Positions 1 through 64,000 of a DNA stretch of 64,000 bases are shown here, one piece after another (positions within the stretch are counted from its first letter, which is position 1; each line of letters starts with the position of its first letter). Made by a program: the position numbers and the translations under genes. The notes under the pieces were generated by a model, which ran no database searches, was not told the origin of the DNA, and worked only from the letters and a program-made list of their open reading frames with translations. Source of the stretch: Escherichia coli (GTDB taxonomy: Bacteria > Pseudomonadota > Gammaproteobacteria > Enterobacterales > Enterobacteriaceae); NCBI RefSeq assembly GCF_003790525.1, contig NZ_CP033635.1; one strand, written 5' to 3'.

Positions 1-809
<809 letters not shown>

Positions 810-826
810 TAGGCCAGCACCATACC

Positions 827-854
827 TGATAAAACGCTCGCTGCGTTTTATCAG
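827..854. terminator. Bidirectional hairpin between convergent dtpD and phr
   Basis: Inverted repeat CTGATAAAACG...CGTTTTATCAG between the two stop codons. Confidence 0.6.
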
Positions 855-2269
855 GCTCCTTTCCTCGCTTCTTCGTACGCTGCCAGCGTTCGCAGCCTTG
901 CCTCTTTGTGATCAACTATCGGTTGCGGATAATCCAGCGTCACACCTGCTTTCTGCGCCCACTTCCACGGCTCATGCACCACTTTCCCTGGCACATCGCG
1001 CAGTTCCGGTAGCCACTGGCGGATAAACTCGCCTTCGCGGTCAAATTTCTCGCCCTGGGTTGTCGGGTTAAAAATACGAAAATACGGCGCTGCATCGGTT
1101 CCGGTTGAAGCGGCCCACTGCCAGCCACCGTTATTGGCTGCCAAATCACCATCAATCAGCTGCGACATGAAATATCGCTCACCTTCGCGCCAGTCGATCA
1201 ATAAATCTTTCACCAAAAAACTGGCTGTAATCATCCGTAGCCGGTTATGCATCCAGCCAGTGCTGTTAAGCTGACGCATGGCAGCATCAACAATCGGGTA
1301 TCCCGTTTTGCCTTCCTGCCAGGCCTTTAAATGCGCGGAATTGCTCTGCCACTGCACGCGGTCGGTCCAGACAATAAACGGACGATGTTTACACAGCGAG
1401 GGGTAATACGTTATCAGATGACGGTAAAACTCGCGCCAGATCAGCTCATTAAGCCAGATACTACCGGCCCCACCGTCCAGCGCCTGCGGCTGTTCCGCCA
1501 ACAGGCGATGCAAACACTGGCGAGGCGATAACCCGCCCGTTGCCAGGCTGGCGGACAAACGGCTGGTGCCTTCTACCGCAGGGAAATCTCGCTGTTGCTC
1601 ATACTCTCCGGCACCGTTCTGGCAAAACTGGCGTAATTGCGCAATCGCCGCTTTCTCTTCCACCGGGAAATGCGCAGTATCGAAAGGCTGACGAGGATAA
1701 TTCAGCGTAATGGATGGCGCGGGATCTATCGATCCGCTACTACGTACTTTTGGCGCAGCGACGCACTCCGGCATCCCTTCTCGCAGCCGTTTAAGCCAGG
1801 CGTTTTTAAATGGCGTAAAGACTTTGTACATCTCATGATTGCCAGTCATCACCGCCCCCGGCGGCAGGATCACGCCGTCGTCAAATCCTTCACACACCAC
1901 GTTACGCAGCGCCCTCTCAGCCTGCACATCCCGCGCCCGCTCATTCACCTCATACTGATAGTTATAAAACAGATGGGTAACACGATTTTCCGCGCACACC
2001 TGTTTAACTATTTCGACGCTGGCGGCAAAGTCATCCACTTCATGAAACAGCAAAGGAATGCCTTTTTCCGCCAGCGCGATTTGTAGCCCGTTCAGTTGTG
2101 CATTGATAAATTCAGCCTGACGCGGCGACATATTATGCGCCGCCCACTGGCGTGGGGTAGCGATATACAACGCCAGCACGCGCACAGACGAATTGCGGCA
2201 GGCGGCAGCCAGCGCGAGATTATCGTGCTGACGTAAATCCTGGCGAAACCAGACCAGATGGGTAGTCAT
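851..2269 (-). CDS. phr: Deoxyribodipyrimidine photolyase
   Basis: 472 aa ORF, N-terminus MTTHLVWFRQDLR, photolyase/FAD-binding C-terminal region; start overlaps ybgA stop (ATGA). Confidence 0.95.
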   Translation of the reverse strand: MTTHLVWFRQDLRQHDNLALAAACRNSSVRVLALYIATPRQWAAHNMSPRQAEFINAQLNGLQIALAEKGIPLLFHEVDDFAASVEIVKQVCAENRVTHLFYNYQYEVNERARDVQAERALRNVVCEGFDDGVILPPGAVMTGNHEMYKVFTPFKNAWLKRLREGMPECVAAPKVRSSGSIDPAPSITLNYPRQPFDTAHFPVEEKAAIAQLRQFCQNGAGEYEQQRDFPAVEGTSRLSASLATGGLSPRQCLHRLLAEQPQALDGGAGSIWLNELIWREFYRHLITYYPSLCKHRPFIVWTDRVQWQSNSAHLKAWQEGKTGYPIVDAAMRQLNSTGWMHNRLRMITASFLVKDLLIDWREGERYFMSQLIDGDLAANNGGWQWAASTGTDAAPYFRIFNPTTQGEKFDREGEFIRQWLPELRDVPGKVVHEPWKWAQKAGVTLDYPQPIVDHKEARLRTLAAYEEARKGA

Positions 2270-2775
2270 AAAACTCCTGAATGGCGCAAGTTAATCACAC
2301 ACGGCCAAAGTTCGAAATAACGCTGCACTGAAAGCCAGGCGTCAGGATAAAGCGCCATATAGTGTTTGATACGCATCAGCGGCGCAAGAAGTGGTTGCTC
2401 GCCACGGCGATAACTGTCGATAAGCGCAGCCAGCTGCTGGCGTTCTGTGGAATCAATATGAGGGCGAAAATAACCCTGAACGTGCATCAAAACGTTAGTA
2501 TGATCACGCCGGTTGGCAGGGTGAGAAAGCAAAACAATTACGCGTTGGCGGTACTGGTTGTAATAGTCATCCAGATTTTGCCACTGGTGAATATCAGCCA
2601 CAAACGGGCCAAGTTTGCGGTACTCGGGCTGGGAATGGGCCAGAAAGACGAGTTTATAGCGGCTGTGATAATCGAGAAGCGCCCCGCGCGTTAGTCCTCG
2701 ATCTTTGAGATTGTGTAACTCATGCAAAGCAAAAATGCGGATAAGGGTGCTGTCATCAAAAAGTTGTTGATTCAT
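2266..2775 (-). CDS. ybgA: DUF1722 protein YbgA, co-transcribed with phr
   Basis: 169 aa ORF matching E. coli YbgA; 4-bp overlap with phr start. Confidence 0.9.
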   Translation of the reverse strand: MNQQLFDDSTLIRIFALHELHNLKDRGLTRGALLDYHSRYKLVFLAHSQPEYRKLGPFVADIHQWQNLDDYYNQYRQRVIVLLSHPANRRDHTNVLMHVQGYFRPHIDSTERQQLAALIDSYRRGEQPLLAPLMRIKHYMALYPDAWLSVQRYFELWPCVINLRHSGVL

Positions 2776-2823
2776 TACTGCTCCTGAACGGTTTACAGGA
2801 GTAAGTGTAGACGCCGAAAAAAG

Positions 2824-2854
2824 AAAACCGCCAGCGTTTCCGCTGGCGGTTTTC
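2824..2854. terminator. Rho-independent terminator downstream of ybfA (hairpin flanked by A-run and T-run)
   Basis: AAAACCGCCAGCGTTTCCGCTGGCGGTTTTC: perfect 9-bp stem CCGCCAGCG/CGCTGGCGG with flanking A/T runs. Confidence 0.7.
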
Positions 2855-2875
2855 TTTGAACGTAATATTTAGCAA

Positions 2876-3082
2876 TCAGTAAAAATCACCCGTTGCCTTT
2901 TCGGCCTGATCCATCCACACCGGTTTCTCGCTGGTTTTCGACCAGACGCGGTGCAGGTAGCTGTAAAAGCGGGCGCGGTCTTTCCAGAAAAGCATGAAAG
3001 GCAGCGCCAGAACGCCCGCTGCAACCGCATAAGTACGGCGTAAAAAGATAAGCCATGCAGGATATTCTCTGTAGAGTTCCAT
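2876..3082 (-). CDS. ybfA: Small DUF2517 protein YbfA
   Basis: 68 aa [19 protein letters not shown]..., divergent from kdp promoter as in E. coli. Confidence 0.85.
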
Positions 3083-3294
3083 ACTTTTCTCCCCCTTTTG
3101 TATCTACCCGGTGAATGGCACCGGAAAAATGAATTTGTTTATCTGATGAAAATAGTACCGCCTTTTGTGTAATTTTACTACTCATCCGACCACTTATTTT
3201 TGTTTATTGATGGTTTATTTACATTCACTGTGTAATTAAGTTACACAAAAGTTAAATTAATACTAACCATTAGTTAAATCATGGCTTTTGCCAT

Positions 3295-3321
3295 TTTTAT
3301 ACTTTTTTTACACCCCGCCCG
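3295..3321 (+). promoter_or_regulatory. KdpE response-regulator binding site upstream of kdpFABC promoter
   Basis: TTTTTATACTTTTTTTACACCCCGCCCG, matches the T-rich/CCCCGCCC KdpE operator known from E. coli. Confidence 0.65.
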
Positions 3322-3328
3322 CAGATTT

Positions 3329-3360
3329 TTGCGAAATCTTTGCAGCCAGAATTCTACCCT
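3329..3360 (+). promoter_or_regulatory. Probable kdpFABC core promoter (TTGCGA ... TACCCT)
   Basis: -35-like TTGCGA and -10-like TACCCT downstream of KdpE site, about 35 bp upstream of kdpF GTG; exact spacing uncertain. Confidence 0.4.
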
Positions 3361-3394
3361 TCCGATATCACTTTTAGGCCACTGGAGGTGCACT

Positions 3395-3484
3395 GTGAGT
3401 GCAGGCGTGATAGCCGGCGTGTTGCTGGTGTTTTTATTACTGGGTTATCTGGTTTATGCCCTGATCAATGCGGAGGCGTTCTGA
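3395..3484 (+). CDS. kdpF: KdpF, 29-aa membrane subunit of Kdp K+-ATPase (GTG start)
   Basis: GTG AGT GCA GGC... encodes [29 protein letters not shown]; stop TGA overlaps kdpA ATG; too short for ORF track. Confidence 0.85.
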
Positions 3485-5157
3485 TGGCTGCGCAAGGGTT
3501 CTTACTGATTGCCACGTTTTTACTGGTGTTAATGGTGCTGGCACGTCCTTTAGGCAGCGGGCTGGCGCGGCTGATTAATGATATTCCTCTTCCTGGCACG
3601 ACGGGCGTTGAACGCGTACTCTTTAGCGCGCTTGGCGTCTCTGACCGCGAGATGAACTGGAAGCAGTATCTCTCTGCCATTCTCGGCCTGAACATGCTGG
3701 GGCTGGCGGTGCTGTTTTTTATGTTGCTCGGTCAGCACTATCTGCCGCTTAATCCACAGCAGTTGCCAGGGCTGTCATGGGATCTGGCGCTGAATACCGC
3801 CGTCAGCTTTGTCACCAATACCAACTGGCAATCTTATAGCGGTGAAACCACGTTGAGCTATTTCAGCCAGATGGCGGGCTTAACGGTGCAAAACTTTCTT
3901 TCTGCCGCCAGCGGGATTGCGGTGATTTTTGCCTTCATCCGTGCATTTACCCGCCAGAGCATGAGCACACTCGGGAATGCCTGGGTCGATCTGCTACGCA
4001 TCACGTTATGGGTGCTAGTCCCTGTGGCGTTGTTGATCGCACTGTTTTTTATTCAACAAGGTGCGCTGCAAAACTTTCTGCCCTATCAGGCGGTGAATAC
4101 CGTTGAAGGAGCGAAACAGCTGTTACCAATGGGTCCGGTGGCTTCTCAGGAAGCGATCAAGATGCTCGGCACTAACGGTGGTGGCTTCTTTAATGCCAAC
4201 TCGTCGCATCCATTTGAAAACCCAACCACACTGACCAACTTCGTGCAGATGCTGGCGATCTTCTTGATCCCAACAGCGCTGTGCTTTGCCTTTGGTGAAG
4301 TGGCGGGCGATCGCCGCCAGGGGCGCATGTTGCTGTGGGCGATGTCAGTGATTTTTGTCATCTGCGTAGGCGTAGTGATGTGGGCAGAAGTTCAGGGTAA
4401 TCCTCATCTGCTGGCGCTCGGCGCGGACAGCAGCATCAATATGGAAGGTAAAGAGAGCCGTTTCGGCGTGCTGGTCAGTAGCCTGTTTGCGGTCGTGACT
4501 ACGGCGGCTTCCTGCGGCGCGGTGATTGCGATGCATGATTCGTTTACCGCTCTTGGTGGCATGGTGCCGATGTGGTTGATGCAAATTGGTGAAGTGGTAT
4601 TCGGCGGCGTCGGTTCCGGCCTTTACGGCATGATGCTGTTTGTCCTGCTGGCGGTGTTTATTGCCGGGCTGATGATTGGTCGTACACCGGAATATCTGGG
4701 TAAAAAAATCGACGTACGCGAGATGAAACTGACTGCACTGGCGATTCTGGTCACCCCGACGCTGGTGCTGATGGGCGCGGCTCTGGCAATGATGACCGAC
4801 GCCGGACGTAGCGCCATGCTCAACCCTGGCCCGCATGGTTTTAGCGAAGTGCTGTACGCCGTGTCGTCCGCCGCTAACAACAACGGCAGCGCCTTTGCCG
4901 GATTAAGCGCCAACTCTCCGTTCTGGAACTGTTTACTGGCGTTCTGCATGTTTGTCGGTCGCTTCGGGGTGATTATCCCGGTGATGGCGATTGCCGGTTC
5001 GCTGGTGAGTAAAAAGAGCCAGCCCGCCAGCTCCGGTACACTGCCTACGCACGGCCCGCTGTTTGTTGGCCTGTTAATCGGCACCGTGTTGCTGGTTGGC
5101 GCACTGACCTTTATCCCTGCCCTGGCGCTTGGTCCGGTGGCGGAATATCTCTCCTGA
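3484..5157 (+). CDS. kdpA: Kdp K+-transporting ATPase subunit A
   Basis: 557 aa starting [14 protein letters not shown]; polytopic; ORF-track start 3340 is an upstream in-frame extension. Confidence 0.95.
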
Positions 5158-5179
5158 TGATATTGAGTGAGCACTGAAT

Positions 5180-7228
5180 ATGAGTCGTAAACAACTGGCG
5201 CTATTCGAACCAACACTTGTCGTTCAGGCGCTGAAAGAAGCGGTGAAAAAATTAAACCCGCAGGCGCAATGGCGCAATCCGGTGATGTTTATCGTCTGGA
5301 TCGGCAGTCTGCTGACCACCTTTATTAGCATCGCAATGGCAAGCGGCGCGATGCCTGGCAATGCGCTGTTTAGCGCGGCAATTAGCGCATGGCTGTGGGT
5401 CACCGTACTGTTCGCTAATTTCGCCGAGGCGCTGGCTGAAGGCCGCAGTAAAGCGCAGGCCAACAGTCTGAAAGGTGTAAAAAAAACCGCCTTTGCCCGC
5501 AAGCTGCGTGAGCCGAAATATGGCGCTGCGGCGGACAAAGTACCTGCCGATCAACTGCGTAAAGGCGATATCGTACTGGTAGAAGCTGGCGATATTATCC
5601 CCTGCGATGGTGAAGTTATTGAAGGGGGGGCATCGGTCGATGAAAGCGCCATCACCGGGGAATCGGCACCGGTGATCCGTGAATCCGGCGGCGATTTTGC
5701 CTCCGTCACTGGCGGTACGCGTATTCTTTCTGACTGGCTGGTGATTGAGTGCAGCGTTAACCCCGGCGAGACATTTCTGGATCGGATGATCGCGATGGTG
5801 GAAGGCGCGCAGCGACGCAAAACGCCAAACGAGATTGCCCTGACCATTCTCCTGATTGCCCTGACTATCGTCTTTTTACTGGCAACCGCCACGCTGTGGC
5901 CGTTTTCCGCGTGGGGCGGTAATGCAGTCAGCGTAACGGTACTGGTGGCGCTGCTGGTCTGTCTGATCCCAACGACCATTGGCGGTCTGTTGTCAGCGAT
6001 CGGCGTCGCCGGGATGAGTCGGATGCTGGGCGCGAATGTGATTGCCACCAGCGGACGTGCAGTTGAAGCGGCAGGTGACGTTGACGTTCTGCTACTGGAT
6101 AAAACCGGCACCATCACACTTGGTAACCGTCAGGCGTCGGAGTTTATCCCTGCGCAGGGCGTGGATGAAAAAACGCTGGCTGACGCCGCACAACTGGCTT
6201 CGCTGGCTGATGAAACGCCGGAAGGCCGCAGTATTGTGATCCTCGCCAAGCAGCGTTTTAACCTGCGTGAGCGCGATGTGCAGTCGCTTCACGCCACCTT
6301 TGTACCGTTTACTGCGCAAAGCCGGATGAGCGGGATCAACATCGACAACCGCATGATCCGTAAAGGTTCTGTCGATGCCATTCGCCGCCATGTTGAGGCT
6401 AACGGCGGTCACTTCCCTGCCGACGTCGATCAAAAAGTCGATCAGGTTGCGCGTCAGGGAGCCACGCCGCTGGTGGTGGTGGAAGGTTCTCGTGTGCTGG
6501 GCGTTATTGCGCTGAAAGATATCGTCAAAGGCGGTATTAAAGAGCGCTTCGCCCAACTGCGCAAAATGGGCATTAAAACGGTGATGATTACCGGTGATAA
6601 CCGTCTGACTGCCGCCGCGATAGCTGCGGAAGCGGGTGTCGATGATTTTCTCGCCGAAGCGACACCGGAGGCCAAGCTGGCATTGATTCGTCAGTATCAG
6701 GCGGAAGGCCGTTTGGTGGCGATGACCGGCGACGGCACCAACGATGCTCCGGCGCTGGCGCAGGCAGATGTCGCGGTGGCGATGAACTCTGGTACTCAGG
6801 CGGCGAAAGAAGCGGGCAATATGGTGGATCTCGACTCCAACCCGACCAAGTTGATCGAGGTGGTACATATTGGCAAACAGATGCTGATGACCCGTGGCTC
6901 GCTGACCACCTTCAGCATTGCCAACGATGTGGCGAAATACTTCGCCATTATTCCGGCGGCGTTCGCGGCAACGTATCCGCAGTTAAATGCGCTGAACATC
7001 ATGCGCCTGCATTCGCCCGACTCCGCCATTCTCAGTGCGGTGATTTTCAACGCCTTGATTATCGTCTTTTTGATTCCCCTGGCGTTAAAAGGCGCGAGTT
7101 ATAAACCGCTTACCGCTTCTGCCATGTTGCGCCGTAACTTATGGATTTACGGTCTGGGTGGGCTGCTGGTGCCGTTTATTGGTATCAAAGTCATTGATTT
7201 ACTGCTAACCGTTTGCGGTCTGGTGTGA
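5180..7228 (+). CDS. kdpB: Kdp K+-transporting P-type ATPase subunit B
   Basis: 682 aa; P-type ATPase motifs [17 protein letters not shown]. Confidence 0.95.
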
Positions 7229-7236
7229 GGTTTACC

Positions 7237-7809
7237 ATGAGTGGATTACGTCCGGCATTATCGACATTTCTCTTTCTGTTATTGATTACTGGCGGCGTTT
7301 ACCCGCTGCTGACCACCGCGCTGGGGCAATGGTGGTTTCCCTGGCAGGCCAACGGTTCGTTGATTCGTGAAGGTGATACGGTGCGCGGTTCGGCATTGAT
7401 CGGGCAGAATTTTACTGGCAACGGCTATTTTCATGGTCGCCCGTCGGCAACGGCAGAAATGCCCTATAATCCACAGGCTTCTGGCGGGAGCAATCTGGCG
7501 GTCAGTAACCCTGAGCTGGATAAACTAATAGCCGCACGCGTTGCTGCATTACGGGCCGCTAACCCGGATGCCAGCGCGAGCGTTCCGGTTGAGCTGGTGA
7601 CGGCATCGGCAAGCGGGCTGGACAATAATATCACCCCGCAAGCGGCGGCATGGCAGATCCCACGCGTGGCGAAAGCGCGTAATCTCAGCGTTGAACAGCT
7701 CACGCAACTGATCGCAAAATACAGCCAACAACCGCTGGTGAACTATATCGGCCAGCCGGTCGTCAACATTGTCGAACTCAATCTGGCGCTGGATAAGCTT
7801 GATGAATAA
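7237..7809 (+). CDS. kdpC: Kdp ATPase subunit C
   Basis: 190 aa from ATG 7237 ([11 protein letters not shown]...); ORF-track start 7213 is an extension; overlaps kdpD start. Confidence 0.9.
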
Positions 7810-10486
7810 CGAACCCTTACGTCCCGACCCCGATCGTCTGCTGGAACAAACTGCCGCGCCGCATCGGGGGAAGCTGAAAGTTTTCTTCGGTGCCTGCGCA
7901 GGCGTCGGGAAGACCTGGGCGATGCTGGCAGAAGCCCAGCGACTGCGGGCGCAAGGGCTGGATATTGTGGTTGGCGTGGTAGAAACCCACGGGCGGAAAG
8001 ATACCGCCGCAATGCTGGAAGGGCTGGCTGTTCTGCCGTTAAAACGCCAGGCGTACCGTGGGCGGCACATCAGCGAGTTTGATCTCGATGCCGCCCTCGC
8101 CCGCCGTCCGGCACTGATCTTAATGGACGAACTGGCGCACAGTAATGCGCCAGGTTCTCGTCATCCCAAACGCTGGCAGGATATTGAAGAACTGCTGGAA
8201 GCTGGCATTGATGTTTTCACTACCGTCAACGTTCAGCATCTGGAAAGTCTGAATGATGTGGTCAGCGGCGTCACCGGAATTCAGGTACGGGAAACCGTGC
8301 CCGATCCTTTTTTTGATGCCGCCGACGACGTAGTACTGGTGGACTTGCCCCCGGACGATCTGCGCCAGCGACTGAAAGAAGGCAAAGTCTATATTGCCGG
8401 GCAGGCGGAGCGCGCCATTGAACATTTTTTTCGTAAAGGTAATCTGATCGCCCTGCGCGAACTGGCACTGCGCCGTACTGCCGATCGCGTTGATGAGCAA
8501 ATGCGCGCCTGGCGGGGGCATCCTGGCGAAGAGAAAGTCTGGCACACGCGCGACGCGATCCTTTTATGCATCGGGCATAACACCGGCAGCGAAAAACTGG
8601 TCCGCGCGGCGGCGCGGCTGGCGTCACGGCTGGGAAGCGTCTGGCACGCGGTGTATGTTGAAACCCCTGCCCTGCACCGCTTACCGGAGAAAAAACGTCG
8701 GGCAATTCTCAGCGCCTTACGTCTGGCGCAGGAGCTGGGCGCAGAGACGGCAACACTTTCTGATCCAGCGGAAGAGAAAGCGGTAGTGCGTTATGCCCGT
8801 GAACATAATCTCGGCAAGATTATTCTCGGTCGCCCAGCCTCGCGCCGCTGGTGGCGTCGGGAAACGTTTGCTGACCGACTGGCGCGAATCGCCCCCGATC
8901 TCGATCAGGTGCTGGTCGCGCTTGATGAACCACCCGCCCGCACGATAAACAACGCGCTGGATAGCCGCTCTTTTAAAGACAAGTGGCGGGTACAGATTCA
9001 GGGATGCGTGGTTGCCGCCGCGTTATGCGCCGTTATCACCTTAATTGCCATGCAGTGGCTGATGGCGTTTGATGCCGCCAACCTGGTGATGCTGTATCTG
9101 CTTGGCGTGGTGATGGTGGCGCTATTTTATGGACGCTGGCCTTCAGTGGTTGCCACCGTCATTAATGTGGTGAGTTTCGATCTCTTTTTTATCGCCCCAC
9201 GCGGCACGCTCGCCGTCTCTGATGTGCAATATCTACTGACCTTCGCGGTGATGTTAACCGTCGGGCTGGTGATCGGGAACCTTACTGCGGGCGTGCGTTA
9301 TCAGGCGCGGGTAGCCCGTTACCGCGAGCAACGCACACGGCACTTATATGAAATGTCGAAAGCTCTGGCTGTGGGCCGCAGTCCGCAGGACATCGCCGCC
9401 ACCAGCGAACAATTTATTGCCTCCACGTTTCATGCCCGCAGTCAGGTGCTGTTACCCGATGACAACGGTAAATTGCAGCCGTTAACACATCCGCAAGGAA
9501 TGACGCCGTGGGACGATGCCATCGCGCAGTGGAGTTTTGATAAAGGCCTGCCTGCGGGCGCGGGCACCGACACGTTACCCGGTGTACCGTACCAGATTTT
9601 GCCGCTAAAAAGCGGCGAGAAAACCTACGGACTGGTGGTGGTGGAACCGGGGAATCTGCGTCAATTGATGATCCCGGAACAGCAGCGCCTGCTGGAGACG
9701 TTTACGCTGTTAGTCGCCAATGCCCTTGAGCGGCTGACGCTGACCGCCAGCGAAGAACAGGCGCGGATGGCAAGCGAACGAGAACAGATCCGCAACGCCC
9801 TGCTGGCGGCACTTTCGCATGATTTACGCACGCCGCTTACGGTGCTGTTCGGTCAGGCAGAAATCTTAACGCTCGATCTGGCAAGCGAAGGATCGCCCCA
9901 CGCCCGCCAGGCCAGCGAGATTCGCCAGCATGTGCTGAACACGACCCGACTGGTGAATAATCTACTGGATATGGCGCGAATTCAGTCCGGCGGCTTTAAT
10001 TTGAAGAAAGAGTGGTTAACGCTGGAAGAAGTGGTCGGCAGCGCGCTGCAAATGCTGGAACCGGGTTTATCGTCGCCCATCAATCTTTCTCTGCCAGAAC
10101 CGCTGACCTTAATCCACGTTGACGGGCCACTGTTTGAACGGGTGCTGATTAATCTGCTGGAGAACGCGGTGAAATACGCGGGTGCGCAGGCCGAAATTGG
10201 TATCGATGCCCACGTTGAGGGCGAAAATCTACAACTGGATGTCTGGGATAATGGCCCCGGTCTTCCACCAGGCCAGGAGCAGACGATTTTCGATAAGTTT
10301 GCTCGTGGAAATAAAGAGTCGGCGGTGCCGGGGGTAGGGCTTGGGCTGGCAATTTGTCGGGCGATTGTGGATGTACACGGCGGCACCATTACCGCGTTCA
10401 ACCGACCGGAAGGTGGTGCCTGTTTTCGTGTTACACTTCCCCAGCAAACTGCCCCTGAACTTGAAGAATTTCATGAGGATATGTGA
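7802..10486 (+). CDS. kdpD: Sensor histidine kinase KdpD
   Basis: 894 aa from [13 protein letters not shown]; Walker-like [10 protein letters not shown]-domain, TM cluster, H-box [12 protein letters not shown]-binding G-boxes. Confidence 0.9.
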
Positions 10487-11160
10487 CAAACGTTCTGATT
10501 GTTGAAGATGAACAGGCTATTCGTCGCTTTCTGCGCACGGCGCTGGAGGGCGACGGGATGCGCGTCTTTGAGGCCGAAACGCTGCAACGCGGCTTGCTGG
10601 AAGCGGCAACCCGTAAGCCAGATTTGATTATTCTCGATCTCGGCCTGCCCGATGGTGATGGGATTGAGTTTATCCGCGACCTGCGCCAGTGGAGCGCGGT
10701 GCCGGTGATTGTGCTTTCCGCACGCAGCGAAGAGAGCGACAAAATCGCCGCACTGGATGCCGGAGCGGATGATTACCTGAGTAAGCCGTTTGGCATTGGC
10801 GAATTGCAGGCCCGTCTGCGCGTCGCTTTACGCCGCCACTCCGCCACCACCGCGCCCGATCCGCTGGTGAAATTTTCCGATGTGACCGTCGATTTAGCCG
10901 CCCGCGTGATTCACCGGGGTGAGGAAGAGGTGCATCTCACGCCGATTGAATTCCGCCTGCTGGCCGTGCTGCTCAACAACGCCGGAAAAGTGCTCACCCA
11001 GCGCCAGTTACTCAATCAGGTGTGGGGACCAAACGCGGTCGAACACAGTCATTATTTGCGTATTTATATGGGGCATCTGCGACAAAAACTGGAGCAAGAT
11101 CCCGCCCGCCCCCGCCATTTCATTACTGAAACCGGTATTGGGTATCGGTTTATGCTTTGA
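10483..11160 (+). CDS. kdpE: Response regulator KdpE (OmpR family)
   Basis: 225 aa; receiver domain DLIILDLGLPDGDG; winged-helix C-terminus; ATGA overlap with kdpD. Confidence 0.95.
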   Translation: MTNVLIVEDEQAIRRFLRTALEGDGMRVFEAETLQRGLLEAATRKPDLIILDLGLPDGDGIEFIRDLRQWSAVPVIVLSARSEESDKIAALDAGADDYLSKPFGIGELQARLRVALRRHSATTAPDPLVKFSDVTVDLAARVIHRGEEEVHLTPIEFRLLAVLLNNAGKVLTQRQLLNQVWGPNAVEHSHYLRIYMGHLRQKLEQDPARPRHFITETGIGYRFML

Positions 11161-11195
11161 ATATTAATTTTAATACATCCTGCCTTTTATTAATT

Positions 11196-11226
11196 AAAGC
11201 CGTAATAATAAATACGGCTTTTTATC
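11196..11226 (+). terminator. kdpE rho-independent terminator
   Basis: AGCCGTA-ataataaa-TACGGCT hairpin followed by TTTTTA. Confidence 0.65.
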
Positions 11227-11393
11227 TTAAACAACACACAAAAATAACAATTCAATATTTTATATTACTGAGTAAAAAGTTCATCATTAAATAAATTAAG
11301 ATTGATCATTTTTTATTGATCACCTTCACAGTTCAACAGTATTTCCTGGATAGAATACCTTCACCTTCATTCACATCAGGAAAGGTAAATTAA

Positions 11394-11498
11394 ATGGAAA
11401 ATAACAGCCGCACTATGCCCCATATAAGGCGGACAACTCATATTATGAAGTTTGCTCATCGCAATAGCTTCGACTTTCACTTCTTCAATGCCCGTTAG
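11394..11498 (+). CDS. speFL: SpeFL ornithine-sensing ribosome-arrest leader peptide (34 aa)
   Basis: ATG GAA AAT AAC AGC CGC... encodes MENNSRTMPHIRRTTHIMKFAHRNSFDFHFFNAR-stop, about 255 nt upstream of speF; below ORF-track size cutoff. Confidence 0.85.
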   Translation: MENNSRTMPHIRRTTHIMKFAHRNSFDFHFFNAR

Positions 11499-11755
11499 TC
11501 TACCGACTAAGGGCACTTCAGCGTACAGGTCTTCCTGACTCTCTGTATTACAGGCATATGCCTGTATTCCGCAGTGCTCATTCTCTGTTAACCCTTGTAT
11601 TATCAGCCACCGGACTGATAAGGGTTTCTGCATTCTGAAAAAAGCAAACTTCTGATTAATTTATCAGCGGGGTAACTTTGCTTTTTTTCCGGCACGATCG
11701 ATTTCTCATTCGAGAAATTGAGGACCTGCTATTACCAAAAATAAAGAGTTGGAAA

Positions 11756-13954
11756 ATGTCAAAATTAAAAATTGCGGTTAGTGATTCTTGCCCGGACTGT
11801 TTTACCACGCAGCGAGAATGTATCTATATTAATGAAAACAGTAATATCGATGTGGCGGCAATAGTTTTATCGCTCAACGATGTTACACGCGGAAAACTCG
11901 ATGAAATCGATGCCACGGGTTATGGCATCCCGGTATTTATTGCTACTGAAAATCAAGAACGTGTACCCGCAGAGTATTTGCCCCGTATTTCGGGTGTCTT
12001 TGAGAATTGCGAATCGCGACGAGAATTTTATGGTCGTCAGTTAGAAACCGCAGCCAGCCATTATGAAACTCAACTGCGCCCGCCCTTCTTCCGCGCACTG
12101 GTCGATTATGTCAATCAGGGTAACAGCGCGTTTAATTGCCCCGGTCATCAGGGCGGCGAATTTTTCCGTCGCCATCCGGCGGGGAATCAGTTTGTGGAAT
12201 ACTTTGGTGAGGCGCTGTTCCGTGCTGACTTGTGCAACGCGGATGTGGCAATGGGCGATCTGCTGATTCACGAAGGCGCGCCATGCATTGCACAGCAACA
12301 TGCGGCAAAAGTGTTTAATGCCGATAAAACATACTTCGTTCTAAATGGCACTTCATCTTCTAACAAAGTGGTTTTAAACGCCCTGTTAACACCGGGGGAT
12401 CTGGTGCTGTTTGACCGTAATAACCATAAATCTAATCACCACGGAGCGTTGCTACAGGCTGGCGCAACACCAGTTTATCTGGAAACCGCACGCAACCCGT
12501 ATGGCTTTATCGGTGGTATTGATGCCCACTGCTTCGAAGAAAATTACCTGCGCGAACTGATTACAGAAGTCGCACCGCAGCGGGCAAAAGAGGCGCGTCC
12601 TTTCCGCCTCGCCGTTATTCAGCTAGGCACTTACGACGGTACGATTTATAACGCCCGTCAGGTGGTGGATAAAATTGGTCATCTGTGTGACTACATCCTC
12701 TTTGACTCCGCATGGGTCGGCTATGAGCAGTTTATCCCGATGATGGCGGACTGTTCACCACTGTTGCTGGATCTTAATGAGAACGATCCGGGTATTCTGG
12801 TTACGCAATCTGTGCATAAACAGCAGGCTGGTTTTTCCCAGACTTCACAAATCCATAAAAAAGACAGCCATATCAAAGGGCAACAGCGTTATGTACCGCA
12901 CAAACGCATGAACAACGCCTTTATGATGCATGCCTCCACCAGCCCGTTCTATCCGCTGTTTGCCGCACTGGATATCAACGCCAAAATGCATGAAGGCGTC
13001 AGCGGTCGTAATATGTGGATGGATTGTGTGGTAAATGGCATTAATGCCCGCAAACTGATCCTCGATAACTGTCAGCATATTCGTCCATTCGTACCTGAAC
13101 TGGTGGATGGTAAACCCTGGCAGTCGTATGAAACAGCGCAAATTGCGGTTGATCTGCGCTTCTTCCAGTTTGTACCAGGTGAGCACTGGCATTCTTTTGA
13201 AGGCTATGCAGAGAATCAATACTTTGTCGATCCGTGCAAACTGTTGCTGACAACCCCAGGTATTGATGCACGTAACGGCGAATATGAAGCGTTCGGTGTA
13301 CCCGCGACGATTCTTGCTAACTTCCTGCGCGAAAATGGCGTAGTGCCGGAAAAATGCGATCTTAACTCCATCCTCTTTCTGCTGACTCCGGCAGAAGATA
13401 TGGCCAAACTTCAGCAACTTGCTGCTCTGCTGGTACGCTTCGAAAAACTGCTTGAGTCCGACGCGCCATTATCAGAAGTACTGCCTTCCATCTACAAACA
13501 GCATGAAGAGCGCTACACCGGTTATACCCTGCGTCAGTTGTGTCAGGAAATGCATGATTTGTATGCCCGTCACAACGTGAAACAACTGCAAAAAGAGATG
13601 TTTCGTAAGGAACACTTCCCACGTGTCAGCATGAATCCACAAGAAGCCAACTACGCCTATTTACGCGGTGAAGTGGAGCTGGTTCGTCTGCCGGATGCAG
13701 AAGGCCGTATCGCTGCAGAAGGTGCGCTTCCTTATCCTCCGGGAGTGCTGTGTGTTGTTCCGGGTGAAATCTGGGGTGGTGCTGTTCTGCGTTACTTCAG
13801 CGCTCTGGAAGAAGGGATCAACCTGCTGCCAGGTTTTGCACCGGAGCTTCAGGGTGTCTATATCGAAGAACATGATGGTCGTAAGCAAGTTTGGTGCTAT
13901 GTCATCAAGCCTCGTGGTGCGCAAAGCACCCTGCTGAAAGGGGAAAAATTATGA
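11756..13954 (+). CDS. speF: Inducible ornithine decarboxylase (PLP-dependent)
   Basis: 732 aa from MSKLKIAVSDS; Orn/Lys/Arg decarboxylase fold; ORF-track start 11678 is an extension; stop overlaps potE start. Confidence 0.95.
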   Translation: MSKLKIAVSDSCPDCFTTQRECIYINENSNIDVAAIVLSLNDVTRGKLDEIDATGYGIPVFIATENQERVPAEYLPRISGVFENCESRREFYGRQLETAASHYETQLRPPFFRALVDYVNQGNSAFNCPGHQGGEFFRRHPAGNQFVEYFGEALFRADLCNADVAMGDLLIHEGAPCIAQQHAAKVFNADKTYFVLNGTSSSNKVVLNALLTPGDLVLFDRNNHKSNHHGALLQAGATPVYLETARNPYGFIGGIDAHCFEENYLRELITEVAPQRAKEARPFRLAVIQLGTYDGTIYNARQVVDKIGHLCDYILFDSAWVGYEQFIPMMADCSPLLLDLNENDPGILVTQSVHKQQAGFSQTSQIHKKDSHIKGQQRYVPHKRMNNAFMMHASTSPFYPLFAALDINAKMHEGVSGRNMWMDCVVNGINARKLILDNCQHIRPFVPELVDGKPWQSYETAQIAVDLRFFQFVPGEHWHSFEGYAENQYFVDPCKLLLTTPGIDARNGEYEAFGVPATILANFLRENGVVPEKCDLNSILFLLTPAEDMAKLQQLAALLVRFEKLLESDAPLSEVLPSIYKQHEERYTGYTLRQLCQEMHDLYARHNVKQLQKEMFRKEHFPRVSMNPQEANYAYLRGEVELVRLPDAEGRIAAEGALPYPPGVLCVVPGEIWGGAVLRYFSALEEGINLLPGFAPELQGVYIEEHDGRKQVWCYVIKPRGAQSTLLKGEKL

Positions 13955-15270
13955 GTCAGGCTAAATCGAACAAGATGGGCGTCGTTCAGTTAACCATACT
14001 GACGATGGTCAACATGATGGGCTCCGGTATCATCATGCTGCCGACAAAGCTTGCCGAAGTTGGGACAATCTCAATTATCTCCTGGCTGGTGACAGCCGTA
14101 GGCTCAATGGCACTGGCGTGGGCATTCGCAAAATGCGGTATGTTCAGCCGTAAGGCAGGTGGTATGGGCGGTTATGCGGAGTATGCTTTCGGTAAATCCG
14201 GTAACTTTATGGCGAACTACACCTACGGTGTCTCGCTGCTGATTGCTAACGTCGCGATTGCTATTTCGGCGGTTGGTTACGGCACCGAACTGCTCGGCGC
14301 GAGTTTGTCGCCAGTGCAGATTGGTCTTGCGACCATCGGGGTGCTGTGGATTTGTACCGTGGCTAACTTCGGTGGTGCGCGCATTACCGGGCAAATCAGT
14401 AGCATTACTGTGTGGGGGGTAATCATTCCGGTCGTCGGTCTGTGCATTATCGGCTGGTTCTGGTTTAGCCCGACGCTGTACGCTAACTCATGGAACCCTC
14501 ATCATGTACCGTTCTTTAGCGCTGTAGGTTCCTCCATCGCCATGACGTTGTGGGCTTTCCTCGGTCTGGAGTCTGCCTGTGCCAACGCCGAAGTAGTGGA
14601 AAACCCGGAACGTAACGTGCCAATAGCAGTCCTTGGCGGTACGTTAGGTGCGGCAGTGATTTATATCGTCTCCACCAACGTGATTGCCGGGATTGTGCCC
14701 AATATGGAGCTGGCAAATTCAACGGCACCATTTGGCCTGGCCTTCGCACAGATGTTCACACCAGAAGTGGGTAAAGTCATTATGGCGCTGATGGTGATGT
14801 CCTGCTGCGGTTCACTGCTTGGCTGGCAGTTCACCATTGCCCAGGTGTTTAAATCTTCATCTGATGAAGGCTACTTCCCTAAAATTTTCTCCCGTGTAAC
14901 CAAAGTGGATGCACCGGTTCAGGGAATGTTGATCATTGTGATTATTCAGAGTGGATTGGCACTGATGACCATTAGCCCGTCACTGAACAGCCAGTTCAAC
15001 GTGCTGGTTAACCTGGCCGTGGTGACCAATATCATCCCGTATATTCTGTCGATGGCAGCATTAGTTATTATTCAGCAGGTCGCCAATGTGCCACCGTCAA
15101 AAGCGAAAGTAGCAAACTTTGTTGCCTTTGTTGGTGCGATGTACAGTTTCTATGCGCTGTACTCATCCGGGGAAGAAGCCATGCTGTACGGTTCCATCGT
15201 GACCTTCCTTGGTTGGACACTGTATGGTCTGGTATCTCCACGCTTTGAACTGAAAAATAAACACGGTTAA
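13951..15270 (+). CDS. potE: Putrescine:ornithine antiporter
   Basis: 439 aa from MSQAKSNKMGVVQLT; APC-family transporter; ATGA overlap with speF. Confidence 0.95.
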   Translation: MSQAKSNKMGVVQLTILTMVNMMGSGIIMLPTKLAEVGTISIISWLVTAVGSMALAWAFAKCGMFSRKAGGMGGYAEYAFGKSGNFMANYTYGVSLLIANVAIAISAVGYGTELLGASLSPVQIGLATIGVLWICTVANFGGARITGQISSITVWGVIIPVVGLCIIGWFWFSPTLYANSWNPHHVPFFSAVGSSIAMTLWAFLGLESACANAEVVENPERNVPIAVLGGTLGAAVIYIVSTNVIAGIVPNMELANSTAPFGLAFAQMFTPEVGKVIMALMVMSCCGSLLGWQFTIAQVFKSSSDEGYFPKIFSRVTKVDAPVQGMLIIVIIQSGLALMTISPSLNSQFNVLVNLAVVTNIIPYILSMAALVIIQQVANVPPSKAKVANFVAFVGAMYSFYALYSSGEEAMLYGSIVTFLGWTLYGLVSPRFELKNKHG

Positions 15271-15284
15271 AAAAAGCGAAATAA

Positions 15285-15318
15285 AAAAGGGCGATTGAAT
15301 GATCGCCCTTTCTGTTTG
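15285..15318 (+). terminator. potE rho-independent terminator
   Basis: GGGCGAT-tgaa-TGATCGCCC hairpin followed by TTTCTGTTTGTT. Confidence 0.65.
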
Positions 15319-15354
15319 TTGACAAAGAGTTCGTTATTTATGCCGCATCCGGCA

Positions 15355-15496
15355 GGTGTAGGGTCCAAACGCGGTCGAACACAGCAACTATTTGCGTAAT
15401 TATATGAGGCATTTGCGACAAAAACTGGAACAGGATCTCGTCCGCCCCGCCATTTCATTACTGAAACCGGTATTGGGTATCGGTTTATGCTTTGAA
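15355..15496 (+). repeat. Decayed duplicate of the 3' end of kdpE (direct repeat of 11019..11161, about 90% identity)
   Basis: Read by eye: ...CCAAACGCGGTCGAACACAG...GCGACAAAAACTGG...CCGCCATTTCATTACTGAAACCGGTATTGGGTATCGGTTTATGCTTTGAA present at both loci; copy B has an early stop in the kdpE frame; preceded by a partial REP (TGCCGCATCCGGCA). Confidence 0.85.
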
Positions 15497-15618
15497 AAAA
15501 GTGGCAATGTATGGATAAAGTCATTTTTTATTCAAATATAAGGAACTTAATATTTAAAAAATGTCCCATACAATGCCTCATCATAAATGACACCGTAGCA
15601 CACAAGGAGCAAGTAGCG

Positions 15619-16269
15619 ATGCGTGAAGTGAGTCAGTTAGTAAATACTGAAGATTCAGCCTGGCCAATAATCCAGAATTGGTTAAAAGAAGCCACAAACC
15701 ATGCCGAACTCTTACCGGTTAATAAAGATTTAGCCGAAACCGCACTTTATCAATTACAGGTTACAACAAAATCACCGATGGGTGCGCTTGTCTATGGCTC
15801 CGGAGGTCTGCTGATTGATAACGGTTGGTTACGCATAGCAGGCTCTGGTCACCCCCGGTTACCACGAGATCCAGCAAGTTGGACACAACGCCCTGAATTC
15901 GCAAGCGTGCGGGCTTTACCCATCGCCGATGATGTCGCAGGGGGAATTTTTGCTCTTAATGGTGGCGATCTTGGGGAAGATACTGGCTGCGTTTATTATT
16001 TTGCGCCAGATACGCTGAATTGGGAAAGTCTGGAGGTTGGATATTCTGAGTTTCTTCAGTGGGCATTATCCGGTGATTTAGATACCTTCTATGAAAATGT
16101 ACGCTGGCCGCAATGGCAAGAAGACGTAATAAAATTATCGGCAACGGAAGCCTTCACTTTCTACCCTTTCTTATGGGTACAATGTGAAGAAGCAAGAACA
16201 AGAAAAGTTATTTCGCTTACTGAACTCTGGGAAATGCAGTATCAAATGAAAGAAACAATCACGCAATAA
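15619..16269 (+). CDS. ybfG: Uncharacterized protein YbfG-like (possibly DUF2625)
   Basis: ORF 15511..16269; start chosen at ATG 15619 preceded by AAGGAG; start uncertain; AT-rich gene. Confidence 0.6.
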   Translation: MREVSQLVNTEDSAWPIIQNWLKEATNHAELLPVNKDLAETALYQLQVTTKSPMGALVYGSGGLLIDNGWLRIAGSGHPRLPRDPASWTQRPEFASVRALPIADDVAGGIFALNGGDLGEDTGCVYYFAPDTLNWESLEVGYSEFLQWALSGDLDTFYENVRWPQWQEDVIKLSATEAFTFYPFLWVQCEEARTRKVISLTELWEMQYQMKETITQ

Positions 16270-16309
16270 GACATGTTCAGGTCCGGGTTTCATTCCCGGA
16301 CTCGCTATT

Positions 16310-16804
16310 TTAATGTGTGTTTATCGCTTTCAATTCTTGCTGGCAATTTTCTGACTGACAGCGTCGCAACTCAATAATCCCTACATGCATCATCGAGCCA
16401 AAAAATCCGCTTTCGCTGACATAATCCTCATTAACTAGCGGTCGAGTGCCGGGCTTACCCTGGCAAATCCCCATAAAAAATGAGGTGTAGCATTGCCATT
16501 CAGGATTTAAACCGGTCTTTTCTTGTGCTGACATATCATGAAGATAAGTAAGTTCTTTTTCGTTCCCGCCTGACAACTGCCAGCGGCGGGTATTATCAGG
16601 TAAGTTATCGCCACGGCAATTTGTCTTACACCGGGAAGGCGCAATATTTACCGTAATGCTCCCCGTTAATCCTCTGGTTTTATCTTTAGGGGTCAGTAAC
16701 CAGTCACCAGCTAATGATGATTGTTCAGGTTGGGCGCATGCTGTCAGCAGTAGTGTGGCGGTAATTAATGCCACTCTGACGACCAGACTCCTTTTGGTCT
16801 TCAT
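16310..16804 (-). CDS. ybfP: Uncharacterized lipoprotein YbfP
   Basis: 164 aa from MKTKRSLVVRVALITATLLLTAC (signal peptide plus lipobox LTAC); ORF-track extension to 16855 is an upstream in-frame start. Confidence 0.8.
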   Translation of the reverse strand: MKTKRSLVVRVALITATLLLTACAQPEQSSLAGDWLLTPKDKTRGLTGSITVNIAPSRCKTNCRGDNLPDNTRRWQLSGGNEKELTYLHDMSAQEKTGLNPEWQCYTSFFMGICQGKPGTRPLVNEDYVSESGFFGSMMHVGIIELRRCQSENCQQELKAINTH

Positions 16805-16854
16805 TTTGAATTCCCTTGAGCTATTCAGTTTGTTGGCAAAGTGCTCGTTGTTCA

Positions 16855-16954
16855 TGCCGGATGCGGCGTGAACGTCTTATCCGGCCTACAAAATCGCGTA
16901 AATTCAATATATTGCACCATCTTCCCAAGCCTGATAAGCGTAGCGCATCAGGCA
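16855..16954. repeat. REP elements (BIME-like pair) between ybfP and pgm
   Basis: GCCGGATGCGGCGTGAACGTCTTATCCGGCCTAC and GCCTGATAAGCGTAGCGCATCAGGC, typical REP palindromes. Confidence 0.7.
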
Positions 16955-16963
16955 GTCATAAGT

Positions 16964-16998
16964 AAAAAAAGGCGATCTTCTGACCGCCCTTTTTCTTA
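16964..16998 (-). terminator. Probable pgm terminator
   Basis: GGCG...CGCC hairpin flanked by A-run/T-run immediately downstream of pgm stop. Confidence 0.45.
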
Positions 16999-17008
16999 TT
17001 AAATGTGT

Positions 17009-18649
17009 TTACGCGTTTTTCAGAACTTCGCTAACAATCTCAACCGCTTCTTTCTCAATCTGCTTGCGATGTTCTTCCCCGAGGAAGCTTTCGCAGTAGA
17101 TTTTGTATGCGTCTTCTGTGCCTGACGGACGCGCGGCGAACCAGCCGTTGTCAGTCATCACTTTCAGACCGCCAATAGAAGCACCATTACCCGGAGCCGC
17201 CGTCAGGCGTGCGGTGATCGGGTCACCTGCCAGGGTGCTGGAGCTCACCATTTCCGGAGACAGCTTAGACAGCGCCGCTTTTTGTGCGGAAGTCGCAGCT
17301 GCCTGCAAACGGTTATAGCTCGGCGCACCAAAGCGTTCTGCCAGTTCGTTGTAGTGTTCCTGCGGGTTCTTACCAGTGACAGCGGTGATTTCCGCCGCCA
17401 GCAGACACATGATGATGCCGTCTTTATCAGTCGACCACGGCGTGCCGTCGAAACGCAGGAAGGAAGCCCCTGCGCTCTCTTCGCCGCCAAAGCCGAAGCT
17501 GCCATCGAACAGACCATCAACAAACCATTTGAAACCTACCGGGACTTCTACCAGCTTACGGCCCAAGTCATTGACCACACGGTCGATCATCGCAGATGAA
17601 ACCAGCGTTTTACCGACAGCAACATCTTTGCCCCACTGCGGACGGTGCTGGAACAGGTAGTTGATCGCCACCGCCAGGTAGTGGTTCGGATTCATCAAAC
17701 CTGCCGGAGTGACGATACCGTGACGGTCATAATCCGGGTCGTTAGCAAACGCCAGATCGAACTTATCACGCAGTGCCAGCAGACCCGCCATCGCACACTC
17801 GGAGGAGCAGTCCATACGGATCGCACCGTCTTTATCGAGGTGCATAAAGCGGAAGGTTTGATCGACCTGATCGTTAACGATGGTCAGGTTGAGGTTGTAA
17901 TACTCGCCAATGCGCTTCCAGTATTCGATACCGGAACCGCCCAACGGATCAACGCCCAGCGTCAGGCCCGCTTTCTGAATCGCCGCCATATCAACGATAT
18001 CGGCCAGACCTTCCACAAACGGCTGCACCAGATCCTGCTCTTTCACATGACCGGATGCCATCGCTTCGTCGAGGGAGATACGCTTCACGCCTTTCAGGCC
18101 ATCGGCCAGCAGTGCGTTGGCCCTGTCTTCCACCACTTTGGTGACGTTGGTATCAGCCGGGCCACCATTTGGCGGGTTGTACTTGATACCACCATCTTCC
18201 GGCGGGTTATGGGACGGTGTAATCACGATACCGTCTGCCAGCGGGCCACCTTTTTTATTGTGAACCAGGATGGCATTGGAAACGGCAGGCGTTGGAGTGA
18301 AGCCATTGTTTTCCTGCACAATAACATCAACGCCGTTCGCTGCCAGCACTTCCAGAACGGAAATAAACGCAGGCTCGGACAGGGCGTGAGTATCTTTACC
18401 CACATAGCAAGGGCCAGTGATGCCGTTTTTCGCACGTTCTTCAGCAATTGCCTGAGCGATCGCCAGAATGTGCGGCTCGTTAAAGCTGTGGCGCGCTGCA
18501 CTGCCACGGTGACCGGAAGTACCGAATTTCACCGCGTGCTCCGCATTCCCTGCTTCTGGTTTCAGTACATAATATTGCGCCGTCAGTTGGGCGACGTTAA
18601 TCAAATCACTCTGTTGTGCAGGTTGGCCTGCACGATTGTGGATTGCCAT
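17009..18649 (-). CDS. pgm: Phosphoglucomutase
   Basis: 546 aa from [12 protein letters not shown]; active-site TPSHNP, GGEESAG; ORF-track start 18700 is an extension. Confidence 0.95.
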
Positions 18650-18674
18650 TGCTTTGTCCTTTGTCTGCAACGTT

Positions 18675-19220
18675 TTAGATAGTTCCGCAAACCTTCTCAA
18701 TCAATTCCGCCGGGAATTGCATCGACTGCATGATGTGTTCGATCATGCTGCATTTACGGCCGGTGTTGGTGTTGGTGATCACCCAATACGGCGTACCAGG
18801 CACATGTTTCGGCTTGGTCTGATTACCATTTTTCAGCAGCGTTTGTTCATCTGCCGCAAAGTAAACGCGTGTACGACCGTGCAACGATTCCGTTGCTTCG
18901 GCAAACGCCTGGGCGTCAAGAGAATATAGTGTAGACAACAGCAGCATAAAGCGATTGACCGCTCGCTTTTGCTCTGCGTATTCATCCGAAAGCAGAAGTT
19001 CACGCATTGCGCGAACCTTGTCTTTAATCGTTTTGACCGGCTTCGCTTCGACGATAGCAGGTGACGCAACGCGAACCTCTTTCGTCACCGGAGCAGCAGG
19101 CTGTGATGCGGCGGAAAATTTCAACATACGCCGTAAAATGTCGGATGCGCTCTCGCCGATATGCTTAGTGTGGCTGGCAATATAGCTGTAGAGTTCATCA
19201 TCAACTTCAATCGTTTTCAT
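18675..19220 (-). CDS. seqA: Replication-initiation negative regulator SeqA
   Basis: 181 aa from [23 protein letters not shown]; directly upstream of pgm (seqA-pgm operon). Confidence 0.95.
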
Positions 19221-19404
19221 CTTAATCCAGTGCAGTGTCTTAGCTGAATACAAGTCGCCAGGAGTATATGAATAAATCCCGGCAGCGGATAGCGTCAAGC
19301 CTGGCTTGCAGAAAAACTCGGAATAAACCTTATTTGTTGCAGCCCTGTGGCACAATGGTCAACATAATACCCTAACCCGACAACGCGAAAAAAAGAACTT
19401 TGCC

Positions 19405-20169
19405 ATGAAATTGAATATCCGCGCGCAAACTGCACAAAACCAGCACAATAATTCTCCCATCGTTCTTGTCCATGGTCTGTTTGGCAGCCTCGACAACCTT
19501 GGCGTACTGGCTCGCGATCTGGTAAACGATCACAATATCATCCAGGTTGATATGCGTAACCACGGTCTTTCACCGAGAGATCCGGTAATGAATTACCCGG
19601 CGATGGCGCAGGATCTTGTTGATACCCTGGATGCACAGCAGATCGACAAAGCAACATTTATCGGTCACTCCATGGGCGGTAAAGCGGTAATGGCTCTTAC
19701 TGCACTAGCCCCCGATCGCATTGACAAGCTGGTGGCGATTGATATTGCGCCGGTCGACTATCACGTACGCCGTCATGATGAGATTTTCGCGGCCATCAAC
19801 GCAGTCAGTGAATCAGACGCACAAACACGCCAGCAAGCAGCGGCAATAATGCGCCAGCATCTTAATGAAGAAGGGGTGATTCAGTTTCTGTTAAAATCTT
19901 TTGTTGACGGGGAGTGGCGCTTTAACGTGCCAGTATTGTGGGATCAGTATCCGCATATTGTGGGTTGGGAGAAAATCCCGGCATGGGATCATCCTACCCT
20001 GTTTATCCCTGGCGGCAATTCTCCGTATGTTAGCGAGCAGTACCGTGATGATTTACTGGCACAATTTCCACAGGCTCGGGCGCATGTGATTGCAGGCGCG
20101 GGTCACTGGGTCCATGCTGAAAAACCGGATGCGGTATTACGCGCTATCCGTCGCTATCTCAATGATTAA
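19405..20169 (+). CDS. ybfF: Alpha/beta-hydrolase esterase YbfF
   Basis: 254 aa; nucleophile elbow GHSMGG. Confidence 0.9.
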   Translation: MKLNIRAQTAQNQHNNSPIVLVHGLFGSLDNLGVLARDLVNDHNIIQVDMRNHGLSPRDPVMNYPAMAQDLVDTLDAQQIDKATFIGHSMGGKAVMALTALAPDRIDKLVAIDIAPVDYHVRRHDEIFAAINAVSESDAQTRQQAAAIMRQHLNEEGVIQFLLKSFVDGEWRFNVPVLWDQYPHIVGWEKIPAWDHPTLFIPGGNSPYVSEQYRDDLLAQFPQARAHVIAGAGHWVHAEKPDAVLRAIRRYLND

Positions 20170-20174
20170 CGCAA

Positions 20175-20190
20175 CTGATTAAAAACCCAG
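20175..20190 (+). promoter_or_regulatory. Candidate LexA box upstream of ybfE
   Basis: CTGATTAAAAACCCAG fits CTG-N10-CAG with AT-rich centre; ybfE is reported as LexA-regulated in E. coli. Confidence 0.4.
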
Positions 20191-20308
20191 CGTCCGCGTC
20201 GCTTTCCGCGCGTGGGCGTTGGCGTGACTCATCGCGCTGATGTATTATGGCGCGCTATCCATCCGGGCAGGCGCCTGGCTGATTGTTTCCCCCGAAGTCA
20301 CCAAGATC

Positions 20309-20602
20309 ATGGCCAAAGAACAAACGGACCGTACGACATTAGATCTGTTCGCGCACGAGCGTCGACCGGGACGACCGAAAACTAATCCGCTTTCGCGCGA
20401 TGAACAGCTGCGTATTAATAAACGCAACCAACTAAAACGCGACAAAGTACGTGGCCTTAAGCGTGTCGAACTGAAGTTGAACGCGGAAGCTGTCGAGGCA
20501 CTGAACGAGCTGGCGGAATCGCGCAATATGAGCCGTAGCGAGCTGATCGAAGAGATGTTAATGCAGCAACTGGCGGCGCTGCGTAGTCAGGGCATCGTTT
20601 AA
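20309..20602 (+). CDS. ybfE: CopG/RHH-family DNA-binding protein YbfE
   Basis: 97 aa from [14 protein letters not shown]; ORF-track start 20240 is an extension. Confidence 0.8.
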
Positions 20603-20741
20603 ATTTCCACTTTCATGTAGCACAGTGTGCAGTCCTGCTCGTTTGCTGATTCCGCAAGACTGCCTGTTCTGCTATGATTGCCTTTATCCGTGGGCAATTT
20701 TCCACCCCCATTTCAATAAGTTTCAAGAGGTTATTTCACTC

Positions 20742-21272
20742 ATGGCTATCACTGGCATCTTTTTCGGCAGCGACACCGGTAATACCGAAAATATCGCAAA
20801 AATGATTCAAAAACAGCTTGGTAAAGACGTTGCCGATGTCCATGACATTGCAAAAAGCAGCAAAGAAGATCTGGAAGCATATGACATTCTGCTGCTGGGC
20901 ATCCCAACCTGGTATTACGGCGAAGCGCAGTGTGACTGGGATGACTTCTTCCCGACTCTCGAAGAGATTGATTTTAATGGTAAACTGGTTGCGCTGTTTG
21001 GTTGTGGCGACCAGGAAGATTACGCAGAATACTTCTGCGATGCATTGGGCACCATCCGCGACATCATTGAACCGCGCGGCGCAACTATCGTTGGTCACTG
21101 GCCAACCGCGGGCTACCACTTCGAAGCGTCAAAAGGTCTGGCTGATGATGACCACTTTGTCGGTCTGGCTATCGACGAAGATCGTCAGCCGGAACTGACC
21201 GCTGAACGTGTAGAAAAATGGGTTAAACAAATTTCTGAAGAGCTGCATCTCGACGAAATTCTCAATGCCTGA
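20742..21272 (+). CDS. fldA: Flavodoxin 1
   Basis: 176 aa from [16 protein letters not shown]; flavodoxin FMN-binding signature. Confidence 0.95.
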
Positions 21273-21278
21273 TGTGAT

Positions 21279-21310
21279 GCGGCGTAGACTCATGTCTACG
21301 CCGTATTAAT
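21279..21310 (+). terminator. fldA terminator hairpin
   Basis: GCGGCGTAGAC-tcat-GTCTACGCCG followed by TATT. Confidence 0.55.
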
Positions 21311-21477
21311 AGATAATGCCAATCAAAATAATTGCTACAAATTTGTAACTTTTGCTGTTGTACCTGTACAATGTCCCGGTGTTCAAGTGGCCTTGCCGTT
21401 GTAAATGTAAGCTGTGCCACGTTTTTATTAACAATATTTGCCAGGGACTTGTGGTTTTCATTTAGGCGTGGCAATTC

Positions 21478-21496
21478 TATAATGATACGCATTATC
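21478..21496 (+). promoter_or_regulatory. Fur-box-like operator at the fur/uof promoter
   Basis: TATAATGATACGCATTATC matches 16/19 of the Fur consensus GATAATGATAATCATTATC; overlaps the uof ATG, so promoter geometry is unresolved. Confidence 0.5.
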
Positions 21497-21568
21497 TCAA
21501 GAGCAAATTCTGTCACTTCTTCTAATGAAGTGAACCGCTTAGTAACAGGACAGATTCCGCATGACTGA
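21482..21568 (+). CDS. uof: Uof, 28-aa upstream ORF translationally coupled to fur
   Basis: ATG ATA CGC... encodes MIRIISRANSVTSSNEVNRLVTGQIPHD; stop overlaps fur start region. Confidence 0.7.
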   Translation: MIRIISRANSVTSSNEVNRLVTGQIPHD

Positions 21569-22007
21569 TAACAATACCGCCCTAAAGAAAGCTGGCCTGA
21601 AAGTAACGCTTCCTCGTTTAAAAATCCTGGAAGTTCTTCAGGAGCCGGACAACCATCACGTCAGTGCGGAAGATTTATACAAACGTCTGATCGATATGGG
21701 TGAAGAAATTGGTCTGGCTACGGTATATCGCGTACTGAACCAGTTTGACGACGCTGGTATCGTCACCCGCCACAATTTTGAAGGCGGTAAATCCGTATTT
21801 GAACTGACACAGCAACATCACCACGATCACCTGATCTGCCTCGACTGCGGCAAGGTAATCGAATTTAGTGATGATTCCATCGAAGCGCGTCAGCGTGAAA
21901 TTGCCGCAAAACATGGCATTCGCCTGACTAACCACAGTCTCTATCTTTACGGTCACTGTGCCGAAGGCGATTGCCGCGAAGATGAGCACGCGCACGAAGG
22001 CAAATAA
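21561..22007 (+). CDS. fur: Ferric uptake regulator Fur
   Basis: 148 aa MTDNNTALKKAGLKVTLPRLKILEVL...; HHHDH and CxxC metal sites. Confidence 0.95.
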   Translation: MTDNNTALKKAGLKVTLPRLKILEVLQEPDNHHVSAEDLYKRLIDMGEEIGLATVYRVLNQFDDAGIVTRHNFEGGKSVFELTQQHHHDHLICLDCGKVIEFSDDSIEARQREIAAKHGIRLTNHSLYLYGHCAEGDCREDEHAHEGK

Positions 22008-22022
22008 GCCAGCCTGAACGAG

Positions 22023-22051
22023 AAAAGCCAACCTGCGGGTTGGCTTTTTTA
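22023..22051. terminator. Bidirectional terminator between fur and chiQ
   Basis: AAAAGCCAACC-tgcg-GGTTGGCTTTTTT, palindrome with A/T runs on both sides. Confidence 0.75.
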
Positions 22052-22090
22052 TGCAAGGGAAATAAGAAAAGCGAGAGTTACAGCTCTCAC

Positions 22091-22417
22091 TTATTTGTTA
22101 TTACTGCGAATTTCCTGCCAGACCTTATCACAATCGGCTTTCACCGCCTGATCATTTCCGGTTTGCGTTGCGCGCAGACACTGCTGATAATCCAGTACGC
22201 GGACACTTTCCTGGTCGGCAAACTGCTGATGTTGTTTCTCTTTCTTCAGCACGTTTAACACGCTCTGGCAGGCTTCAATTTTTTCTGGCGAACCTTGTGC
22301 GGTGTTGATACAGGCGCTGTATGCCTCTTTCAGACGACTGTCTTCCTGTGGCGCGGTTGATTGCACACAAGCTACCAGCCCCGATGCCATTATGGCGATG
22401 AGAATCAGTTTTTTCAT
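22091..22417 (-). CDS. chiQ: Lipoprotein ChiQ (YbfN)
   Basis: 108 aa; signal peptide plus LVAC lipobox; downstream of chiP. Confidence 0.85.
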   Translation of the reverse strand: MKKLILIAIMASGLVACVQSTAPQEDSRLKEAYSACINTAQGSPEKIEACQSVLNVLKKEKQHQQFADQESVRVLDYQQCLRATQTGNDQAVKADCDKVWQEIRSNNK

Positions 22418-22466
22418 AGCAAATTCCTCAAACGTGCGGCAGGCACAAAACCTGCCGCGTCGGGCA

Positions 22467-23873
22467 TCAGAAGATGGTGAATGGTGCGATTACCATAAAT
22501 TTCACGTCACGCTCATCCTGGAAGATGTTGCCGTAACCACCGCCCCAGCTTGGGATGTCGGAGTGGTTGTCGTATTCGGTGAAGTGCAGTTTGAACATCG
22601 TGCCTTTGGCGCGACCGTCCTGAATGGTGTACACCGCATCCAGGCTGTAGGCAGACTCTTCAATAGTCCGGTTTTTATCGTAGTACGCATCCGGATTGCT
22701 CTGCCAGGTCGCAGGTTTAGCATCCCATGCGTAAACGTAGGAAGCGCCGATGGCGAAGCCTGGAAGATTCCAGTTTTTCAGGTCATACATCGCACCGAAG
22801 AAGATCGCTTTTTCGCCGTTGGCGTTGAAGTCGGAACGGTTATCCCACCAGATATCCAGGCGACCGTTCGAGGAAGCGTAGGTTGGAGTCATACGTTGCA
22901 GGAAGTATCCCTGCTGACCGTCAGCCTTAACCCAGGTACCTTCGAGGCGCAAATCCACTACGTCAGCCGCCCGGTAACCAAAGGTCAACGCCTGCAGCCA
23001 GGCGGTGCCGTCATAAAGATCGTTGACGCTGCGATCGTCAACTTTATCGCGCGTACCATAGAACTGGTAGCTGGTGGTTAACGGGCTACCGGCGATATCA
23101 AATTTGTAGCTGGCTTTGGCAAAATATTGATCGATATACCCTTCGGCCTGACCAAACGCCGCTTCCAGTACGAAGTTATTTTTGAAGTCGTACTTCGCCC
23201 CAAGGGAGTGTAGATAATCAACTTTGGTGGTTTTATCGTTCTGATAAAACTCATCCATTTCCAGATGCCACGGTGCTTTGTATTCGTTGGTCCACATGTA
23301 GGAGAAACTCAACGCACCAGCATCGCCATAATCAAAATTCGCCCCGGCTTCCGCCCCCTGATAAGTACCCGGCATAAAGCTCCAGTGCGGCGCTAACAGC
23401 GTTTGACCAGTTGGCTGAATGTAACCTGCCCTCGCCCAAACCGGACCGTATTTAAATTTAGCCGCCGCTTTATACAGACTTATACCGCTTTTATCGCCGG
23501 ACCAGTCTTCGTCATAGGCTTTATTACTTTTTGAAAACGCGATTTCGTTCGGGTGAGAGCTGTCGCCGTTTTCTGCCATTTCAATCGCTGTAAACGCGGC
23601 AATATCCAGACCGAACATATCAGCGGCATAGCCAGACTGAAAATCGAGATTAGCGTTCCAGGTGGAGTGAGAAAGGTTGGTTTTATATTTGTCGCCGTCG
23701 GTAACATCTTTACGGTCGCGTTCACGCTGCCAGTAATAGATACCGCCGGTTAAGGTTGAATCGTCGATGAATCCTTCGGCGCGAGCCTCCGGAATTGCCA
23801 TAAAGCCCGACATAGCTGTAACACCGGCGATAGCCAGCGCCAGCGTACTACGTTTGCCACTAAACGCACGCAT
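22467..23873 (-). CDS. chiP: Chitooligosaccharide porin ChiP (YbfM), OprD-like outer-membrane barrel
   Basis: 468 aa with signal peptide, aromatic-rich beta-barrel sequence, C-terminal F. Confidence 0.9.
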
Positions 23874-24224
23874 GGGTTAATCCTCTTTGACGTATAAATT
23901 GCTGCACCAAAGGTGAACAGCGAAAAAAATAAAAATTAAAAAAGTAGCGTTGAGAAAAGTCTCGCTGACTACAGGAACAGACTATTTTTCGCGACGCGAA
24001 TTATCAATCTCTTTCTGTAACCAGAATGTAATAACATGAGCAACCGCACATATTTTGATGATTTTTGTTACAAGGCTTAAGTTTGCAGTTGAAAGGCTTG
24101 CAGAAGAATAAAAACGTGAAATTCCAGCAAGATGAAAGCGGTTACATTTTATTTAATTATGATTTGTAATTTTAAATTTGCTTTATGAATAAATTACGAA
24201 GCGGAATTAATTCGCGAAGAAAAG

Positions 24225-24256
24225 CAGAAAAAAAACGCCGCGGAGCGCGGCGTTTG
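24225..24256 (-). terminator. glnS rho-independent terminator
   Basis: AACGCCGCG-gag-CGCGGCGTT hairpin with T-run on the minus strand. Confidence 0.65.
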
Positions 24257-24275
24257 GGTTTGTTTGCTATTTTTT

Positions 24276-24309
24276 GCCGGATGCGGCGTGAACGCTCTAT
24301 CCGACAACG
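24276..24309. repeat. REP element just downstream of glnS
   Basis: GCCGGATGCGGCGTGAACGCTCTATCCGACAACG. Confidence 0.65.
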
Positions 24310-24314
24310 TAAAC

Positions 24315-25979
24315 TTACTCGCCTACTTTCGCCCAGGTATCACGCAGCCCAACGGTGCGGTTAAATACCGGTTTTTCCGCCGTAGAATGGCGGCTGTCGA
24401 GGCAGAAGTAACCTTCACGCTCAAACTGGAATGCTTTACCCGCAACCGCATCTTTCAGCGACGGTTCAGCAAAGCCCTGTTTGATCACCAGCGATTCCGG
24501 GTTAATCACCGACAGGAAATCATCCGCAGCACCAGGGTTCGGCACGCTGAACAGACGGTCATACAAACGGATTTCAACCGGCAGCGCATGTGCCGCGCTC
24601 ACCCAGTGAATAACACCTTTGACTTTACGACCATCTGCCGGATCTTTGCTTAAGGTGTCGGCGTCATAAGTACAGAAGATGGTGGTGATATTGCCTTCGG
24701 CATCTTTCTCCACGCGTTCTGCCTTAATGACGTAAGCATTACGCAGACGCACTTCTTTACCCAGCACCAGACGTTTGTACTGCTTGTTAGCTTCTTCGCG
24801 GAAATCGGCGCGATCGATCCAAATCTCACCGCTAAATGGCACCTGGCGGCTGCCCATTTCCGGTTTATTCGGATGGTTCGGCATGGTAACCATTTCGCCT
24901 TCGCCCTGGTAGTTTTCGATAACCAGTTTCACCGGATCGATAACCGCCATTGCGCGCGGCGCATTTTCGTTGAGATCTTCACGGATGCAGGATTCCAGCG
25001 ACGCCATCTCAATGGTGTTGTCCTGCTTGGTCACGCCGATGCGTTTGCAGAACTCACGAATAGAAGCTGCAGTGTAACCACGACGACGCAGACCGGAAAT
25101 GGTCGGCATACGCGGGTCATCCCAGCCTTCAACGTGCTTGTCGGTCACCAGCAGGTTCAGCTTACGCTTGGACATCACAGTGTATTCCAGATTCAGGCGC
25201 GAGAATTCGTACTGGCGCGGGTGAACAGGAATGGTGATGTTGTCCAGCACCCAGTCGTACAGGCGACGGTTGTCCTGGAACTCAAGCGTACACAGAGAGT
25301 GCGTAATACCTTCCAGCGCATCGCTGATGCAGTGGGTAAAGTCGTACATCGGGTAGATGCACCACTTGTTGCCAGTCTGGTGGTGTTCAGCAAACTTAAT
25401 GCGGTACAGCACCGGATCGCGCATCACGATAAACGGCGAAGCCATGTCGATCTTCGCACGCAGGCAGGCTTTACCTTCTTCAAAACCGCCGGTACGCATT
25501 TTCTCGAACAGCGCCAGGTTCTCTTCAACGCTGCGATCGCGGTACGGGCTGTTTTTACCCGGCTGCGTCAGGGTGCCACGGTATTCGCGGATCTGTTCCG
25601 GTGTCAGTTCATCAACGTACGCCAGGCCTTTATTGATCAGTTCGATCGCATAGGCGTGGAGCTGATCAAAATAATCGGAGGAGTAACGGACGTTACCAGA
25701 CCAGTGAAAACCTAACCACTCAACGTCGTTTTTGATCGACTCAACATACTCGATATCTTCTTTTACCGGGTTAGTGTCGTCGAAACGCAGGTTGCACTGG
25801 CCTTTATAGTCCTGGGCGATCCCGAAGTTCAGGCAGATAGATTTCGCATGGCCAATATGCAGATAGCCATTCGGCTCCGGCGGGAAACGGGTGTGTACTG
25901 TGGTGTGCTTACCACTGGCCAGATCTTCATCGATGATCTGACGAATAAAGTTAGTCGGGCGGGCTTCTGCCTCACTCAT
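24315..25979 (-). CDS. glnS: Glutaminyl-tRNA synthetase
   Basis: 554 aa; class I HIGH motif ([12 protein letters not shown]) and KMSKS-like VMSKR. Confidence 0.95.
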
Positions 25980-26096
25980 CGTGGATTCCTCAAAGCGTAA
26001 ACAACGTATAACGGCGTATGATCTTATAAGCGGGACAGGCTGACAACTGTTAGTTAGTGAAAATCGACAATCTCACTGAGATTATGGGGATTATTG

Positions 26097-26132
26097 ATGA
26101 AAAAAAAAGCGGCAGAGAAGATCTCCACCGCT
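26097..26132 (-). terminator. Probable nagE terminator
   Basis: Imperfect hairpin GCGGCAGAGA...TCTCCACCGC with T-run on minus strand. Confidence 0.4.
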
Positions 26133-26138
26133 TGTCAT

Positions 26139-26172
26139 TGTTGGATGCGACGCTCAAGCGTCGCATCAGGCA
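26139..26172. repeat. REP element downstream of nagE
   Basis: TGTTGGATGCGACGCTCAAGCGTCGCATCAGGCA. Confidence 0.6.
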
Positions 26173-26181
26173 TAAAGAAGA

Positions 26182-28128
26182 TTACTTTTTGATTTCATAC
26201 AGCGGCGTTTGACCCGCCACGACATGGCCCTGAGCTTTAATGATCAAGCCGCTGAAATCGTCGATATTGCTGCAAACCACCGGGCTAATCATCGAGCGGG
26301 CGTTTTCGTTCAGATAATCCAGATCCATTTCCAGAATCGGTTGCCCTGCGCTTACTTGCGCGCCCTCTTCCACCAGACGTTTAAAGCCTTTACCTTCCAG
26401 CGCTACGGTGTCGATACCCATATGGACGACAATCTCCGCGCCTTTTTCAGTTTCCAGGCAGAATGCGTGGTTGGTGTTGAAGATTTTCACGATAGTCCCT
26501 GCGGCTGGTGATACGACGATTTTATCTGTCGGTTTCACCGCCACACCGTCACCCACCGCTTTGCTGGCGAATGCTTCGTCAGGAACCTGATCCAGTGCCA
26601 CAACATCACCGGTAATCGGCGATACCAGCTCCGCGATAGATACTGCGTTTGGTACAGCCTGCGGTTTTGCTACAGGCGCGGCAGTTGCCGGAGCAGTTTC
26701 AGCAGAGGCAGCGGCTACCGGACCGCGGGCAACGACTTTCTTCATCGCATCGCCGATGGATTCTGCTTTCGCGCCAACAATCACCTGAATAGTCTGTTTG
26801 TTCAGTTTCACTACCCCAGAAGCACCCAGACGTTTACACATCGTATCGTTAACGCGGGCAGAGTCAGCCACTGTAAGGCGCAGACGGGTGATACAGGCGT
26901 CAATTGCTTTCAGGTTGTCAGTGCCGCCAACCGCAGCAATATAGTTGGTTGCCAGTTGATTGAGACCTTCTTCAGTATTGCTGTTAGCCTCTTCAGTAAC
27001 GATCTCGTCTTCTTTATCTTCACGACCTGGCGTTTTCAGGTTGAACATGCGGATAACCAAACTGAACACCACGAAGTAGATAGCGAAGAAGACAACCCCC
27101 ATCACCAGCAGCATCCAGACGTTCTGGCTGGCGGCCGGCAGGTTATACATCAACGCGTAGTCGATAGCCCCCGCAGAGAAAGAGAAGCCGGCATGGATAC
27201 CCAGCAACGTTGCCACAAACAGGCTGATACCGGTCAGCAGTGCGTGCAGGAGGTACAGCAGCGGTGCAAGGAACATGAACAGGAATTCCAGCGGCTCAGT
27301 CACACCGGTCAGGAACGCAGTAACAGCAACAGAAAGCAGCATCCCGCCAACCATCGGACGGCGCTCTTTCGGTGCTGCAAAGTACATCGCCAGCGCCGCA
27401 CCCGGCAGACCGAACATCATGATCGGGAAGAAGCCGGACATGAACATCCCCGCGGTGCCGTCACCGGCATAGAAGCGGTTGATGTCACCGTGAAAAACCG
27501 TACCCGCCGCGTTGGTGAATTCACCAATCTGGAACCAGGCGATGGTGTTCAGTACCTGATGCAGACCGGTTGGGATCAGCAGACGGTTGATGAAACCAAA
27601 GATACCGGAACCCAGCGCGCCCGCAGAAACGATCCACTCGCCGCCTGCATGGATAGCGTGCTGTACCGGCGGCCAGACGTAACCAAAAATGGCCGCCAGC
27701 ACCAGGCAGAAGAAGCCGGTGGCAATCGGCACAAAGCGTTTGCCGCCGAAGAAACTCAGGAAGTCCGGCAGTTTAATATCGGACCAACGGTTATAAGCTG
27801 CGCCACCAACCAGACCGGTAATGATACCCGCCAGTACACCCATGTTAATTTCTGGGTTGATGGTCACCATCGCTTTGGTTAACACAAAGTAACCTACCGC
27901 ACCCGCCAGTGCCGCCGCACCTGCGCTGTCTTTCGACCAGCTGGATGCCACACCGATGGCGAAGATTAATGCGAGGTTATCAAAAATCGCACCGCCCGCC
28001 TGGGCAATAAACGCAACGTTAAGTAAATCTGGCTGACCGAATCGCAGCAACAGCGCCGCCACCGGCAGCACCGCGATAGGGAGCTGTAACGCCCTACCGA
28101 GTCGCTGGAAAAAACCTAAAATATTCAT
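26182..28128 (-). CDS. nagE: PTS N-acetylglucosamine-specific EIICBA
   Basis: 648 aa; EIIC membrane domain, EIIB Cys region, EIIA C-terminus. Confidence 0.95.
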   Translation of the reverse strand: MNILGFFQRLGRALQLPIAVLPVAALLLRFGQPDLLNVAFIAQAGGAIFDNLALIFAIGVASSWSKDSAGAAALAGAVGYFVLTKAMVTINPEINMGVLAGIITGLVGGAAYNRWSDIKLPDFLSFFGGKRFVPIATGFFCLVLAAIFGYVWPPVQHAIHAGGEWIVSAGALGSGIFGFINRLLIPTGLHQVLNTIAWFQIGEFTNAAGTVFHGDINRFYAGDGTAGMFMSGFFPIMMFGLPGAALAMYFAAPKERRPMVGGMLLSVAVTAFLTGVTEPLEFLFMFLAPLLYLLHALLTGISLFVATLLGIHAGFSFSAGAIDYALMYNLPAASQNVWMLLVMGVVFFAIYFVVFSLVIRMFNLKTPGREDKEDEIVTEEANSNTEEGLNQLATNYIAAVGGTDNLKAIDACITRLRLTVADSARVNDTMCKRLGASGVVKLNKQTIQVIVGAKAESIGDAMKKVVARGPVAAASAETAPATAAPVAKPQAVPNAVSIAELVSPITGDVVALDQVPDEAFASKAVGDGVAVKPTDKIVVSPAAGTIVKIFNTNHAFCLETEKGAEIVVHMGIDTVALEGKGFKRLVEEGAQVSAGQPILEMDLDYLNENARSMISPVVCSNIDDFSGLIIKAQGHVVAGQTPLYEIKK

Positions 28129-28246
28129 CTTATTCCCCCTACGAGAACCCTATTTGGCTCGTTTAAAGCCGTATTTTTATTTTGCTGCAAATTGTACTGC
28201 CGATGTTCTGTAATCAGATTGTTAGATCATCTGCTACAGAGTGTGT

Positions 28247-28370
28247 GAAAATTTAATTCGTATCGCAAATTAAACGCGTGTCTTTTGTGAGTTTTGTCAC
28301 CAAATATCGTTATCATCACTCCCTTTTACTGGCTAAACCAGAAAACTTATTTTATCATTCAAAAAATCAG
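28247..28370. promoter_or_regulatory. nagE/nagB divergent control region: CRP site flanked by two candidate NagC operators
   Basis: CRP-like TGTGAgttttgTCAC at 28286..28300; palindromic TTTAATTCGTATCGCAAATTAAA at 28251..28273; AT-rich TTATTTTATCATTCAAAAAATCA near 28346..28368. Confidence 0.45.
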
Positions 28371-28460
28371 GTCGGATTGACGCCTGTCTGCGCAAATCCA
28401 GGTTACGCTTAAAGATGCCTAATCCGCCAACGGCTTACATTTTACTTATTGAGGTGAATA

Positions 28461-30469
<2,009 letters not shown>

Positions 30470-30477
30470 GAGAAAGT

Positions 30478-31698
30478 ATGACACCAGGCGGACAAGCTCA
30501 GATAGGTAATGTTGATCTCGTAAAACAGCTTAACAGCGCGGCGGTTTATCGCCTGATTGACCAGTACGGGCCAATCTCGCGGATTCAGATTGCCGAGCAA
30601 AGTCAGCTTGCCCCCGCCAGCGTAACCAAAATTACGCGTCAGCTTATCGAACGCGGGCTGATCAAAGAAGTTGATCAGCAGGCCTCCACCGGGGGCCGCC
30701 GCGCTATCTCTATCGTCACCGAAACCCGCAATTTCCACGCAATCGGCGTACGGCTTGGTCGTCACGACGCCACCATCACTCTGTTTGATCTTAGTAGCAA
30801 AGTGCTGGCAGAAGAACATTACCCGCTGCCGGAACGTACCCAGCAGACGCTGGAACATGCCCTGCTGAATGCCATTGCTCAGTTTATTGATAGCTACCAG
30901 CGCAAGCTGCGCGAGCTGATCGCCATTTCCGTGATCCTGCCAGGGCTTGTTGACCCGGACAGCGGTAAAATTCATTACATGCCGCATATTCAGGTGGAAA
31001 ACTGGGGGCTGGTAGAAGCACTGGAAGAGCGTTTTAAAGTGACCTGTTTTGTCGGCCACGATATCCGCAGTCTGGCGCTGGCAGAGCACTACTTCGGTGC
31101 AAGTCAGGATTGCGAAGACTCCATTCTGGTGCGTGTCCATCGCGGAACCGGGGCCGGGATTATCTCTAACGGGCGAATTTTTATCGGGCGCAACGGCAAC
31201 GTCGGTGAAATTGGCCATATTCAGGTCGAACCGCTGGGTGAACGCTGCCACTGTGGCAACTTTGGCTGCCTGGAAACTATCGCCGCCAACGCTGCCATTG
31301 AACAACGGGTGTTGAATCTGTTAAAGCAGGGCTACCAGAGCCGCGTGCCGCTGGACGACTGCACCATCAAAACTATCTGCAAAGCCGCGAACAAAGGCGA
31401 TAGCCTGGCGTCGGAAGTGATTGAGTATGTCGGTCGTCATCTGGGCAAAACCATCGCCATTGCCATCAACCTGTTTAACCCGCAAAAGATTGTTATTGCC
31501 GGAGAAATCACCGAAGCCGATAAAGTGCTGCTCCCTGCTATTGAAAGCTGCATTAATACCCAGGCGCTGAAGGCGTTTCGTACTAATCTGCCGGTGGTAC
31601 GTTCTGAGCTGGATCACCGCTCGGCAATCGGCGCTTTTGCGCTGGTAAAACGCGCCATGCTCAACGGTATTTTGCTCCAGCATTTGCTGGAAAATTAA
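30478..31698 (+). CDS. nagC: ROK-family transcriptional repressor NagC
   Basis: 406 aa; N-terminal HTH, ROK sugar-kinase-like domain with CxCGxxGC. Confidence 0.95.
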   Translation: MTPGGQAQIGNVDLVKQLNSAAVYRLIDQYGPISRIQIAEQSQLAPASVTKITRQLIERGLIKEVDQQASTGGRRAISIVTETRNFHAIGVRLGRHDATITLFDLSSKVLAEEHYPLPERTQQTLEHALLNAIAQFIDSYQRKLRELIAISVILPGLVDPDSGKIHYMPHIQVENWGLVEALEERFKVTCFVGHDIRSLALAEHYFGASQDCEDSILVRVHRGTGAGIISNGRIFIGRNGNVGEIGHIQVEPLGERCHCGNFGCLETIAANAAIEQRVLNLLKQGYQSRVPLDDCTIKTICKAANKGDSLASEVIEYVGRHLGKTIAIAINLFNPQKIVIAGEITEADKVLLPAIESCINTQALKAFRTNLPVVRSELDHRSAIGAFALVKRAMLNGILLQHLLEN

Positions 31699-31745
31699 TG
31701 TGCTTTTATAGTGGCGCTTATTGTTGTCAATATTCTGGGTAGTCC

Positions 31746-32498
31746 ATGACCATTAAAAATGTAATTTGCGATATCGACGGCGTGCTGATGCACGATAACG
31801 TCGCCGTACCGGGTGCAGCGGAATTTTTGCACGGGATTATGGATAAAGGCCTGCCGCTGGTGTTGCTGACCAACTATCCTTCGCAGACCGGGCAAGATCT
31901 GGCGAACCGCTTTGCCACTGCGGGTGTCGATGTGCCGGACAGCGTGTTTTATACCTCCGCGATGGCGACCGCCGATTTCCTGCGTCGCCAGGAAGGCAAG
32001 AAAGCGTATGTGGTGGGCGAAGGCGCACTGATTCATGAACTGTACAAAGCCGGTTTCACTATTACCGATGTGAACCCTGATTTTGTGATTGTTGGCGAAA
32101 CGCGTTCCTACAACTGGGACATGATGCATAAAGCAGCCTATTTCGTCGCTAACGGTGCACGCTTTATCGCCACCAACCCGGACACCCACGGGCGCGGTTT
32201 TTATCCGGCCTGTGGCGCGTTGTGTGCAGGCATCGAAAAAATCTCCGGACGTAAACCGTTCTATGTTGGTAAGCCGAGTCCGTGGATCATCCGCGCAGCA
32301 TTAAACAAAATGCAGGCGCATTCGGAAGAAACGGTGATTGTCGGCGATAACTTGCGCACCGACATTCTGGCGGGCTTCCAGGCGGGTCTGGAGACGATTC
32401 TGGTGCTTTCTGGTGTTTCATCGCTCGACGATATCGACAGTATGCCGTTCCGCCCAAGCTGGATTTACCCGTCGGTCGCTGAAATCGACGTTATCTGA
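31746..32498 (+). CDS. nagD: HAD-family UMP phosphatase NagD/UmpH
   Basis: 250 aa; HAD motif I DIDGVL. Confidence 0.9.
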   Translation: MTIKNVICDIDGVLMHDNVAVPGAAEFLHGIMDKGLPLVLLTNYPSQTGQDLANRFATAGVDVPDSVFYTSAMATADFLRRQEGKKAYVVGEGALIHELYKAGFTITDVNPDFVIVGETRSYNWDMMHKAAYFVANGARFIATNPDTHGRGFYPACGALCAGIEKISGRKPFYVGKPSPWIIRAALNKMQAHSEETVIVGDNLRTDILAGFQAGLETILVLSGVSSLDDIDSMPFRPSWIYPSVAEIDVI

Positions 32499-32502
32499 AT
32501 AG

Positions 32503-32536
32503 CAACCACGCCTCAGGGCGTGGTTTCTTATTTTTA
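32503..32536 (+). terminator. nag operon terminator
   Basis: CCACGCC-tcag-GGCGTGG followed by TTTCTTATTTTT. Confidence 0.65.
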
Positions 32537-32754
32537 GCCATCATTAAAATCATCCTATTCAATAAAACCCGCCCAAAATTATCGATCCATCAATAAATAC
32601 GTCACCACACCCTATCCTTTTTCACAAATCAGCAATCGCCATTACGTTTTTTATTTTTCCACCGCCAAATCGCTTGCGCACAGTGCTGCTTTGCGGCATT
32701 TTTTTAAACAAGCAAACACAACAAGCAACAAATACCAGGTTAACGGAGAAGGTT

Positions 32755-34419
32755 ATGTGTTCAATTTTTGGCGTATTCGATATCAAAACAGACGCAGTTG
32801 AGCTGCGGAAGAAAGCCCTCGAGCTGTCACGCCTGATGCGTCATCGTGGCCCGGACTGGTCCGGTATTTATGCCAGCGATAACGCCATTCTCGCTCACGA
32901 ACGTCTGTCAATTGTTGACGTTAACGCAGGGGCGCAACCTCTCTACAACCAACAAAAAACCCACGTACTGGCGGTAAACGGTGAAATCTACAACCACCAG
33001 GCACTGCGCGCCGAATATGGCGATCGTTATCAGTTCCAGACCGGATCTGACTGCGAAGTGATCCTCGCGCTGTATCAGGAAAAAGGGCCGGAATTTCTTG
33101 ACGACTTGCAGGGCATGTTTGCCTTTGCCCTGTACGACAGCGAAAAAGATGCCTACCTGATTGGTCGCGACCATCTGGGGATCATCCCACTGTATATGGG
33201 CTATGACGAACATGGTCAGCTGTATGTGGCCTCAGAAATGAAAGCCCTGGTGCCGGTATGCCGCACGATTAAAGAGTTCCCGGCGGGGAGCTATTTGTGG
33301 AGTCAGGACGGCGAAATCCGTTCTTATTATCATCGCGACTGGTTCGACTACGATGCGGTGAAAGATAACGTGACCGACAAAAACGAGCTGCGTCAGGCAC
33401 TGGAAGATTCCGTTAAAAGCCATCTGATGTCTGATGTGCCTTACGGTGTGCTGCTATCTGGTGGCCTGGATTCCTCAATCATTTCCGCTATCACCAAGAA
33501 ATACGCCGCCCGTCGCGTGGAAGATCAGGAACGCTCTGAAGCCTGGTGGCCGCAGCTGCACTCCTTTGCTGTAGGTCTGCCGGGTTCACCGGATCTGAAG
33601 GCAGCCCAGGAAGTGGCAAACCATCTGGGCACTGTGCATCATGAAATTCACTTCACTGTACAGGAAGGTCTGGACGCCATCCGCGACGTGATTTACCACA
33701 TCGAAACCTATGACGTGACGACAATCCGCGCTTCAACACCGATGTATTTAATGTCGCGTAAGATCAAGGCGATGGGCATTAAAATGGTGCTGTCCGGTGA
33801 AGGATCTGATGAAGTGTTTGGCGGTTATCTTTACTTCCACAAAGCGCCGAATGCCAAAGAACTGCATGAAGAGACGGTGCGTAAACTGCTGGCCCTGCAT
33901 ATGTATGACTGCGCGCGTGCCAACAAAGCGATGTCAGCCTGGGGCGTGGAAGCACGCGTTCCGTTCCTCGACAAAAAATTCCTCGACGTGGCGATGCGCA
34001 TTAACCCACAGGATAAAATGTGCGGTAACGGCAAAATGGAAAAACACATCCTGCGTGAATGTTTTGAAGCGTATCTGCCCGCAAGCGTGGCCTGGCGGCA
34101 GAAAGAGCAGTTCTCCGATGGCGTCGGTTACAGTTGGATCGACACCCTGAAAGAAGTGGCGGCGCAGCAGGTTTCTGATCAACAGCTGGAAACTGCCCGC
34201 TTCCGCTTCCCGTACAACACACCGACCTCAAAAGAAGCGTATCTGTACCGGGAGATCTTTGAAGAACTGTTCCCGCTTCCGAGCGCCGCTGAGTGCGTGC
34301 CGGGCGGTCCTTCCGTCGCGTGTTCTTCCGCTAAAGCGATTGAGTGGGATGAAGCGTTCAAGAAAATGGACGATCCGTCTGGTCGCGCGGTTGGTGTTCA
34401 CCAGTCGGCATATAAATAA
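32755..34419 (+). CDS. asnB: Asparagine synthetase B (glutamine-hydrolysing)
   Basis: 554 aa from MCSIFGVFD (N-terminal Cys nucleophile); PP-loop SGGLDSS; ORF-track start 32674 is an extension. Confidence 0.95.
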   Translation: MCSIFGVFDIKTDAVELRKKALELSRLMRHRGPDWSGIYASDNAILAHERLSIVDVNAGAQPLYNQQKTHVLAVNGEIYNHQALRAEYGDRYQFQTGSDCEVILALYQEKGPEFLDDLQGMFAFALYDSEKDAYLIGRDHLGIIPLYMGYDEHGQLYVASEMKALVPVCRTIKEFPAGSYLWSQDGEIRSYYHRDWFDYDAVKDNVTDKNELRQALEDSVKSHLMSDVPYGVLLSGGLDSSIISAITKKYAARRVEDQERSEAWWPQLHSFAVGLPGSPDLKAAQEVANHLGTVHHEIHFTVQEGLDAIRDVIYHIETYDVTTIRASTPMYLMSRKIKAMGIKMVLSGEGSDEVFGGYLYFHKAPNAKELHEETVRKLLALHMYDCARANKAMSAWGVEARVPFLDKKFLDVAMRINPQDKMCGNGKMEKHILRECFEAYLPASVAWRQKEQFSDGVGYSWIDTLKEVAAQQVSDQQLETARFRFPYNTPTSKEAYLYREIFEELFPLPSAAECVPGGPSVACSSAKAIEWDEAFKKMDDPSGRAVGVHQSAYK

Positions 34420-34430
34420 GACGTATAATA

Positions 34431-34457
34431 TTGCCCCGGAGAAATCCGGGGCAATTT
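34431..34457 (+). terminator. asnB terminator
   Basis: GCCCCGGA-gaaa-TCCGGGGC followed by AATTT. Confidence 0.6.
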
Positions 34458-34730
34458 CAGTTACTGGGGCGCTTGTTGATTCTGATATGCAGTAAGGAAA
34501 TGTTCCGGGTTTGCCACATCGCTGTTTGACAACTCATTACTGTAGGCCAGTATTTCATAGATTAATTTCCCACCACTATTGTTGAATTCCGAATTTCATC
34601 CTGTATGACAAAAGAATGGCTGTAGGGTGGGGAAAAAACACAAAGTAAACAATAATTGACGAATATAGCGCCACGCTGTTCGCAACCTAACCAAACAGTC
34701 ACTTTCGAGCAATTTTCCTTGAAAAAGAGG

Positions 34731-34760
34731 TTGACGCTGCAAGGCTCTATACGCATAATG
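34731..34760 (+). promoter_or_regulatory. Promoter of the tRNA operon (TTGACG -35, CATAAT -10, GC-rich discriminator)
   Basis: TTGACGctgcaaggctctatacgCATAATgcgcccc about 40 bp upstream of first tRNA; stringent-type discriminator. Confidence 0.6.
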
Positions 34761-34799
34761 CGCCCCGCAACGCCGATAAGGTATCGCGAAAAAAAAGAT

Positions 34800-34876
34800 G
34801 GCTACGTAGCTCAGTTGGTTAGAGCACATCACTCATAATGATGGGGTCACAGGTTCGAATCCCGTCGTAGCCACCA
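34800..34876 (+). tRNA. metT: tRNA-Met (elongator, CAU)
   Basis: GGCTACGTAGCTCAGTTGGTTAGAGC...CTCATAA...GGTTCGAATCC...CCA; cloverleaf readable. Confidence 0.95.
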
Positions 34877-34884
34877 TCTTTTTT

Positions 34885-34969
34885 GCGGGAGTGGCGAAAT
34901 TGGTAGACGCACCAGATTTAGGTTCTGGCGCCGCAAGGTGTGCGAGTTCAAGTCTCGCCTCCCGCACCA
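34885..34969 (+). tRNA. leuW: tRNA-Leu (UAG), long variable arm
   Basis: GCGGGAGTGGCGAAATTGGTAGACGC...GATTTAGGTTC...CCA, 85 nt. Confidence 0.9.
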
Positions 34970-34992
34970 TTCACCAGAAAGCGTTGTACGGA

Positions 34993-35067
34993 TGGGGTAT
35001 CGCCAAGCGGTAAGGCACCGGTTTTTGATACCGGCATTCCCTGGTTCGAATCCAGGTACCCCAGCCA
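34993..35067 (+). tRNA. glnU: tRNA-Gln (UUG)
   Basis: TGGGGTATCGCCAAGCGGTAAGGCACCGGTTTTTGATACCGG...CCA. Confidence 0.9.
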
Positions 35068-35101
35068 TCTTCTTCGAGTAAGCGGTTCACCGCCCGGTTA
35101 T

Positions 35102-35176
35102 TGGGGTATCGCCAAGCGGTAAGGCACCGGTTTTTGATACCGGCATTCCCTGGTTCGAATCCAGGTACCCCAGCCA
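35102..35176 (+). tRNA. glnW: tRNA-Gln (UUG), second copy
   Basis: Identical to the preceding tRNA-Gln(UUG). Confidence 0.9.
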
Positions 35177-35191
35177 TCGAAGAAACAATCT

Positions 35192-35268
35192 GGCTACGTA
35201 GCTCAGTTGGTTAGAGCACATCACTCATAATGATGGGGTCACAGGTTCGAATCCCGTCGTAGCCACCA
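35192..35268 (+). tRNA. metU: tRNA-Met (elongator, CAU), second copy
   Basis: Identical to metT copy. Confidence 0.95.
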
Positions 35269-35316
35269 AATTCTGAATGTGTCGAATATGTTCGGCAAAT
35301 TCAAAAACCAATTTGT

Positions 35317-35391
35317 TGGGGTATCGCCAAGCGGTAAGGCACCGGATTCTGATTCCGGCATTCCGAGGTTCGAATCCTCGTACCCCAGCCA
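35317..35391 (+). tRNA. glnV: tRNA-Gln (CUG)
   Basis: TGGGGTATCGCCAAGCGGTAAGGCACCGGATTCTGATTCCGG...CCA; anticodon CTG. Confidence 0.9.
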
Positions 35392-35428
35392 ATTTATTCA
35401 AGACACTTACCTTGTAAGTGCACCCAGT

Positions 35429-35503
35429 TGGGGTATCGCCAAGCGGTAAGGCACCGGATTCTGATTCCGGCATTCCGAGGTTCGAATCCTCGTACCCCAG
35501 CCA
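35429..35503 (+). tRNA. glnX: tRNA-Gln (CUG), second copy
   Basis: Identical to glnV copy. Confidence 0.9.
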
Positions 35504-35508
35504 CATTA

Positions 35509-35540
35509 AAAAAGCTCGCTTCGGCGAGCTTTTTGCTTTT
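35509..35540 (+). terminator. tRNA operon terminator
   Basis: AAAGCTCGC-ttcg-GCGAGCTTTTTGCTTTT. Confidence 0.8.
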
Positions 35541-35641
35541 CTGCGTATATTCAATGTCGAATGCGATGTTGATACAGCTAATTTGAATTTGGCCCACGGT
35601 TCAGGGCAAACCAGCCTGGAAGCACACTCAGGCGCGGTTTT

Positions 35642-35681
35642 CCCCCTCACCCTAACCCTCACCCGAGGGGCGAGGGGACCG
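35642..35681. repeat. GC-rich imperfect palindrome (CCCTCACCC x2 ... GAGGGGCGAGGGG), likely dispersed-repeat family member at ubiF 3' end
   Basis: CCCCCTCACCCTAACCCTCACCCGAGGGGCGAGGGGACCG read directly; family membership not verified. Confidence 0.4.
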
Positions 35682-35718
35682 TCCGCACGCTTTTGTAGCT
35701 TTGGTATCAACCGTTACG

Positions 35719-36894
35719 CTACAACCCTAACGCATATTTCAGCGCCTGACGTTTCAACACGCCAGCACGCTCCGCCGCCATTAATCCGAGATTACGCATA
35801 AAACGCAGTGGTGGCAGATTATTGCTGAATCCGGCATAAAACAGATCCATACCGCTTTGCATAATGAAGTTATCCGCCATGCGCCGCATCTGGTAACGCT
35901 TGAGCACAGGATAACTGGCCCACGCTTCGCCGTAGCTGCGGGCGTTCACCAGAACGTCAATCAGGGCATCGACATCACGATAACCAAGATTCACCCCCTG
36001 CCCCGCCAGCGGATGGATGGTATGCGCGGCATCTCCCACCAGTGCCAATCCCGGCTGAACATACTGCAACGCATGGCGACGTGTCAGCGGAAACGCCCCC
36101 GCGGCAAGCGGTGTCACGTAACCCAGACGCGACGGGAAATGCTTCGCGATTTCCGCCTGTAGCTGCGCCATATTCATATTCTGCAACTGGCGAATGCGCG
36201 CCGGAGAGTCATACCACACCAGCGATGCCCAGTTATCAAACAACGGCAGAAACGCACGCGGTCCGTCCGGGGTAAATTGCTGCCAGGTGCTATCGCCGGG
36301 ATCGTTCTCGCACTGTACGCTAATCAACATACACGACTGTGCATACTGCCAGGCATGAACGCCAATTCCCGCCATCTGCCGCACCTGCGAATTTGCGCCG
36401 TCGGCACCAATCACCAGCTTCGCGCGGATCGTTTCACCGCCCTTCAGTTCCAGCTCCTGAAGATCATTATGGCGATGCAGCGCAATCAGCGAGCCTGGCA
36501 CACGTAACGTTACTTTCGGATGCGCTTCCAGCGCCTGCCACAGCGCCTGTTGCAGGACAGTGTTTTCCACCATGTAGCCAAGCAACGGTAGCTTAAGTTC
36601 AGCGGCGTCAAACACCACATGCGCCGTTTCCCACTCCCACGTTTCCAGTCTGCGGTAAGGATGGCAACGCATAGCCTGTACTGCATCCCAGACCCCTAAC
36701 CCTTTAAGCAATGATACCGAAGCCGCACTAATCGCCGAGATCCGCACGTCCGGCTGGCTGTCAGCGACAAACGGTGCAGGTTGGGCATGTTCGATAACCA
36801 TTACCGAAAATCCGTGCTGAGCCAGTCCCAGCGCCAGTGCGCCGCCGACCATTCCTCCGCCGACAATGGCAATTTCCGTTGGTTGATTTGTCAT
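35719..36894 (-). CDS. ubiF: 2-octaprenyl-3-methyl-6-methoxy-1,4-benzoquinol hydroxylase (FAD monooxygenase)
   Basis: 391 aa from ATG at 36892..36894 (MTNQPTEIAIVGGGMVGG, FAD GxGxxG); ORF-track start is an upstream alternative start. Confidence 0.9.
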   Translation of the reverse strand: MTNQPTEIAIVGGGMVGGALALGLAQHGFSVMVIEHAQPAPFVADSQPDVRISAISAASVSLLKGLGVWDAVQAMRCHPYRRLETWEWETAHVVFDAAELKLPLLGYMVENTVLQQALWQALEAHPKVTLRVPGSLIALHRHNDLQELELKGGETIRAKLVIGADGANSQVRQMAGIGVHAWQYAQSCMLISVQCENDPGDSTWQQFTPDGPRAFLPLFDNWASLVWYDSPARIRQLQNMNMAQLQAEIAKHFPSRLGYVTPLAAGAFPLTRRHALQYVQPGLALVGDAAHTIHPLAGQGVNLGYRDVDALIDVLVNARSYGEAWASYPVLKRYQMRRMADNFIMQSGMDLFYAGFSNNLPPLRFMRNLGLMAAERAGVLKRQALKYALGL

Positions 36895-37039
36895 GGTCAA
36901 TCATCCTGTTAGCAATATGCTTTAAGTTTACAGGATTTTTACCCCCAAGGGCTGATAACGCTCATACTGGTCACAACGGCAGCAAAGCATTACACTATGC
37001 GCCCTGCATTCCTGGCTACTATTTCGCAAGAGCAAGTCG

Positions 37040-38464
37040 ATGACCAAAAAACTCCATATTAAAACCTGGGGCTGTCAGATGAACGAGTACGATTCATCGA
37101 AGATGGCCGATCTGCTGGATGCCACCCACGGCTATCAACTGACCGATGTGGCGGAAGAAGCGGATGTGCTGCTGCTGAACACCTGCTCAATCCGCGAGAA
37201 GGCTCAGGAAAAAGTCTTCCATCAGTTGGGTCGCTGGAAACTGTTAAAAGAGAAGAATCCAGACCTGATTATCGGCGTCGGCGGCTGCGTGGCATCGCAA
37301 GAAGGCGAGCACATTCGCCAGCGCGCCCACTATGTCGATATTATTTTTGGGCCGCAAACGCTGCACCGTCTGCCGGAGATGATCAACTCCGTGCGCGGCG
37401 ACCGCAGCCCGGTTGTAGATATCAGCTTCCCGGAAATCGAGAAGTTTGACCGTCTGCCGGAACCGCGCGCCGAAGGGCCGACCGCGTTTGTCTCCATCAT
37501 GGAAGGCTGCAATAAATATTGCACCTACTGCGTAGTGCCTTACACCCGTGGTGAAGAGGTAAGCCGTCCGTCCGACGATATTCTGTTTGAAATTGCCCAG
37601 CTTGCGGCTCAGGGCGTGCGTGAAGTCAACCTGCTCGGTCAGAACGTGAACGCCTGGCGTGGTGAGAACTACGACGGCACCACCGGATCGTTTGCCGACC
37701 TGCTGCGTCTGGTTGCGGCGATCGACGGGATCGATCGTATTCGCTTTACCACCAGCCATCCGATCGAATTCACCGACGATATCATCGAAGTGTACCGCGA
37801 CACGCCGGAGCTGGTGAGTTTCCTGCATCTGCCGGTACAGAGCGGTTCCGATCGCATTCTGAACCTGATGGGACGTACCCATACAGCGCTGGAGTACAAA
37901 GCGATCATCCGTAAACTGCGTGCGGCGCGTCCGGATATTCAGATCAGTTCTGACTTCATCGTTGGCTTCCCTGGCGAAACCACCGAAGACTTCGAGAAAA
38001 CGATGAAGCTGATTGCCGACGTCAATTTCGACATGAGCTACAGCTTTATCTTCTCTGCACGTCCGGGTACGCCAGCCGCCGATATGGTTGATGATGTTCC
38101 GGAAGAAGAGAAGAAGCAGCGTCTGTATATTCTGCAAGAACGTATTAATCAGCAAGCGATGGCATGGAGCCGCCGGATGCTCGGCACCACCCAGCGTATT
38201 CTGGTAGAAGGTACATCGCGTAAGAGCATCATGGAGCTTTCCGGTCGCACTGAAAATAACCGCGTGGTCAACTTTGAAGGCACGCCAGATATGATCGGTA
38301 AATTCGTCGATGTAGAAATTACCGACGTCTACCCGAACTCTCTGCGCGGTAAAGTGGTGCGTACTGAAGATGAAATGGGTCTGCGCGTGGCAGAAACGCC
38401 GGAATCGGTGATTGCCCGTACCCGCAAAGAAAACGACCTTGGCGTGGGTTATTATCAGCCGTAA
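37040..38464 (+). CDS. miaB: tRNA-i6A37 methylthiotransferase MiaB (radical SAM)
   Basis: 474 aa; CNKYCTYC radical-SAM cysteine motif; N-terminal MTTase cysteines. Confidence 0.95.
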
Positions 38465-38469
38465 TTCTC

Positions 38470-38500
38470 AGGCCCGCCGTTCCGGTGGGCCTTGTTTTTT
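38470..38500 (+). terminator. Hairpin after miaB (possible attenuating terminator before ybeZ)
   Basis: GGCCCGCCGTTCCGGTGGGCC followed by TTGTTTTTTC. Confidence 0.5.
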
Positions 38501-38616
38501 CTCTCTTTATCCCCATCTTTATCGCAATGCTTGCGCCTTTTTCCTGTGGCGTGAATAATTTCCTTATAGGCCGGTGAATGTTCAGCTTCCGGCGGCATAC
38601 AGATAAGAGGAACGGT

Positions 38617-39657
38617 TTGAACATAGACACTCGCGAAATCACCCTGGAGCCAGCAGACAATGCGCGTCTGTTGAGCCTGTGCGGCCCGTTTGATGACAAC
38701 ATCAAGCAGCTCGAACGCCGTCTCGGCATCGAGATCAATCGCCGCGATAACCACTTTAAACTGACCGGCCGTCCGATTTGCGTCACCGCTGCGGCAGACA
38801 TTCTGCGTAGCCTGTATGTCGATACTGCCCCGATGCGTGGTCAGATTCAGGATATCGAACCGGAACAGATCCACCTTGCGATTAAAGAAGCGCGGGTACT
38901 GGAGCAAAGCGCGGAGAGCGTGCCGGAGTACGGCAAAGCGGTCAATATCAAAACCAAACGCGGCGTAATCAAGCCGCGTACGCCAAACCAGGCGCAGTAC
39001 ATCGCCAATATTCTCGACCATGACATCACCTTCGGCGTTGGCCCGGCGGGTACGGGTAAAACCTACCTGGCAGTGGCTGCGGCAGTTGATGCCCTGGAGC
39101 GTCAGGAAATTCGCCGTATTCTGCTGACTCGTCCGGCGGTAGAAGCCGGTGAGAAACTGGGCTTCCTGCCTGGCGATTTAAGCCAGAAAGTAGACCCGTA
39201 TTTGCGCCCACTGTACGACGCGCTGTTTGAAATGCTGGGCTTTGAGAAAGTCGAGAAACTGATTGAGCGCAACGTTATTGAAGTCGCGCCGCTGGCCTAT
39301 ATGCGTGGTCGTACGCTGAACGACGCGTTTATCATTCTCGATGAGAGCCAGAACACTACCATCGAACAGATGAAGATGTTCCTGACCCGTATCGGTTTTA
39401 ACTCAAAAGCGGTTATCACCGGCGACGTCACGCAGATCGACTTGCCGCGTAATACTAAATCAGGCTTACGTCACGCTATCGAAGTGTTAGCCGATGTCGA
39501 AGAGATCAGCTTTAACTTCTTCCACAGCGAAGACGTGGTTCGTCACCCGGTGGTGGCGCGTATCGTTAACGCTTATGAAGCCTGGGAAGAAGCAGAACAA
39601 AAACGTAAAGCGGCGCTGGCAGCAGAACGCAAGCGCGAAGAACAGGAACAAAAATGA
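38617..39657 (+). CDS. ybeZ: PhoH-like ATPase YbeZ
   Basis: Walker A GPAGTGKT; chosen TTG start 38617 after AGAGGAA gives 346 aa; ORF-track ATG 38578 is an alternative. Confidence 0.85.
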
Positions 39658-40121
39658 GTCAGGTGATCCTCGATTTACAACTGGCATGTGAAGATAATTC
39701 CGGGTTACCGGAAGAGAGCCAGTTTCAGACATGGCTGAATGCGGTGATCCCGCAGTTTCAGGAAGAATCGGAAGTGACTATTCGCGTGGTCGATACCGCC
39801 GAAAGCCACAGTCTGAATCTGACCTATCGCGGTAAGGATAAGCCGACCAACGTGCTCTCCTTCCCGTTTGAAGTGCCGCCTGGCATGGAAATGTCGCTAC
39901 TGGGCGATCTGGTTATCTGCCGTCAGGTGGTTGAGAAGGAAGCTCAGGAGCAAGGCAAACCACTGGAGGCGCACTGGGCGCATATGGTGGTGCACGGCAG
40001 TCTGCATTTGTTAGGTTACGATCACATCGAAGATGACGAAGCAGAAGAAATGGAAGCCATCGAAACAGAGATTATGCTTGCTCTGGGCTATGAGGATCCG
40101 TACATTGCCGAGAAAGAATAA
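39654..40121 (+). CDS. ybeY: rRNA maturation endoribonuclease YbeY
   Basis: 155 aa; metal-binding [11 protein letters not shown] motif; ATGA overlap with ybeZ. Confidence 0.95.
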
Positions 40122-40210
40122 TTTGCCAGGCATTTGACTGGCAGACGTCCCCGCCGTTGGTGATTAACGACGGCGTTTTGATTAACTAACATGAGAACCC
40201 ATACGACGCC

Positions 40211-41089
40211 ATGAGCGACGACAATTCACACAGTAGTGACACGATAAGCAACAAGAAGGGATTTTTCTCCCTGTTACTCAGCCAACTTTTCCACGGTGAA
40301 CCGAAAAACCGTGACGAACTGCTGGCGCTGATCCGTGATTCCGGGCAGAACGACCTTATCGACGAAGATACGCGCGATATGCTCGAAGGGGTGATGGACA
40401 TCGCAGACCAACGCGTCCGCGACATCATGATCCCCCGCTCCCAGATGATTACCCTGAAACGCAACCAGACGCTGGACGAATGCCTTGATGTCATCATTGA
40501 GTCCGCCCACTCACGTTTCCCGGTGATTAGCGAAGACAAAGATCACATTGAAGGGATTCTGATGGCGAAAGACTTGCTGCCGTTTATGCGCAGCGATGCT
40601 GAAGCCTTCAGCATGGACAAAGTGTTACGTCAGGCGGTTGTCGTTCCTGAAAGTAAGCGCGTAGACCGGATGCTGAAAGAGTTTCGCTCTCAGCGTTACC
40701 ACATGGCGATCGTCATTGACGAATTCGGTGGAGTTTCCGGTCTGGTGACCATTGAAGACATCCTGGAACTGATTGTTGGTGAGATTGAAGACGAGTATGA
40801 CGAAGAAGATGATATCGACTTCCGTCAGCTGAGTCGTCATACCTGGACCGTGCGCGCACTGGCTTCTATTGAAGACTTCAACGAAGCGTTCGGCACCCAC
40901 TTTAGCGATGAAGAGGTTGACACTATCGGTGGTCTGGTGATGCAGGCATTTGGGCATCTTCCGGCGCGTGGCGAAACCATCGACATCGACGGTTACCAGT
41001 TCAAAGTGGCGATGGCCGACAGTCGGCGTATTATTCAGGTTCATGTCAAAATCCCGGATGACTCACCCCAGCCGAAGCTGGATGAATAA
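40211..41089 (+). CDS. corC: Mg/Co efflux-associated CBS-domain protein CorC (YbeX)
   Basis: 292 aa; CBS pair plus CorC/HlyC C-terminal domain. Confidence 0.9.
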
Positions 41090-41113
41090 AACCGAAACTG
41101 GATAGATAACTAC

Positions 41114-42652
41114 ATGGCTTTTGCCTCATTAATTGAACGCCAGCGCATTCGCCTGCTGCTGGCGTTATTATTCGGTGCCTGCGGAACGCTGGCCTTCTCT
41201 CCTTACGACGTCTGGCCTGCGGCGATTATTTCGCTGATGGGGCTTCAGGCGTTGACCTTTAACCGCCGTCCACTCCAGTCTGCCGCTATTGGCTTTTGCT
41301 GGGGATTTGGCCTCTTTGGCAGCGGTATTAACTGGGTCTATGTCAGCATCGCGACCTTTGGCGGAATGCCTGGCCCGGTTAACATCTTCCTGGTGGTACT
41401 GCTGGCGGCGTATTTGTCGCTGTATACCGGACTGTTTGCTGGCGTGCTGTCGCGTCTGTGGCCGAAAACCACCTGGCTGCGCGTGGCGATTGCCGCCCCT
41501 GCTCTCTGGCAAGTGACCGAGTTTCTGCGCGGTTGGGTACTAACAGGCTTCCCGTGGTTACAGTTCGGCTATAGCCAGATTGATGGCCCGTTAAAAGGGC
41601 TGGCACCGCTAATGGGCGTGGAAGCCATTAACTTCCTGCTTATGATGGTTAGCGGCCTGCTGGCACTGGCGTTAGTCAAACGCAACTGGCGTCCGCTGGT
41701 GGTGGCCGTCGTGCTGTTTGCCCTACCCTTCCCGCTGCGTTACATCCAGTGGTTTACCCCGCAACCGGAGAAAACCATTCAGGTTTCGATGGTTCAGGGC
41801 GATATTCCGCAATCGCTGAAATGGGACGGAGACCAGCTACTTAATACGCTGAAGATTTACTACAACGCAACGGCACCGCTGATGGGCAAATCATCGTTGA
41901 TTATCTGGCCGGAGTCGGCGATAACCGATCTGGAAATTAATCAGCAACCGTTCCTCAAAGCACTGGACGGTGAGTTGCGCGATAAAGGTAGCTCGCTGGT
42001 AACCGGGATTGTCGACGCGCGTCTCAATAAGCAGAACCGCTACGATACCTACAACACCATCATCACACTGGGTAAAGGTGCACCGTACAGCTACGAATCA
42101 GCCGATCGCTATAACAAAAACCATCTGGTGCCGTTTGGCGAGTTTGTCCCGCTCGAGTCGATTCTGCGTCCGTTAGCACCGTTCTTTGATCTGCCGATGT
42201 CGTCGTTCAGCCGTGGGCCATATATCCAGCCGCCGCTGTCGGTAAATGGTATTGAGCTTACTGCGGCTATTTGCTACGAGATCATTCTCGGCGAGCAAGT
42301 GCGCGATAACTTCCGCCCGGATACCGACTATCTGCTGACTATCTCCAACGATGCGTGGTTTGGTAAGTCTATTGGTCCATGGCAGCACTTCCAGATGGCG
42401 CGAATGCGTGCGTTGGAGCTGGCGCGCCCACTGTTGCGCAGCACCAACAACGGCATTACGGCGGTGATTGGCCCGCAGGGTGAGATTCAGGCGATGATCC
42501 CGCAGTTCACCCGCGAGGTGTTAACCACTAATGTGACGCCGACCACCGGACTCACACCGTATGCACGTACCGGCAACTGGCCGCTGTGGGTACTGACGGC
42601 ATTGTTTGGTTTTGCCGCTGTGTTGATGAGTCTGCGTCAACGACGTAAATAA
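41114..42652 (+). CDS. lnt: Apolipoprotein N-acyltransferase
   Basis: 512 aa; N-terminal multi-TM region, C-terminal nitrilase-like domain. Confidence 0.95.
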
Positions 42653-42663
42653 TCCCTTCTTAT

Positions 42664-42731
42664 CGTGCCGGAATACATCCCGTATTTCGGCACGCTCGCC
42701 GGATGTGGCATCAGTGCGTTATCCGGATGAC
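42664..42731. repeat. Hairpin plus REP element downstream of lnt
   Basis: GTGCCGGAATACATCCCGTATTTCGGCAC hairpin and CGCCGGATGTGGCATCAGTGCGTTATCCGGATGAC. Confidence 0.55.
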
Positions 42732-42948
42732 AAAATTCCCCTATCCAACTTTGGCACATCTATTGCTTTGTTATACAAGGCAAAGCTTGAACCCGCATCA
42801 GTACAACCCGGTTGCACCACAGCAATCCACCGGTAGCACCAAAAGAGTGCATTTTAAGAATTTTGCTTCGGAATGGTGCGGCGCATCTCGCAAAAACAAA
42901 CAATAAAACATCAATATCTTTACATTTAGCCAAACTAAATGTTACCTA

Positions 42949-43004
42949 ACAAACACAACACTGCACAATAAAGTTGCAGATGATAACAACACAAACACTC
43001 ACAA
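42949..43004 (+). promoter_or_regulatory. C/A-rich elements in gltI 5' UTR (candidate GcvB sRNA target / translational enhancer)
   Basis: AACAAACACAACACTGCACAATAAA and ATAACAACACAAACACTCACAAC upstream of gltI RBS; gltI is a known GcvB target in enterobacteria. Confidence 0.5.
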
Positions 43005-43048
43005 CGGGTATCCATGCGTTCTTAACGCAGAAGATAAAGGAGTTGGAT

Positions 43049-43957
43049 ATGCAATTACGTAAACCTGCCACAGCAATCCTGGCCCTGGCGCTTTCCGCAG
43101 GACTGGCACAGGCAGATGACGCCGCCCCGGCAGCAGGCAGTACGCTGGACAAAATCGCCAAAAACGGTGTGATTGTCGTCGGTCACCGTGAATCTTCAGT
43201 ACCTTTCTCTTATTACGACAATCAGCAAAAAGTGGTGGGTTACTCGCAGGATTACTCCAACGCCATTGTTGAAGCAGTGAAAAAGAAACTCAACAAACCG
43301 GACTTGCAGGTGAAATTGATTCCGATCACCTCACAAAACCGTATTCCGCTGCTGCAAAACGGCACTTTCGATTTTGAATGTGGTTCTACCACCAACAACG
43401 TCGAACGCCAAAAACAGGCGGCTTTCTCCGACACTATTTTCGTGGTCGGTACGCGCCTGCTGACAAAAAAAGGCGGCGATATTAAAGATTTTGCCGATCT
43501 GAAAGACAAAGCCGTCGTAGTCACTTCCGGCACCACCTCTGAAGTTTTGCTCAACAAACTGAATGAAGAGCAAAAAATGAACATGCGCATCATCAGCGCC
43601 AAAGATCACGGTGACTCTTTCCGTACCCTGGAAAGCGGTCGTGCCGTTGCCTTTATGATGGATGATGCTCTGCTGGCTGGTGAACGTGCGAAAGCGAAGA
43701 AACCAGACAACTGGGAAATCGTCGGCAAGCCGCAGTCTCAGGAAGCCTACGGTTGCATGTTGCGTAAAGACGATCCGCAGTTCAAAAAGCTGATGGATGA
43801 CACTATCGCTCAGGTGCAGACCTCCGGTGAAGCGGAAAAATGGTTTGATAAATGGTTCAAAAACCCAATTCCGCCGAAAAACCTGAACATGAATTTCGAA
43901 CTGTCGGACGAAATGAAAGCACTGTTCAAAGAACCGAATGACAAGGCACTGAACTAA
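43049..43957 (+). CDS. gltI: Glutamate/aspartate periplasmic binding protein
   Basis: 302 aa from MQLRKPATAILALALSAGLAQA (signal peptide); ORF-track start 42974 is an extension through the 5' UTR. Confidence 0.9.
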   Translation: MQLRKPATAILALALSAGLAQADDAAPAAGSTLDKIAKNGVIVVGHRESSVPFSYYDNQQKVVGYSQDYSNAIVEAVKKKLNKPDLQVKLIPITSQNRIPLLQNGTFDFECGSTTNNVERQKQAAFSDTIFVVGTRLLTKKGGDIKDFADLKDKAVVVTSGTTSEVLLNKLNEEQKMNMRIISAKDHGDSFRTLESGRAVAFMMDDALLAGERAKAKKPDNWEIVGKPQSQEAYGCMLRKDDPQFKKLMDDTIAQVQTSGEAEKWFDKWFKNPIPPKNLNMNFELSDEMKALFKEPNDKALN

Positions 43958-44113
43958 TTACAAGAACCAGGGGCGGAAATTCCAGCCCTCTCGATTGTTA
44001 CGTAGCACGGACAGACTATACGCCTGATGGTCGTTCCCCATCGGGCCTGAAAACCGCAATACGCTGGGTAACAATCTTCGAGGGTAGCAGTTAACGCTGC
44101 TACCCTCTTTTTT
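43958..44113 (+). ncRNA. sroC: SroC sRNA region (gltI-gltJ intergenic, processed from gltIJKL mRNA)
   Basis: 169-bp intergenic region ending in strong hairpin GAGGGTAGCAG-ttaac-GCTGCTACCCTC plus TTTTTT at 44081..44113; 5' boundary not determinable from sequence. Confidence 0.5.
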
Positions 44114-44126
44114 CTGGAGTAGATTT

Positions 44127-44867
44127 ATGTCTATAGACTGGAACTGGGGTATTTTTTTACAACAAGCCCCGTTCGGCAACACCACCTATCTTGGTTGGAT
44201 CTGGAGTGGTTTTCAGGTGACGATCGCTTTGTCGATCTGCGCCTGGATTATCGCTTTCCTCGTCGGTTCATTTTTCGGCATTTTACGTACCGTTCCAAAC
44301 CGTTTTCTCTCCGGTCTGGGTACGTTGTATGTCGAACTGTTCCGCAACGTGCCGTTGATTGTGCAATTCTTTACCTGGTATCTGGTGATCCCGGAGCTGT
44401 TGCCGGAGAAAATCGGCATGTGGTTTAAGGCCGAGCTGGATCCCAATATTCAGTTTTTCCTTTCATCCATGCTCTGCCTGGGGCTGTTTACCGCCGCCCG
44501 TGTTTGCGAACAGGTACGCGCCGCGATTCAGTCGTTGCCGCGTGGGCAAAAGAATGCCGCGCTGGCAATGGGTCTGACGCTACCGCAGGCTTACCGCTAT
44601 GTACTGCTGCCTAATGCTTATCGCGTTATCGTCCCGCCGATGACCTCCGAGATGATGAACCTGGTGAAAAACTCCGCCATCGCCTCGACTATCGGTCTGG
44701 TAGATATGGCGGCGCAGGCGGGTAAATTGCTCGATTACTCAGCTCATGCCTGGGAGTCGTTTACCGCCATTACGCTTGCGTATGTGTTGATTAACGCGGT
44801 TATCATGCTGGTAATGACGCTGGTTGAACGTAAAGTTCGCCTGCCCGGCAACATGGGGGGCAAATAA
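44127..44867 (+). CDS. gltJ: Glutamate/aspartate ABC transporter permease
   Basis: 246 aa polytopic permease. Confidence 0.9.
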
Positions 44868-45541
44868 TGTACGAGTTTGACTGGAGTTCCATAGTTCCTT
44901 CCCTGCCATATCTGCTCGACGGGCTGGTGATCACCCTGAAAATCACCGTCACGGCAGTCGTGATTGGTATTTTGTGGGGCACCATGCTGGCGGTGATGCG
45001 CTTGTCCAGCTTTGCGCCCGTAGCGTGGTTTGCCAAAGCCTACGTTAACGTATTCCGCTCGATTCCTTTAGTTATGGTTTTGCTGTGGTTTTACCTGATT
45101 GTGCCGGGTTTTCTGCAAAACGTGCTGGGATTATCGCCAAAAAATGATATCCGTTTAATCTCGGCGATGGTGGCGTTTTCGATGTTTGAAGCGGCCTACT
45201 ATTCAGAGATTATCCGTGCCGGTATTCAAAGTATTTCCCGTGGTCAGTCGAGCGCCGCGCTGGCGTTGGGGATGAATCACTGGCAGTCGATGAAACTGAT
45301 TATTCTGCCGCAGGCGTTCCGCGCGATGGTGCCGCTGCTGCTCACTCAGGGCATCGTACTGTTCCAGGATACCTCACTGGTGTATGTGTTATCTCTGGCC
45401 GATTTCTTCCGTACCGCCTCAACCATTGGTGAGCGTGATGGTACGCAGGTCGAGATGATCCTGTTTGCCGGGTTTGTTTATTTCGTTATTAGCCTTAGCG
45501 CATCGTTGTTGGTCAGCTACTTGAAAAGAAGGACAGCATAA
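44867..45541 (+). CDS. gltK: Glutamate/aspartate ABC transporter permease
   Basis: 224 aa; start overlaps gltJ stop. Confidence 0.9.
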
Positions 45542-46266
45542 TGATTACCCTGAAAAATGTTTCAAAATGGTATGGTCACTTTCAGGTGCTGACCGACTGC
45601 TCAACCGAAGTGAAAAAAGGCGAAGTGGTGGTGGTTTGCGGCCCGTCTGGTTCCGGCAAATCAACGCTGATTAAAACCGTCAACGGCCTCGAACCGGTGC
45701 AGCAAGGTGAAATCACCGTCGATGGCATCGTGGTTAATGATAAGAAAACCGATCTGGCAAAGCTGCGTTCCCGCGTCGGGATGGTGTTTCAGCATTTCGA
45801 GCTGTTCCCCCATCTGTCGATTATCGAAAACCTGACCCTGGCGCAGGTGAAAGTGCTTAAACGCAATAAAGCGCCGGCTCGTGAAAAAGCATTGAAATTG
45901 CTGGAGCGCGTCGGGCTTTCCGCACATGCCAATAAGTTTCCGGCGCAGCTTTCCGGCGGCCAGCAGCAGCGAGTGGCGATCGCTCGCGCATTGTGCATGG
46001 ATCCTATTGCCATGCTGTTCGACGAACCAACGTCGGCGCTGGATCCGGAGATGATCAACGAAGTGCTGGACGTGATGGTCGAACTGGCGAACGAAGGAAT
46101 GACGATGATGGTGGTGACCCACGAAATGGGCTTTGCCCGTAAAGTGGCGAATCGGGTGATCTTTATGGACGAGGGTAAAATTGTCGAAGACTCGCCGAAA
46201 GACGCTTTCTTCGATGATCCGAAATCGGACCGCGCAAAAGACTTCCTCGCGAAAATCCTGCATTAA
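45541..46266 (+). CDS. gltL: Glutamate/aspartate ABC transporter ATP-binding protein
   Basis: 241 aa; Walker [10 protein letters not shown], signature LSGGQQQR, Walker [12 protein letters not shown]. Confidence 0.95.
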
Positions 46267-46383
46267 TCACTCTGGCGCGCATACCCAAGTGCGCGCCATC
46301 TCACGCTTTATCGTTTCGCTCCTCGTATCTGTTACATCCTGGCGGTACCCTTGTCGCAAAGAAGCACACAACAAGGAGCAACA

Positions 46384-47319
46384 ATGGCACTGCCAATTCT
46401 GTTAGATTGCGACCCAGGTCATGACGACGCTATCGCAATCGTTCTCGCCCTCGCCTCACCAGAGCTTGATGTCAAAGCAATTACGTCTTCCGCCGGAAAC
46501 CAGACACCAGAAAAAACCTTACGCAATGTTCTGTGTATGCTGACCTTGCTTAATCGCACCGATATTCCGGTAGCAAGCGGTGCGGTAAAACCATTAATGC
46601 GTGATTTGATTATCGCGGACAATGTGCACGGCGAAAGCGGTCTCGACGGCCCGGCATTACCGGAACCGACGTTCGCACCGCAAAACTGTACGGCGGTGGA
46701 GCTGATGGCGAAAACGCTGTGTGAAAGTGAGGAACCTGTCACCATTGTTTCTACCGGACCGCAAACTAACGTTGCCTTGCTGCTCAATAGCCACCCGGAA
46801 CTGCATAGCAAAATTGCCCGTATCGTGATTATGGGCGGCGCAATGGGGCTTGGTAACTGGACGCCTGCGGCTGAATTTAATATTTACGTTGACCCGGAAG
46901 CGGCAGAAATTGTCTTCCAGTCAGGGATCCCGGTGGTGATGGCCGGTCTGGATGTTACTCACAAAGCACAAATTCACGTTGAGGACACCGAGCGTTTCCG
47001 CGCCATTGGCAACCCTGTTTCAACCATTGTTGCCGAACTGCTGGATTTCTTCCTCGAATATCATAAAGACGAAAAATGGGGCTTTGTCGGCGCACCGCTG
47101 CATGACCCATGCACCATCGCCTGGCTGTTAAAACCGGAGTTGTTTACCACTGTTGAGCGCTGGGTTGGCGTGGAAACACAAGGGAAATATACCCAAGGTA
47201 TGACGGTTGTTGATTATTATTATCTGACTGGCAATAAACCGAATGCCACTGTAATGGTCGATGTTGATCGTCAGGGCTTTGTTGATTTACTGGCCGATCG
47301 TCTGAAATTTTACGCTTAA
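46384..47319 (+). CDS. rihA: Pyrimidine-specific ribonucleoside hydrolase RihA
   Basis: 311 aa from [16 protein letters not shown] (IU-nucleoside hydrolase DxDxxxDD motif). Confidence 0.9.
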
Positions 47320-47332
47320 CACACGTCATTGA

Positions 47333-47372
47333 TTAAGATCACCACGCGTTACCTGGGTGGTCTTAATCTGTT
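47333..47372 (+). terminator. Hairpin after rihA
   Basis: TAAGATCACC...GGTGGTCTTA inverted repeat then T-rich run. Confidence 0.45.
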
Positions 47373-47402
47373 TATCTCTTTTTCTTTCAAGATATAAATG
47401 CA

Positions 47403-49073
47403 ATGGATAATGCAGAACTCGCCATTGGTATCGATCTCGGTACTACCAATAGTTTAATTGCCGTCTGGAAAGACGGTGCCGCGCAATTAATTCCAAATAA
47501 GTTCGGTGAATATTTAACACCATCCATAATTAGCATGGATGAAAATAATCATATTTTAGTCGGAAAACCGGCTGTATCACGGCGTACTTCGCATCCGGAT
47601 AAAACGGCAGCGTTATTTAAACGTGCAATGGGCAGTAATACCAACTGGCGGTTAGGCAGCGACACATTTAACGCGCCAGAACTGTCCTCTTTGGTATTAC
47701 GCTCATTAAAAGAAGATGCCGAAGAATTTCTGCAACGTCCGATTAAAGATGTGGTGATCTCCGTTCCGGCTTATTTCAGCGATGAACAACGCAAGCATAC
47801 CCGTTTAGCAGCGGAGTTAGCCGGGTTAAATGCGGTACGCTTAATTAATGAACCCACAGCAGCTGCGATGGCATATGGCCTGCATACGCAACAAAATACC
47901 CGCTCGCTGGTTTTTGATCTCGGTGGCGGCACGTTTGACGTCACGGTGCTCGAATACGCCACGCCGGTGATTGAAGTTCACGCCTCCGCTGGCGACAACT
48001 TTCTTGGCGGCGAAGATTTTACTCATATGCTGGTGGATGAAGTTTTAAAACGCGCCGCAGTGGCTAAAAACATGCTCAACGAAAGTGAGCTGGCAGCCCT
48101 GTACACCAGCGTGGAAGCGGCAAAATGTAGCAATCAATTACCGCTGCAAATTAGCTGGCAGTATCAGGAAGAAACGCGTGAGTGCGAATTTTACGAGAAC
48201 GAACTGGAAGATTTGTGGTTGCCGCTGCTCAATCGCTTGCGAGTGCCGATTGAACAGGCGTTGCGCGATGCACGTCTGAAGCCAAGTCAAATCGACAGTC
48301 TGGTGCTGGTTGGCGGCGCATCACAAATGCCGCTGGTGCAGCGAATCGCCGTGCGTCTGTTTGGCAAATTACCGTATCAAAGTTACGATCCGAGCACCAT
48401 TGTCGCGCTGGGCGCAGCAATCCAGGCCGCCTGCCGCTTACGCAGTGAAGATATTGAAGAAGTGATCCTCACTGATATTTGCCCCTACTCCTTAGGTGTT
48501 GAAGTTAACCGCCAGGGCGTTTCCGGCATTTTCTCACCGATTATTGAACGAAATACCACTGTGCCGGTGTCGCGAGTAGAAACTTACTCGACCATGCACC
48601 CGGAGCAGGATTCAATAACGATTAATGTTTATCAGGGAGAAAATCACAAAGTTAAGAATAATATACTGGTTGAATCCTTTGATGTTCCGCTGAAGAAAAC
48701 CGGGGCTTATCAGTCTATTGATATTCGCTTTAGTTATGATATTAACGGATTGCTTGAAGTTGACGTGCTTCTGGAAGACGGCAGCGTTAAGTCCAGAGTC
48801 ATTAACCACAGCCCGGTAACGTTAAGTACCCAGCAAATTGAAGAGAGTCGGGCACGGTTATCCGCATTAAAAATTTATCCGCGCGATATGCTCATCAACC
48901 GTACCTTTAAAGCCAAACTGGAAGAGTTATGGGCGCGGGCGCTGGGTGACGAGCGAGAAGAGATTGGCCGGGTAATCACCGATTTTGATGCGGCGCTGCA
49001 ATCAAACGATATGGCCCGCGTCGATGAAGTTCGTCGACGGGCGAGCGATTATTTGGCCATTGAGATCCCTTAA
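47403..49073 (+). CDS. hscC: Hsp70-family chaperone HscC (Hsc62)
   Basis: 556 aa; actin-like ATPase motifs IDLGTTNS, DLGGGTFD; no C-terminal EEVD-type lid tail. Confidence 0.9.
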   Translation: MDNAELAIGIDLGTTNSLIAVWKDGAAQLIPNKFGEYLTPSIISMDENNHILVGKPAVSRRTSHPDKTAALFKRAMGSNTNWRLGSDTFNAPELSSLVLRSLKEDAEEFLQRPIKDVVISVPAYFSDEQRKHTRLAAELAGLNAVRLINEPTAAAMAYGLHTQQNTRSLVFDLGGGTFDVTVLEYATPVIEVHASAGDNFLGGEDFTHMLVDEVLKRAAVAKNMLNESELAALYTSVEAAKCSNQLPLQISWQYQEETRECEFYENELEDLWLPLLNRLRVPIEQALRDARLKPSQIDSLVLVGGASQMPLVQRIAVRLFGKLPYQSYDPSTIVALGAAIQAACRLRSEDIEEVILTDICPYSLGVEVNRQGVSGIFSPIIERNTTVPVSRVETYSTMHPEQDSITINVYQGENHKVKNNILVESFDVPLKKTGAYQSIDIRFSYDINGLLEVDVLLEDGSVKSRVINHSPVTLSTQQIEESRARLSALKIYPRDMLINRTFKAKLEELWARALGDEREEIGRVITDFDAALQSNDMARVDEVRRRASDYLAIEIP

Positions 49074-49080
49074 ACACGGC

Positions 49081-49180
<100 letters not shown>

Positions 49181-49183
49181 CAT

Positions 49184-50635
49184 CTAACTGAACAACATCG
49201 CGATTTTACCGATCGCGTAACCTATCACCAGCACCGTTAAGCTGATTTTGATAATGCTGGTAATGCTCTGTGGTTTTTCATCCTCATCATTTTTTTCTTC
49301 GTGGTTTTCAGGTGTTGGCTCATCGACATCTTCATCCTCCGGCTCGAGTTTCACTTTCGTCAACAGCATCCGCGTGATAATGGCCTCTAATGGATGAGCA
49401 TCTCCACCTTCCAGCCTTGTATTAAGACGGGCCAGCATCTCTTGTTTCGGGAACGCTTCCAGCACAACCTGTTCCGCTACCCGATACAAATCCAGTAACG
49501 GTGAATCTTGTTCTGTCTCGCTACCGACTCTCGATTTCCACCATGCCCATGCTTTGCGCTTGAAGAATAACGACTCAATAAACGATTGACCTAACGGCGA
49601 TAATTTTCCGCTATGTAAAATTTCCGCCCATAACAGCCGCGTCCGGGCGCTCTCACCAGGAACATATTTCAACGGTTGACCTTGCGCATCTATCATGCTT
49701 CGCGCTTCGATAACCATCACTAATAACGCGAAATAATCCGGGCAATGACGCTTGCTCCACTGCAACAACAAATTATCAGCTTGTGTAGATGGGTAACTCT
49801 CCCGGTATGCGCAGAGATCGGCAAGCAGGCTTTCCCCCTCGCCACAGTACAACCGTTGCGCACACTGGTAATAACGGGCATCTTCGCTTTCTGGATTTTC
49901 TGCTTGCCACTGTTGGGCAACAGGAATAAGTTCCGCCATACCTGTTTTCACCGAGCTGTACCAGCGCAACAGTTTGCGATGTAACTTGACATCATCAGGA
50001 ATGAACCACGGACCTTCCATTGCCATAAACGCAGTGACATAGTCAGGATGGTAACGGCAGCAGCGTTCCAGCGCGAAGTAATACTCAACAGTCTGGTTCT
50101 GCAACGCGACGGGATATTCCAGAAGGCTAAGGAAATCGAAACAATCACCAGCCTGAATGGCCTCAAGAAAAGCCTCCCTTTCTTCCTCATCCATTCCTTC
50201 GCTGTCATTAAACGAATGCCAGTTCAAACGCTCTGCCAGCAAAGAAGCACAATTTAATGAAAGATATCGCGCTTCTATAGCGACTGCACACAGCGGCCAG
50301 CGTAATTGATCGACATCCTCCATGTTCCAGGTATTTAATTGCTGAATAAATTTCTGCCAGGCGGAGGGCTGAAAACGATCACTTTCAGAATCCAGTAATG
50401 CCCTGAATGCACGTAGTATTTCATGTTCAGCGGCGGCATCTTTTTCTTCATCATCTGCTTCCTCGACAGGATTTACCGCCAGTCGCAGCGCCTCTTCATA
50501 GGCCTGGCGTAATGCTTTAAACCCCTGCGGATCGGTTTCGGGATGACACAACGGTAAGCGAGCAAGATAAGCCTGGCGGATAATGTCTATTTGCGTCGTG
50601 CTTTCAATTTCGAGGATTTGCCAACATGTTTTCAT
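49184..50635 (-). CDS. djlC: J-domain-like co-chaperone DjlC (YbeV), C-terminally membrane-anchored
   Basis: 483 aa; N-terminal J-like region with HPE in place of HPD; acidic linker; C-terminal hydrophobic segment [26 protein letters not shown]. Confidence 0.85.
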
Positions 50636-51339
50636 AGGTCGCTCACATCCTTAAGCGTTACCGGGCATTCAGGCTGGACAGTTAATGGCTGCCAGGGAAG
50701 CGTGGCATAGAAACGGTCGCTTCCCGCTGCCAGCTCTTCGAACATCCGACTCCCGGCGCTATCGTATTTGTACAGGGTTAGCGCCTCGCGTAGCGAAGCG
50801 TTGTCTTCGCACTGAGAAGATTGCCAGTAGAGACGCCCTAACGAATAGGCGGAAAAATAGTGCATCCAGCTGTGATAGTAATGGTGTGCTCGTATATAGA
50901 CGCGCGATTGCAGCCATAAACTCTCGTCTTCCGTCAGCCACTTGTTGAGCACACCAACCCGTGATAAAAAACCCATCCGCACATAATCCCAGGCTTTGAT
51001 TCCCCCTTCCCCACAACACATAGCGGTTTGGGCAACGAATTGGGTATAAATCAACCCTCTCTCCGAGCCGCCAGCAATTAATGCTTTCCACTCTTCAGGG
51101 GAAGAGCGATGCCATGTCAGATATAAGCCAGCTAAATCATTGGCATGACCATCATCGGTCATCTGATAAATAGTCTGAATTAAATCATCACGATTATTTA
51201 TTCCCCAGGATGATGAGAGATCGAATTCTTTTATCCCGGTATACATTTTTGGCGAGTCATGCGCGGGCTTGCAACCCTGATTAAGTATTTCCATGGGCGT
51301 AGAAAGCGCAAAAAGAAGATATTGTTCTTCCTTATTCAT
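50632..51339 (-). CDS. ybeU: DUF1266 protein YbeU, translationally coupled to djlC
   Basis: 235 aa; paralog of YbeR (about 60% identity by eye); stop overlaps djlC start (ATGA). Confidence 0.85.
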
Positions 51340-51440
51340 TTGTTAATAATCCCTTATGTGCATTAACTGACTACTTTTTTATTATTGATGAGTATAAACT
51401 TGACGCTTTCAAAATAAAAAGAAAATCGAAGCATTCACTC

Positions 51441-51995
51441 ATGAATAAAAAATTAATGTATATATTCGCAATATTTATAGTTGCAGCAATAACCTGTATT
51501 AGCCAACCCAAGAAAACGACGTTGCGTGATAAAGCCATGGCGAATTATGCCTTTGATTATTTAAGCTCACCGGGCAGTCTTCCATTCACCACGGCAGCCA
51601 CGGAGCTTTCCGCGATTCATGGTCACTCAACGTCGCAATATCGCCTTGGAGAATTTTATCTTCATGGTAGCGACGGTAAACCACTGGATTATACACAGGC
51701 GAGATACTGGTATGAGCAATCAGCGGAACAGGAAAATCCACGCGCGCAAAGTAAACTGGGGTGGATCTACCTCAAAGGTCTGGGGGTCAAACCCGATACC
51801 CGTAAAGCAATTCTCTGGTATAAGGAAGCAGCTGAACAAGGGTATGCTCATGCTCAATATACTTTAGGTTTGATCTACAGAAACGGCTCAGGTATTAATG
51901 TTAACCATTATGAATCTCAAAAATGGTTAAAACTGGCCGCCAAACAACATTACAAAAACGCGGAAAGATTACTTGCCGGGCTTCCCGCACATTAA
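51441..51995 (+). CDS. ybeT: Sel1-repeat protein YbeT with N-terminal signal/anchor
   Basis: 184 aa; hydrophobic N-terminus [19 protein letters not shown]; repeated AxxWY..AAEQG Sel1-like units. Confidence 0.85.
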
Positions 51996-52004
51996 CGTCG
52001 ACTG

Positions 52005-53432
52005 TCACCCGAACAGATGGAGTATTTTCCCTATCAAACCGGCAAAGATAAAAATGTAGAAAATAATTTTGATGACGCCCAGGCAGCCCGGCCCACCATC
52101 GTCAACGGGCATCGACTGCGGTTGCGGCTCCGGTTCGACGGTTTGCTTCTCGGTAAAATTTGCCGCCTGAATTAATAATCGACGAATCATTAATGCTTCC
52201 AGTGGACAACGATCTTCTGCATCAAGGCGGCTGACGATCGGCATTAATGATTCTTCTGTCGGTTGGCTGGCCTGAACTAATTGTTTAGCAACTAAATATA
52301 ATGGCCATAAGGGATGTTCTGTATCACGCGTGAGTGAGATCCGCGGCTTACGTCCTTTGTGCAAAACCATCTCGACCAGAGAACGCCCCAGCGCAGAGAG
52401 TTTTTCATCACTGAGTATTTCGTATAAATGAAAACGCGTACGAGCGCTGTCACCAGGGACATAAAGTAGCGGTTTTCCCTGATCGTTAACCAGATCACGC
52501 GCTTCAATCATCATCACCACTAACGGGTAATAATCGACCCGATGCTGACGGCACCATTGCAACATTAAAGCATCCGCCTGGGTGGAGGGATACTCGCGCC
52601 AGTAGTCACAAAGTTCTGCCAGCAGGCTTTCGCCTTCTCCACAATAGACGCGTTGCGCGTATTCATAATAACGCGCATCTTCATTATCAGGTTCAGCTTC
52701 CCGCCACGACCGGGCGTAATCCAGAAGTTCGGGGATATCCAGACGGCTTGTGCTATACCAGCGGAGTAAATTTCTGTGCAAATTTGCATCATCGGGGATA
52801 ATCACTGCGCGATGTTGCGCTAAATACAATGTCAGCCATTCTGGATGCGATGACCAAATCCGAGCGAACATTTGGTAAAAATCAATGGTGTCATTTTGTA
52901 CGGCAACGGGCAGATGCAGAATGGTCTGGAAGTTAAAAACATTCCCCTTCGCAATGGCATATAAAAAGGATTCCAGTTCTTCTTCGTCTATTTCCCCGAC
53001 GTTTTCCTCCTGCAACCACCGCAATCTTTCTGCTAATAACACCACGCACTCGAAGGATAAATGGGCAGTGTTCATGGCTATTGTGCACAGCGACCAGCGT
53101 AATTCATCAATATCTTCCATCGAGCAATAATTTAATTGCTGAATGAATCGCTGCCAGGCAGAGGGCAGAAAACGTTCGCTATCAGAGGCGAGTAACGCAC
53201 GAAAGGCGAGCAGAATTTCATGTTCTGCAACTTCATGTTCTTCTGGTTGCCAAACAGATTTAGCAGGCGACTGCGCAATCCGTAGCGCGTCCTCATACGC
53301 CTGACGAAGTTGTTTAAAACCCTGCGGATCGGTTTCTGGATGAAAGGACGGTAACAGCGCCAGATAAGCGCGGCGGATAATATCGACGTCAGTCGTTTCC
53401 TCTATTTCGAGAATCTTCCAGCAATTTTTCAT
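52005..53432 (-). CDS. djlB: J-domain-like co-chaperone DjlB (YbeS), C-terminally membrane-anchored
   Basis: 475 aa; full-length paralog of DjlC; HPE motif; C-terminal hydrophobic tail [24 protein letters not shown]. Confidence 0.85.
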
Positions 53433-54136
53433 AGGTCGCTCATATCCTTAAGCGTTTCCGGGCATGTGGGGTAGTCAGCCAGTGGTTGCCAGGGTAAGGT
53501 CGCGTAATATGCATCGTCACTGGCAAATAATTGATAAAACATATCATTGCCGGAATCGTCGTATTCTTTACGCGCTAAGAATTCACGTAATAAAGGCAGA
53601 TCATCATCCTCGGGAGACTGCCAATATTGCCGACCAAAGGTATAACCGGCAAAGTATTGCCGCCAGTGACTATAATAACGTAGAGCCCGTAGATGAATGC
53701 GCGACTGGATCCACAGGCTTTCTTCTTCACTCAACCAGTTATTAAGTACGCCCATTCGGCTTAAAAAACCCATCCGGACATAATCCCAGGCTTTAATTCC
53801 TCCCTCACCACAGCATTCGGCGGTGCTGGCGACAAATTGCGCATAAGCCTGACCTTGCTCATTTAATTCAGCAAGATAGTCACGCCATTCACATGGCGAA
53901 TAACGAAACCAGCAGTGATAAAACCCTGCCAACCGCGCGGCATGACCGTTATCAATCATTCGGTAAATTGTGCGCAGCAGGTCATCACGGTCATCAATTC
54001 TCCAGGAGGAAGAAAGGTCAAAAAAGCGTGTACCTAAATACATTTTGGGGGATGAATGCGAAGGTAAACAGCATTCATTGCGTATTTCCATCGGAGTGGA
54101 AAGTGCAAACAATATTTTTTGCGACTCCATGTCCAT
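53429..54136 (-). CDS. ybeR: DUF1266 protein YbeR, translationally coupled to djlB
   Basis: 235 aa from ATG 54136 (ORF-track start 54163 is an extension); paralog of YbeU; ATGA overlap with djlB. Confidence 0.8.
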
Positions 54137-54299
54137 ATAATTCATCCTTAAATATTCATTCAATGAATATTAACCACGTTGCGAGGCTCATTTATTTATA
54201 CTTTTCTGACGCAACATAATACGCATAAAATAAGGCTTACGCAAAAATGGAACACATAAAAATATAATATGTTTTATATGCAACCATAAGGAAATGATA

Positions 54300-55277
54300 A
54301 TGATTTTTACGTCAAGTTGCTGCGATAATTTATCAATAGAAAAGATTGTTAAACGTGCTGAAAAAGGCGATAGCGAGGCTCAATATATTGTTGGGTTTTA
54401 TTATAATCGCGATAGCGCAATTGACTCTCCGGACGACGAAAAAGCCTTCTACTGGCTGAAGCTTGCCGCTGAACAAGGCCATTGTGAAGCACAATATTCC
54501 TTAGGGCGGAAATACTCCGAGGATAAAAGCCGTCATAAAGATAATGAGCAAGCCATCTTTTGGCTGAAAAAAGCTGCCCTACAAGGCCATACTTTCGCTT
54601 CCAACGCCCTTGGCTGGATACTGGATCGTGGAGAAGACCCCAACTATAAAGAAGCGGTTGCCTGGTATCAGATAGCCGCGGAGAGCGGAATGCCTTATGC
54701 GCAAAATAATCTTGGATGGATGTACAGAAATGGTAACGGAGTCGCACAAGACTATGCGCTGGCATTTTTCTGGTACAAACAAGCTGCATTACAAGGCCAT
54801 AGTTACGCGCAAGACAACCTGGCCGATCTCTATAAAGACGGAGAAGGCGTTGCTCAAAACAAGACACTCGCCGCATTCTGGTATTTGAAAAGCGCACAGC
54901 AGGGTAATCGGCATGCCCAGTTTCAAATTGCATGGGATTATAACGCTGGCGAAGGGGTGGACCAGGACTATAAGCAAGCGATGTACTGGTATCTGAAGGC
55001 TGCCGCTCAGGAAAGCGTCGGCGCTTACGTCAACATCGGTTATATGTATAAACATGGACAAGGCGTTGAGAAAGATTATCAGGCCGCCTTTGAATGGTTT
55101 ATGAAAGCCGCTGAATGCAATGACGCCACTGCCTGGTATAACCTGGCCATTATGTATCACTACGGAGAAGGAAGACCTGTCGATCTCCGACAGGCTCTCG
55201 ACCTGTATCGTAAAGTTCAGGCATCCGGTACCAGGGATGTCAGTCAAGAAATCCGTGAGATTGAAGATTTACTGTAA
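54300..55277 (+). CDS. ybeQ: Sel1-repeat protein YbeQ
   Basis: 325 aa from ATG 54300 (better RBS spacing than 54294); at least 7 Sel1-like repeats. Confidence 0.85.
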   Translation: MIFTSSCCDNLSIEKIVKRAEKGDSEAQYIVGFYYNRDSAIDSPDDEKAFYWLKLAAEQGHCEAQYSLGRKYSEDKSRHKDNEQAIFWLKKAALQGHTFASNALGWILDRGEDPNYKEAVAWYQIAAESGMPYAQNNLGWMYRNGNGVAQDYALAFFWYKQAALQGHSYAQDNLADLYKDGEGVAQNKTLAAFWYLKSAQQGNRHAQFQIAWDYNAGEGVDQDYKQAMYWYLKAAAQESVGAYVNIGYMYKHGQGVEKDYQAAFEWFMKAAECNDATAWYNLAIMYHYGEGRPVDLRQALDLYRKVQASGTRDVSQEIREIEDLL

Positions 55278-55290
55278 GAGATAAAAACAA

Positions 55291-55315
55291 GGGCCGGGGA
55301 ATTTTATTCGGCCCA
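55291..55315. terminator. Hairpin between convergent ybeQ and ybeL
   Basis: GGGCCGGGGAATTTTATTCGGCCC. Confidence 0.45.
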
Positions 55316-55347
55316 TATTCTCTTTATTGCTGTGCGAAATCAGACCA

Positions 55348-55830
55348 TTAAGGCTCGAACGGGCGTCTCTGGAACTGGTCATGACCACATTTCGGGCATA
55401 GCGTCAGCACTTCCGGTGTGTAGATTGGGAGATGGAAATGACATTTCTCGCAGACCAGATTTCCCAGCCCTACCACTTCTCCGCTGTGATAAACCCCATG
55501 ATGATTGAGGTCCTGGAAAACTTCGCGCCATTCAAGCTGCGTTTTATCGGTGATGTCTGCCAGCTCCTGCCATAAGCTTTCTTTAATCACCCGCATAAAG
55601 ACGCTGTCAGATTCTTCTTTCAGGCTCTCTTCATAGCTCATGGCGAACTCTTCCAGGTCACGTCTGACAGCTCGCGTCAGCTCATCGACCTCGGTTCGCG
55701 TTAACTCCCCTGTTTTTATTACGCGCTCGCGCGCCTGCTCCACCAGTGCGTCGATATCACGTTCCCCATTACGCAGGCGTTCGCTCAGTGACGCGACCAG
55801 TTCACGGTAATATTGAGCAACCTTGTTCAT
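55348..55830 (-). CDS. ybeL: Zinc-ribbon protein YbeL (DUF1451)
   Basis: 160 aa; C-terminal CEKCHF...CPKCGH zinc-ribbon. Confidence 0.85.
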   Translation of the reverse strand: MNKVAQYYRELVASLSERLRNGERDIDALVEQARERVIKTGELTRTEVDELTRAVRRDLEEFAMSYEESLKEESDSVFMRVIKESLWQELADITDKTQLEWREVFQDLNHHGVYHSGEVVGLGNLVCEKCHFHLPIYTPEVLTLCPKCGHDQFQRRPFEP

Positions 55831-56064
55831 CGTTTCATCTCCCGGGTCGTTAACTGACTATAATAATAGACGTTCTTTGTTCCTTGCTTTGCTAATACGC
55901 CCACAAACTCTGTAAATTAATGTATGAATAATCCGGGCATCATTTCAACGTCGAGTGCGCGAAAGGCTGTTTTGACGCGGACGTTTGGGCTATGCTATGC
56001 GGATCTGAAAAACCACCTCAACGCTACATTTGTAGCCGTATTGAAAACAGGACCACTGGCTGCC

Positions 56065-58647
56065 ATGCAAGAGCAATACCGCCCGGAAGAGATAGAATCC
56101 AAAGTACAGCTTCATTGGGATGAGAAGCGCACATTTGAAGTAACCGAAGACGAGAGCAAAGAGAAGTATTACTGCCTGTCTATGCTTCCCTATCCTTCTG
56201 GTCGACTACACATGGGCCACGTACGTAACTACACCATCGGTGACGTGATCGCCCGCTACCAGCGTATGCTGGGCAAAAACGTCCTGCAGCCGATCGGCTG
56301 GGACGCGTTTGGTCTGCCTGCGGAAGGCGCGGCGGTGAAAAACAACACCGCTCCGGCACCGTGGACGTACGACAACATCGCATACATGAAAAACCAGCTC
56401 AAAATGCTGGGCTTTGGTTATGACTGGAGCCGCGAGCTGGCAACCTGTACGCCGGAATACTACCGTTGGGAACAGAAATTCTTCACCGAGCTGTATAAAA
56501 AAGGCCTGGTATATAAAAAGACTTCTGCGGTCAACTGGTGCCCGAACGACCAGACCGTACTGGCGAACGAACAAGTTATCGACGGCTGCTGCTGGCGCTG
56601 CGATACCAAAGTTGAACGTAAAGAGATCCCGCAGTGGTTTATCAAAATCACCGCTTACGCTGACGAGCTGCTTAACGATCTGGATAAACTGGATCACTGG
56701 CCAGACACCGTTAAAACCATGCAGCGTAACTGGATCGGTCGTTCCGAAGGCGTGGAAATCACCTTCAACGTTAACGACTATGACAACACGCTGACCGTTT
56801 ACACTACCCGTCCGGACACCTTTATGGGTTGTAGCTACCTGGCGGTAGCGGCGGGTCATCCGCTGGCGCAGAAAGCGGCGGAAAATAATCCTGAACTGGC
56901 GGCCTTTATTGACGAATGCCGTAACACCAAAGTTGCCGAAGCTGAAATGGCAACGATGGAGAAAAAAGGCGTCGATACTGGCTTTAAAGCGGTTCACCCA
57001 TTAACGGGCGAAGAAATTCCCGTTTGGGCAGCAAACTTCGTATTGATGGAGTACGGCACGGGCGCAGTTATGGCGGTTCCGGGTCACGACCAGCGCGACT
57101 ACGAGTTTGCCTCTAAATACGGCCTGAACATCAAACCGGTTATCCTGGCAGCTGACGGCTCTGAGCCAGATCTTTCTCAGCAAGCCCTGACTGAAAAAGG
57201 CGTTCTGTTCAACTCTGGCGAGTTCAACGGTCTTGACCATGAAGCGGCCTTCAACGCCATCGCCGATAAACTGACTGCGATGGGCGTTGGCGAGCGTAAA
57301 GTGAACTACCGCCTGCGCGACTGGGGTGTTTCCCGTCAACGTTACTGGGGCGCGCCAATTCCGATGGTAACGCTGGAAGACGGCACTGTGATGCCGACCC
57401 CGGACGACCAGCTGCCGGTGATCCTGCCGGAAGATGTGGTGATGGACGGTATTACCAGCCCGATTAAAGCAGATCCGGAGTGGGCAAAAACTACCGTTAA
57501 CGGTATGCCAGCGCTGCGTGAAACCGACACTTTCGACACCTTTATGGAGTCCTCCTGGTACTATGCGCGCTACACTTGCCCGGAGTACAAAGAAGGTATG
57601 CTGGATTCCAAAGCGGCTAACTACTGGCTGCCGGTGGATATCTACATTGGTGGTATCGAACACGCCATTATGCACCTGCTCTACTTCCGCTTCTTCCACA
57701 AACTGATGCGTGATGCAGGCATGGTGAACTCTGACGAACCAGCGAAACAGTTGCTGTGTCAGGGTATGGTGCTGGCAGATGCCTTCTACTATGTTGGCGA
57801 AAACGGCGAACGTAACTGGGTTTCCCCGGTTGATGCTATCGTTGAACGTGACGAGAAAGGCCGTATCGTGAAAGCGAAAGACGCGGCAGGTCATGAACTG
57901 GTTTATACCGGCATGAGCAAAATGTCCAAGTCGAAGAACAACGGTATCGACCCGCAGGTGATGGTTGAACGTTACGGCGCGGACACCGTTCGTCTGTTTA
58001 TGATGTTTGCTTCTCCGGCGGATATGACTCTCGAATGGCAGGAATCCGGCGTGGAAGGGGCTAACCGCTTCCTGAAACGTGTCTGGAAACTGGTGTACGA
58101 GCACACAGCAAAAGGTGATGTTGCGGCACTGAACGTTGATGCGCTGACTGAAGATCAGAAAGCGCTGCGTCGCGATGTGCATAAAACTATCGCTAAAGTG
58201 ACCGATGATATCGGCCGTCGTCAGACCTTCAACACCGCTATTGCGGCGATTATGGAGCTGATGAACAAACTGGCGAAAGCACCGACCGATAGCGAGCAGG
58301 ATCGCGCCCTGATGCAGGAAGCGCTGCTGGCGGTAATCCGTATGCTTAACCCGTTCACCCCACACATCTGCTTCACGCTGTGGCAGGAACTGAAAGGCGA
58401 AGGCGATATCGACAACGCGCCGTGGCCGGTTGCTGACGAAAAAGCGATGGTGGAAGACTCCACGCTGGTCGTGGTGCAGGTTAACGGTAAAGTCCGTGCA
58501 AAAATCACCGTTCCGGTGGACGCAACGGAAGAACAGGTTCGCGAACGTGCTGGCCAGGAACATCTGGTAGCAAAATATCTTGATGGCGTTACTGTACGTA
58601 AAGTGATTTACGTACCAGGTAAACTCCTCAATCTGGTCGTTGGCTAA
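56065..58647 (+). CDS. leuS: Leucyl-tRNA synthetase
   Basis: 860 aa from [15 protein letters not shown]; HIGH (HMGH) and KMSKS motifs; ORF-track start 55924 is an extension. Confidence 0.95.
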
Positions 58648-58661
58648 GCGCGGGAGGAAGC

Positions 58662-59243
58662 GTGCGATATCTGGCAACATTGTTGTTATCTCTGGCGGTG
58701 TTAATCACCGCCGGGTGTGGCTGGCATCTGCGTGATACCACGCAGGTTCCTTCCACTATGAAGGTCATGATCCTGGACTCAGGCGATCCGAACGGGCCAT
58801 TAAGCCGTGCGGTGCGTAATCAGTTACGTCTGAATGGTGTCGAGTTGCTTGATAAAGAAACCACGCGTAAGGACGTTCCATCCCTGCGTTTGGGTAAAGT
58901 GAGCATCGCGAAAGATACCGCATCGGTATTCCGTAACGGTCAAACAGCAGAGTATCAGATGATCATGACGGTGAATGCGACCGTGTTGATCCCCGGCCGT
59001 GATATCTACCCGATTAGCGCCAAAGTCTTCCGTTCGTTCTTCGATAACCCGCAAATGGCGTTAGCGAAAGATAACGAACAAGACATGATCGTAAAAGAGA
59101 TGTACGACCGTGCTGCCGAACAGCTGATTCGTAAGCTGCCAAGCATCCGTGCTGCGGATATTCGTTCCGACGAAGAACAGACGTCGACCACAACGGATAC
59201 TCCGGCAACGCCTGCACGCGTCTCCACCACGCTGGGTAACTGA
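58662..59243 (+). CDS. lptE: LPS-assembly lipoprotein LptE (RlpB)
   Basis: 193 aa; signal peptide with lipobox ITAGC. Confidence 0.9.
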
Positions 59244-60274
59244 TGATTCGGTTGTACCCGGAACAACTCCGCGCGCAGCTCAATGAAGGGCTGCGCGCGG
59301 CGTATCTTTTACTTGGTAACGATCCTCTGTTATTGCAGGAAAGCCAGGACGCTGTTCGTCAGGTCGCTGCGGCACAAGGATTCGAAGAACACCACACTTT
59401 TTCCATTGATCCCAACACTGACTGGAATGCGATCTTTTCGTTATGCCAGGCTATGAGTCTGTTTGCCAGTCGACAAACGCTATTGCTGTTGTTACCAGAA
59501 AACGGACCGAATGCGGCGATCAATGAACAACTTCTCACACTCACCGGACTTCTGCATGACGACCTGCTGTTGATCGTCCGCGGTAATAAATTAAGCAAAG
59601 CGCAAGAAAATGCCGCCTGGTTTACTGCTCTTGCGAATCGCAGCGTGCAGGTGACCTGTCAGACACCGGAGCAGGCTCAGCTTCCCCGCTGGGTTGCTGC
59701 GCGTGCAAAACAGCTCAACTTAGAACTGGATGACGCTGCAAATCAGGTGCTCTGCTACTGTTATGAAGGTAACCTGCTGGCGCTGGCCCAGGCACTGGAG
59801 CGTTTATCGCTGCTCTGGCCAGACGGCAAACTGACATTACCGCGCGTTGAACAGGCGGTGAATGATGCCGCGCATTTCACCCCTTTTCATTGGGTTGATG
59901 CTTTGTTGATGGGAAAAAGTAAGCGCGCGTTGCATATTCTTCAGCAACTGCGTCTGGAAGGCAGCGAACCGGTTATTTTGTTGCGCACATTACAACGTGA
60001 ACTGTTGTTACTGGTTAACCTGAAACGCCAGTCTGCCCATATGCCACTGCGTGCATTGTTTGATAAGCATCGGGTATGGCAGAACCGCCGGGGCATGATG
60101 GGCGAGGCGTTAAATCGCTTAAGCCAGCCGCAGTTACGTCAGGCCGTGCAACTCCTGACACGAACGGAACTCACCCTCAAACAAGATTACGGTCAGTCAG
60201 TGTGGGCAGAGCTGGAAGGGTTATCTCTTCTGTTGTGCCATAAACCCCTGGCGGACGTATTTATCGACGGTTGA
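59243..60274 (+). CDS. holA: DNA polymerase III delta subunit
   Basis: 343 aa [30 protein letters not shown]. Confidence 0.9.
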
Positions 60275-60275
60275 T

Positions 60276-60917
60276 ATGAAATCTTTACAGGCTCTGTTTG
60301 GCGGCACCTTTGATCCGGTGCACTATGGTCATCTTAAACCCGTGGAAACGCTGGCGAATTTGATTGGTCTGACGCGGGTCACAATCATCCCTAATAATGT
60401 TCCTCCGCATCGTCCCCAGCCGGAAGCGAACAGCGTGCAGCGTAAACACATGCTTGAACTGGCGATTGCCGACAAGCCATTATTTACTCTTGATGAACGC
60501 GAGCTAAAGCGCAATGCCCCCTCTTACACTGCGCAAACACTGAAAGAGTGGCGGCAGGAACAAGGACCGGACGTGCCGCTGGCGTTTATTATTGGTCAGG
60601 ATTCATTGCTGACCTTTCCGACCTGGTACGAATACGAAACGATACTCGACAATGCACATTTGATCGTCTGTCGGCGTCCAGGTTACCCACTTGAAATGGC
60701 GCAACCGCAATACCAGCAATGGCTGGAAGATCATTTGACACATAACCCGGAAGATCTTCACCTTCAGCCTGCCGGTAAAATTTATCTGGCTGAAACGCCG
60801 TGGTTTAACATCTCGGCGACCATCATCCGCGAACGTTTGCAAAACGGTGAATCGTGTGAGGATTTATTGCCGGAACCGGTACTGACTTACATTAACCAAC
60901 AAGGCTTGTATCGCTGA
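60276..60917 (+). CDS. nadD: Nicotinate-mononucleotide adenylyltransferase
   Basis: 213 aa; [11 protein letters not shown] nucleotidyltransferase motif. Confidence 0.95.
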
Positions 60918-60940
60918 TACCTGTCGTTACGGAGGGCATG

Positions 60941-61552
60941 ATGCGACTGTGGTTAATTCGTCATGGCGAAACGCAAGCGAATGTCGATGGTCTGTACAGC
61001 GGTCATGCGCCCACTCCCCTGACCGCACGCGGTATTGAGCAAGCGCAAAATCTGCATACGCTGCTACATGATGTTTCCTTTGACCTGGTTTTATGCAGTG
61101 AACTGGAACGGGCACAGCATACCGCGCGACGGGTTCTCAGTGATCGCCAGCTCCCCGTGCAAATCATCCCTGAACTCAACGAAATGTTTTTTGGCGACTG
61201 GGAGATGCGACATCATCGCGACCTCATGCAAGAAGATGCCGAAAACTATAGCGCGTGGTGCAATGACTGGCAGCATGCTATCCCCACGAACGGTGAAGGA
61301 TTTCAGGCATTTTCACAACGTGTGGAACGGTTTATCGCAAGGCTTAGTGAATTTCAGCACTATCAGAATATTTTAGTCGTCAGCCATCAGGGTGTACTGA
61401 GTCTGTTAATCGCTCGTTTAATTGGCATGCCTGCCGAGGCTATGTGGCATTTTCGCGTTGATCAAGGGTGTTGGAGCGCCATTGATATCAACCAAAAATT
61501 CGCGACGCTACGCGTCCTCAATAGCCGTGCCATCGGGGTCGAGAATGCATGA
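60941..61552 (+). CDS. cobC: Alpha-ribazole phosphatase / histidine-phosphatase family (CobC/PhpB)
   Basis: 203 aa from MRLWLIRHGETQAN (RHG catalytic motif). Confidence 0.85.
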   Translation: MRLWLIRHGETQANVDGLYSGHAPTPLTARGIEQAQNLHTLLHDVSFDLVLCSELERAQHTARRVLSDRQLPVQIIPELNEMFFGDWEMRHHRDLMQEDAENYSAWCNDWQHAIPTNGEGFQAFSQRVERFIARLSEFQHYQNILVVSHQGVLSLLIARLIGMPAEAMWHFRVDQGCWSAIDINQKFATLRVLNSRAIGVENA

Positions 61553-61793
61553 CTTTTCTGTTTTTTTACGGGTAAGCCGCAACGACCATTGACAGCCCCG
61601 GGCAGGCTGATATTCTCCGCAGCCAGACTTTTTCCGCCAGACACGACTTTGTAGAAATTGTTTTACAAAAATGGCGATGCAATCTGCGGCGCGGGGTGGG
61701 ATGATAGCCCACTTTCGAAAGCCGATTCGGCGACAATTGTCCCGAAATCGCCTCTGGTTCAGGTATACTGACAGACCATTTTTATCTATTTGA

Positions 61794-62129
<336 letters not shown>

Positions 62130-62132
62130 TGC

Positions 62133-62600
62133 GTGAAGCTGCAACTTGTCGCCGTGGGAACGAAAATGCCGGACTGGGTACAAACCGGTTTTACCGAGTA
62201 CCTGCGTCGTTTTCCGAAAGATATGCCCTTCGAGCTGATTGAAATTCCGGCCGGAAAACGCGGCAAGAATGCGGACATCAAGCGCATACTCGACAAAGAG
62301 GGTGAGCAGATGTTGGCGGCCGCAGGCAAAAACCGCATTGTCACCCTCGATATTCCAGGCAAGCCCTGGGATACGCCGCAGTTAGCCGCTGAGCTGGAAC
62401 GCTGGAAGCTGGATGGTCGCGACGTCAGTCTACTGATTGGCGGGCCTGAAGGGTTGTCGCCTGCCTGTAAAGCGGCGGCTGAGCAGAGCTGGTCGCTGTC
62501 GGCGCTTACCCTCCCCCATCCGCTGGTTCGCGTGCTGGTCGCAGAGAGTCTGTACCGGGCGTGGAGCATCACCACCAACCATCCTTATCACCGTGAGTGA
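62133..62600 (+). CDS. rlmH: 23S rRNA m3Psi1915 methyltransferase RlmH (YbeA), GTG start
   Basis: 155 aa SPOUT-family protein. Confidence 0.9.
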
Positions 62601-62630
62601 TAAGGGAGCCTTGAGTAGAAAACGCAGCGG

Positions 62631-64000
62631 ATGAAACTACAGAACTCTTTTCGCGACTATACGGCAGAGTCCGCGCTGTTTGTGCGCCGGGCGCTGGTCG
62701 CCTTTTTGGGGATTTTGCTGCTGACCGGCGTGCTTATCGCCAACCTGTATAATCTGCAAATTGTTCGCTTTACCGACTACCAGACCCGCTCTAATGAAAA
62801 CCGCATTAAGCTGGTGCCTATCGCACCCAGCCGCGGCATTATCTACGACCGTAACGGTATCCCTCTGGCTCTCAACCGCACTATCTACCAGATAGAAATG
62901 ATGCCGGAGAAAGTCGATAACGTGCAGCAAACGCTGGACGCTTTGCGCAGCGTGGTTGATCTGACCGATGATGATATTGCTGCATTCCGAAAAGAGCGCG
63001 CACGTTCACACCGTTTCACCTCCATTCCGGTGAAAACTAACCTGACCGAAGTACAAGTAGCTCGCTTTGCCGTCAACCAGTACCGTTTTCCGGGTGTTGA
63101 AGTTAAAGGCTATAAACGTCGTTACTATCCTTACGGTTCGGCGTTGACCCACGTCATCGGCTATGTGTCGAAAATCAACGATAAAGACGTCGAACGCCTG
63201 AATAATGACGGCAAACTGGCCAACTATGCGGCAACGCATGATATCGGTAAGCTGGGCATTGAGCGTTACTATGAAGACGTGCTGCACGGTCAGACTGGTT
63301 ATGAAGAGGTTGAAGTTAACAACCGTGGGCGTGTTATCCGCCAGTTAAAAGAAGTACCACCGCAAGCCGGACACGATATTTACCTGACGCTGGATCTCAA
63401 ACTCCAGCAATATATTGAAACGCTGCTGGCGGGTAGCCGCGCAGCTGTGGTAGTCACCGATCCGCGTACAGGTGGGGTGCTGGCGCTGGTTTCCACGCCT
63501 AGTTATGACCCAAACCTGTTTGTTGACGGTATCTCCAGCAAAGATTATTCCGCCTTGCTGAACGACCCGAATACACCGCTGGTGAACCGCGCCACACAAG
63601 GGGTTTATCCTCCCGCGTCTACAGTTAAACCCTATGTGGCGGTTTCGGCATTGAGCGCCGGAGTGATCACGCGCAATACGACGCTGTTTGACCCAGGCTG
63701 GTGGCAACTGCCAGGTTCGGAAAAACGTTATCGTGACTGGAAAAAATGGGGCCACGGGCGTCTGAATGTCACAAGATCGCTGGAAGAATCTGCGGATACC
63801 TTCTTCTATCAGGTGGCCTACGATATGGGAATCGATCGCCTCTCCGAATGGATGGGTAAATTCGGTTATGGTCATTACACCGGTATCGACCTGGCGGAAG
63901 AACGTTCCGGCAACATGCCTACCCGCGAATGGAAACAGAAACGCTTTAAAAAACCGTGGTATCAGGGTGACACCATTCCGGTTGGTATCGGTCAGGGTTA
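62631..64000 (+). CDS. mrdA: Penicillin-binding protein 2 (peptidoglycan transpeptidase), N-terminal part; 3' end outside window
   Basis: ATG 62631, MKLQNSFRDYTAESALFVRR; TM anchor; SXXK active-site motif STVKP; frame open to window end. Confidence 0.9.
   Translation, partial: MKLQNSFRDYTAESALFVRRALVAFLGILLLTGVLIANLYNLQIVRFTDYQTRSNENRIKLVPIAPSRGIIYDRNGIPLALNRTIYQIEMMPEKVDNVQQTLDALRSVVDLTDDDIAAFRKERARSHRFTSIPVKTNLTEVQVARFAVNQYRFPGVEVKGYKRRYYPYGSALTHVIGYVSKINDKDVERLNNDGKLANYAATHDIGKLGIERYYEDVLHGQTGYEEVEVNNRGRVIRQLKEVPPQAGHDIYLTLDLKLQQYIETLLAGSRAAVVVTDPRTGGVLALVSTPSYDPNLFVDGISSKDYSALLNDPNTPLVNRATQGVYPPASTVKPYVAVSALSAGVITRNTTLFDPGWWQLPGSEKRYRDWKKWGHGRLNVTRSLEESADTFFYQVAYDMGIDRLSEWMGKFGYGHYTGIDLAEERSGNMPTREWKQKRFKKPWYQGDTIPVGIGQG

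What the first reader, a model, noticed from the sequence alone, without database searches (positions are those of the whole stretch)
50426..50635. Both J-like proteins carry HPE instead of the canonical HPD and end in a single hydrophobic tail
Seen in sequence: DjlC reads ...[16 protein letters not shown] and DjlB ...[16 protein letters not shown] (djlB N-terminus at 53223..53432), so the invariant Asp of the J-domain HPD tripeptide is Glu in both paralogs. Both proteins end in a roughly 25-residue hydrophobic segment, giving a tail-anchored topology. Established knowledge: the HPD Asp is normally essential for stimulating Hsp70 ATPase. Inference: these may be specialised, perhaps weak or HscC-restricted, membrane-tethered co-chaperones.
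Basis: partly seen in the sequence, partly recalled or inferred. Interest (0 to 1): 0.45.

Follow-up and report, generated by a model that had tools for sequence, protein, structure and literature searches.

The report
DjlB/DjlC: HPE J-domains, tail-anchored (known)
The two E. coli co-chaperones DjlB and DjlC do carry His-Pro-Glu instead of the usual His-Pro-Asp and end in one membrane-spanning tail, but both facts and their dedicated partnership with the Hsp70 HscC are already published, so the finding is correct but ordinary.

Summary
The window is the E. coli SMS-3-5 chromosome. The locus is hscC / djlC-ybeU / ybeT / djlB-ybeR / ybeQ.

**Observation: confirmed.**
- Residues 31-33 are HPE in both DjlC and DjlB.
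- In the structure models it sits in the loop between helices II and III.
- Each protein ends in a single C-terminal hydrophobic helix that scores like the known DjlA membrane helix.

**Interpretation: supported by published experiments.**
- DjlC, but not DnaJ, CbpA or HscB, stimulates the HscC ATPase.
- The DjlC J-domain cannot replace DnaJ's.
- DjlC is an experimentally shown tail-anchored inner-membrane protein.
- HPE in DjlB/DjlC is stated explicitly in a 2023 PNAS paper and a 2026 review.
- "Weak" is not established.

**What I add.**
- Glu is invariant in every N-terminally intact close relative. In 64 long distant relatives the motif is xPE-x-DP-x-GF, and His is less conserved than Glu.
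- Seven of seven distant relatives are encoded next to an HscC-type Hsp70.
- Three of those seven keep a 4-nt-overlapping upstream DUF1266 gene, as in the window.
- HscC-type Hsp70s keep the DnaK residues that contact HPD, but all carry D481N and L392T.

**Verdict:** already known; low interest.

The parts
49184..50635 (-). djlC (ybeV) CDS, 483 aa: J-domain, acidic disordered linker, TPR-like helical body, acidic linker, C-terminal transmembrane tail
50474..50635 (-). DjlC J-domain (residues 1-54): helix I 4-8, helix II 16-29, loop 30-35, helix III 36-54; no helix IV modelled
50537..50545 (-). DjlC His31-Pro32-Glu33 codons (CAT CCC GAA)
49187..49264 (-). DjlC C-terminal hydrophobic tail (residues 458-483); best 19-residue core is 464-482
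   Evidence: tail anchoring shown experimentally per PMC6794478
52005..53432 (-). djlB (ybeS) CDS, 475 aa, 50% identical paralog of DjlC with the same layout
53334..53342 (-). DjlB His31-Pro32-Glu33 codons
52008..52088 (-). DjlB C-terminal hydrophobic tail (residues 449-475)
47403..49073 (+). hscC, 556-aa Hsp70, the published partner; convergent with djlC
50632..51339 (-). ybeU (DUF1266), directly upstream of djlC; its stop overlaps the djlC start (ATGA at 50632-50635)
   Evidence: the same arrangement in distant loci
53429..54136 (-). ybeR (DUF1266), 61% identical to YbeU, directly upstream of djlB; ATGA overlap at 53429-53432
51441..51995 (+). ybeT, Sel1/TPR-repeat protein, divergent from ybeU-djlC
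54300..55277 (+). ybeQ, Sel1/TPR-repeat protein, divergent from ybeR-djlB

Best explanation
DjlB and DjlC are class-C J-domain co-chaperones held at the cytoplasmic face of the inner membrane by one C-terminal transmembrane helix, and they work only with the specialised Hsp70 HscC encoded beside them.

The N-terminal 55 residues form a real but divergent J-domain. Helices I-III are kept, the loop after the motif is about 6 residues shorter than in DnaJ, and helix IV is not evident. The catalytic tripeptide is HPE.

The Glu is not decay. It is the fixed state of a whole clade of J-domains (signature xPE-x-DP-x-GF) whose genes sit next to HscC-type Hsp70 genes.

The Glu carboxylate presumably does the job of DnaJ Asp35, which contacts the Hsp70 Arg167 and Gln378 equivalents; HscC keeps both, as R146 and Q341. 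It would do so in an interface remodelled on both sides: a shorter J loop and fewer helix-II positive charges on one side, and HscC D481N, L392T, D477S/T and loss of the D211 loop on the other. That would insulate the HscC system from DnaK and DnaJ.

The TPR-like body, probably together with the translationally coupled DUF1266 protein, would select clients or partners at the membrane.

Shown: the sequence facts, the fold, the conservation, the gene neighbourhood and the published biochemistry. Inferred: the Glu-Arg contact, co-adaptation as the reason for Glu, and the DUF1266 partnership.
For: - **HPE on HPD.** Alignment to four E. coli J-domains. A family profile hits 42 solved J-domains (best E = 1.5e-8; DnaJ in 5NRO, 1.1e-7) with PE on PD. 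Pfam DnaJ matches 49 of 50 family members.
- **Fold.** Models put HPE in the loop between helix II and helix III. The top 50 Foldseek PDB hits are all J-domains; 5NRO_B gives TM 0.70 and rmsd 2.0 Å.
- **Tail.** Kyte-Doolittle 2.03 and 2.37 against 2.24 for the DjlA membrane helix and at most 1.19 for soluble controls. A C-terminal helix in the model.
- **Conservation.** HPE in 113 of 113 close homologs. All 64 long distant relatives have Glu: 55 HPE, 6 NPE, and 1 each of LPE, SPE and HPPE. Glu33 is invariant and His is not in alignment A2.
- **Neighbourhood.** 7 of 7 distant relatives lie next to a 556-567-aa Hsp70. These Hsp70s are 44-60% identical to HscC and 30-37% identical to DnaK and HscA.
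- **Partner residues.** R167, Q378, L391 and P419 are kept in all 8 HscC-type proteins. D481N and L392T are invariant, and D477 is S or T. The contacts themselves are as described for 5NRO in PMC8215388.
- **Published function.**
Against: - Single-sequence Pfam support is weak for the window proteins (E = 0.036 for DjlC, 0.0011 for DjlB), and single-sequence PDB search finds no J-domain. Membership therefore rests on the family profile and the fold.
- The 150 best profile hits were retrieved with a profile that itself carries HPE, which is a mild circularity. HPD-bearing relatives could exist further down the 6606 hits, which I could not see.
- The 7 contexts were picked by me from long hits. 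They are not a random or exhaustive sample.
- No complex model was made, so the Glu-R146/Q341 contact and the D481N co-variation are inference only.
- DjlB has no published ATPase or membrane data that I could read.
Confidence: 0.85

Rival explanations
1. The HPE J-domains are degenerate 'pseudo-J' domains (the so-called type IV J-domain proteins). They would bind or scaffold but would no longer trigger Hsp70 ATP hydrolysis.
For: The canonical Asp is missing. The single-sequence Pfam score is weak. Helix IV is not modelled. Some relatives even lack the His, carrying NPE, SPE or LPE.
Against: DjlC stimulates the HscC ATPase (PMC8215388). The 2026 review calls HPE the one tolerated replacement. 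Pro32, Glu33, Pro36 and Gly38 are invariant across 50 diverse members, which is purifying selection on the loop. The gene always accompanies an Hsp70 gene (7 of 7 contexts).
Confidence: 0.05
2. Glu versus Asp is a functionally neutral conservative substitution, fixed once in the ancestor of the family and simply inherited. On this view specificity for HscC comes entirely from other residues: the helix II charges and the loop length.
For: D and E are chemically similar. The HscC residues that would contact the acid (R146, Q341) are unchanged from DnaK. Helix II of DjlB and DjlC lacks the DnaJ K26/R27 charges, and HscC lacks the D211 loop, which alone could explain specificity.
Against: No reversion to Asp in 113 close plus 64 long distant relatives, although the neighbouring positions vary (x after E is T/S/N/I/E/D/R/V/K) and even the His varies. 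Across all J-domains HPE is only about 1% (PMC10410713). Strict two-way exclusivity argues for selection on side-chain length.
Confidence: 0.25
3. The hydrophobic C-terminus is not a membrane anchor but an amphipathic or oligomerisation helix, or a degron.
For: Each tail contains two Lys. DjlC's summed Hessa-scale value is slightly positive, at 1.36.
Against: Published experiments show the DjlC transmembrane domain is necessary and sufficient for inner-membrane insertion, with YidC cross-links (PMC6794478). Hydrophobicity equals that of the DjlA membrane helix. 37 of 64 long relatives carry C-terminal membrane helices, some in a DUF805 membrane domain.
Confidence: 0.03

Closest known systems
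E. coli K-12 DjlC (YbeV) and DjlB (YbeS), co-chaperones of HscC (Kluck et al. 2002; Peschke et al. 2018)
   Same: They are the same genes in another E. coli strain. The region is 95-100% identical across thousands of genomes and carries the same annotation. HPE, the tail anchor and the HscC partnership are all described in the literature.
   Different: Nothing of substance. SMS-3-5 alleles differ by a few residues from the commonest cluster representative (95% identity to P0001).
DnaJ / CbpA J-domains (Pfam PF00226; structure 5NRO with DnaK)
   Same: Helix I-II-III fold. The motif sits in the II-III loop. Conserved Tyr in helix II (Y23, equivalent to Y25). Phe-Lys at the start of helix III and the following Arg/Lys (F39, K40, R43, equivalent to F47, K48, K51).
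   Different: HPE, not HPD. The loop after the motif is about 6 residues shorter. The DnaJ K26/R27 positions are Leu/Ala. There is no clear helix IV and no G/F or zinc-finger regions. The DjlC J-domain cannot replace DnaJ's.
DjlA (E. coli membrane-anchored class-C J-protein for DnaK)
   Same: A single-pass inner-membrane J-protein with a cytoplasmic J-domain and comparable helix hydrophobicity.
   Different: DjlA is anchored by an N-terminal helix with the J-domain at the C-terminus, has canonical HPD and works with DnaK. [quoted passage not shown]
HscB-HscA (dedicated J-protein / Hsp70 pair for Fe-S cluster assembly)
   Same: A specialised, mutually exclusive Hsp70/J pair encoded side by side. 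The Hsp70 lacks the D211 loop and does not use GrpE.
   Different: HscB keeps HPD and HscA keeps D481 and L392. It is soluble, and its client (IscU) is known.
Other HPE J-domains (about 1% of J-domain proteins, including eukaryotic Na/Ca-exchanger-linked ones; PMC10410713)
   Same: The same D-to-E replacement within an otherwise recognisable J-domain.
   Different: Unrelated architectures. Whether they share the xPE-x-DP-x-GF short-loop signature was not tested.

Membership tests
J-domain (Pfam PF00226 DnaJ) | Significant sequence match to the J-domain profile | tested here: met
   Weak for single sequences (DjlC E = 0.036, DjlB 0.0011 as full proteins; 5e-4 for the 58-aa DjlC domain). 49 of 50 family members match at E <= 0.001. 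The family profile hits 42 solved J-domains, best 1.5e-8.
J-domain (Pfam PF00226 DnaJ) | Helix II - loop - helix III hairpin with the motif in the loop | tested here: met
   [not shown]
J-domain (Pfam PF00226 DnaJ) | Invariant His-Pro-Asp tripeptide | tested here: not met
   HPE in both proteins and Glu throughout the clade. The literature treats HPE as the one replacement that seems to be tolerated, so the field still counts them as J-domain proteins.
J-domain (Pfam PF00226 DnaJ) | Helix IV completing the four-helix domain | tested here: inconclusive
   The Pfam match covers model positions 2-51 of 63 only. Residues 55-70 are disordered in the model. The region is not alignable to DnaJ helix IV.
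J-domain (Pfam PF00226 DnaJ) | Stimulates ATP hydrolysis by a partner Hsp70 | not testable with these tools
   Published for DjlC with HscC (Kluck 2002, via PMC8215388). Assumed, not shown, for DjlB.
DjlB/DjlC family (Pfam PF27158 DjlB_C_2nd) | Match to the family-specific central domain | tested here: met
   Precomputed PF27158 on near-identical homologs (P0001 at 95% identity, P0042 for DjlB) and on distant relatives. The Pfam copy used by profile_search did not report it. A profile of A1 finds 1025 proteins at E <= 1e-10.
Tail-anchored inner-membrane protein | A single hydrophobic helix within about 30 residues of the C-terminus and no other membrane or signal segment | tested here: met
   Kyte-Doolittle 19-residue means of 2.03 (residues 464-482 of 483) and 2.37 (450-468 of 475). 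The next best segments are 1.34 and 1.53, below 1.6. Model helix at 458-482.
Tail-anchored inner-membrane protein | The tail is necessary and sufficient for post-translational membrane insertion | not testable with these tools
   Published for DjlC (PMC6794478, citing Peschke 2018). Not reported for DjlB in anything I could read.
HscC-dedicated co-chaperone | Genetic linkage to an HscC-type Hsp70 | tested here: met
   hscC is convergent with djlC, 110 nt away. 7 of 7 distant relatives are adjacent to an Hsp70 that is 44-60% identical to HscC.

The most novel reading that the evidence does not exclude
The Glu would be the defining catalytic-loop residue of a broad, ancient J-domain clade (xPE-x-DP-x-GF, with a short II-III loop). 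It is more conserved there than the His. The clade is always encoded beside an HscC-type Hsp70. On this reading the Glu is required because the HscC interface was rebuilt around R167: D481N, L392T and D477S/T are invariant in 8 HscC-type proteins. A D-to-E or E-to-D swap would then break each system, making a one-carbon specificity switch between Hsp70 circuits. A second, separate point is that a DUF1266 protein, translationally coupled to the J-protein in E. coli and in distant taxa, would be an undescribed third subunit of the HscC machine.
Probability: 0.3. Interest if true: 0.45.

Novelty: already known. Interest (0 to 1): 0.15.

Why it matters
As given, the finding restates textbook-level facts about E. 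coli DjlB, DjlC and HscC, so it matters little.

Its residual value is as an entry point to an unanswered question: what HscC does, and how Hsp70 circuits in one cell are insulated from each other. Three observations could guide experiments on HscC's still-unknown clients:
- Glu, rather than His, is the fixed residue across the clade.
- HscC-type Hsp70s uniformly carry D481N. In DnaK, replacing D481 with Ala raises basal ATPase about 80-fold.
- A DUF1266 gene is translationally coupled to the J-protein gene across distant taxa.

Tried and rejected
**Searches that led nowhere**
- Single-sequence PDB search with DjlC 1-120 found no J-domain; the only hits were a marginal complex-I subunit and SYF2. 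A family profile was needed.
- NCBIfam and PADLOC have no model for DjlB, DjlC, YbeU or YbeR. There is therefore no hint of a defence-system role. The PtuA matches of the Sel1 proteins are weak repeat noise.
- A PDB sequence search with YbeU (DUF1266) found nothing meaningful.
- The literature search for 'HPE motif' plus 'J-domain' returned nothing. The relevant statements were found through DjlC/HscC searches instead.
- The primary papers Kluck 2002 and Peschke 2018 are not held. Their results are cited second-hand from PMC8215388, PMC1906734 and PMC6794478.
- 'DUF1266' appears in only one held paper, which is unrelated.

**Ideas rejected**
- That HPE lies outside the II-III loop.
- That the single 'HPD' regex hits are motif variants. 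They are an internal YHPDY in N-terminally truncated fragments.
- That the many antisense ORFs are genes. They are mechanical shadows of the annotated genes.

**Not done**
- A genome-wide scan for HscC loci, because conserved Hsp70 motifs would mostly return DnaK.

Full report
**What is there**

The window matches the E. coli SMS-3-5 chromosome at 100% identity. The annotated order is gltL, rihA, hscC (+), djlC (-), ybeU (-), ybeT (+), djlB (-), ybeR (-), ybeQ (+), ybeL, leuS. The finding's coordinates, 50426-50635, are the first 70 codons of djlC (49184-50635, minus strand). The second site, 53223-53432, is the start of djlB (52005-53432, minus strand).

**Checking the observation**

- Window 50537-50545 (-) and 53334-53342 (-) both translate to His-Pro-Glu, residues 31-33. 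The quoted peptide strings are in the ORF translations.
- The two proteins are 50% identical over their whole length. The shared HPE is therefore inherited, not two independent events.
- A MAFFT alignment with the J-domains of E. coli DnaJ, CbpA, DjlA and HscB, translated from K-12 records, puts HPE exactly on HPD. The helix II Tyr and the helix III Phe-Lys...Arg/Lys...Tyr also line up. The stretch between the motif and helix III is about 6 residues shorter than in DnaJ. The DnaJ K26/R27 positions are Leu/Ala. Nothing aligns to helix IV.

Single-sequence support for a J-domain is weak:

| Test | Result |
|---|---|
| Pfam DnaJ on full-length DjlC | E = 0.036, model positions 2-51 of 63 |
| Pfam DnaJ on full-length DjlB | E = 0.0011, model positions 2-51 of 63 |
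| phmmer of DjlC 1-120 against the PDB | no J-domain hit |

Family-level evidence is clear:

| Test | Result |
|---|---|
| Profile of 50 diverse N-terminal domains against the PDB | 42 solved J-domains; best 1.5e-8; DnaJ of the DnaK complex 5NRO 1.1e-7; CbpA 9e-8; PE on PD in every alignment shown |
| Pfam DnaJ on those 50 sequences one by one | 49 of 50 match at E <= 0.001 |
| AlphaFold, full-length DjlC | mean pLDDT 78; helix 16-29, loop 30-35, helix 36-54 |
| AlphaFold, isolated domain | pLDDT 89; the same hairpin |
| Foldseek against the PDB | top 50 hits all J-domains; 5NRO_B TM 0.70, rmsd 2.0 Å |

**The tail**

The last 26-27 residues are [26 protein letters not shown] and [27 protein letters not shown].

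| Protein | Best 19-residue Kyte-Doolittle mean | Next best segment |
|---|---|---|
| DjlC | 2.03 | 1.34 |
| DjlB | 2.37 | 1.53 |
| DjlA (known membrane helix) | 2.24 | not relevant |
| DnaJ, CbpA, HscB, HscC (soluble controls) | at most 1.19 | not relevant |

No second segment in DjlB or DjlC passes 1.6. The model has one helix at 458-482 after a disordered acidic linker at 432-457. The second refutation test also fails to refute. Each tail carries two Lys, so the apolar core is nearer 19-20 residues than 25.

**What the literature already says**

- Both halves of the finding are published. A 2023 PNAS survey of about 280,000 J-domain proteins reports HPE in about 1% of them and names DjlB and DjlC as examples (PMC10410713).
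[quoted passage not shown] Both proteins are described as tail-anchored. Mutants lacking hscC, or both djlB and djlC, are Cd2+-sensitive (PMC8215388, citing Kluck 2002 and Peschke 2018).
- The DjlC J-domain cannot replace that of DnaJ (PMC1906734).
- DjlC is a bona fide tail-anchored protein whose transmembrane domain is necessary and sufficient for insertion, aided by SRP, FtsY, DnaK and YidC (PMC6794478).

'Weak' is not documented in anything I could read. The two primary papers are not held.

**What I could add: conservation**

- Among 120 close homologs from Escherichia, Salmonella, Citrobacter, Enterobacter and Pseudocitrobacter, all 113 with an intact N-terminus have HPE at residues 31-33.
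- A profile search of 1.84 billion representatives found 6606 proteins at E <= 0.001. In the best 150, every protein with an intact N-terminus carries xPE followed by x-DP-x-GF.
- Among the 64 that are at least 400 aa long, 55 have HPE, 6 NPE, and one each LPE, SPE and HPPE. None has Asp.
- In a 50-sequence alignment, Pro32, Glu33, Pro36 and Gly38 are invariant while His31 is not. Within this clade the Glu is more conserved than the His.
- Caveat: the query profile contains HPE, and I only see the top 150 hits.

**What I could add: neighbourhood and architecture**

- I looked up seven distant members, including the NPE, LPE and SPE variants. All seven lie directly beside a 556-567-aa Hsp70 gene.
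- Those Hsp70s are 44-60% identical to HscC and 30-37% identical to DnaK and HscA.
- In three of the seven, a DUF1266 gene sits immediately upstream and overlaps the J gene by 4 nt. This is exactly how ybeU/djlC (ATGA at 50632-50635) and ybeR/djlB (ATGA at 53429-53432) are arranged in the window.
- Architectures vary. There are about 890-aa forms with C-terminal multi-helix membrane domains (one annotated DUF805), and 800-1280-aa forms fused to TPR arrays with no membrane helix. In all, 37 of 64 have predicted C-terminal membrane helices.

**The Hsp70 side**

According to the 5NRO description, DnaJ H33 contacts the backbone of DnaK L391, P34 contacts P419, and D35 bonds R167 and Q378 (PMC8215388).

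| DnaK position | State in the 8 HscC-type proteins |
|---|---|
| R167, Q378, L391, P419 | all kept (HscC R146, Q341, L356, P388) |
| D481 | Asn in all 8 |
| L392 (interdomain linker) | Thr in all 8 |
| D477 (partner of J-domain K48) | Ser or Thr |
| Loop 209-212, including D211 | deleted, as also in HscA |

D481 is the clamp residue that contacts R167/I168, and its replacement by Ala raises DnaK's basal ATPase 80-fold. A reasonable inference is that the longer Glu, on a shorter loop, is adapted to this rebuilt site, and that the combination insulates HscC from DnaJ-type partners and DnaK from DjlB and DjlC. No tool here can test that.

**Mechanism, as best supported**

DjlB and DjlC are inserted post-translationally by their tails. 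Their J-domains and TPR-like bodies face the cytoplasm. They recruit HscC·ATP to the membrane and trigger hydrolysis through the HPE loop. The TPR-like body, possibly with the co-translated DUF1266 protein, chooses the client. The divergently transcribed Sel1 proteins YbeT and YbeQ complete a module that has been duplicated in tandem: YbeU/YbeR are 61% identical, DjlC/DjlB 50%, and YbeT/YbeQ about 37%. The clients remain unknown.

**Rivals**

- *A dead pseudo-J domain.* Contradicted by the published stimulation and by purifying selection on the loop.
- *A neutral D-to-E change inherited by descent.* Cannot be excluded without mutants, but it sits badly with zero reversions while flanking positions, and even the His, vary.
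- *A non-membrane role for the tail.* Contradicted by published experiments for DjlC.

**Verdict**

Novelty: already known. Interest: low. The family-wide Glu invariance, the HscC D481N/L392T signature and the conserved DUF1266 coupling are modest additions worth a systematic survey and a few point mutants.

Noticed in passing
window 50632-50635 and 53429-53432; also L005 2906-2909, L007 8001-8004, L011 8001-8004: The DUF1266 genes ybeU and ybeR end in ATGA overlaps with the starts of djlC and djlB, which suggests translational coupling. The same 4-nt overlap between a DUF1266 gene and the HPE-J gene recurs in three distant metagenome or genome loci. This suggests DUF1266 is a stoichiometric partner of these J-proteins. 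'DUF1266' appears in only one held paper, which is unrelated.
   Followed up: partly
window 50632-55277: The three-gene unit (divergent Sel1 protein, then DUF1266, then J-protein) is duplicated in tandem. YbeU/YbeR are 61% identical, DjlC/DjlB 50%, and YbeT/YbeQ about 37% within Sel1 repeats. There is only one hscC.
   Followed up: partly
window 47403-49073 (HscC N448, T357, S444); Hsp70 genes in L005, L007, L008, L009, L011, L012, L013: All 8 HscC-type Hsp70s examined carry Asn at DnaK D481 (the SBD-NBD clamp residue that touches R167/I168) and Thr at linker L392. They keep R167, Q378, L391 and P419. Only 12 columns separate the HscC type from DnaK plus HscA in this way.
   Followed up: partly
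proteins P0215, P0222, P0243, P0246, P0251, P0260 (NPE), P0256 (LPE), P0262 (SPE); loci L009, L012, L013: In TPR-fused relatives the His of the motif is replaced by Asn, Leu or Ser while Pro-Glu stays, and the genes still abut an HscC-type Hsp70 gene. In canonical J-domains, replacing this His (H33Q) abolishes function.
   Followed up: partly
[not shown]
   Followed up: partly
window 51000-52000 and 53500-55000: G+C dips to 0.42 over ybeT, ybeQ and the two divergent promoter regions, against 0.52-0.54 in gltL/rihA and leuS. Papers on the SlyA regulon list ybeU and ybeT (not read), which would fit H-NS/SlyA control.
   Followed up: no
window 49184-53432 versus 5426 complete E. coli genomes; proteins P0016, P0038, P0039, P0114: The djlC-djlB stretch is found in 4407 of 5426 complete genomes, and at 80% coverage or more in 3692. 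The locus is therefore missing or partial in about a fifth to a third of strains. Several database DjlC forms end in out-of-frame sequence, which suggests frameshifted alleles.
   Followed up: no
window 51441-51510 (YbeT N-terminus): YbeT starts with a hydrophobic, signal-peptide or lipoprotein-like segment ([21 protein letters not shown]), whereas YbeQ has none. The two Sel1 paralogs may therefore sit in different compartments.
   Followed up: no
window 55924-58647: The mechanical leuS ORF (907 aa from 55924) starts 141 nt upstream of the annotated leuS start (window 56065). This is an ORF-caller artefact, not a feature.
   Followed up: no

Follow-up and report, generated by a model that had tools for sequence, protein, structure and literature searches.

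The window, by which we mean the whole 64,000-nucleotide stretch of Escherichia coli DNA that was analysed, carries the genes hscC (plus strand), djlC (minus), ybeU (minus), ybeT (plus), djlB (minus), ybeR (minus), ybeQ (plus), ybeL (minus) and leuS (plus), in this order. The features that bear on the junction between ybeT and djlB are the following:

49184–51339, minus strand: ybeU-djlC operon, paralogous to ybeR-djlB (ORF list, RefSeq)
51340–51440: AT-rich promoter region between the divergent genes ybeU and ybeT
51441–51995, plus strand: ybeT, encoding a 184-aa Sel1-repeat protein (ORF list, RefSeq CDS, Pfam Sel1 E=1e-30)
51954–51989, minus strand: candidate intrinsic terminator of the ybeR-djlB transcript (predicted from RNA folds)
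51996–52004: spacer between the convergent stops, 9 bp, CGTCGACTG (sequence read and script)
52005–53432, minus strand: djlB, encoding a 475-aa tail-anchored J-domain protein (ORF list, RefSeq CDS)
52476–52575, plus strand: C-rich, G-poor stretch in the ybeT read-through RNA (C 32%, G 16%)
53429–54136, minus strand: ybeR (DUF1266), the upstream gene of the ybeR-djlB operon (Pfam DUF1266 E=5e-45)

Pfam profiles identify Sel1 repeats in both YbeT and YbeQ and a DUF1266 domain in YbeR, and the DnaJ match in DjlB is weak; homologues of DjlB carry the PF27158 domain (DjlB_C) in precomputed annotation. The stop codon of ybeR overlaps the start of djlB by 4 nt. DjlB and DjlC display 49% identity, and YbeR and YbeU 61%, values by which the two pairs are judged to be old paralogues. 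The GC content of ybeT, as computed by script, is 43% when compared to about 48% in the neighbouring genes, and the ORFs are intact and full-length in about 3,700 genomes. Promoter fusions of ybeT and ybeU have previously been described as candidate SlyA/H-NS targets (PMC7417354), and a preprint reports a ybeT TraDIS signal after phage challenge that was not reproduced by its own knockout. A PADLOC search with six proteins of the locus gave no meaningful match to a defence system.

The genes ybeT and djlB face each other tail to tail. The stop codon of ybeT is TAA (51993–51995, plus strand), and the TGA stop of djlB appears as TCA on the plus strand (52005–52007); both were read directly in the sequence, are found in the ORF list and were confirmed by script. 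The stop positions and the 9-bp gap given in a preliminary description of this DNA are exact to the base by the sequence read, the ORF list, the script and the RefSeq annotation. In agreement with this, NC_010498.1 (E. coli SMS-3-5) is 100% identical to 51300–52700 and has the same two CDS ends in its RefSeq annotation. K-12 and three further E. coli strains share the 9-bp gap, and strain AVS0051 keeps it despite a deletion within the locus. The distance is likewise 9 bp in Escherichia sp. MOD1 and E. whittamii, and 10 bp in two relatives further removed; hence, among the Escherichia-clade sequences examined, the length of the spacer is stable at 9–10 bp, and its bases are variable. That the gap is too small to hold any terminator is true, and trivially so for 9 bp. 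With so short a distance between the stops, any normal 3' UTR runs into the partner gene.

In order to place this distance in context, we went through the annotated genes in seven 50-kb segments of this genome (350 kb) and counted 41 convergent pairs, the gaps of which lie between −21 and +241 bp. Of the 40 pairs other than ybeT/djlB, 6 (about 15%) are separated by at most 9 bp or have overlapping coding sequences. The coding sequences overlap in yhbO/yhbP (−21), oxyR/sthA (−18), yhbQ/yhbS (−14) and zraR/purD (−4), short gaps separate yjaH/zraP (+1) and argG/yhbX (+7), and the yegI/yegD gap is 12 bp. The 9-bp gap between ybeT and djlB is not beyond chance or common practice; the feature is real yet ordinary. 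At the transcript level, 3' overlap has been observed in 276 of 370 E. coli convergent operons (75%), with a mean of 286 nt (Conway 2014, PMC4161252), the classic cases cited there being ilvA/ilvY and dnaQ/rnh. Since overlapping 3' ends are the default for E. coli convergent operons, ybeT/djlB is not marked out by overlap. The pair has the tail-to-tail, opposite-strand layout of this class (51995 versus 52005), and here too 3' complementarity is expected from late or leaky termination. It differs from the cases of Conway et al. in that the overlap is deduced from the geometry and a predicted hairpin alone, and in that expression is far lower. The proposal that the two transcripts must overlap in antisense at their 3' ends is thus sound in its geometry, and overlap is likely when both genes are transcribed, but such an overlap is routine.

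The history of the junction was approached by comparison with Citrobacter amalonaticus, Salmonella enterica and one enterobacterial contig (L018). In all three, the locus consists of a Sel1 gene (minus), two successive DUF1266-Djl pairs (all plus) and hscC (minus), and ybeT is absent from it. The positional orthology of both DUF1266-Djl pairs is backed by an identity matrix. The distance from the stop of the djlB counterpart to the start of the co-directional ybeU counterpart is 11, 11 and 72 bp in the three, and in the genomes examined the djlB counterpart is thus internal to an operon-like array and needs no terminator of its own. The short spacer that separates djl from DUF1266 in the examined Salmonella and Citrobacter genomes is matched in E. 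coli by roughly the last 25 nt ahead of the ybeU start codon (GGGATTATT...ATG). Concomitantly, full-length YbeT homologues were found in Escherichia-like sequences only. These observations are best read as a segment of about 0.65 kb, comprising ybeT and its AT-rich promoter, that in the Escherichia lineage came to lie, inverted, between djlB and ybeU. From the few genomes sampled, we favour with some confidence an insertion in Escherichia over the alternative that the Salmonella/Citrobacter line lost ybeT. The HscC cochaperone locus was apparently rebuilt in the Escherichia lineage, and the junction would be a trace of this.

A further contig (L022) encodes a YbeT that is 71% identical; beyond a 10-bp gap, 220 bp of a defunct djlB 3' end follow. 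Because the 10-bp gap is kept beside a YbeT of only this identity, the junction is, on this comparison, old within the Escherichia clade. The idea that L022 represents an independent single module with ybeT was rejected, as the remnant of the djlB 3' end lies directly after ybeT; by its layout, the contig is a deletion derivative of the Escherichia arrangement. We also considered that a module of three genes (djl, DUF1266, Sel1) had been duplicated in tandem and that the junction marks the joint; this origin was rejected on account of the two DUF1266-Djl pairs without ybeT in Salmonella, Citrobacter and L018. Natural strains have lost one or the other partner, with an IS600 in ybeT in one case and an IS1-linked loss of ybeT-djlB-ybeR in another, and one natural deletion joins the djlB 3' end to ybeQ. 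When genome contigs were scanned with DjlB, the only matches were to two Escherichia species and to one contig of 384 bp in a Caballeronia assembly; this last match (97% identity over so short a contig) is probable contamination and was set aside.

On the djlB strand, a candidate intrinsic terminator is embedded within the last 14 codons of ybeT, 15–51 nt past the djlB stop. Its stem is formed by 51989–51981 pairing with 51967–51959 (8–9 bp including G·U pairs, with four G–C pairs, or five if the stem is counted as 9 bp). A loop of 13 nt closes it, U5 follows at 51958–51954, and RNA folds predict an energy of roughly −8.6 to −10.1 kcal/mol. The G+C-rich stem and the U-tract of a canonical intrinsic terminator are present, and the short loop is not. 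A consensus terminator scan of 47000–56500, in which loops were defined as 3–8 nt, found nothing at the ybeT/djlB junction; the hairpin was missed because its 13-nt loop exceeds the 8-nt limit. At a distance of 3.3 kb, the ybeL terminator is constructed in the same way (6-bp stem, 12-nt loop, −10.5 kcal/mol), and a K-12 Term-seq 3' end lies directly behind its hairpin. As a 12-nt loop is found in a terminator with Term-seq support, the 13-nt loop of the djlB hairpin is not disqualifying.

Several observations temper this prediction. The predicted energy of the hairpin is nothing out of the ordinary. A relaxed hairpin-plus-T scan of the 64 kb returned 80 plus-strand and 86 minus-strand sites, or about 1 site per 770 nt per strand; at this density, any given stop codon would have such a site within 60 nt with a probability of roughly 8%. 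Shuffled sequences fold about as well as the hairpin region (z −0.8 to −1.65). Among 9 Escherichia-clade sequences, the stem stays paired in 98.6% of the cells (minus strand) while the loop diverges; five stem pairs vary, on one side only (transitions), compensatory double changes are absent from the stem, and 49 of 500 shuffles equal that pairing. Two relatives, the most distant ones, have a minimum-energy fold that does not use this stem. The stem is at the same time part of the YbeT reading frame, and its conservation may be plain coding constraint. On the plus strand, the stem has A·C mismatches and is absent from the minimum-energy fold. The Term-seq supplements of Adams 2021 and the TERMITe supplements contain no 3' end in the hairpin U-tract, and djlB is barely transcribed in those data. 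On balance, the chance that the hairpin would stop a useful fraction of djlB transcripts is close to even, or slightly below. If it does terminate, the djlB 3' UTR would be about 51 nt long, of which at least about 42 nt would be complementary to full-length ybeT mRNA, so that the embedded position of the hairpin would ensure this complementarity rather than prevent it. The earlier view that the junction has no terminator consequently stands for the gap and does not stand overall, in light of the predicted hairpin and U5 on the djlB strand inside the ybeT end. Having no room for a terminator does not amount to having no terminator, as the element can sit in the coding sequence of the partner.

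For the opposite transcript, no convincing terminator was found on the plus strand downstream of ybeT, and the region folds no better than shuffles. The first plus-strand candidate of the relaxed hairpin-plus-T scan lies 146 nt downstream of ybeT, a hairpin at 52101–52141 (−14.7 kcal/mol, with the tail TTTGCTTCT). It was examined as a ybeT terminator and rejected for want of conservation, as its arms differ in K-12 and as E. whittamii has a 6-nt deletion inside it. Further into djlB, the stretch at 52476–52575 has a C/G ratio of 2.0, above the 95th percentile of all 100-nt windows of the 64 kb, and represents by its composition a possible Rho loading region.

Published K-12 data reveal that ybeT and djlB are close to silent in laboratory conditions. 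The Term-seq tables of Adams 2021 contain no 3' end in ybeT, djlB or ybeU, whose expression is very low, and the TERMITe supplements have none at ybeT/djlB, where the genes are barely transcribed. In total RNA, djlB yields 2.9 sense and 6.9 antisense RPM and ybeT 1.2 sense and 3.1 antisense RPM, when compared to 411 sense and 5 antisense RPM for leuS; the strand column of this table conflicts with the dsRNA table for several genes, and the split between sense and antisense carries little weight. Both sense and antisense RPM of ybeT and djlB are lower, not higher, in rnc-14 and rnc-38, with very small numbers throughout. The dsRNA captured by p19 amounts, per whole gene, to 2.0–11.3 RPM for djlB and 1.9–8.9 RPM for ybeT (Huang 2020), which is below the dsRNA cluster threshold of that study (about 23 RPM per 200 bp); in the portion of its table of 21–22-nt duplexes that was covered, neither gene is listed, and the neighbouring ybeQ is. 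At the protein level, DjlB, DjlC and HscC fall under the detection limit of proteomics in exponentially growing cells. With so little transcription, collisions of polymerases and RNA duplexes would be rare events and, given the near-silence of both genes, no regulatory consequence is evident. A coupling under inducing conditions would nevertheless be compatible with silence in laboratory media.

Altogether, we consider it probable that the tight junction was left by a rearrangement in the Escherichia lineage, with the usual predicted 3' complementarity and without a dedicated regulatory device. By means of the inverted segment, the 3' end of ybeT would have come to sit 9–10 bp from the djlB stop. 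The ybeR-djlB transcript would then enter the end of ybeT and probably stop, at least in part, at the hairpin and U5, a stop that would produce the djlB 3' UTR of about 51 nt, while the ybeT transcript would continue antisense into djlB until Rho or chance ends transcription. Each time the two RNAs are produced together, their 3' ends would carry complementary sequence, which is the situation at most convergent operons of E. coli. As a regulatory finding the junction carries little weight, tight convergent 3' overlap being routine and the pair almost silent.

The preliminary description had gone further in suggesting that transcriptional interference or an RNase III-sensitive duplex links the expression of the two modules. 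Accordingly, convergent ybeT and ybeR-djlB would repress each other by collision or through RNase III and so coordinate two chaperone modules, which, if true, would provide an entry point for learning when this little-understood chaperone system is expressed. The overlap is indeed forced by geometry if both genes are transcribed, the 9–10 bp junction is conserved across the Escherichia clade, antisense reads equal or exceed sense reads over ybeT and djlB in K-12 (in a source table whose strand labels are unreliable) and p19-captured dsRNA is low but non-zero on both genes. However, about 15% of convergent pairs are just as tight, and the partners are lost independently in natural strains (IS600, djlB-ybeR deletions, IS1-linked loss). 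The K-12 data lend the link no support either, with 1–7 RPM against about 411 for leuS, 2–11 RPM of dsRNA that stays under the cluster threshold, and no rise in rnc-14 or rnc-38. We therefore find it very unlikely. A reading in which overlap does not occur in practice, either because Rho terminates transcription early within genes that are poorly translated and silenced by H-NS, or because the two genes are never co-expressed in the same cell, would agree with the very low RNA and protein levels, with the lack of listed 3' ends in K-12 Term-seq and with the ybeT/ybeU promoter region as a candidate SlyA/H-NS target. Yet ORFs that are intact in about 3,700 genomes imply complete mRNAs at times, and some p19-captured dsRNA reads fall on both genes, which leaves this reading distinctly unlikely.

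The remaining alternatives give the hairpin a more active part. The 11-bp spacing between the djlB and ybeU counterparts in the ancestral-type array raises the thought that leaky read-through from the ybeR promoter past the hairpin, antisense to ybeT, restores co-expression of ybeR-djlB-ybeU-djlC and antagonises ybeT as a by-product. With about −9 to −10 kcal/mol and a 13-nt loop, the hairpin is a weak one, the relaxed scan has no further minus-strand hairpin-plus-T candidate from 51958 to 50135, and reads antisense to ybeT exceed sense reads in K-12, subject to the same unreliable strand labels. An untranslated antisense RNA of about 650 nt is normally a Rho target, so that the stretch of this length across ybeT would be expected to draw Rho, and a C-rich window is found at 51764–51665 on the minus-strand read-through RNA. 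Besides, the expression reads are too sparse to show continuity and ybeU has an AT-rich upstream region of its own; we regard restoration of the operon as unlikely. Such read-through would recall the excludon (review PMC7154746), in which a long antisense read-through crosses the opposite neighbour with possible co-expression of the genes beyond; the likeness applies only to this candidate reading. That the inverted ybeT made the ancestral four-gene cochaperone operon a two-state switch via a weak embedded terminator seems highly improbable; in such a switch, transcription from the ybeR promoter would either end behind djlB or read through, silencing YbeT and co-expressing ybeU-djlC, while active ybeT transcription would block read-through. 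Hardly to be expected, finally, is a collision-driven bidirectional termination of the SEnd-seq class, with the hairpin as a pausing element that defines both 3' ends. In the summary of Ju et al. 2019 given by Wang et al. (bioRxiv 10.1101/2022.10.23.513370), overlapping bidirectional terminators, for which ynaJ-uspE is the model site, are prevalent between E. coli convergent genes and unlike canonical terminators. They share with ybeT/djlB a hairpin-forming element at the convergent meeting point, the hairpin being right at the junction. According to the same summary, though, the mechanism needs dense polymerase traffic and is inefficient at low expression, whereas our pair is nearly silent; moreover, the ybeT/djlB hairpin lies within coding sequence and is fully paired only on the djlB strand, the mismatched plus-strand stem (A·C) not being formed in the minimum-energy fold.

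The same window contains a pair at which overlap can be followed in existing data. The genes ybeL and ybeQ have the same tail-to-tail layout as ybeT/djlB, and ybeL ends at its short-stem, large-loop hairpin. Part of the ybeL transcription passes this point and enters the Sel1 gene ybeQ in antisense; K-12 Term-seq places 3' ends at 675562 and 675677, and a Rho-dependent one at 675984. In contrast to the 9 bp between ybeT and djlB, the ybeL/ybeQ gap is 70 bp and holds the hairpin, and ybeL is well expressed; with these two properties, overlap and dsRNA are actually observed at this pair. In agreement with this, antisense reads exceed sense reads over ybeQ and a p19-captured duplex maps there.

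At the ybeL/ybeQ junction, which adjoins ybeT/djlB, a 3' overlap is documented in K-12. The ybeL 3' ends, together with one Rho-dependent end, were placed antisense within ybeQ by Term-seq (Adams 2021), while antisense reads exceed sense reads for ybeQ and a p19-captured RNase III duplex is located in this gene (Huang 2020, PMC7373196). The sense and antisense labels of Table S1c of PMC7373196 (total RNA) need care, because its strand column conflicts with both the dsRNA table and the genome, as we saw for several genes (ybeL, djlB, ybeT and gltL). In the window, the ybeL terminator hairpin looks bidirectional.

55291-55314: ybeL terminator hairpin, within 55278-55347, beside ybeQ (54300-55277)

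By identity comparison, the cochaperone, DUF1266 and Sel1 genes of the locus (window 49184-55277; loci L017-L022) evolve much faster than the flanking genes.

Protein identity between E. coli and the examined Salmonella/Citrobacter genomes (LeuS: Citrobacter genome and the enterobacterial contig L018 only)
DjlB: 47%
DjlC: 52-54%
YbeR: 64-66%
YbeU: 63-65%
YbeQ: 49-52%
HscC (flank): 79-83%
LeuS (flank): 96%

PADLOC returned no meaningful defence-system match for six proteins of the ybeT-djlB locus.

Natural E. coli also display decay across window positions 51300-54300 (loci L002, L016 and L023). A deletion in AVS0051 fuses the final 126 nt of djlB with the 3' portion of ybeQ, and ybeT is interrupted by IS600 in 2014C-3655; in MSB1_1D, ybeT-djlB-ybeR is gone through an IS1-linked loss and djlC carries an internal stop. 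Among complete genomes, 1127 of 5426 have no megablast match to 51300-52700. The metagenomic relative L022 encodes a YbeT that is 71% identical, directly followed by about 220 bp of a dead djlB 3' end (L022:5556-5780), with unrelated genes beyond. Its sequence shows that L022 derives from the Escherichia layout by deletion and lies elsewhere in the genome.

Other hairpins and palindromes were found in the window, along with a promoter-like match retrieved by a consensus scan.

47330-47380: strong hairpin, GATTAAGATCACC...GGTGGTCTTAATC, -16.7 kcal/mol, then a T-rich tail, between rihA and hscC
49074-49183: palindromes resembling REP elements, gccggatgcggcg...cgccttatccggcc, present in two copies, in the hscC/djlC convergent gap
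51653-51680, minus strand: sigma-70-like match, TTTACC, 16-nt spacer, TAAAAT

In K-12, a Term-seq 3' end at 683425, very strong with its score of about 91,000, matches the rihA-hscC hairpin; the Adams 2021 table files this end under an 'upstream ORF' heading, at -32 relative to hscC. The hscC/djlC gap measures 110 bp in the window versus 59 bp in K-12. The sigma-70-like element, a consensus match only, is antisense within ybeT and faces ybeU-djlC. For both ybeR and ybeQ the longest-ORF start lies upstream of the RefSeq start: TTG 54163 (244 aa) versus ATG 54136 (235 aa) for ybeR (window 53429-54163), and 54294 (327 aa) versus 54300 (325 aa) for ybeQ (window 54294-55277).

Finally, yegD, of the Hsp70 family, and the kinase gene yegI also form a very tight convergent pair, with a 12-bp gap.

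L009:5910-5923 (NC_010498.1 1005910-1005923): yegI/yegD junction, RefSeq annotation

Follow-up and report, generated by a model that had tools for sequence, protein, structure and literature searches.

Near-identical ybeU-djlC and ybeR-djlB gene junctions in Escherichia coli: probable translational-coupling junctions under combined coding and ribosome-binding constraints

Genes at the locus

The window analysed here, a stretch of 64,000 nucleotides from Escherichia coli (contig NZ_CP033635.1), contains two paralogous two-gene units, in each of which a gene for a DUF1266 protein is followed by a gene for a J-domain protein (Table 1). The 5.2 kb around the two junctions was 100% identical to E. 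coli SMS-3-5 (NC_010498.1), and the RefSeq annotation of the latter for this region lists djlC, ybeU, ybeT, djlB and ybeR, with the product names co-chaperone DjlC and J domain-containing protein. In both units the two genes are neighbours on the same strand, and the stop codon of the first overlaps the start codon of the second. Two ORFs on the + strand, antisense to the units (50685-50948 and 53464-53745), were set aside as spurious, because their relative starts differ between the two units.

YbeU and YbeR both exceeded the Pfam cutoff of 27 for PF06889 (DUF1266) with the scores given in Table 1. The PF06889 domain comprises residues 41-216, so that the conserved C-terminal tail described below lies outside the Pfam model. 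A PDB fold search with the YbeU model gave no significant match. Against PF00226 (DnaJ), which has a gathering cutoff of 27.8, DjlC scored 19.0 bits and DjlB 21.8 bits, and the J-domain motif of both proteins reads HPE where the HPD of the class had been sought. In the literature DjlB and DjlC are treated as J-domain proteins of class C with a tail anchor in the membrane, acting as partners of HscC, the ATPase of which is stimulated by DjlC; all three proteins were below detection in exponential growth (PMC8215388).

Table 1. Genes and junction features in the window. The order of the genes is hscC-djlC-ybeU-ybeT-djlB-ybeR.
Feature	Position	Strand	Description
hscC	47403-49073		Hsp70
djlC	49184-50635	minus	J-domain co-chaperone of HscC, 483 aa, tail-anchored (PMC8215388)
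ybeU	50632-51339	minus	DUF1266 protein, 235 aa; PF06889, 154.7 bits
ybeT	between the two units	plus	Sel1 repeats
djlB	52005-53432	minus	J-domain protein, 475 aa, djlC paralog
ybeR	53429-54136	minus	DUF1266 protein, 235 aa, ybeU paralog; PF06889, 154.2 bits
Junction block, unit 1	50629-50668	minus	last 11 ybeU codons, ATGA overlap and first djlC codons
Junction block, unit 2	53426-53465	minus	last 11 ybeR codons, ATGA overlap and first djlB codons
ATGA overlap, unit 1	50632-50635	minus	ybeU stop TGA over djlC start ATG
ATGA overlap, unit 2	53429-53432	minus	ybeR stop TGA over djlB start ATG
SD-like block UUAAGGAUGUGAG	50642-50654	minus	within ybeU coding sequence; starts 19 nt upstream of djlC AUG
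SD-like block UUAAGGAUAUGAG	53439-53451	minus	within ybeR coding sequence, upstream of djlB AUG
Candidate 6-bp hairpin CGCUUA-AGGAUG-UGAGCG	50640-50657	minus	unit 1; SD GGA in the loop; without covariation support
Candidate 6-bp hairpin CGCUUA-AGGAUA-UGAGCG	53437-53454	minus	unit 2 counterpart

Identity of the two junctions within the genome

The two 40-nt junction strings that an earlier note on this DNA had reported were recovered as given there, with an identity of 38/40. The overall nucleotide identity of the two units was about 56%, and the protein identity was 61% for YbeU and YbeR and 50% for DjlC and DjlB. When both units were scanned with a step of 1, the junction was the best 40-nt window, although its lead was narrow. 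The runner-up (50965-51004 against 53762-53801), which encodes a block of 14 residues, reached 37/40, and the window with the J-domain sequence HPETDPQGF (50516-50555 against 53313-53352) reached 35/40. A uniform identity along the units was not seen in this sliding-window comparison, the 38/40 of the junction standing against about 56% overall. On average the coding regions are clearly more diverged, as stated in the earlier note, although the two blocks with 37/40 and 35/40 come close. It is through the synonymous sites, and not through raw identity alone, that the junction stands out.

The last 11 codons of ybeU and ybeR read CP(V/E)TLKD(V/M)SDL, followed by the stop codon, and the only two differences in the junction are both non-synonymous (Val/Glu and Val/Met). 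The same codon is used in both units for each of the nine shared tail residues (9/9) and also for Lys2 of the djl product. This amounts to a run of 10 identical codons at identical residues, while the next-longest run in the units was 5 and the background rate of identical codons was 0.44. In a permutation test with the E. coli pair alone a run of 10 was obtained with P=0.042. The synonymous signal in this pair is thus above chance, but only modestly, and it becomes firm through the family-wide data.

Within the species, the 101 nt around the ybeU/djlC junction were at least 99% identical in 4220 of 4278 E. coli records, and the whole 5.2-kb region showed an identity of 95-99% in most E. coli records. 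The conservation of the junction within the species is consistent with purifying selection.

Comparison of the junctions across genera

The sample of 22 junctions (18 + 4) was assembled by a genome scan, which gave 4 loci, and by exact-protein look-ups, which gave 10 more. The junctions were drawn from Escherichia spp., E. albertii, Salmonella, Citrobacter enshiensis, Klebsiella spallanzanii and metagenomic enterobacteria. The ATGA stop/start overlap was present in 22/22 DUF1266-djl junctions, and it forces the last Leu codon of the DUF1266 gene to be YTA. A C-terminal tail of the form CPxTLKxVSDL was kept across the 22 junctions. Kept as well was a purine-rich block complementary to the 3' tail of 16S rRNA, which in E. 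coli has the form UUAAGGAUGUGAG and lies about 19 nt upstream of the AUG.

In 31 homologs of the DUF1266 proteins the tail residues P226, T228 and L229 were invariant, and S233 and L235 were conserved to at least 90%. In the AF2 model (mean pLDDT 82.7) the tail had a pLDDT above 90 and formed a short helix at residues 227-232. Selection at the protein level on this tail is real. The earlier note did not mention this major contributor, namely the conservation of the DUF1266 tail as a peptide for which an ordered structure is predicted.

As the DUF1266 genes were only 61-73% identical for most pairs of lineages, their synonymous sites are near saturation. Synonymous change was scanned along a codon alignment of both genes from 12 diverged lineages (about 62-79% identical), the score being the use of the same codon by pairs of sequences sharing a residue relative to a residue-specific expectation. 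The 11-codon window ETLKDVSDL-MK, which spans the end of the DUF1266 gene and the start of djl, ranked first of about 720 for suppressed synonymous change. Its rate of identical codons was 0.71, compared to 0.47 expected, and its score was 7.55, compared to 5.21 for the next best window. After shuffling of the columns, P=0.025 was obtained for the top window, which also stayed at rank 1 when the forced Leu codon was left out. The main contributors were Ser AGC (12/12), Thr ACG (11/12), the rare Leu codon CTT (9/12) and, at codon 2 of djl, AAA (11/11). The second-ranked window (djlC codons about 298-308; 49709-49741) consisted of common preferred codons. The statistics lend moderate support, with P=0.025 for the window scan and P=0.042 when only the E. 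coli pair is considered.

Shine-Dalgarno-like block in the tail codons

The sequence of the 3' tail of 16S rRNA is well established. The blocks of ybeU (UUAAGGAUGUGAG) and ybeR (UUAAGGAUAUGAG) are in register with its complement UAAGGAGGUGAUC, and the last 12 bases of the ybeU block (UAAGGAUGUGAG) matched UAAGGAGGUGAU, again complement of the tail, at 10/12 positions, base for base. In both units the last part of the upstream gene thus carries an SD-like sequence for djl, at a spacing that is longer than typical. The duplex of the ybeU block had a dG of -11.4 kcal/mol, compared to a gene-wide median of -2.4, and its pairing was better than that of synonymous resamples (P=0.004). The corresponding values for the ybeR block were -8.1 kcal/mol and P=0.10. 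Over the 12 lineages the duplex energies with GAUCACCUCCUUA ranged from -5.5 to -16.4 kcal/mol, with a gene-wide median of about -2.4. The best pairing site fell within about 13-24 nt before the AUG; for the eight lineages with the strongest pairing it was at -17 to -21.

Codon choice was assayed by keeping the tail amino acids of each lineage fixed and resampling the synonymous codons. The observed codons paired with the 16S tail better than the mean of the resamples in 12/12 lineages. The combined Fisher P of about 2e-6 is optimistic, as the lineages are not fully independent.

Changes of amino acids in the tail pointed in the same direction. The two residues Lys-x are the most variable of the tail, and their changes keep a purine- and G-rich block (AAG-GAU, AAA-GGA-G, CAG-GAG-G and AGG-GGU). 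Two lineages (tails TLTGMGDI and TLKAMGDL) have lost the upstream block; in these, Ser AGC is replaced by Gly GGG or GGU, and these changes create GGGGGAU or GGUGAUC, an SD nearer to the AUG. Three lineages had a weak AAGGA alone (dG -5.5 to -6.0), and one had GAGAAAG. We read this as a requirement for a djl SD that would be written into the DUF1266 tail and would partly shape it.

The SD core is unusually distant, as the AAGGA ends 12 nt from the AUG and the core lies at about -18 to -14. An optimum of about 5 for the aligned spacing was reportedly found by Chen et al. in 1994, and the E. coli block stands at about 10 on this measure. Because this spacing is beyond the optimum, the efficiency of the block as an initiation SD is uncertain. 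With the stop codon in the A site, the SD-like block would be about 11 nt behind the P site, and it is a speculative thought that the block could also act by holding the terminating ribosome.

Selection on the tail peptide alone

The conservation could also be due to selection on the DUF1266 tail peptide only, as a structural or interaction motif, with the identity of the codons resulting from chance and a shared codon bias. The strong conservation and predicted order of the peptide agree with this, and so do the conserved peptide blocks away from the junction that reach 35-37/40 nt, the marginal P value of the codon run in the E. coli pair, and the synonymous changes in the tail (CTC, GAC, GTT and GAT) in Klebsiella and other lineages. 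It does not account for the first rank of the junction in the family-wide scan, or for the retention of Ser AGC, Thr ACG and the rare Leu CTT in 12, 11 and 9 of the 12 lineages. Moreover, the choice of codons systematically strengthens the pairing with the 16S tail, the purine- and G-rich block persists at the variable Lys-x residues, and non-conservative changes from Asp to Gly and from Ser to Gly restore an SD. Selection on the peptide alone is therefore considered improbable.

Candidate hairpin and other elements

A small hairpin, CGCUUA-AGGAUR-UGAGCG, can be drawn around the SD-like block, and the conserved bases could serve this structure, with a CsrA-like factor binding the GGA in the loop and controlling the translation of djl. 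Both E. coli junctions gave the hairpin in their MFE fold as well as in their centroid fold, and the RNAalifold consensus contained its four inner pairs. Of the stem cells in 18 junctions, 92.6% were able to pair, and one double change from G-C to A-U was seen. This value nevertheless gave no signal of covariation, since shuffled alignments were 91.1% paired and 102/500 shuffles reached the observed value. In the RNAalifold consensus itself just an invariant 4-bp stem (-2.5 kcal/mol) without covariation was obtained, and for the whole region (120 nt) the folds did not exceed shuffles in stability (z = 0.05 and -0.59).

In CsrA binding hairpins a short stem is capped by a loop with GGA. The junction hairpin is similar in that AAGGAUG is placed in a hexaloop on a 6-bp stem and overlaps the SD. 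The sequence AAGGAUGU resembles the CsrB loop motif and the core ARGGAUGU that Dubey et al. reportedly selected with CsrA by SELEX in 2005. In contrast to the known sites, the loop GGA is not universal (13/18 junctions), no second GGA is located nearby for the CsrA dimer, and covariation is absent from this candidate. A literature search on CsrA and hscC found no link of CsrA with these genes. Neither a structured cis-regulatory RNA nor a CsrA site was thus recognised in terms of covariation, a conserved loop GGA or a second GGA, and a regulatory hairpin of this kind is very unlikely to be the cause of the conservation.

A somewhat broader possibility is that the distant SD-like block, which starts about 19 nt before the AUG and would be exposed by the loop of a small hairpin, is a dedicated control element. 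It could be a tether that holds the terminating ribosome for 1:1 reinitiation, or a site of the CsrA type. We give this only a small chance. Such an element would determine how much DUF1266 protein is made relative to J-protein in the HscC chaperone system, which is poorly understood, and the DUF1266 C-terminal peptide would then be partly shaped by an RNA function.

An Rfam scan of positions 47000-56000 at a permissive E-value gave nothing at the junction. Sub-threshold matches resembling REP and naRNA4 were present at 49064-49189. A scan of 49000-54400 for promoters and terminators showed no site at either junction, and promoter-like sites were fewer than in shuffled sequence. A frameshift fusion of the DUF1266 and J-proteins was rejected by inspection, the sequence GAC CUA UGA AAA having no slippery heptamer.

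Gene conversion between the units

The junctions could also have been homogenised by a short conversion tract between the paralogous units in the Escherichia lineage, and local gene conversion had been one of the suggestions of the earlier note. The ybeU and ybeR junctions of E. coli (38/40) are indeed more similar than the paralog pairs elsewhere (31, 34 and 32 of 40) and slightly more similar than orthologs of different genera (33-37/40). The latter values are, however, near those of the paralogs (31-38/40), and such similarity between genera cannot be explained by conversion within a genome.

Four-taxon site patterns were determined for E. coli and a Citrobacter-like genome that carries both units. 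Over the whole units 139 informative sites grouped the sequences by ortholog, 55 by genome and 55 in the cross arrangement. As the sites by ortholog dominate and those by genome are at the level of the noise class, the duplication is old and predates the genera, and there was no general concerted evolution. In the interval from -60 to +30, sites by genome were not rarer than sites by ortholog in some comparisons (4 vs 5, 5 vs 1 and 3 vs 3), but these numbers are tiny, and the site counts of this interval (4/5/0, 1/4/0, 5/1/2 and 3/3/1) are too small to decide.

Differences between the paralogs inside or bordering the block (GAU-GUG vs GAU-AUG, GYA vs GAA, and ACA-UGU vs AAU-UGC) were fixed in E. 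coli, E. albertii, E. whittamii and two other Escherichia lineages. As the exact runs between these fixed differences are at most 18 nt, any conversion tract would be limited to 18 nt or less. This is shorter than the minimum for RecA-dependent exchange, which Shen and Huang are said to have placed at about 23-27 bp in 1986. The suggestion of local conversion was given up on these grounds, namely the 139/55/55 pattern, the junction identity across genera and the fixed differences in five Escherichia lineages. Conversion appears unnecessary for the identity of the junctions and is unsupported; we regard it as highly unlikely, with a small chance left to a short, ancient event.

Translational coupling as the best explanation

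We consider it likely that the DUF1266 and J-protein genes of each unit are translationally coupled at this block, and that combined constraints act on it. Three of these would act on the same 40 nt or so. The first would be the conserved, ordered DUF1266 C-terminal tail (CPxTLKxVSDL) encoded by the block. The second would be the SD-like sequence serving djl, which reads UAAGGAUGUGA in E. coli and is complementary to the 3' tail of 16S rRNA. The third would be the overlap of stop and start codon in the ATGA, after which comes AAA, an A-rich second codon. Ribosomes terminating on the UGA of ybeU or ybeR may reinitiate at the overlapping AUG, or new 30S subunits may be recruited there, in either case aided by the SD. 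Translation of djl would then depend on both the SD and the translation of the upstream gene, the synthesis of DjlC and DjlB would be coupled to that of YbeU and YbeR, and each DUF1266 protein would be made together with its J-protein.

The synonymous positions of the tail presumably cannot drift because they are also bases of the ribosome-binding site. A lack of drift at the tail codons would leave the old paralogous copies near-identical at the junction, while the rest of the genes is about 56-63% identical. The coupled constraint of ribosome-binding site and overlap proposed in the earlier note is supported by the ATGA in 22/22 junctions, the SD-like block at a fixed offset, the codons that favour pairing and the top synonymous window. 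The accompanying idea of coding in two frames applies to the 4 nt of the ATGA only; elsewhere in the block, coding sequence is combined with the ribosome-binding site.

Comparison with known systems

The trpE-trpD and trpB-trpA genes of E. coli are classic coupled pairs of the ATGA type. The units described here resemble such pairs in that the genes are neighbours on the same strand with a 4-nt stop/start overlap, the SD of the second gene lies within the final codons of the first, and synonymous change is reduced where coding sequence and ribosome-binding site overlap. They differ from typical pairs in the position of the djl SD core, which is further upstream (about -18 to -14), and in that this SD is part of a long, interrupted complement of the 16S tail. 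For ybeU-djlC and ybeR-djlB, moreover, the coupling is predicted from the sequence.

Eyre-Walker and Bulmer are said to have reported in 1993 that synonymous substitution is reduced near the starts and overlaps of enterobacterial genes. The junctions show the same local drop in synonymous change at an initiation region, which is attributed to selection at the level of the mRNA and not of the protein. Unlike that effect, the drop at the junctions is also seen between ancient paralogs in one genome, and it is found mostly at the 3' end of the upstream gene. The junction is best read as an ordinary ATGA-type coupling junction in a known locus, and the synonymous drop there is a known phenomenon. 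Ordinary overlapping constraints, rather than conversion or a hidden element, best account for the island of identity that the old paralogs share.

HscC, DjlB and DjlC reportedly form a specialised Hsp70 system of E. coli, as described by Kluck et al. in 2002. Literature searches for DUF1266 and for ybeU and ybeR found nothing on the junction, on the djl overlap, or on YbeU and YbeR as DUF1266 partners. The djl genes analysed here are the same as in the HscC/DjlB/DjlC system, and the locus adjoins hscC (PMC8215388). As the ATGA overlap is universal and the SD is conserved, YbeU is presumably co-produced with DjlC and YbeR with DjlB, and this hints that the uncharacterised YbeU and YbeR work with the HscC Hsp70 system.

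Features of the two DUF1266-djl units and their surroundings (window coordinates)
Feature	Position	Strand
REP-like palindromic elements	49064-49189	
Second-ranked window, djlC/djlB codons ~298-308	49709-49741, 52506-52538	minus
J domains, DjlC/DjlB	50516-50635, 53313-53432	minus
YbeU	50632-51339	minus
Potential 6-bp hairpin CGCUUA-AGGAUR-UGAGCG	50640-50657, 53437-53454	minus
ybeT	51441-51995	plus
ybeR, TTG start to ATG	54137-54163	minus

Gene products and arrangement of the units

The longest open reading frame of ybeR begins with TTG, nine codons upstream of an ATG. The ATG form (MDMESQ...) has the start matching the 235-aa homologs, and this shorter form aligned end to end with YbeU and all relatives. 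The AlphaFold2 model of YbeU was all-alpha with about 14 helices (mean pLDDT of 82.7, pTM of 0.82). A Foldseek comparison of this model with PDB chains gave no significant fold match, the best E value being 1.4, so the fold of DUF1266 may be one for which no structure has yet been solved. The N-termini of DjlC and DjlB scored 19 and 21.8 bits as J domains, below the Pfam DnaJ cutoff of 27.8, and carry HPE (CHPETD/FHPETD) at the position of the canonical HPD.

The Sel1-repeat gene ybeT lies between the two units in Escherichia only (relatives' loci L005, L007, L009 and L013 versus L011). Only 12-73 nt separate the directly adjoining units in Salmonella, Citrobacter and related contigs. Just one unit is present at loci L003, L008, L010, L012 and L014; at L010 it has a different neighbourhood, adjoining Rhs/Tox-HNH/Imm50 genes. 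Where hscC and djlC converge, the DNA separating their ends has two REP-like palindromic elements; they show up as matches to Rfam naRNA4 (CssrE) of 42.5 and 28.8 bits, below its gathering score of 59.5.

Synonymous conservation and the potential junction hairpin

In the 12-lineage scan for suppressed synonymous change, the second-ranked codon window (score 5.21) encodes PDYFPLLVMVI and on inspection consisted mainly of common preferred codons (GAT, CCG, CTG, GTG). At both DUF1266-djl overlap junctions a potential hairpin can be drawn whose sequence is kept, but without covariation support. Its hexaloop holds the GGA of the Shine-Dalgarno sequence, and this loop-displayed GGA resembles CsrA-type sites.
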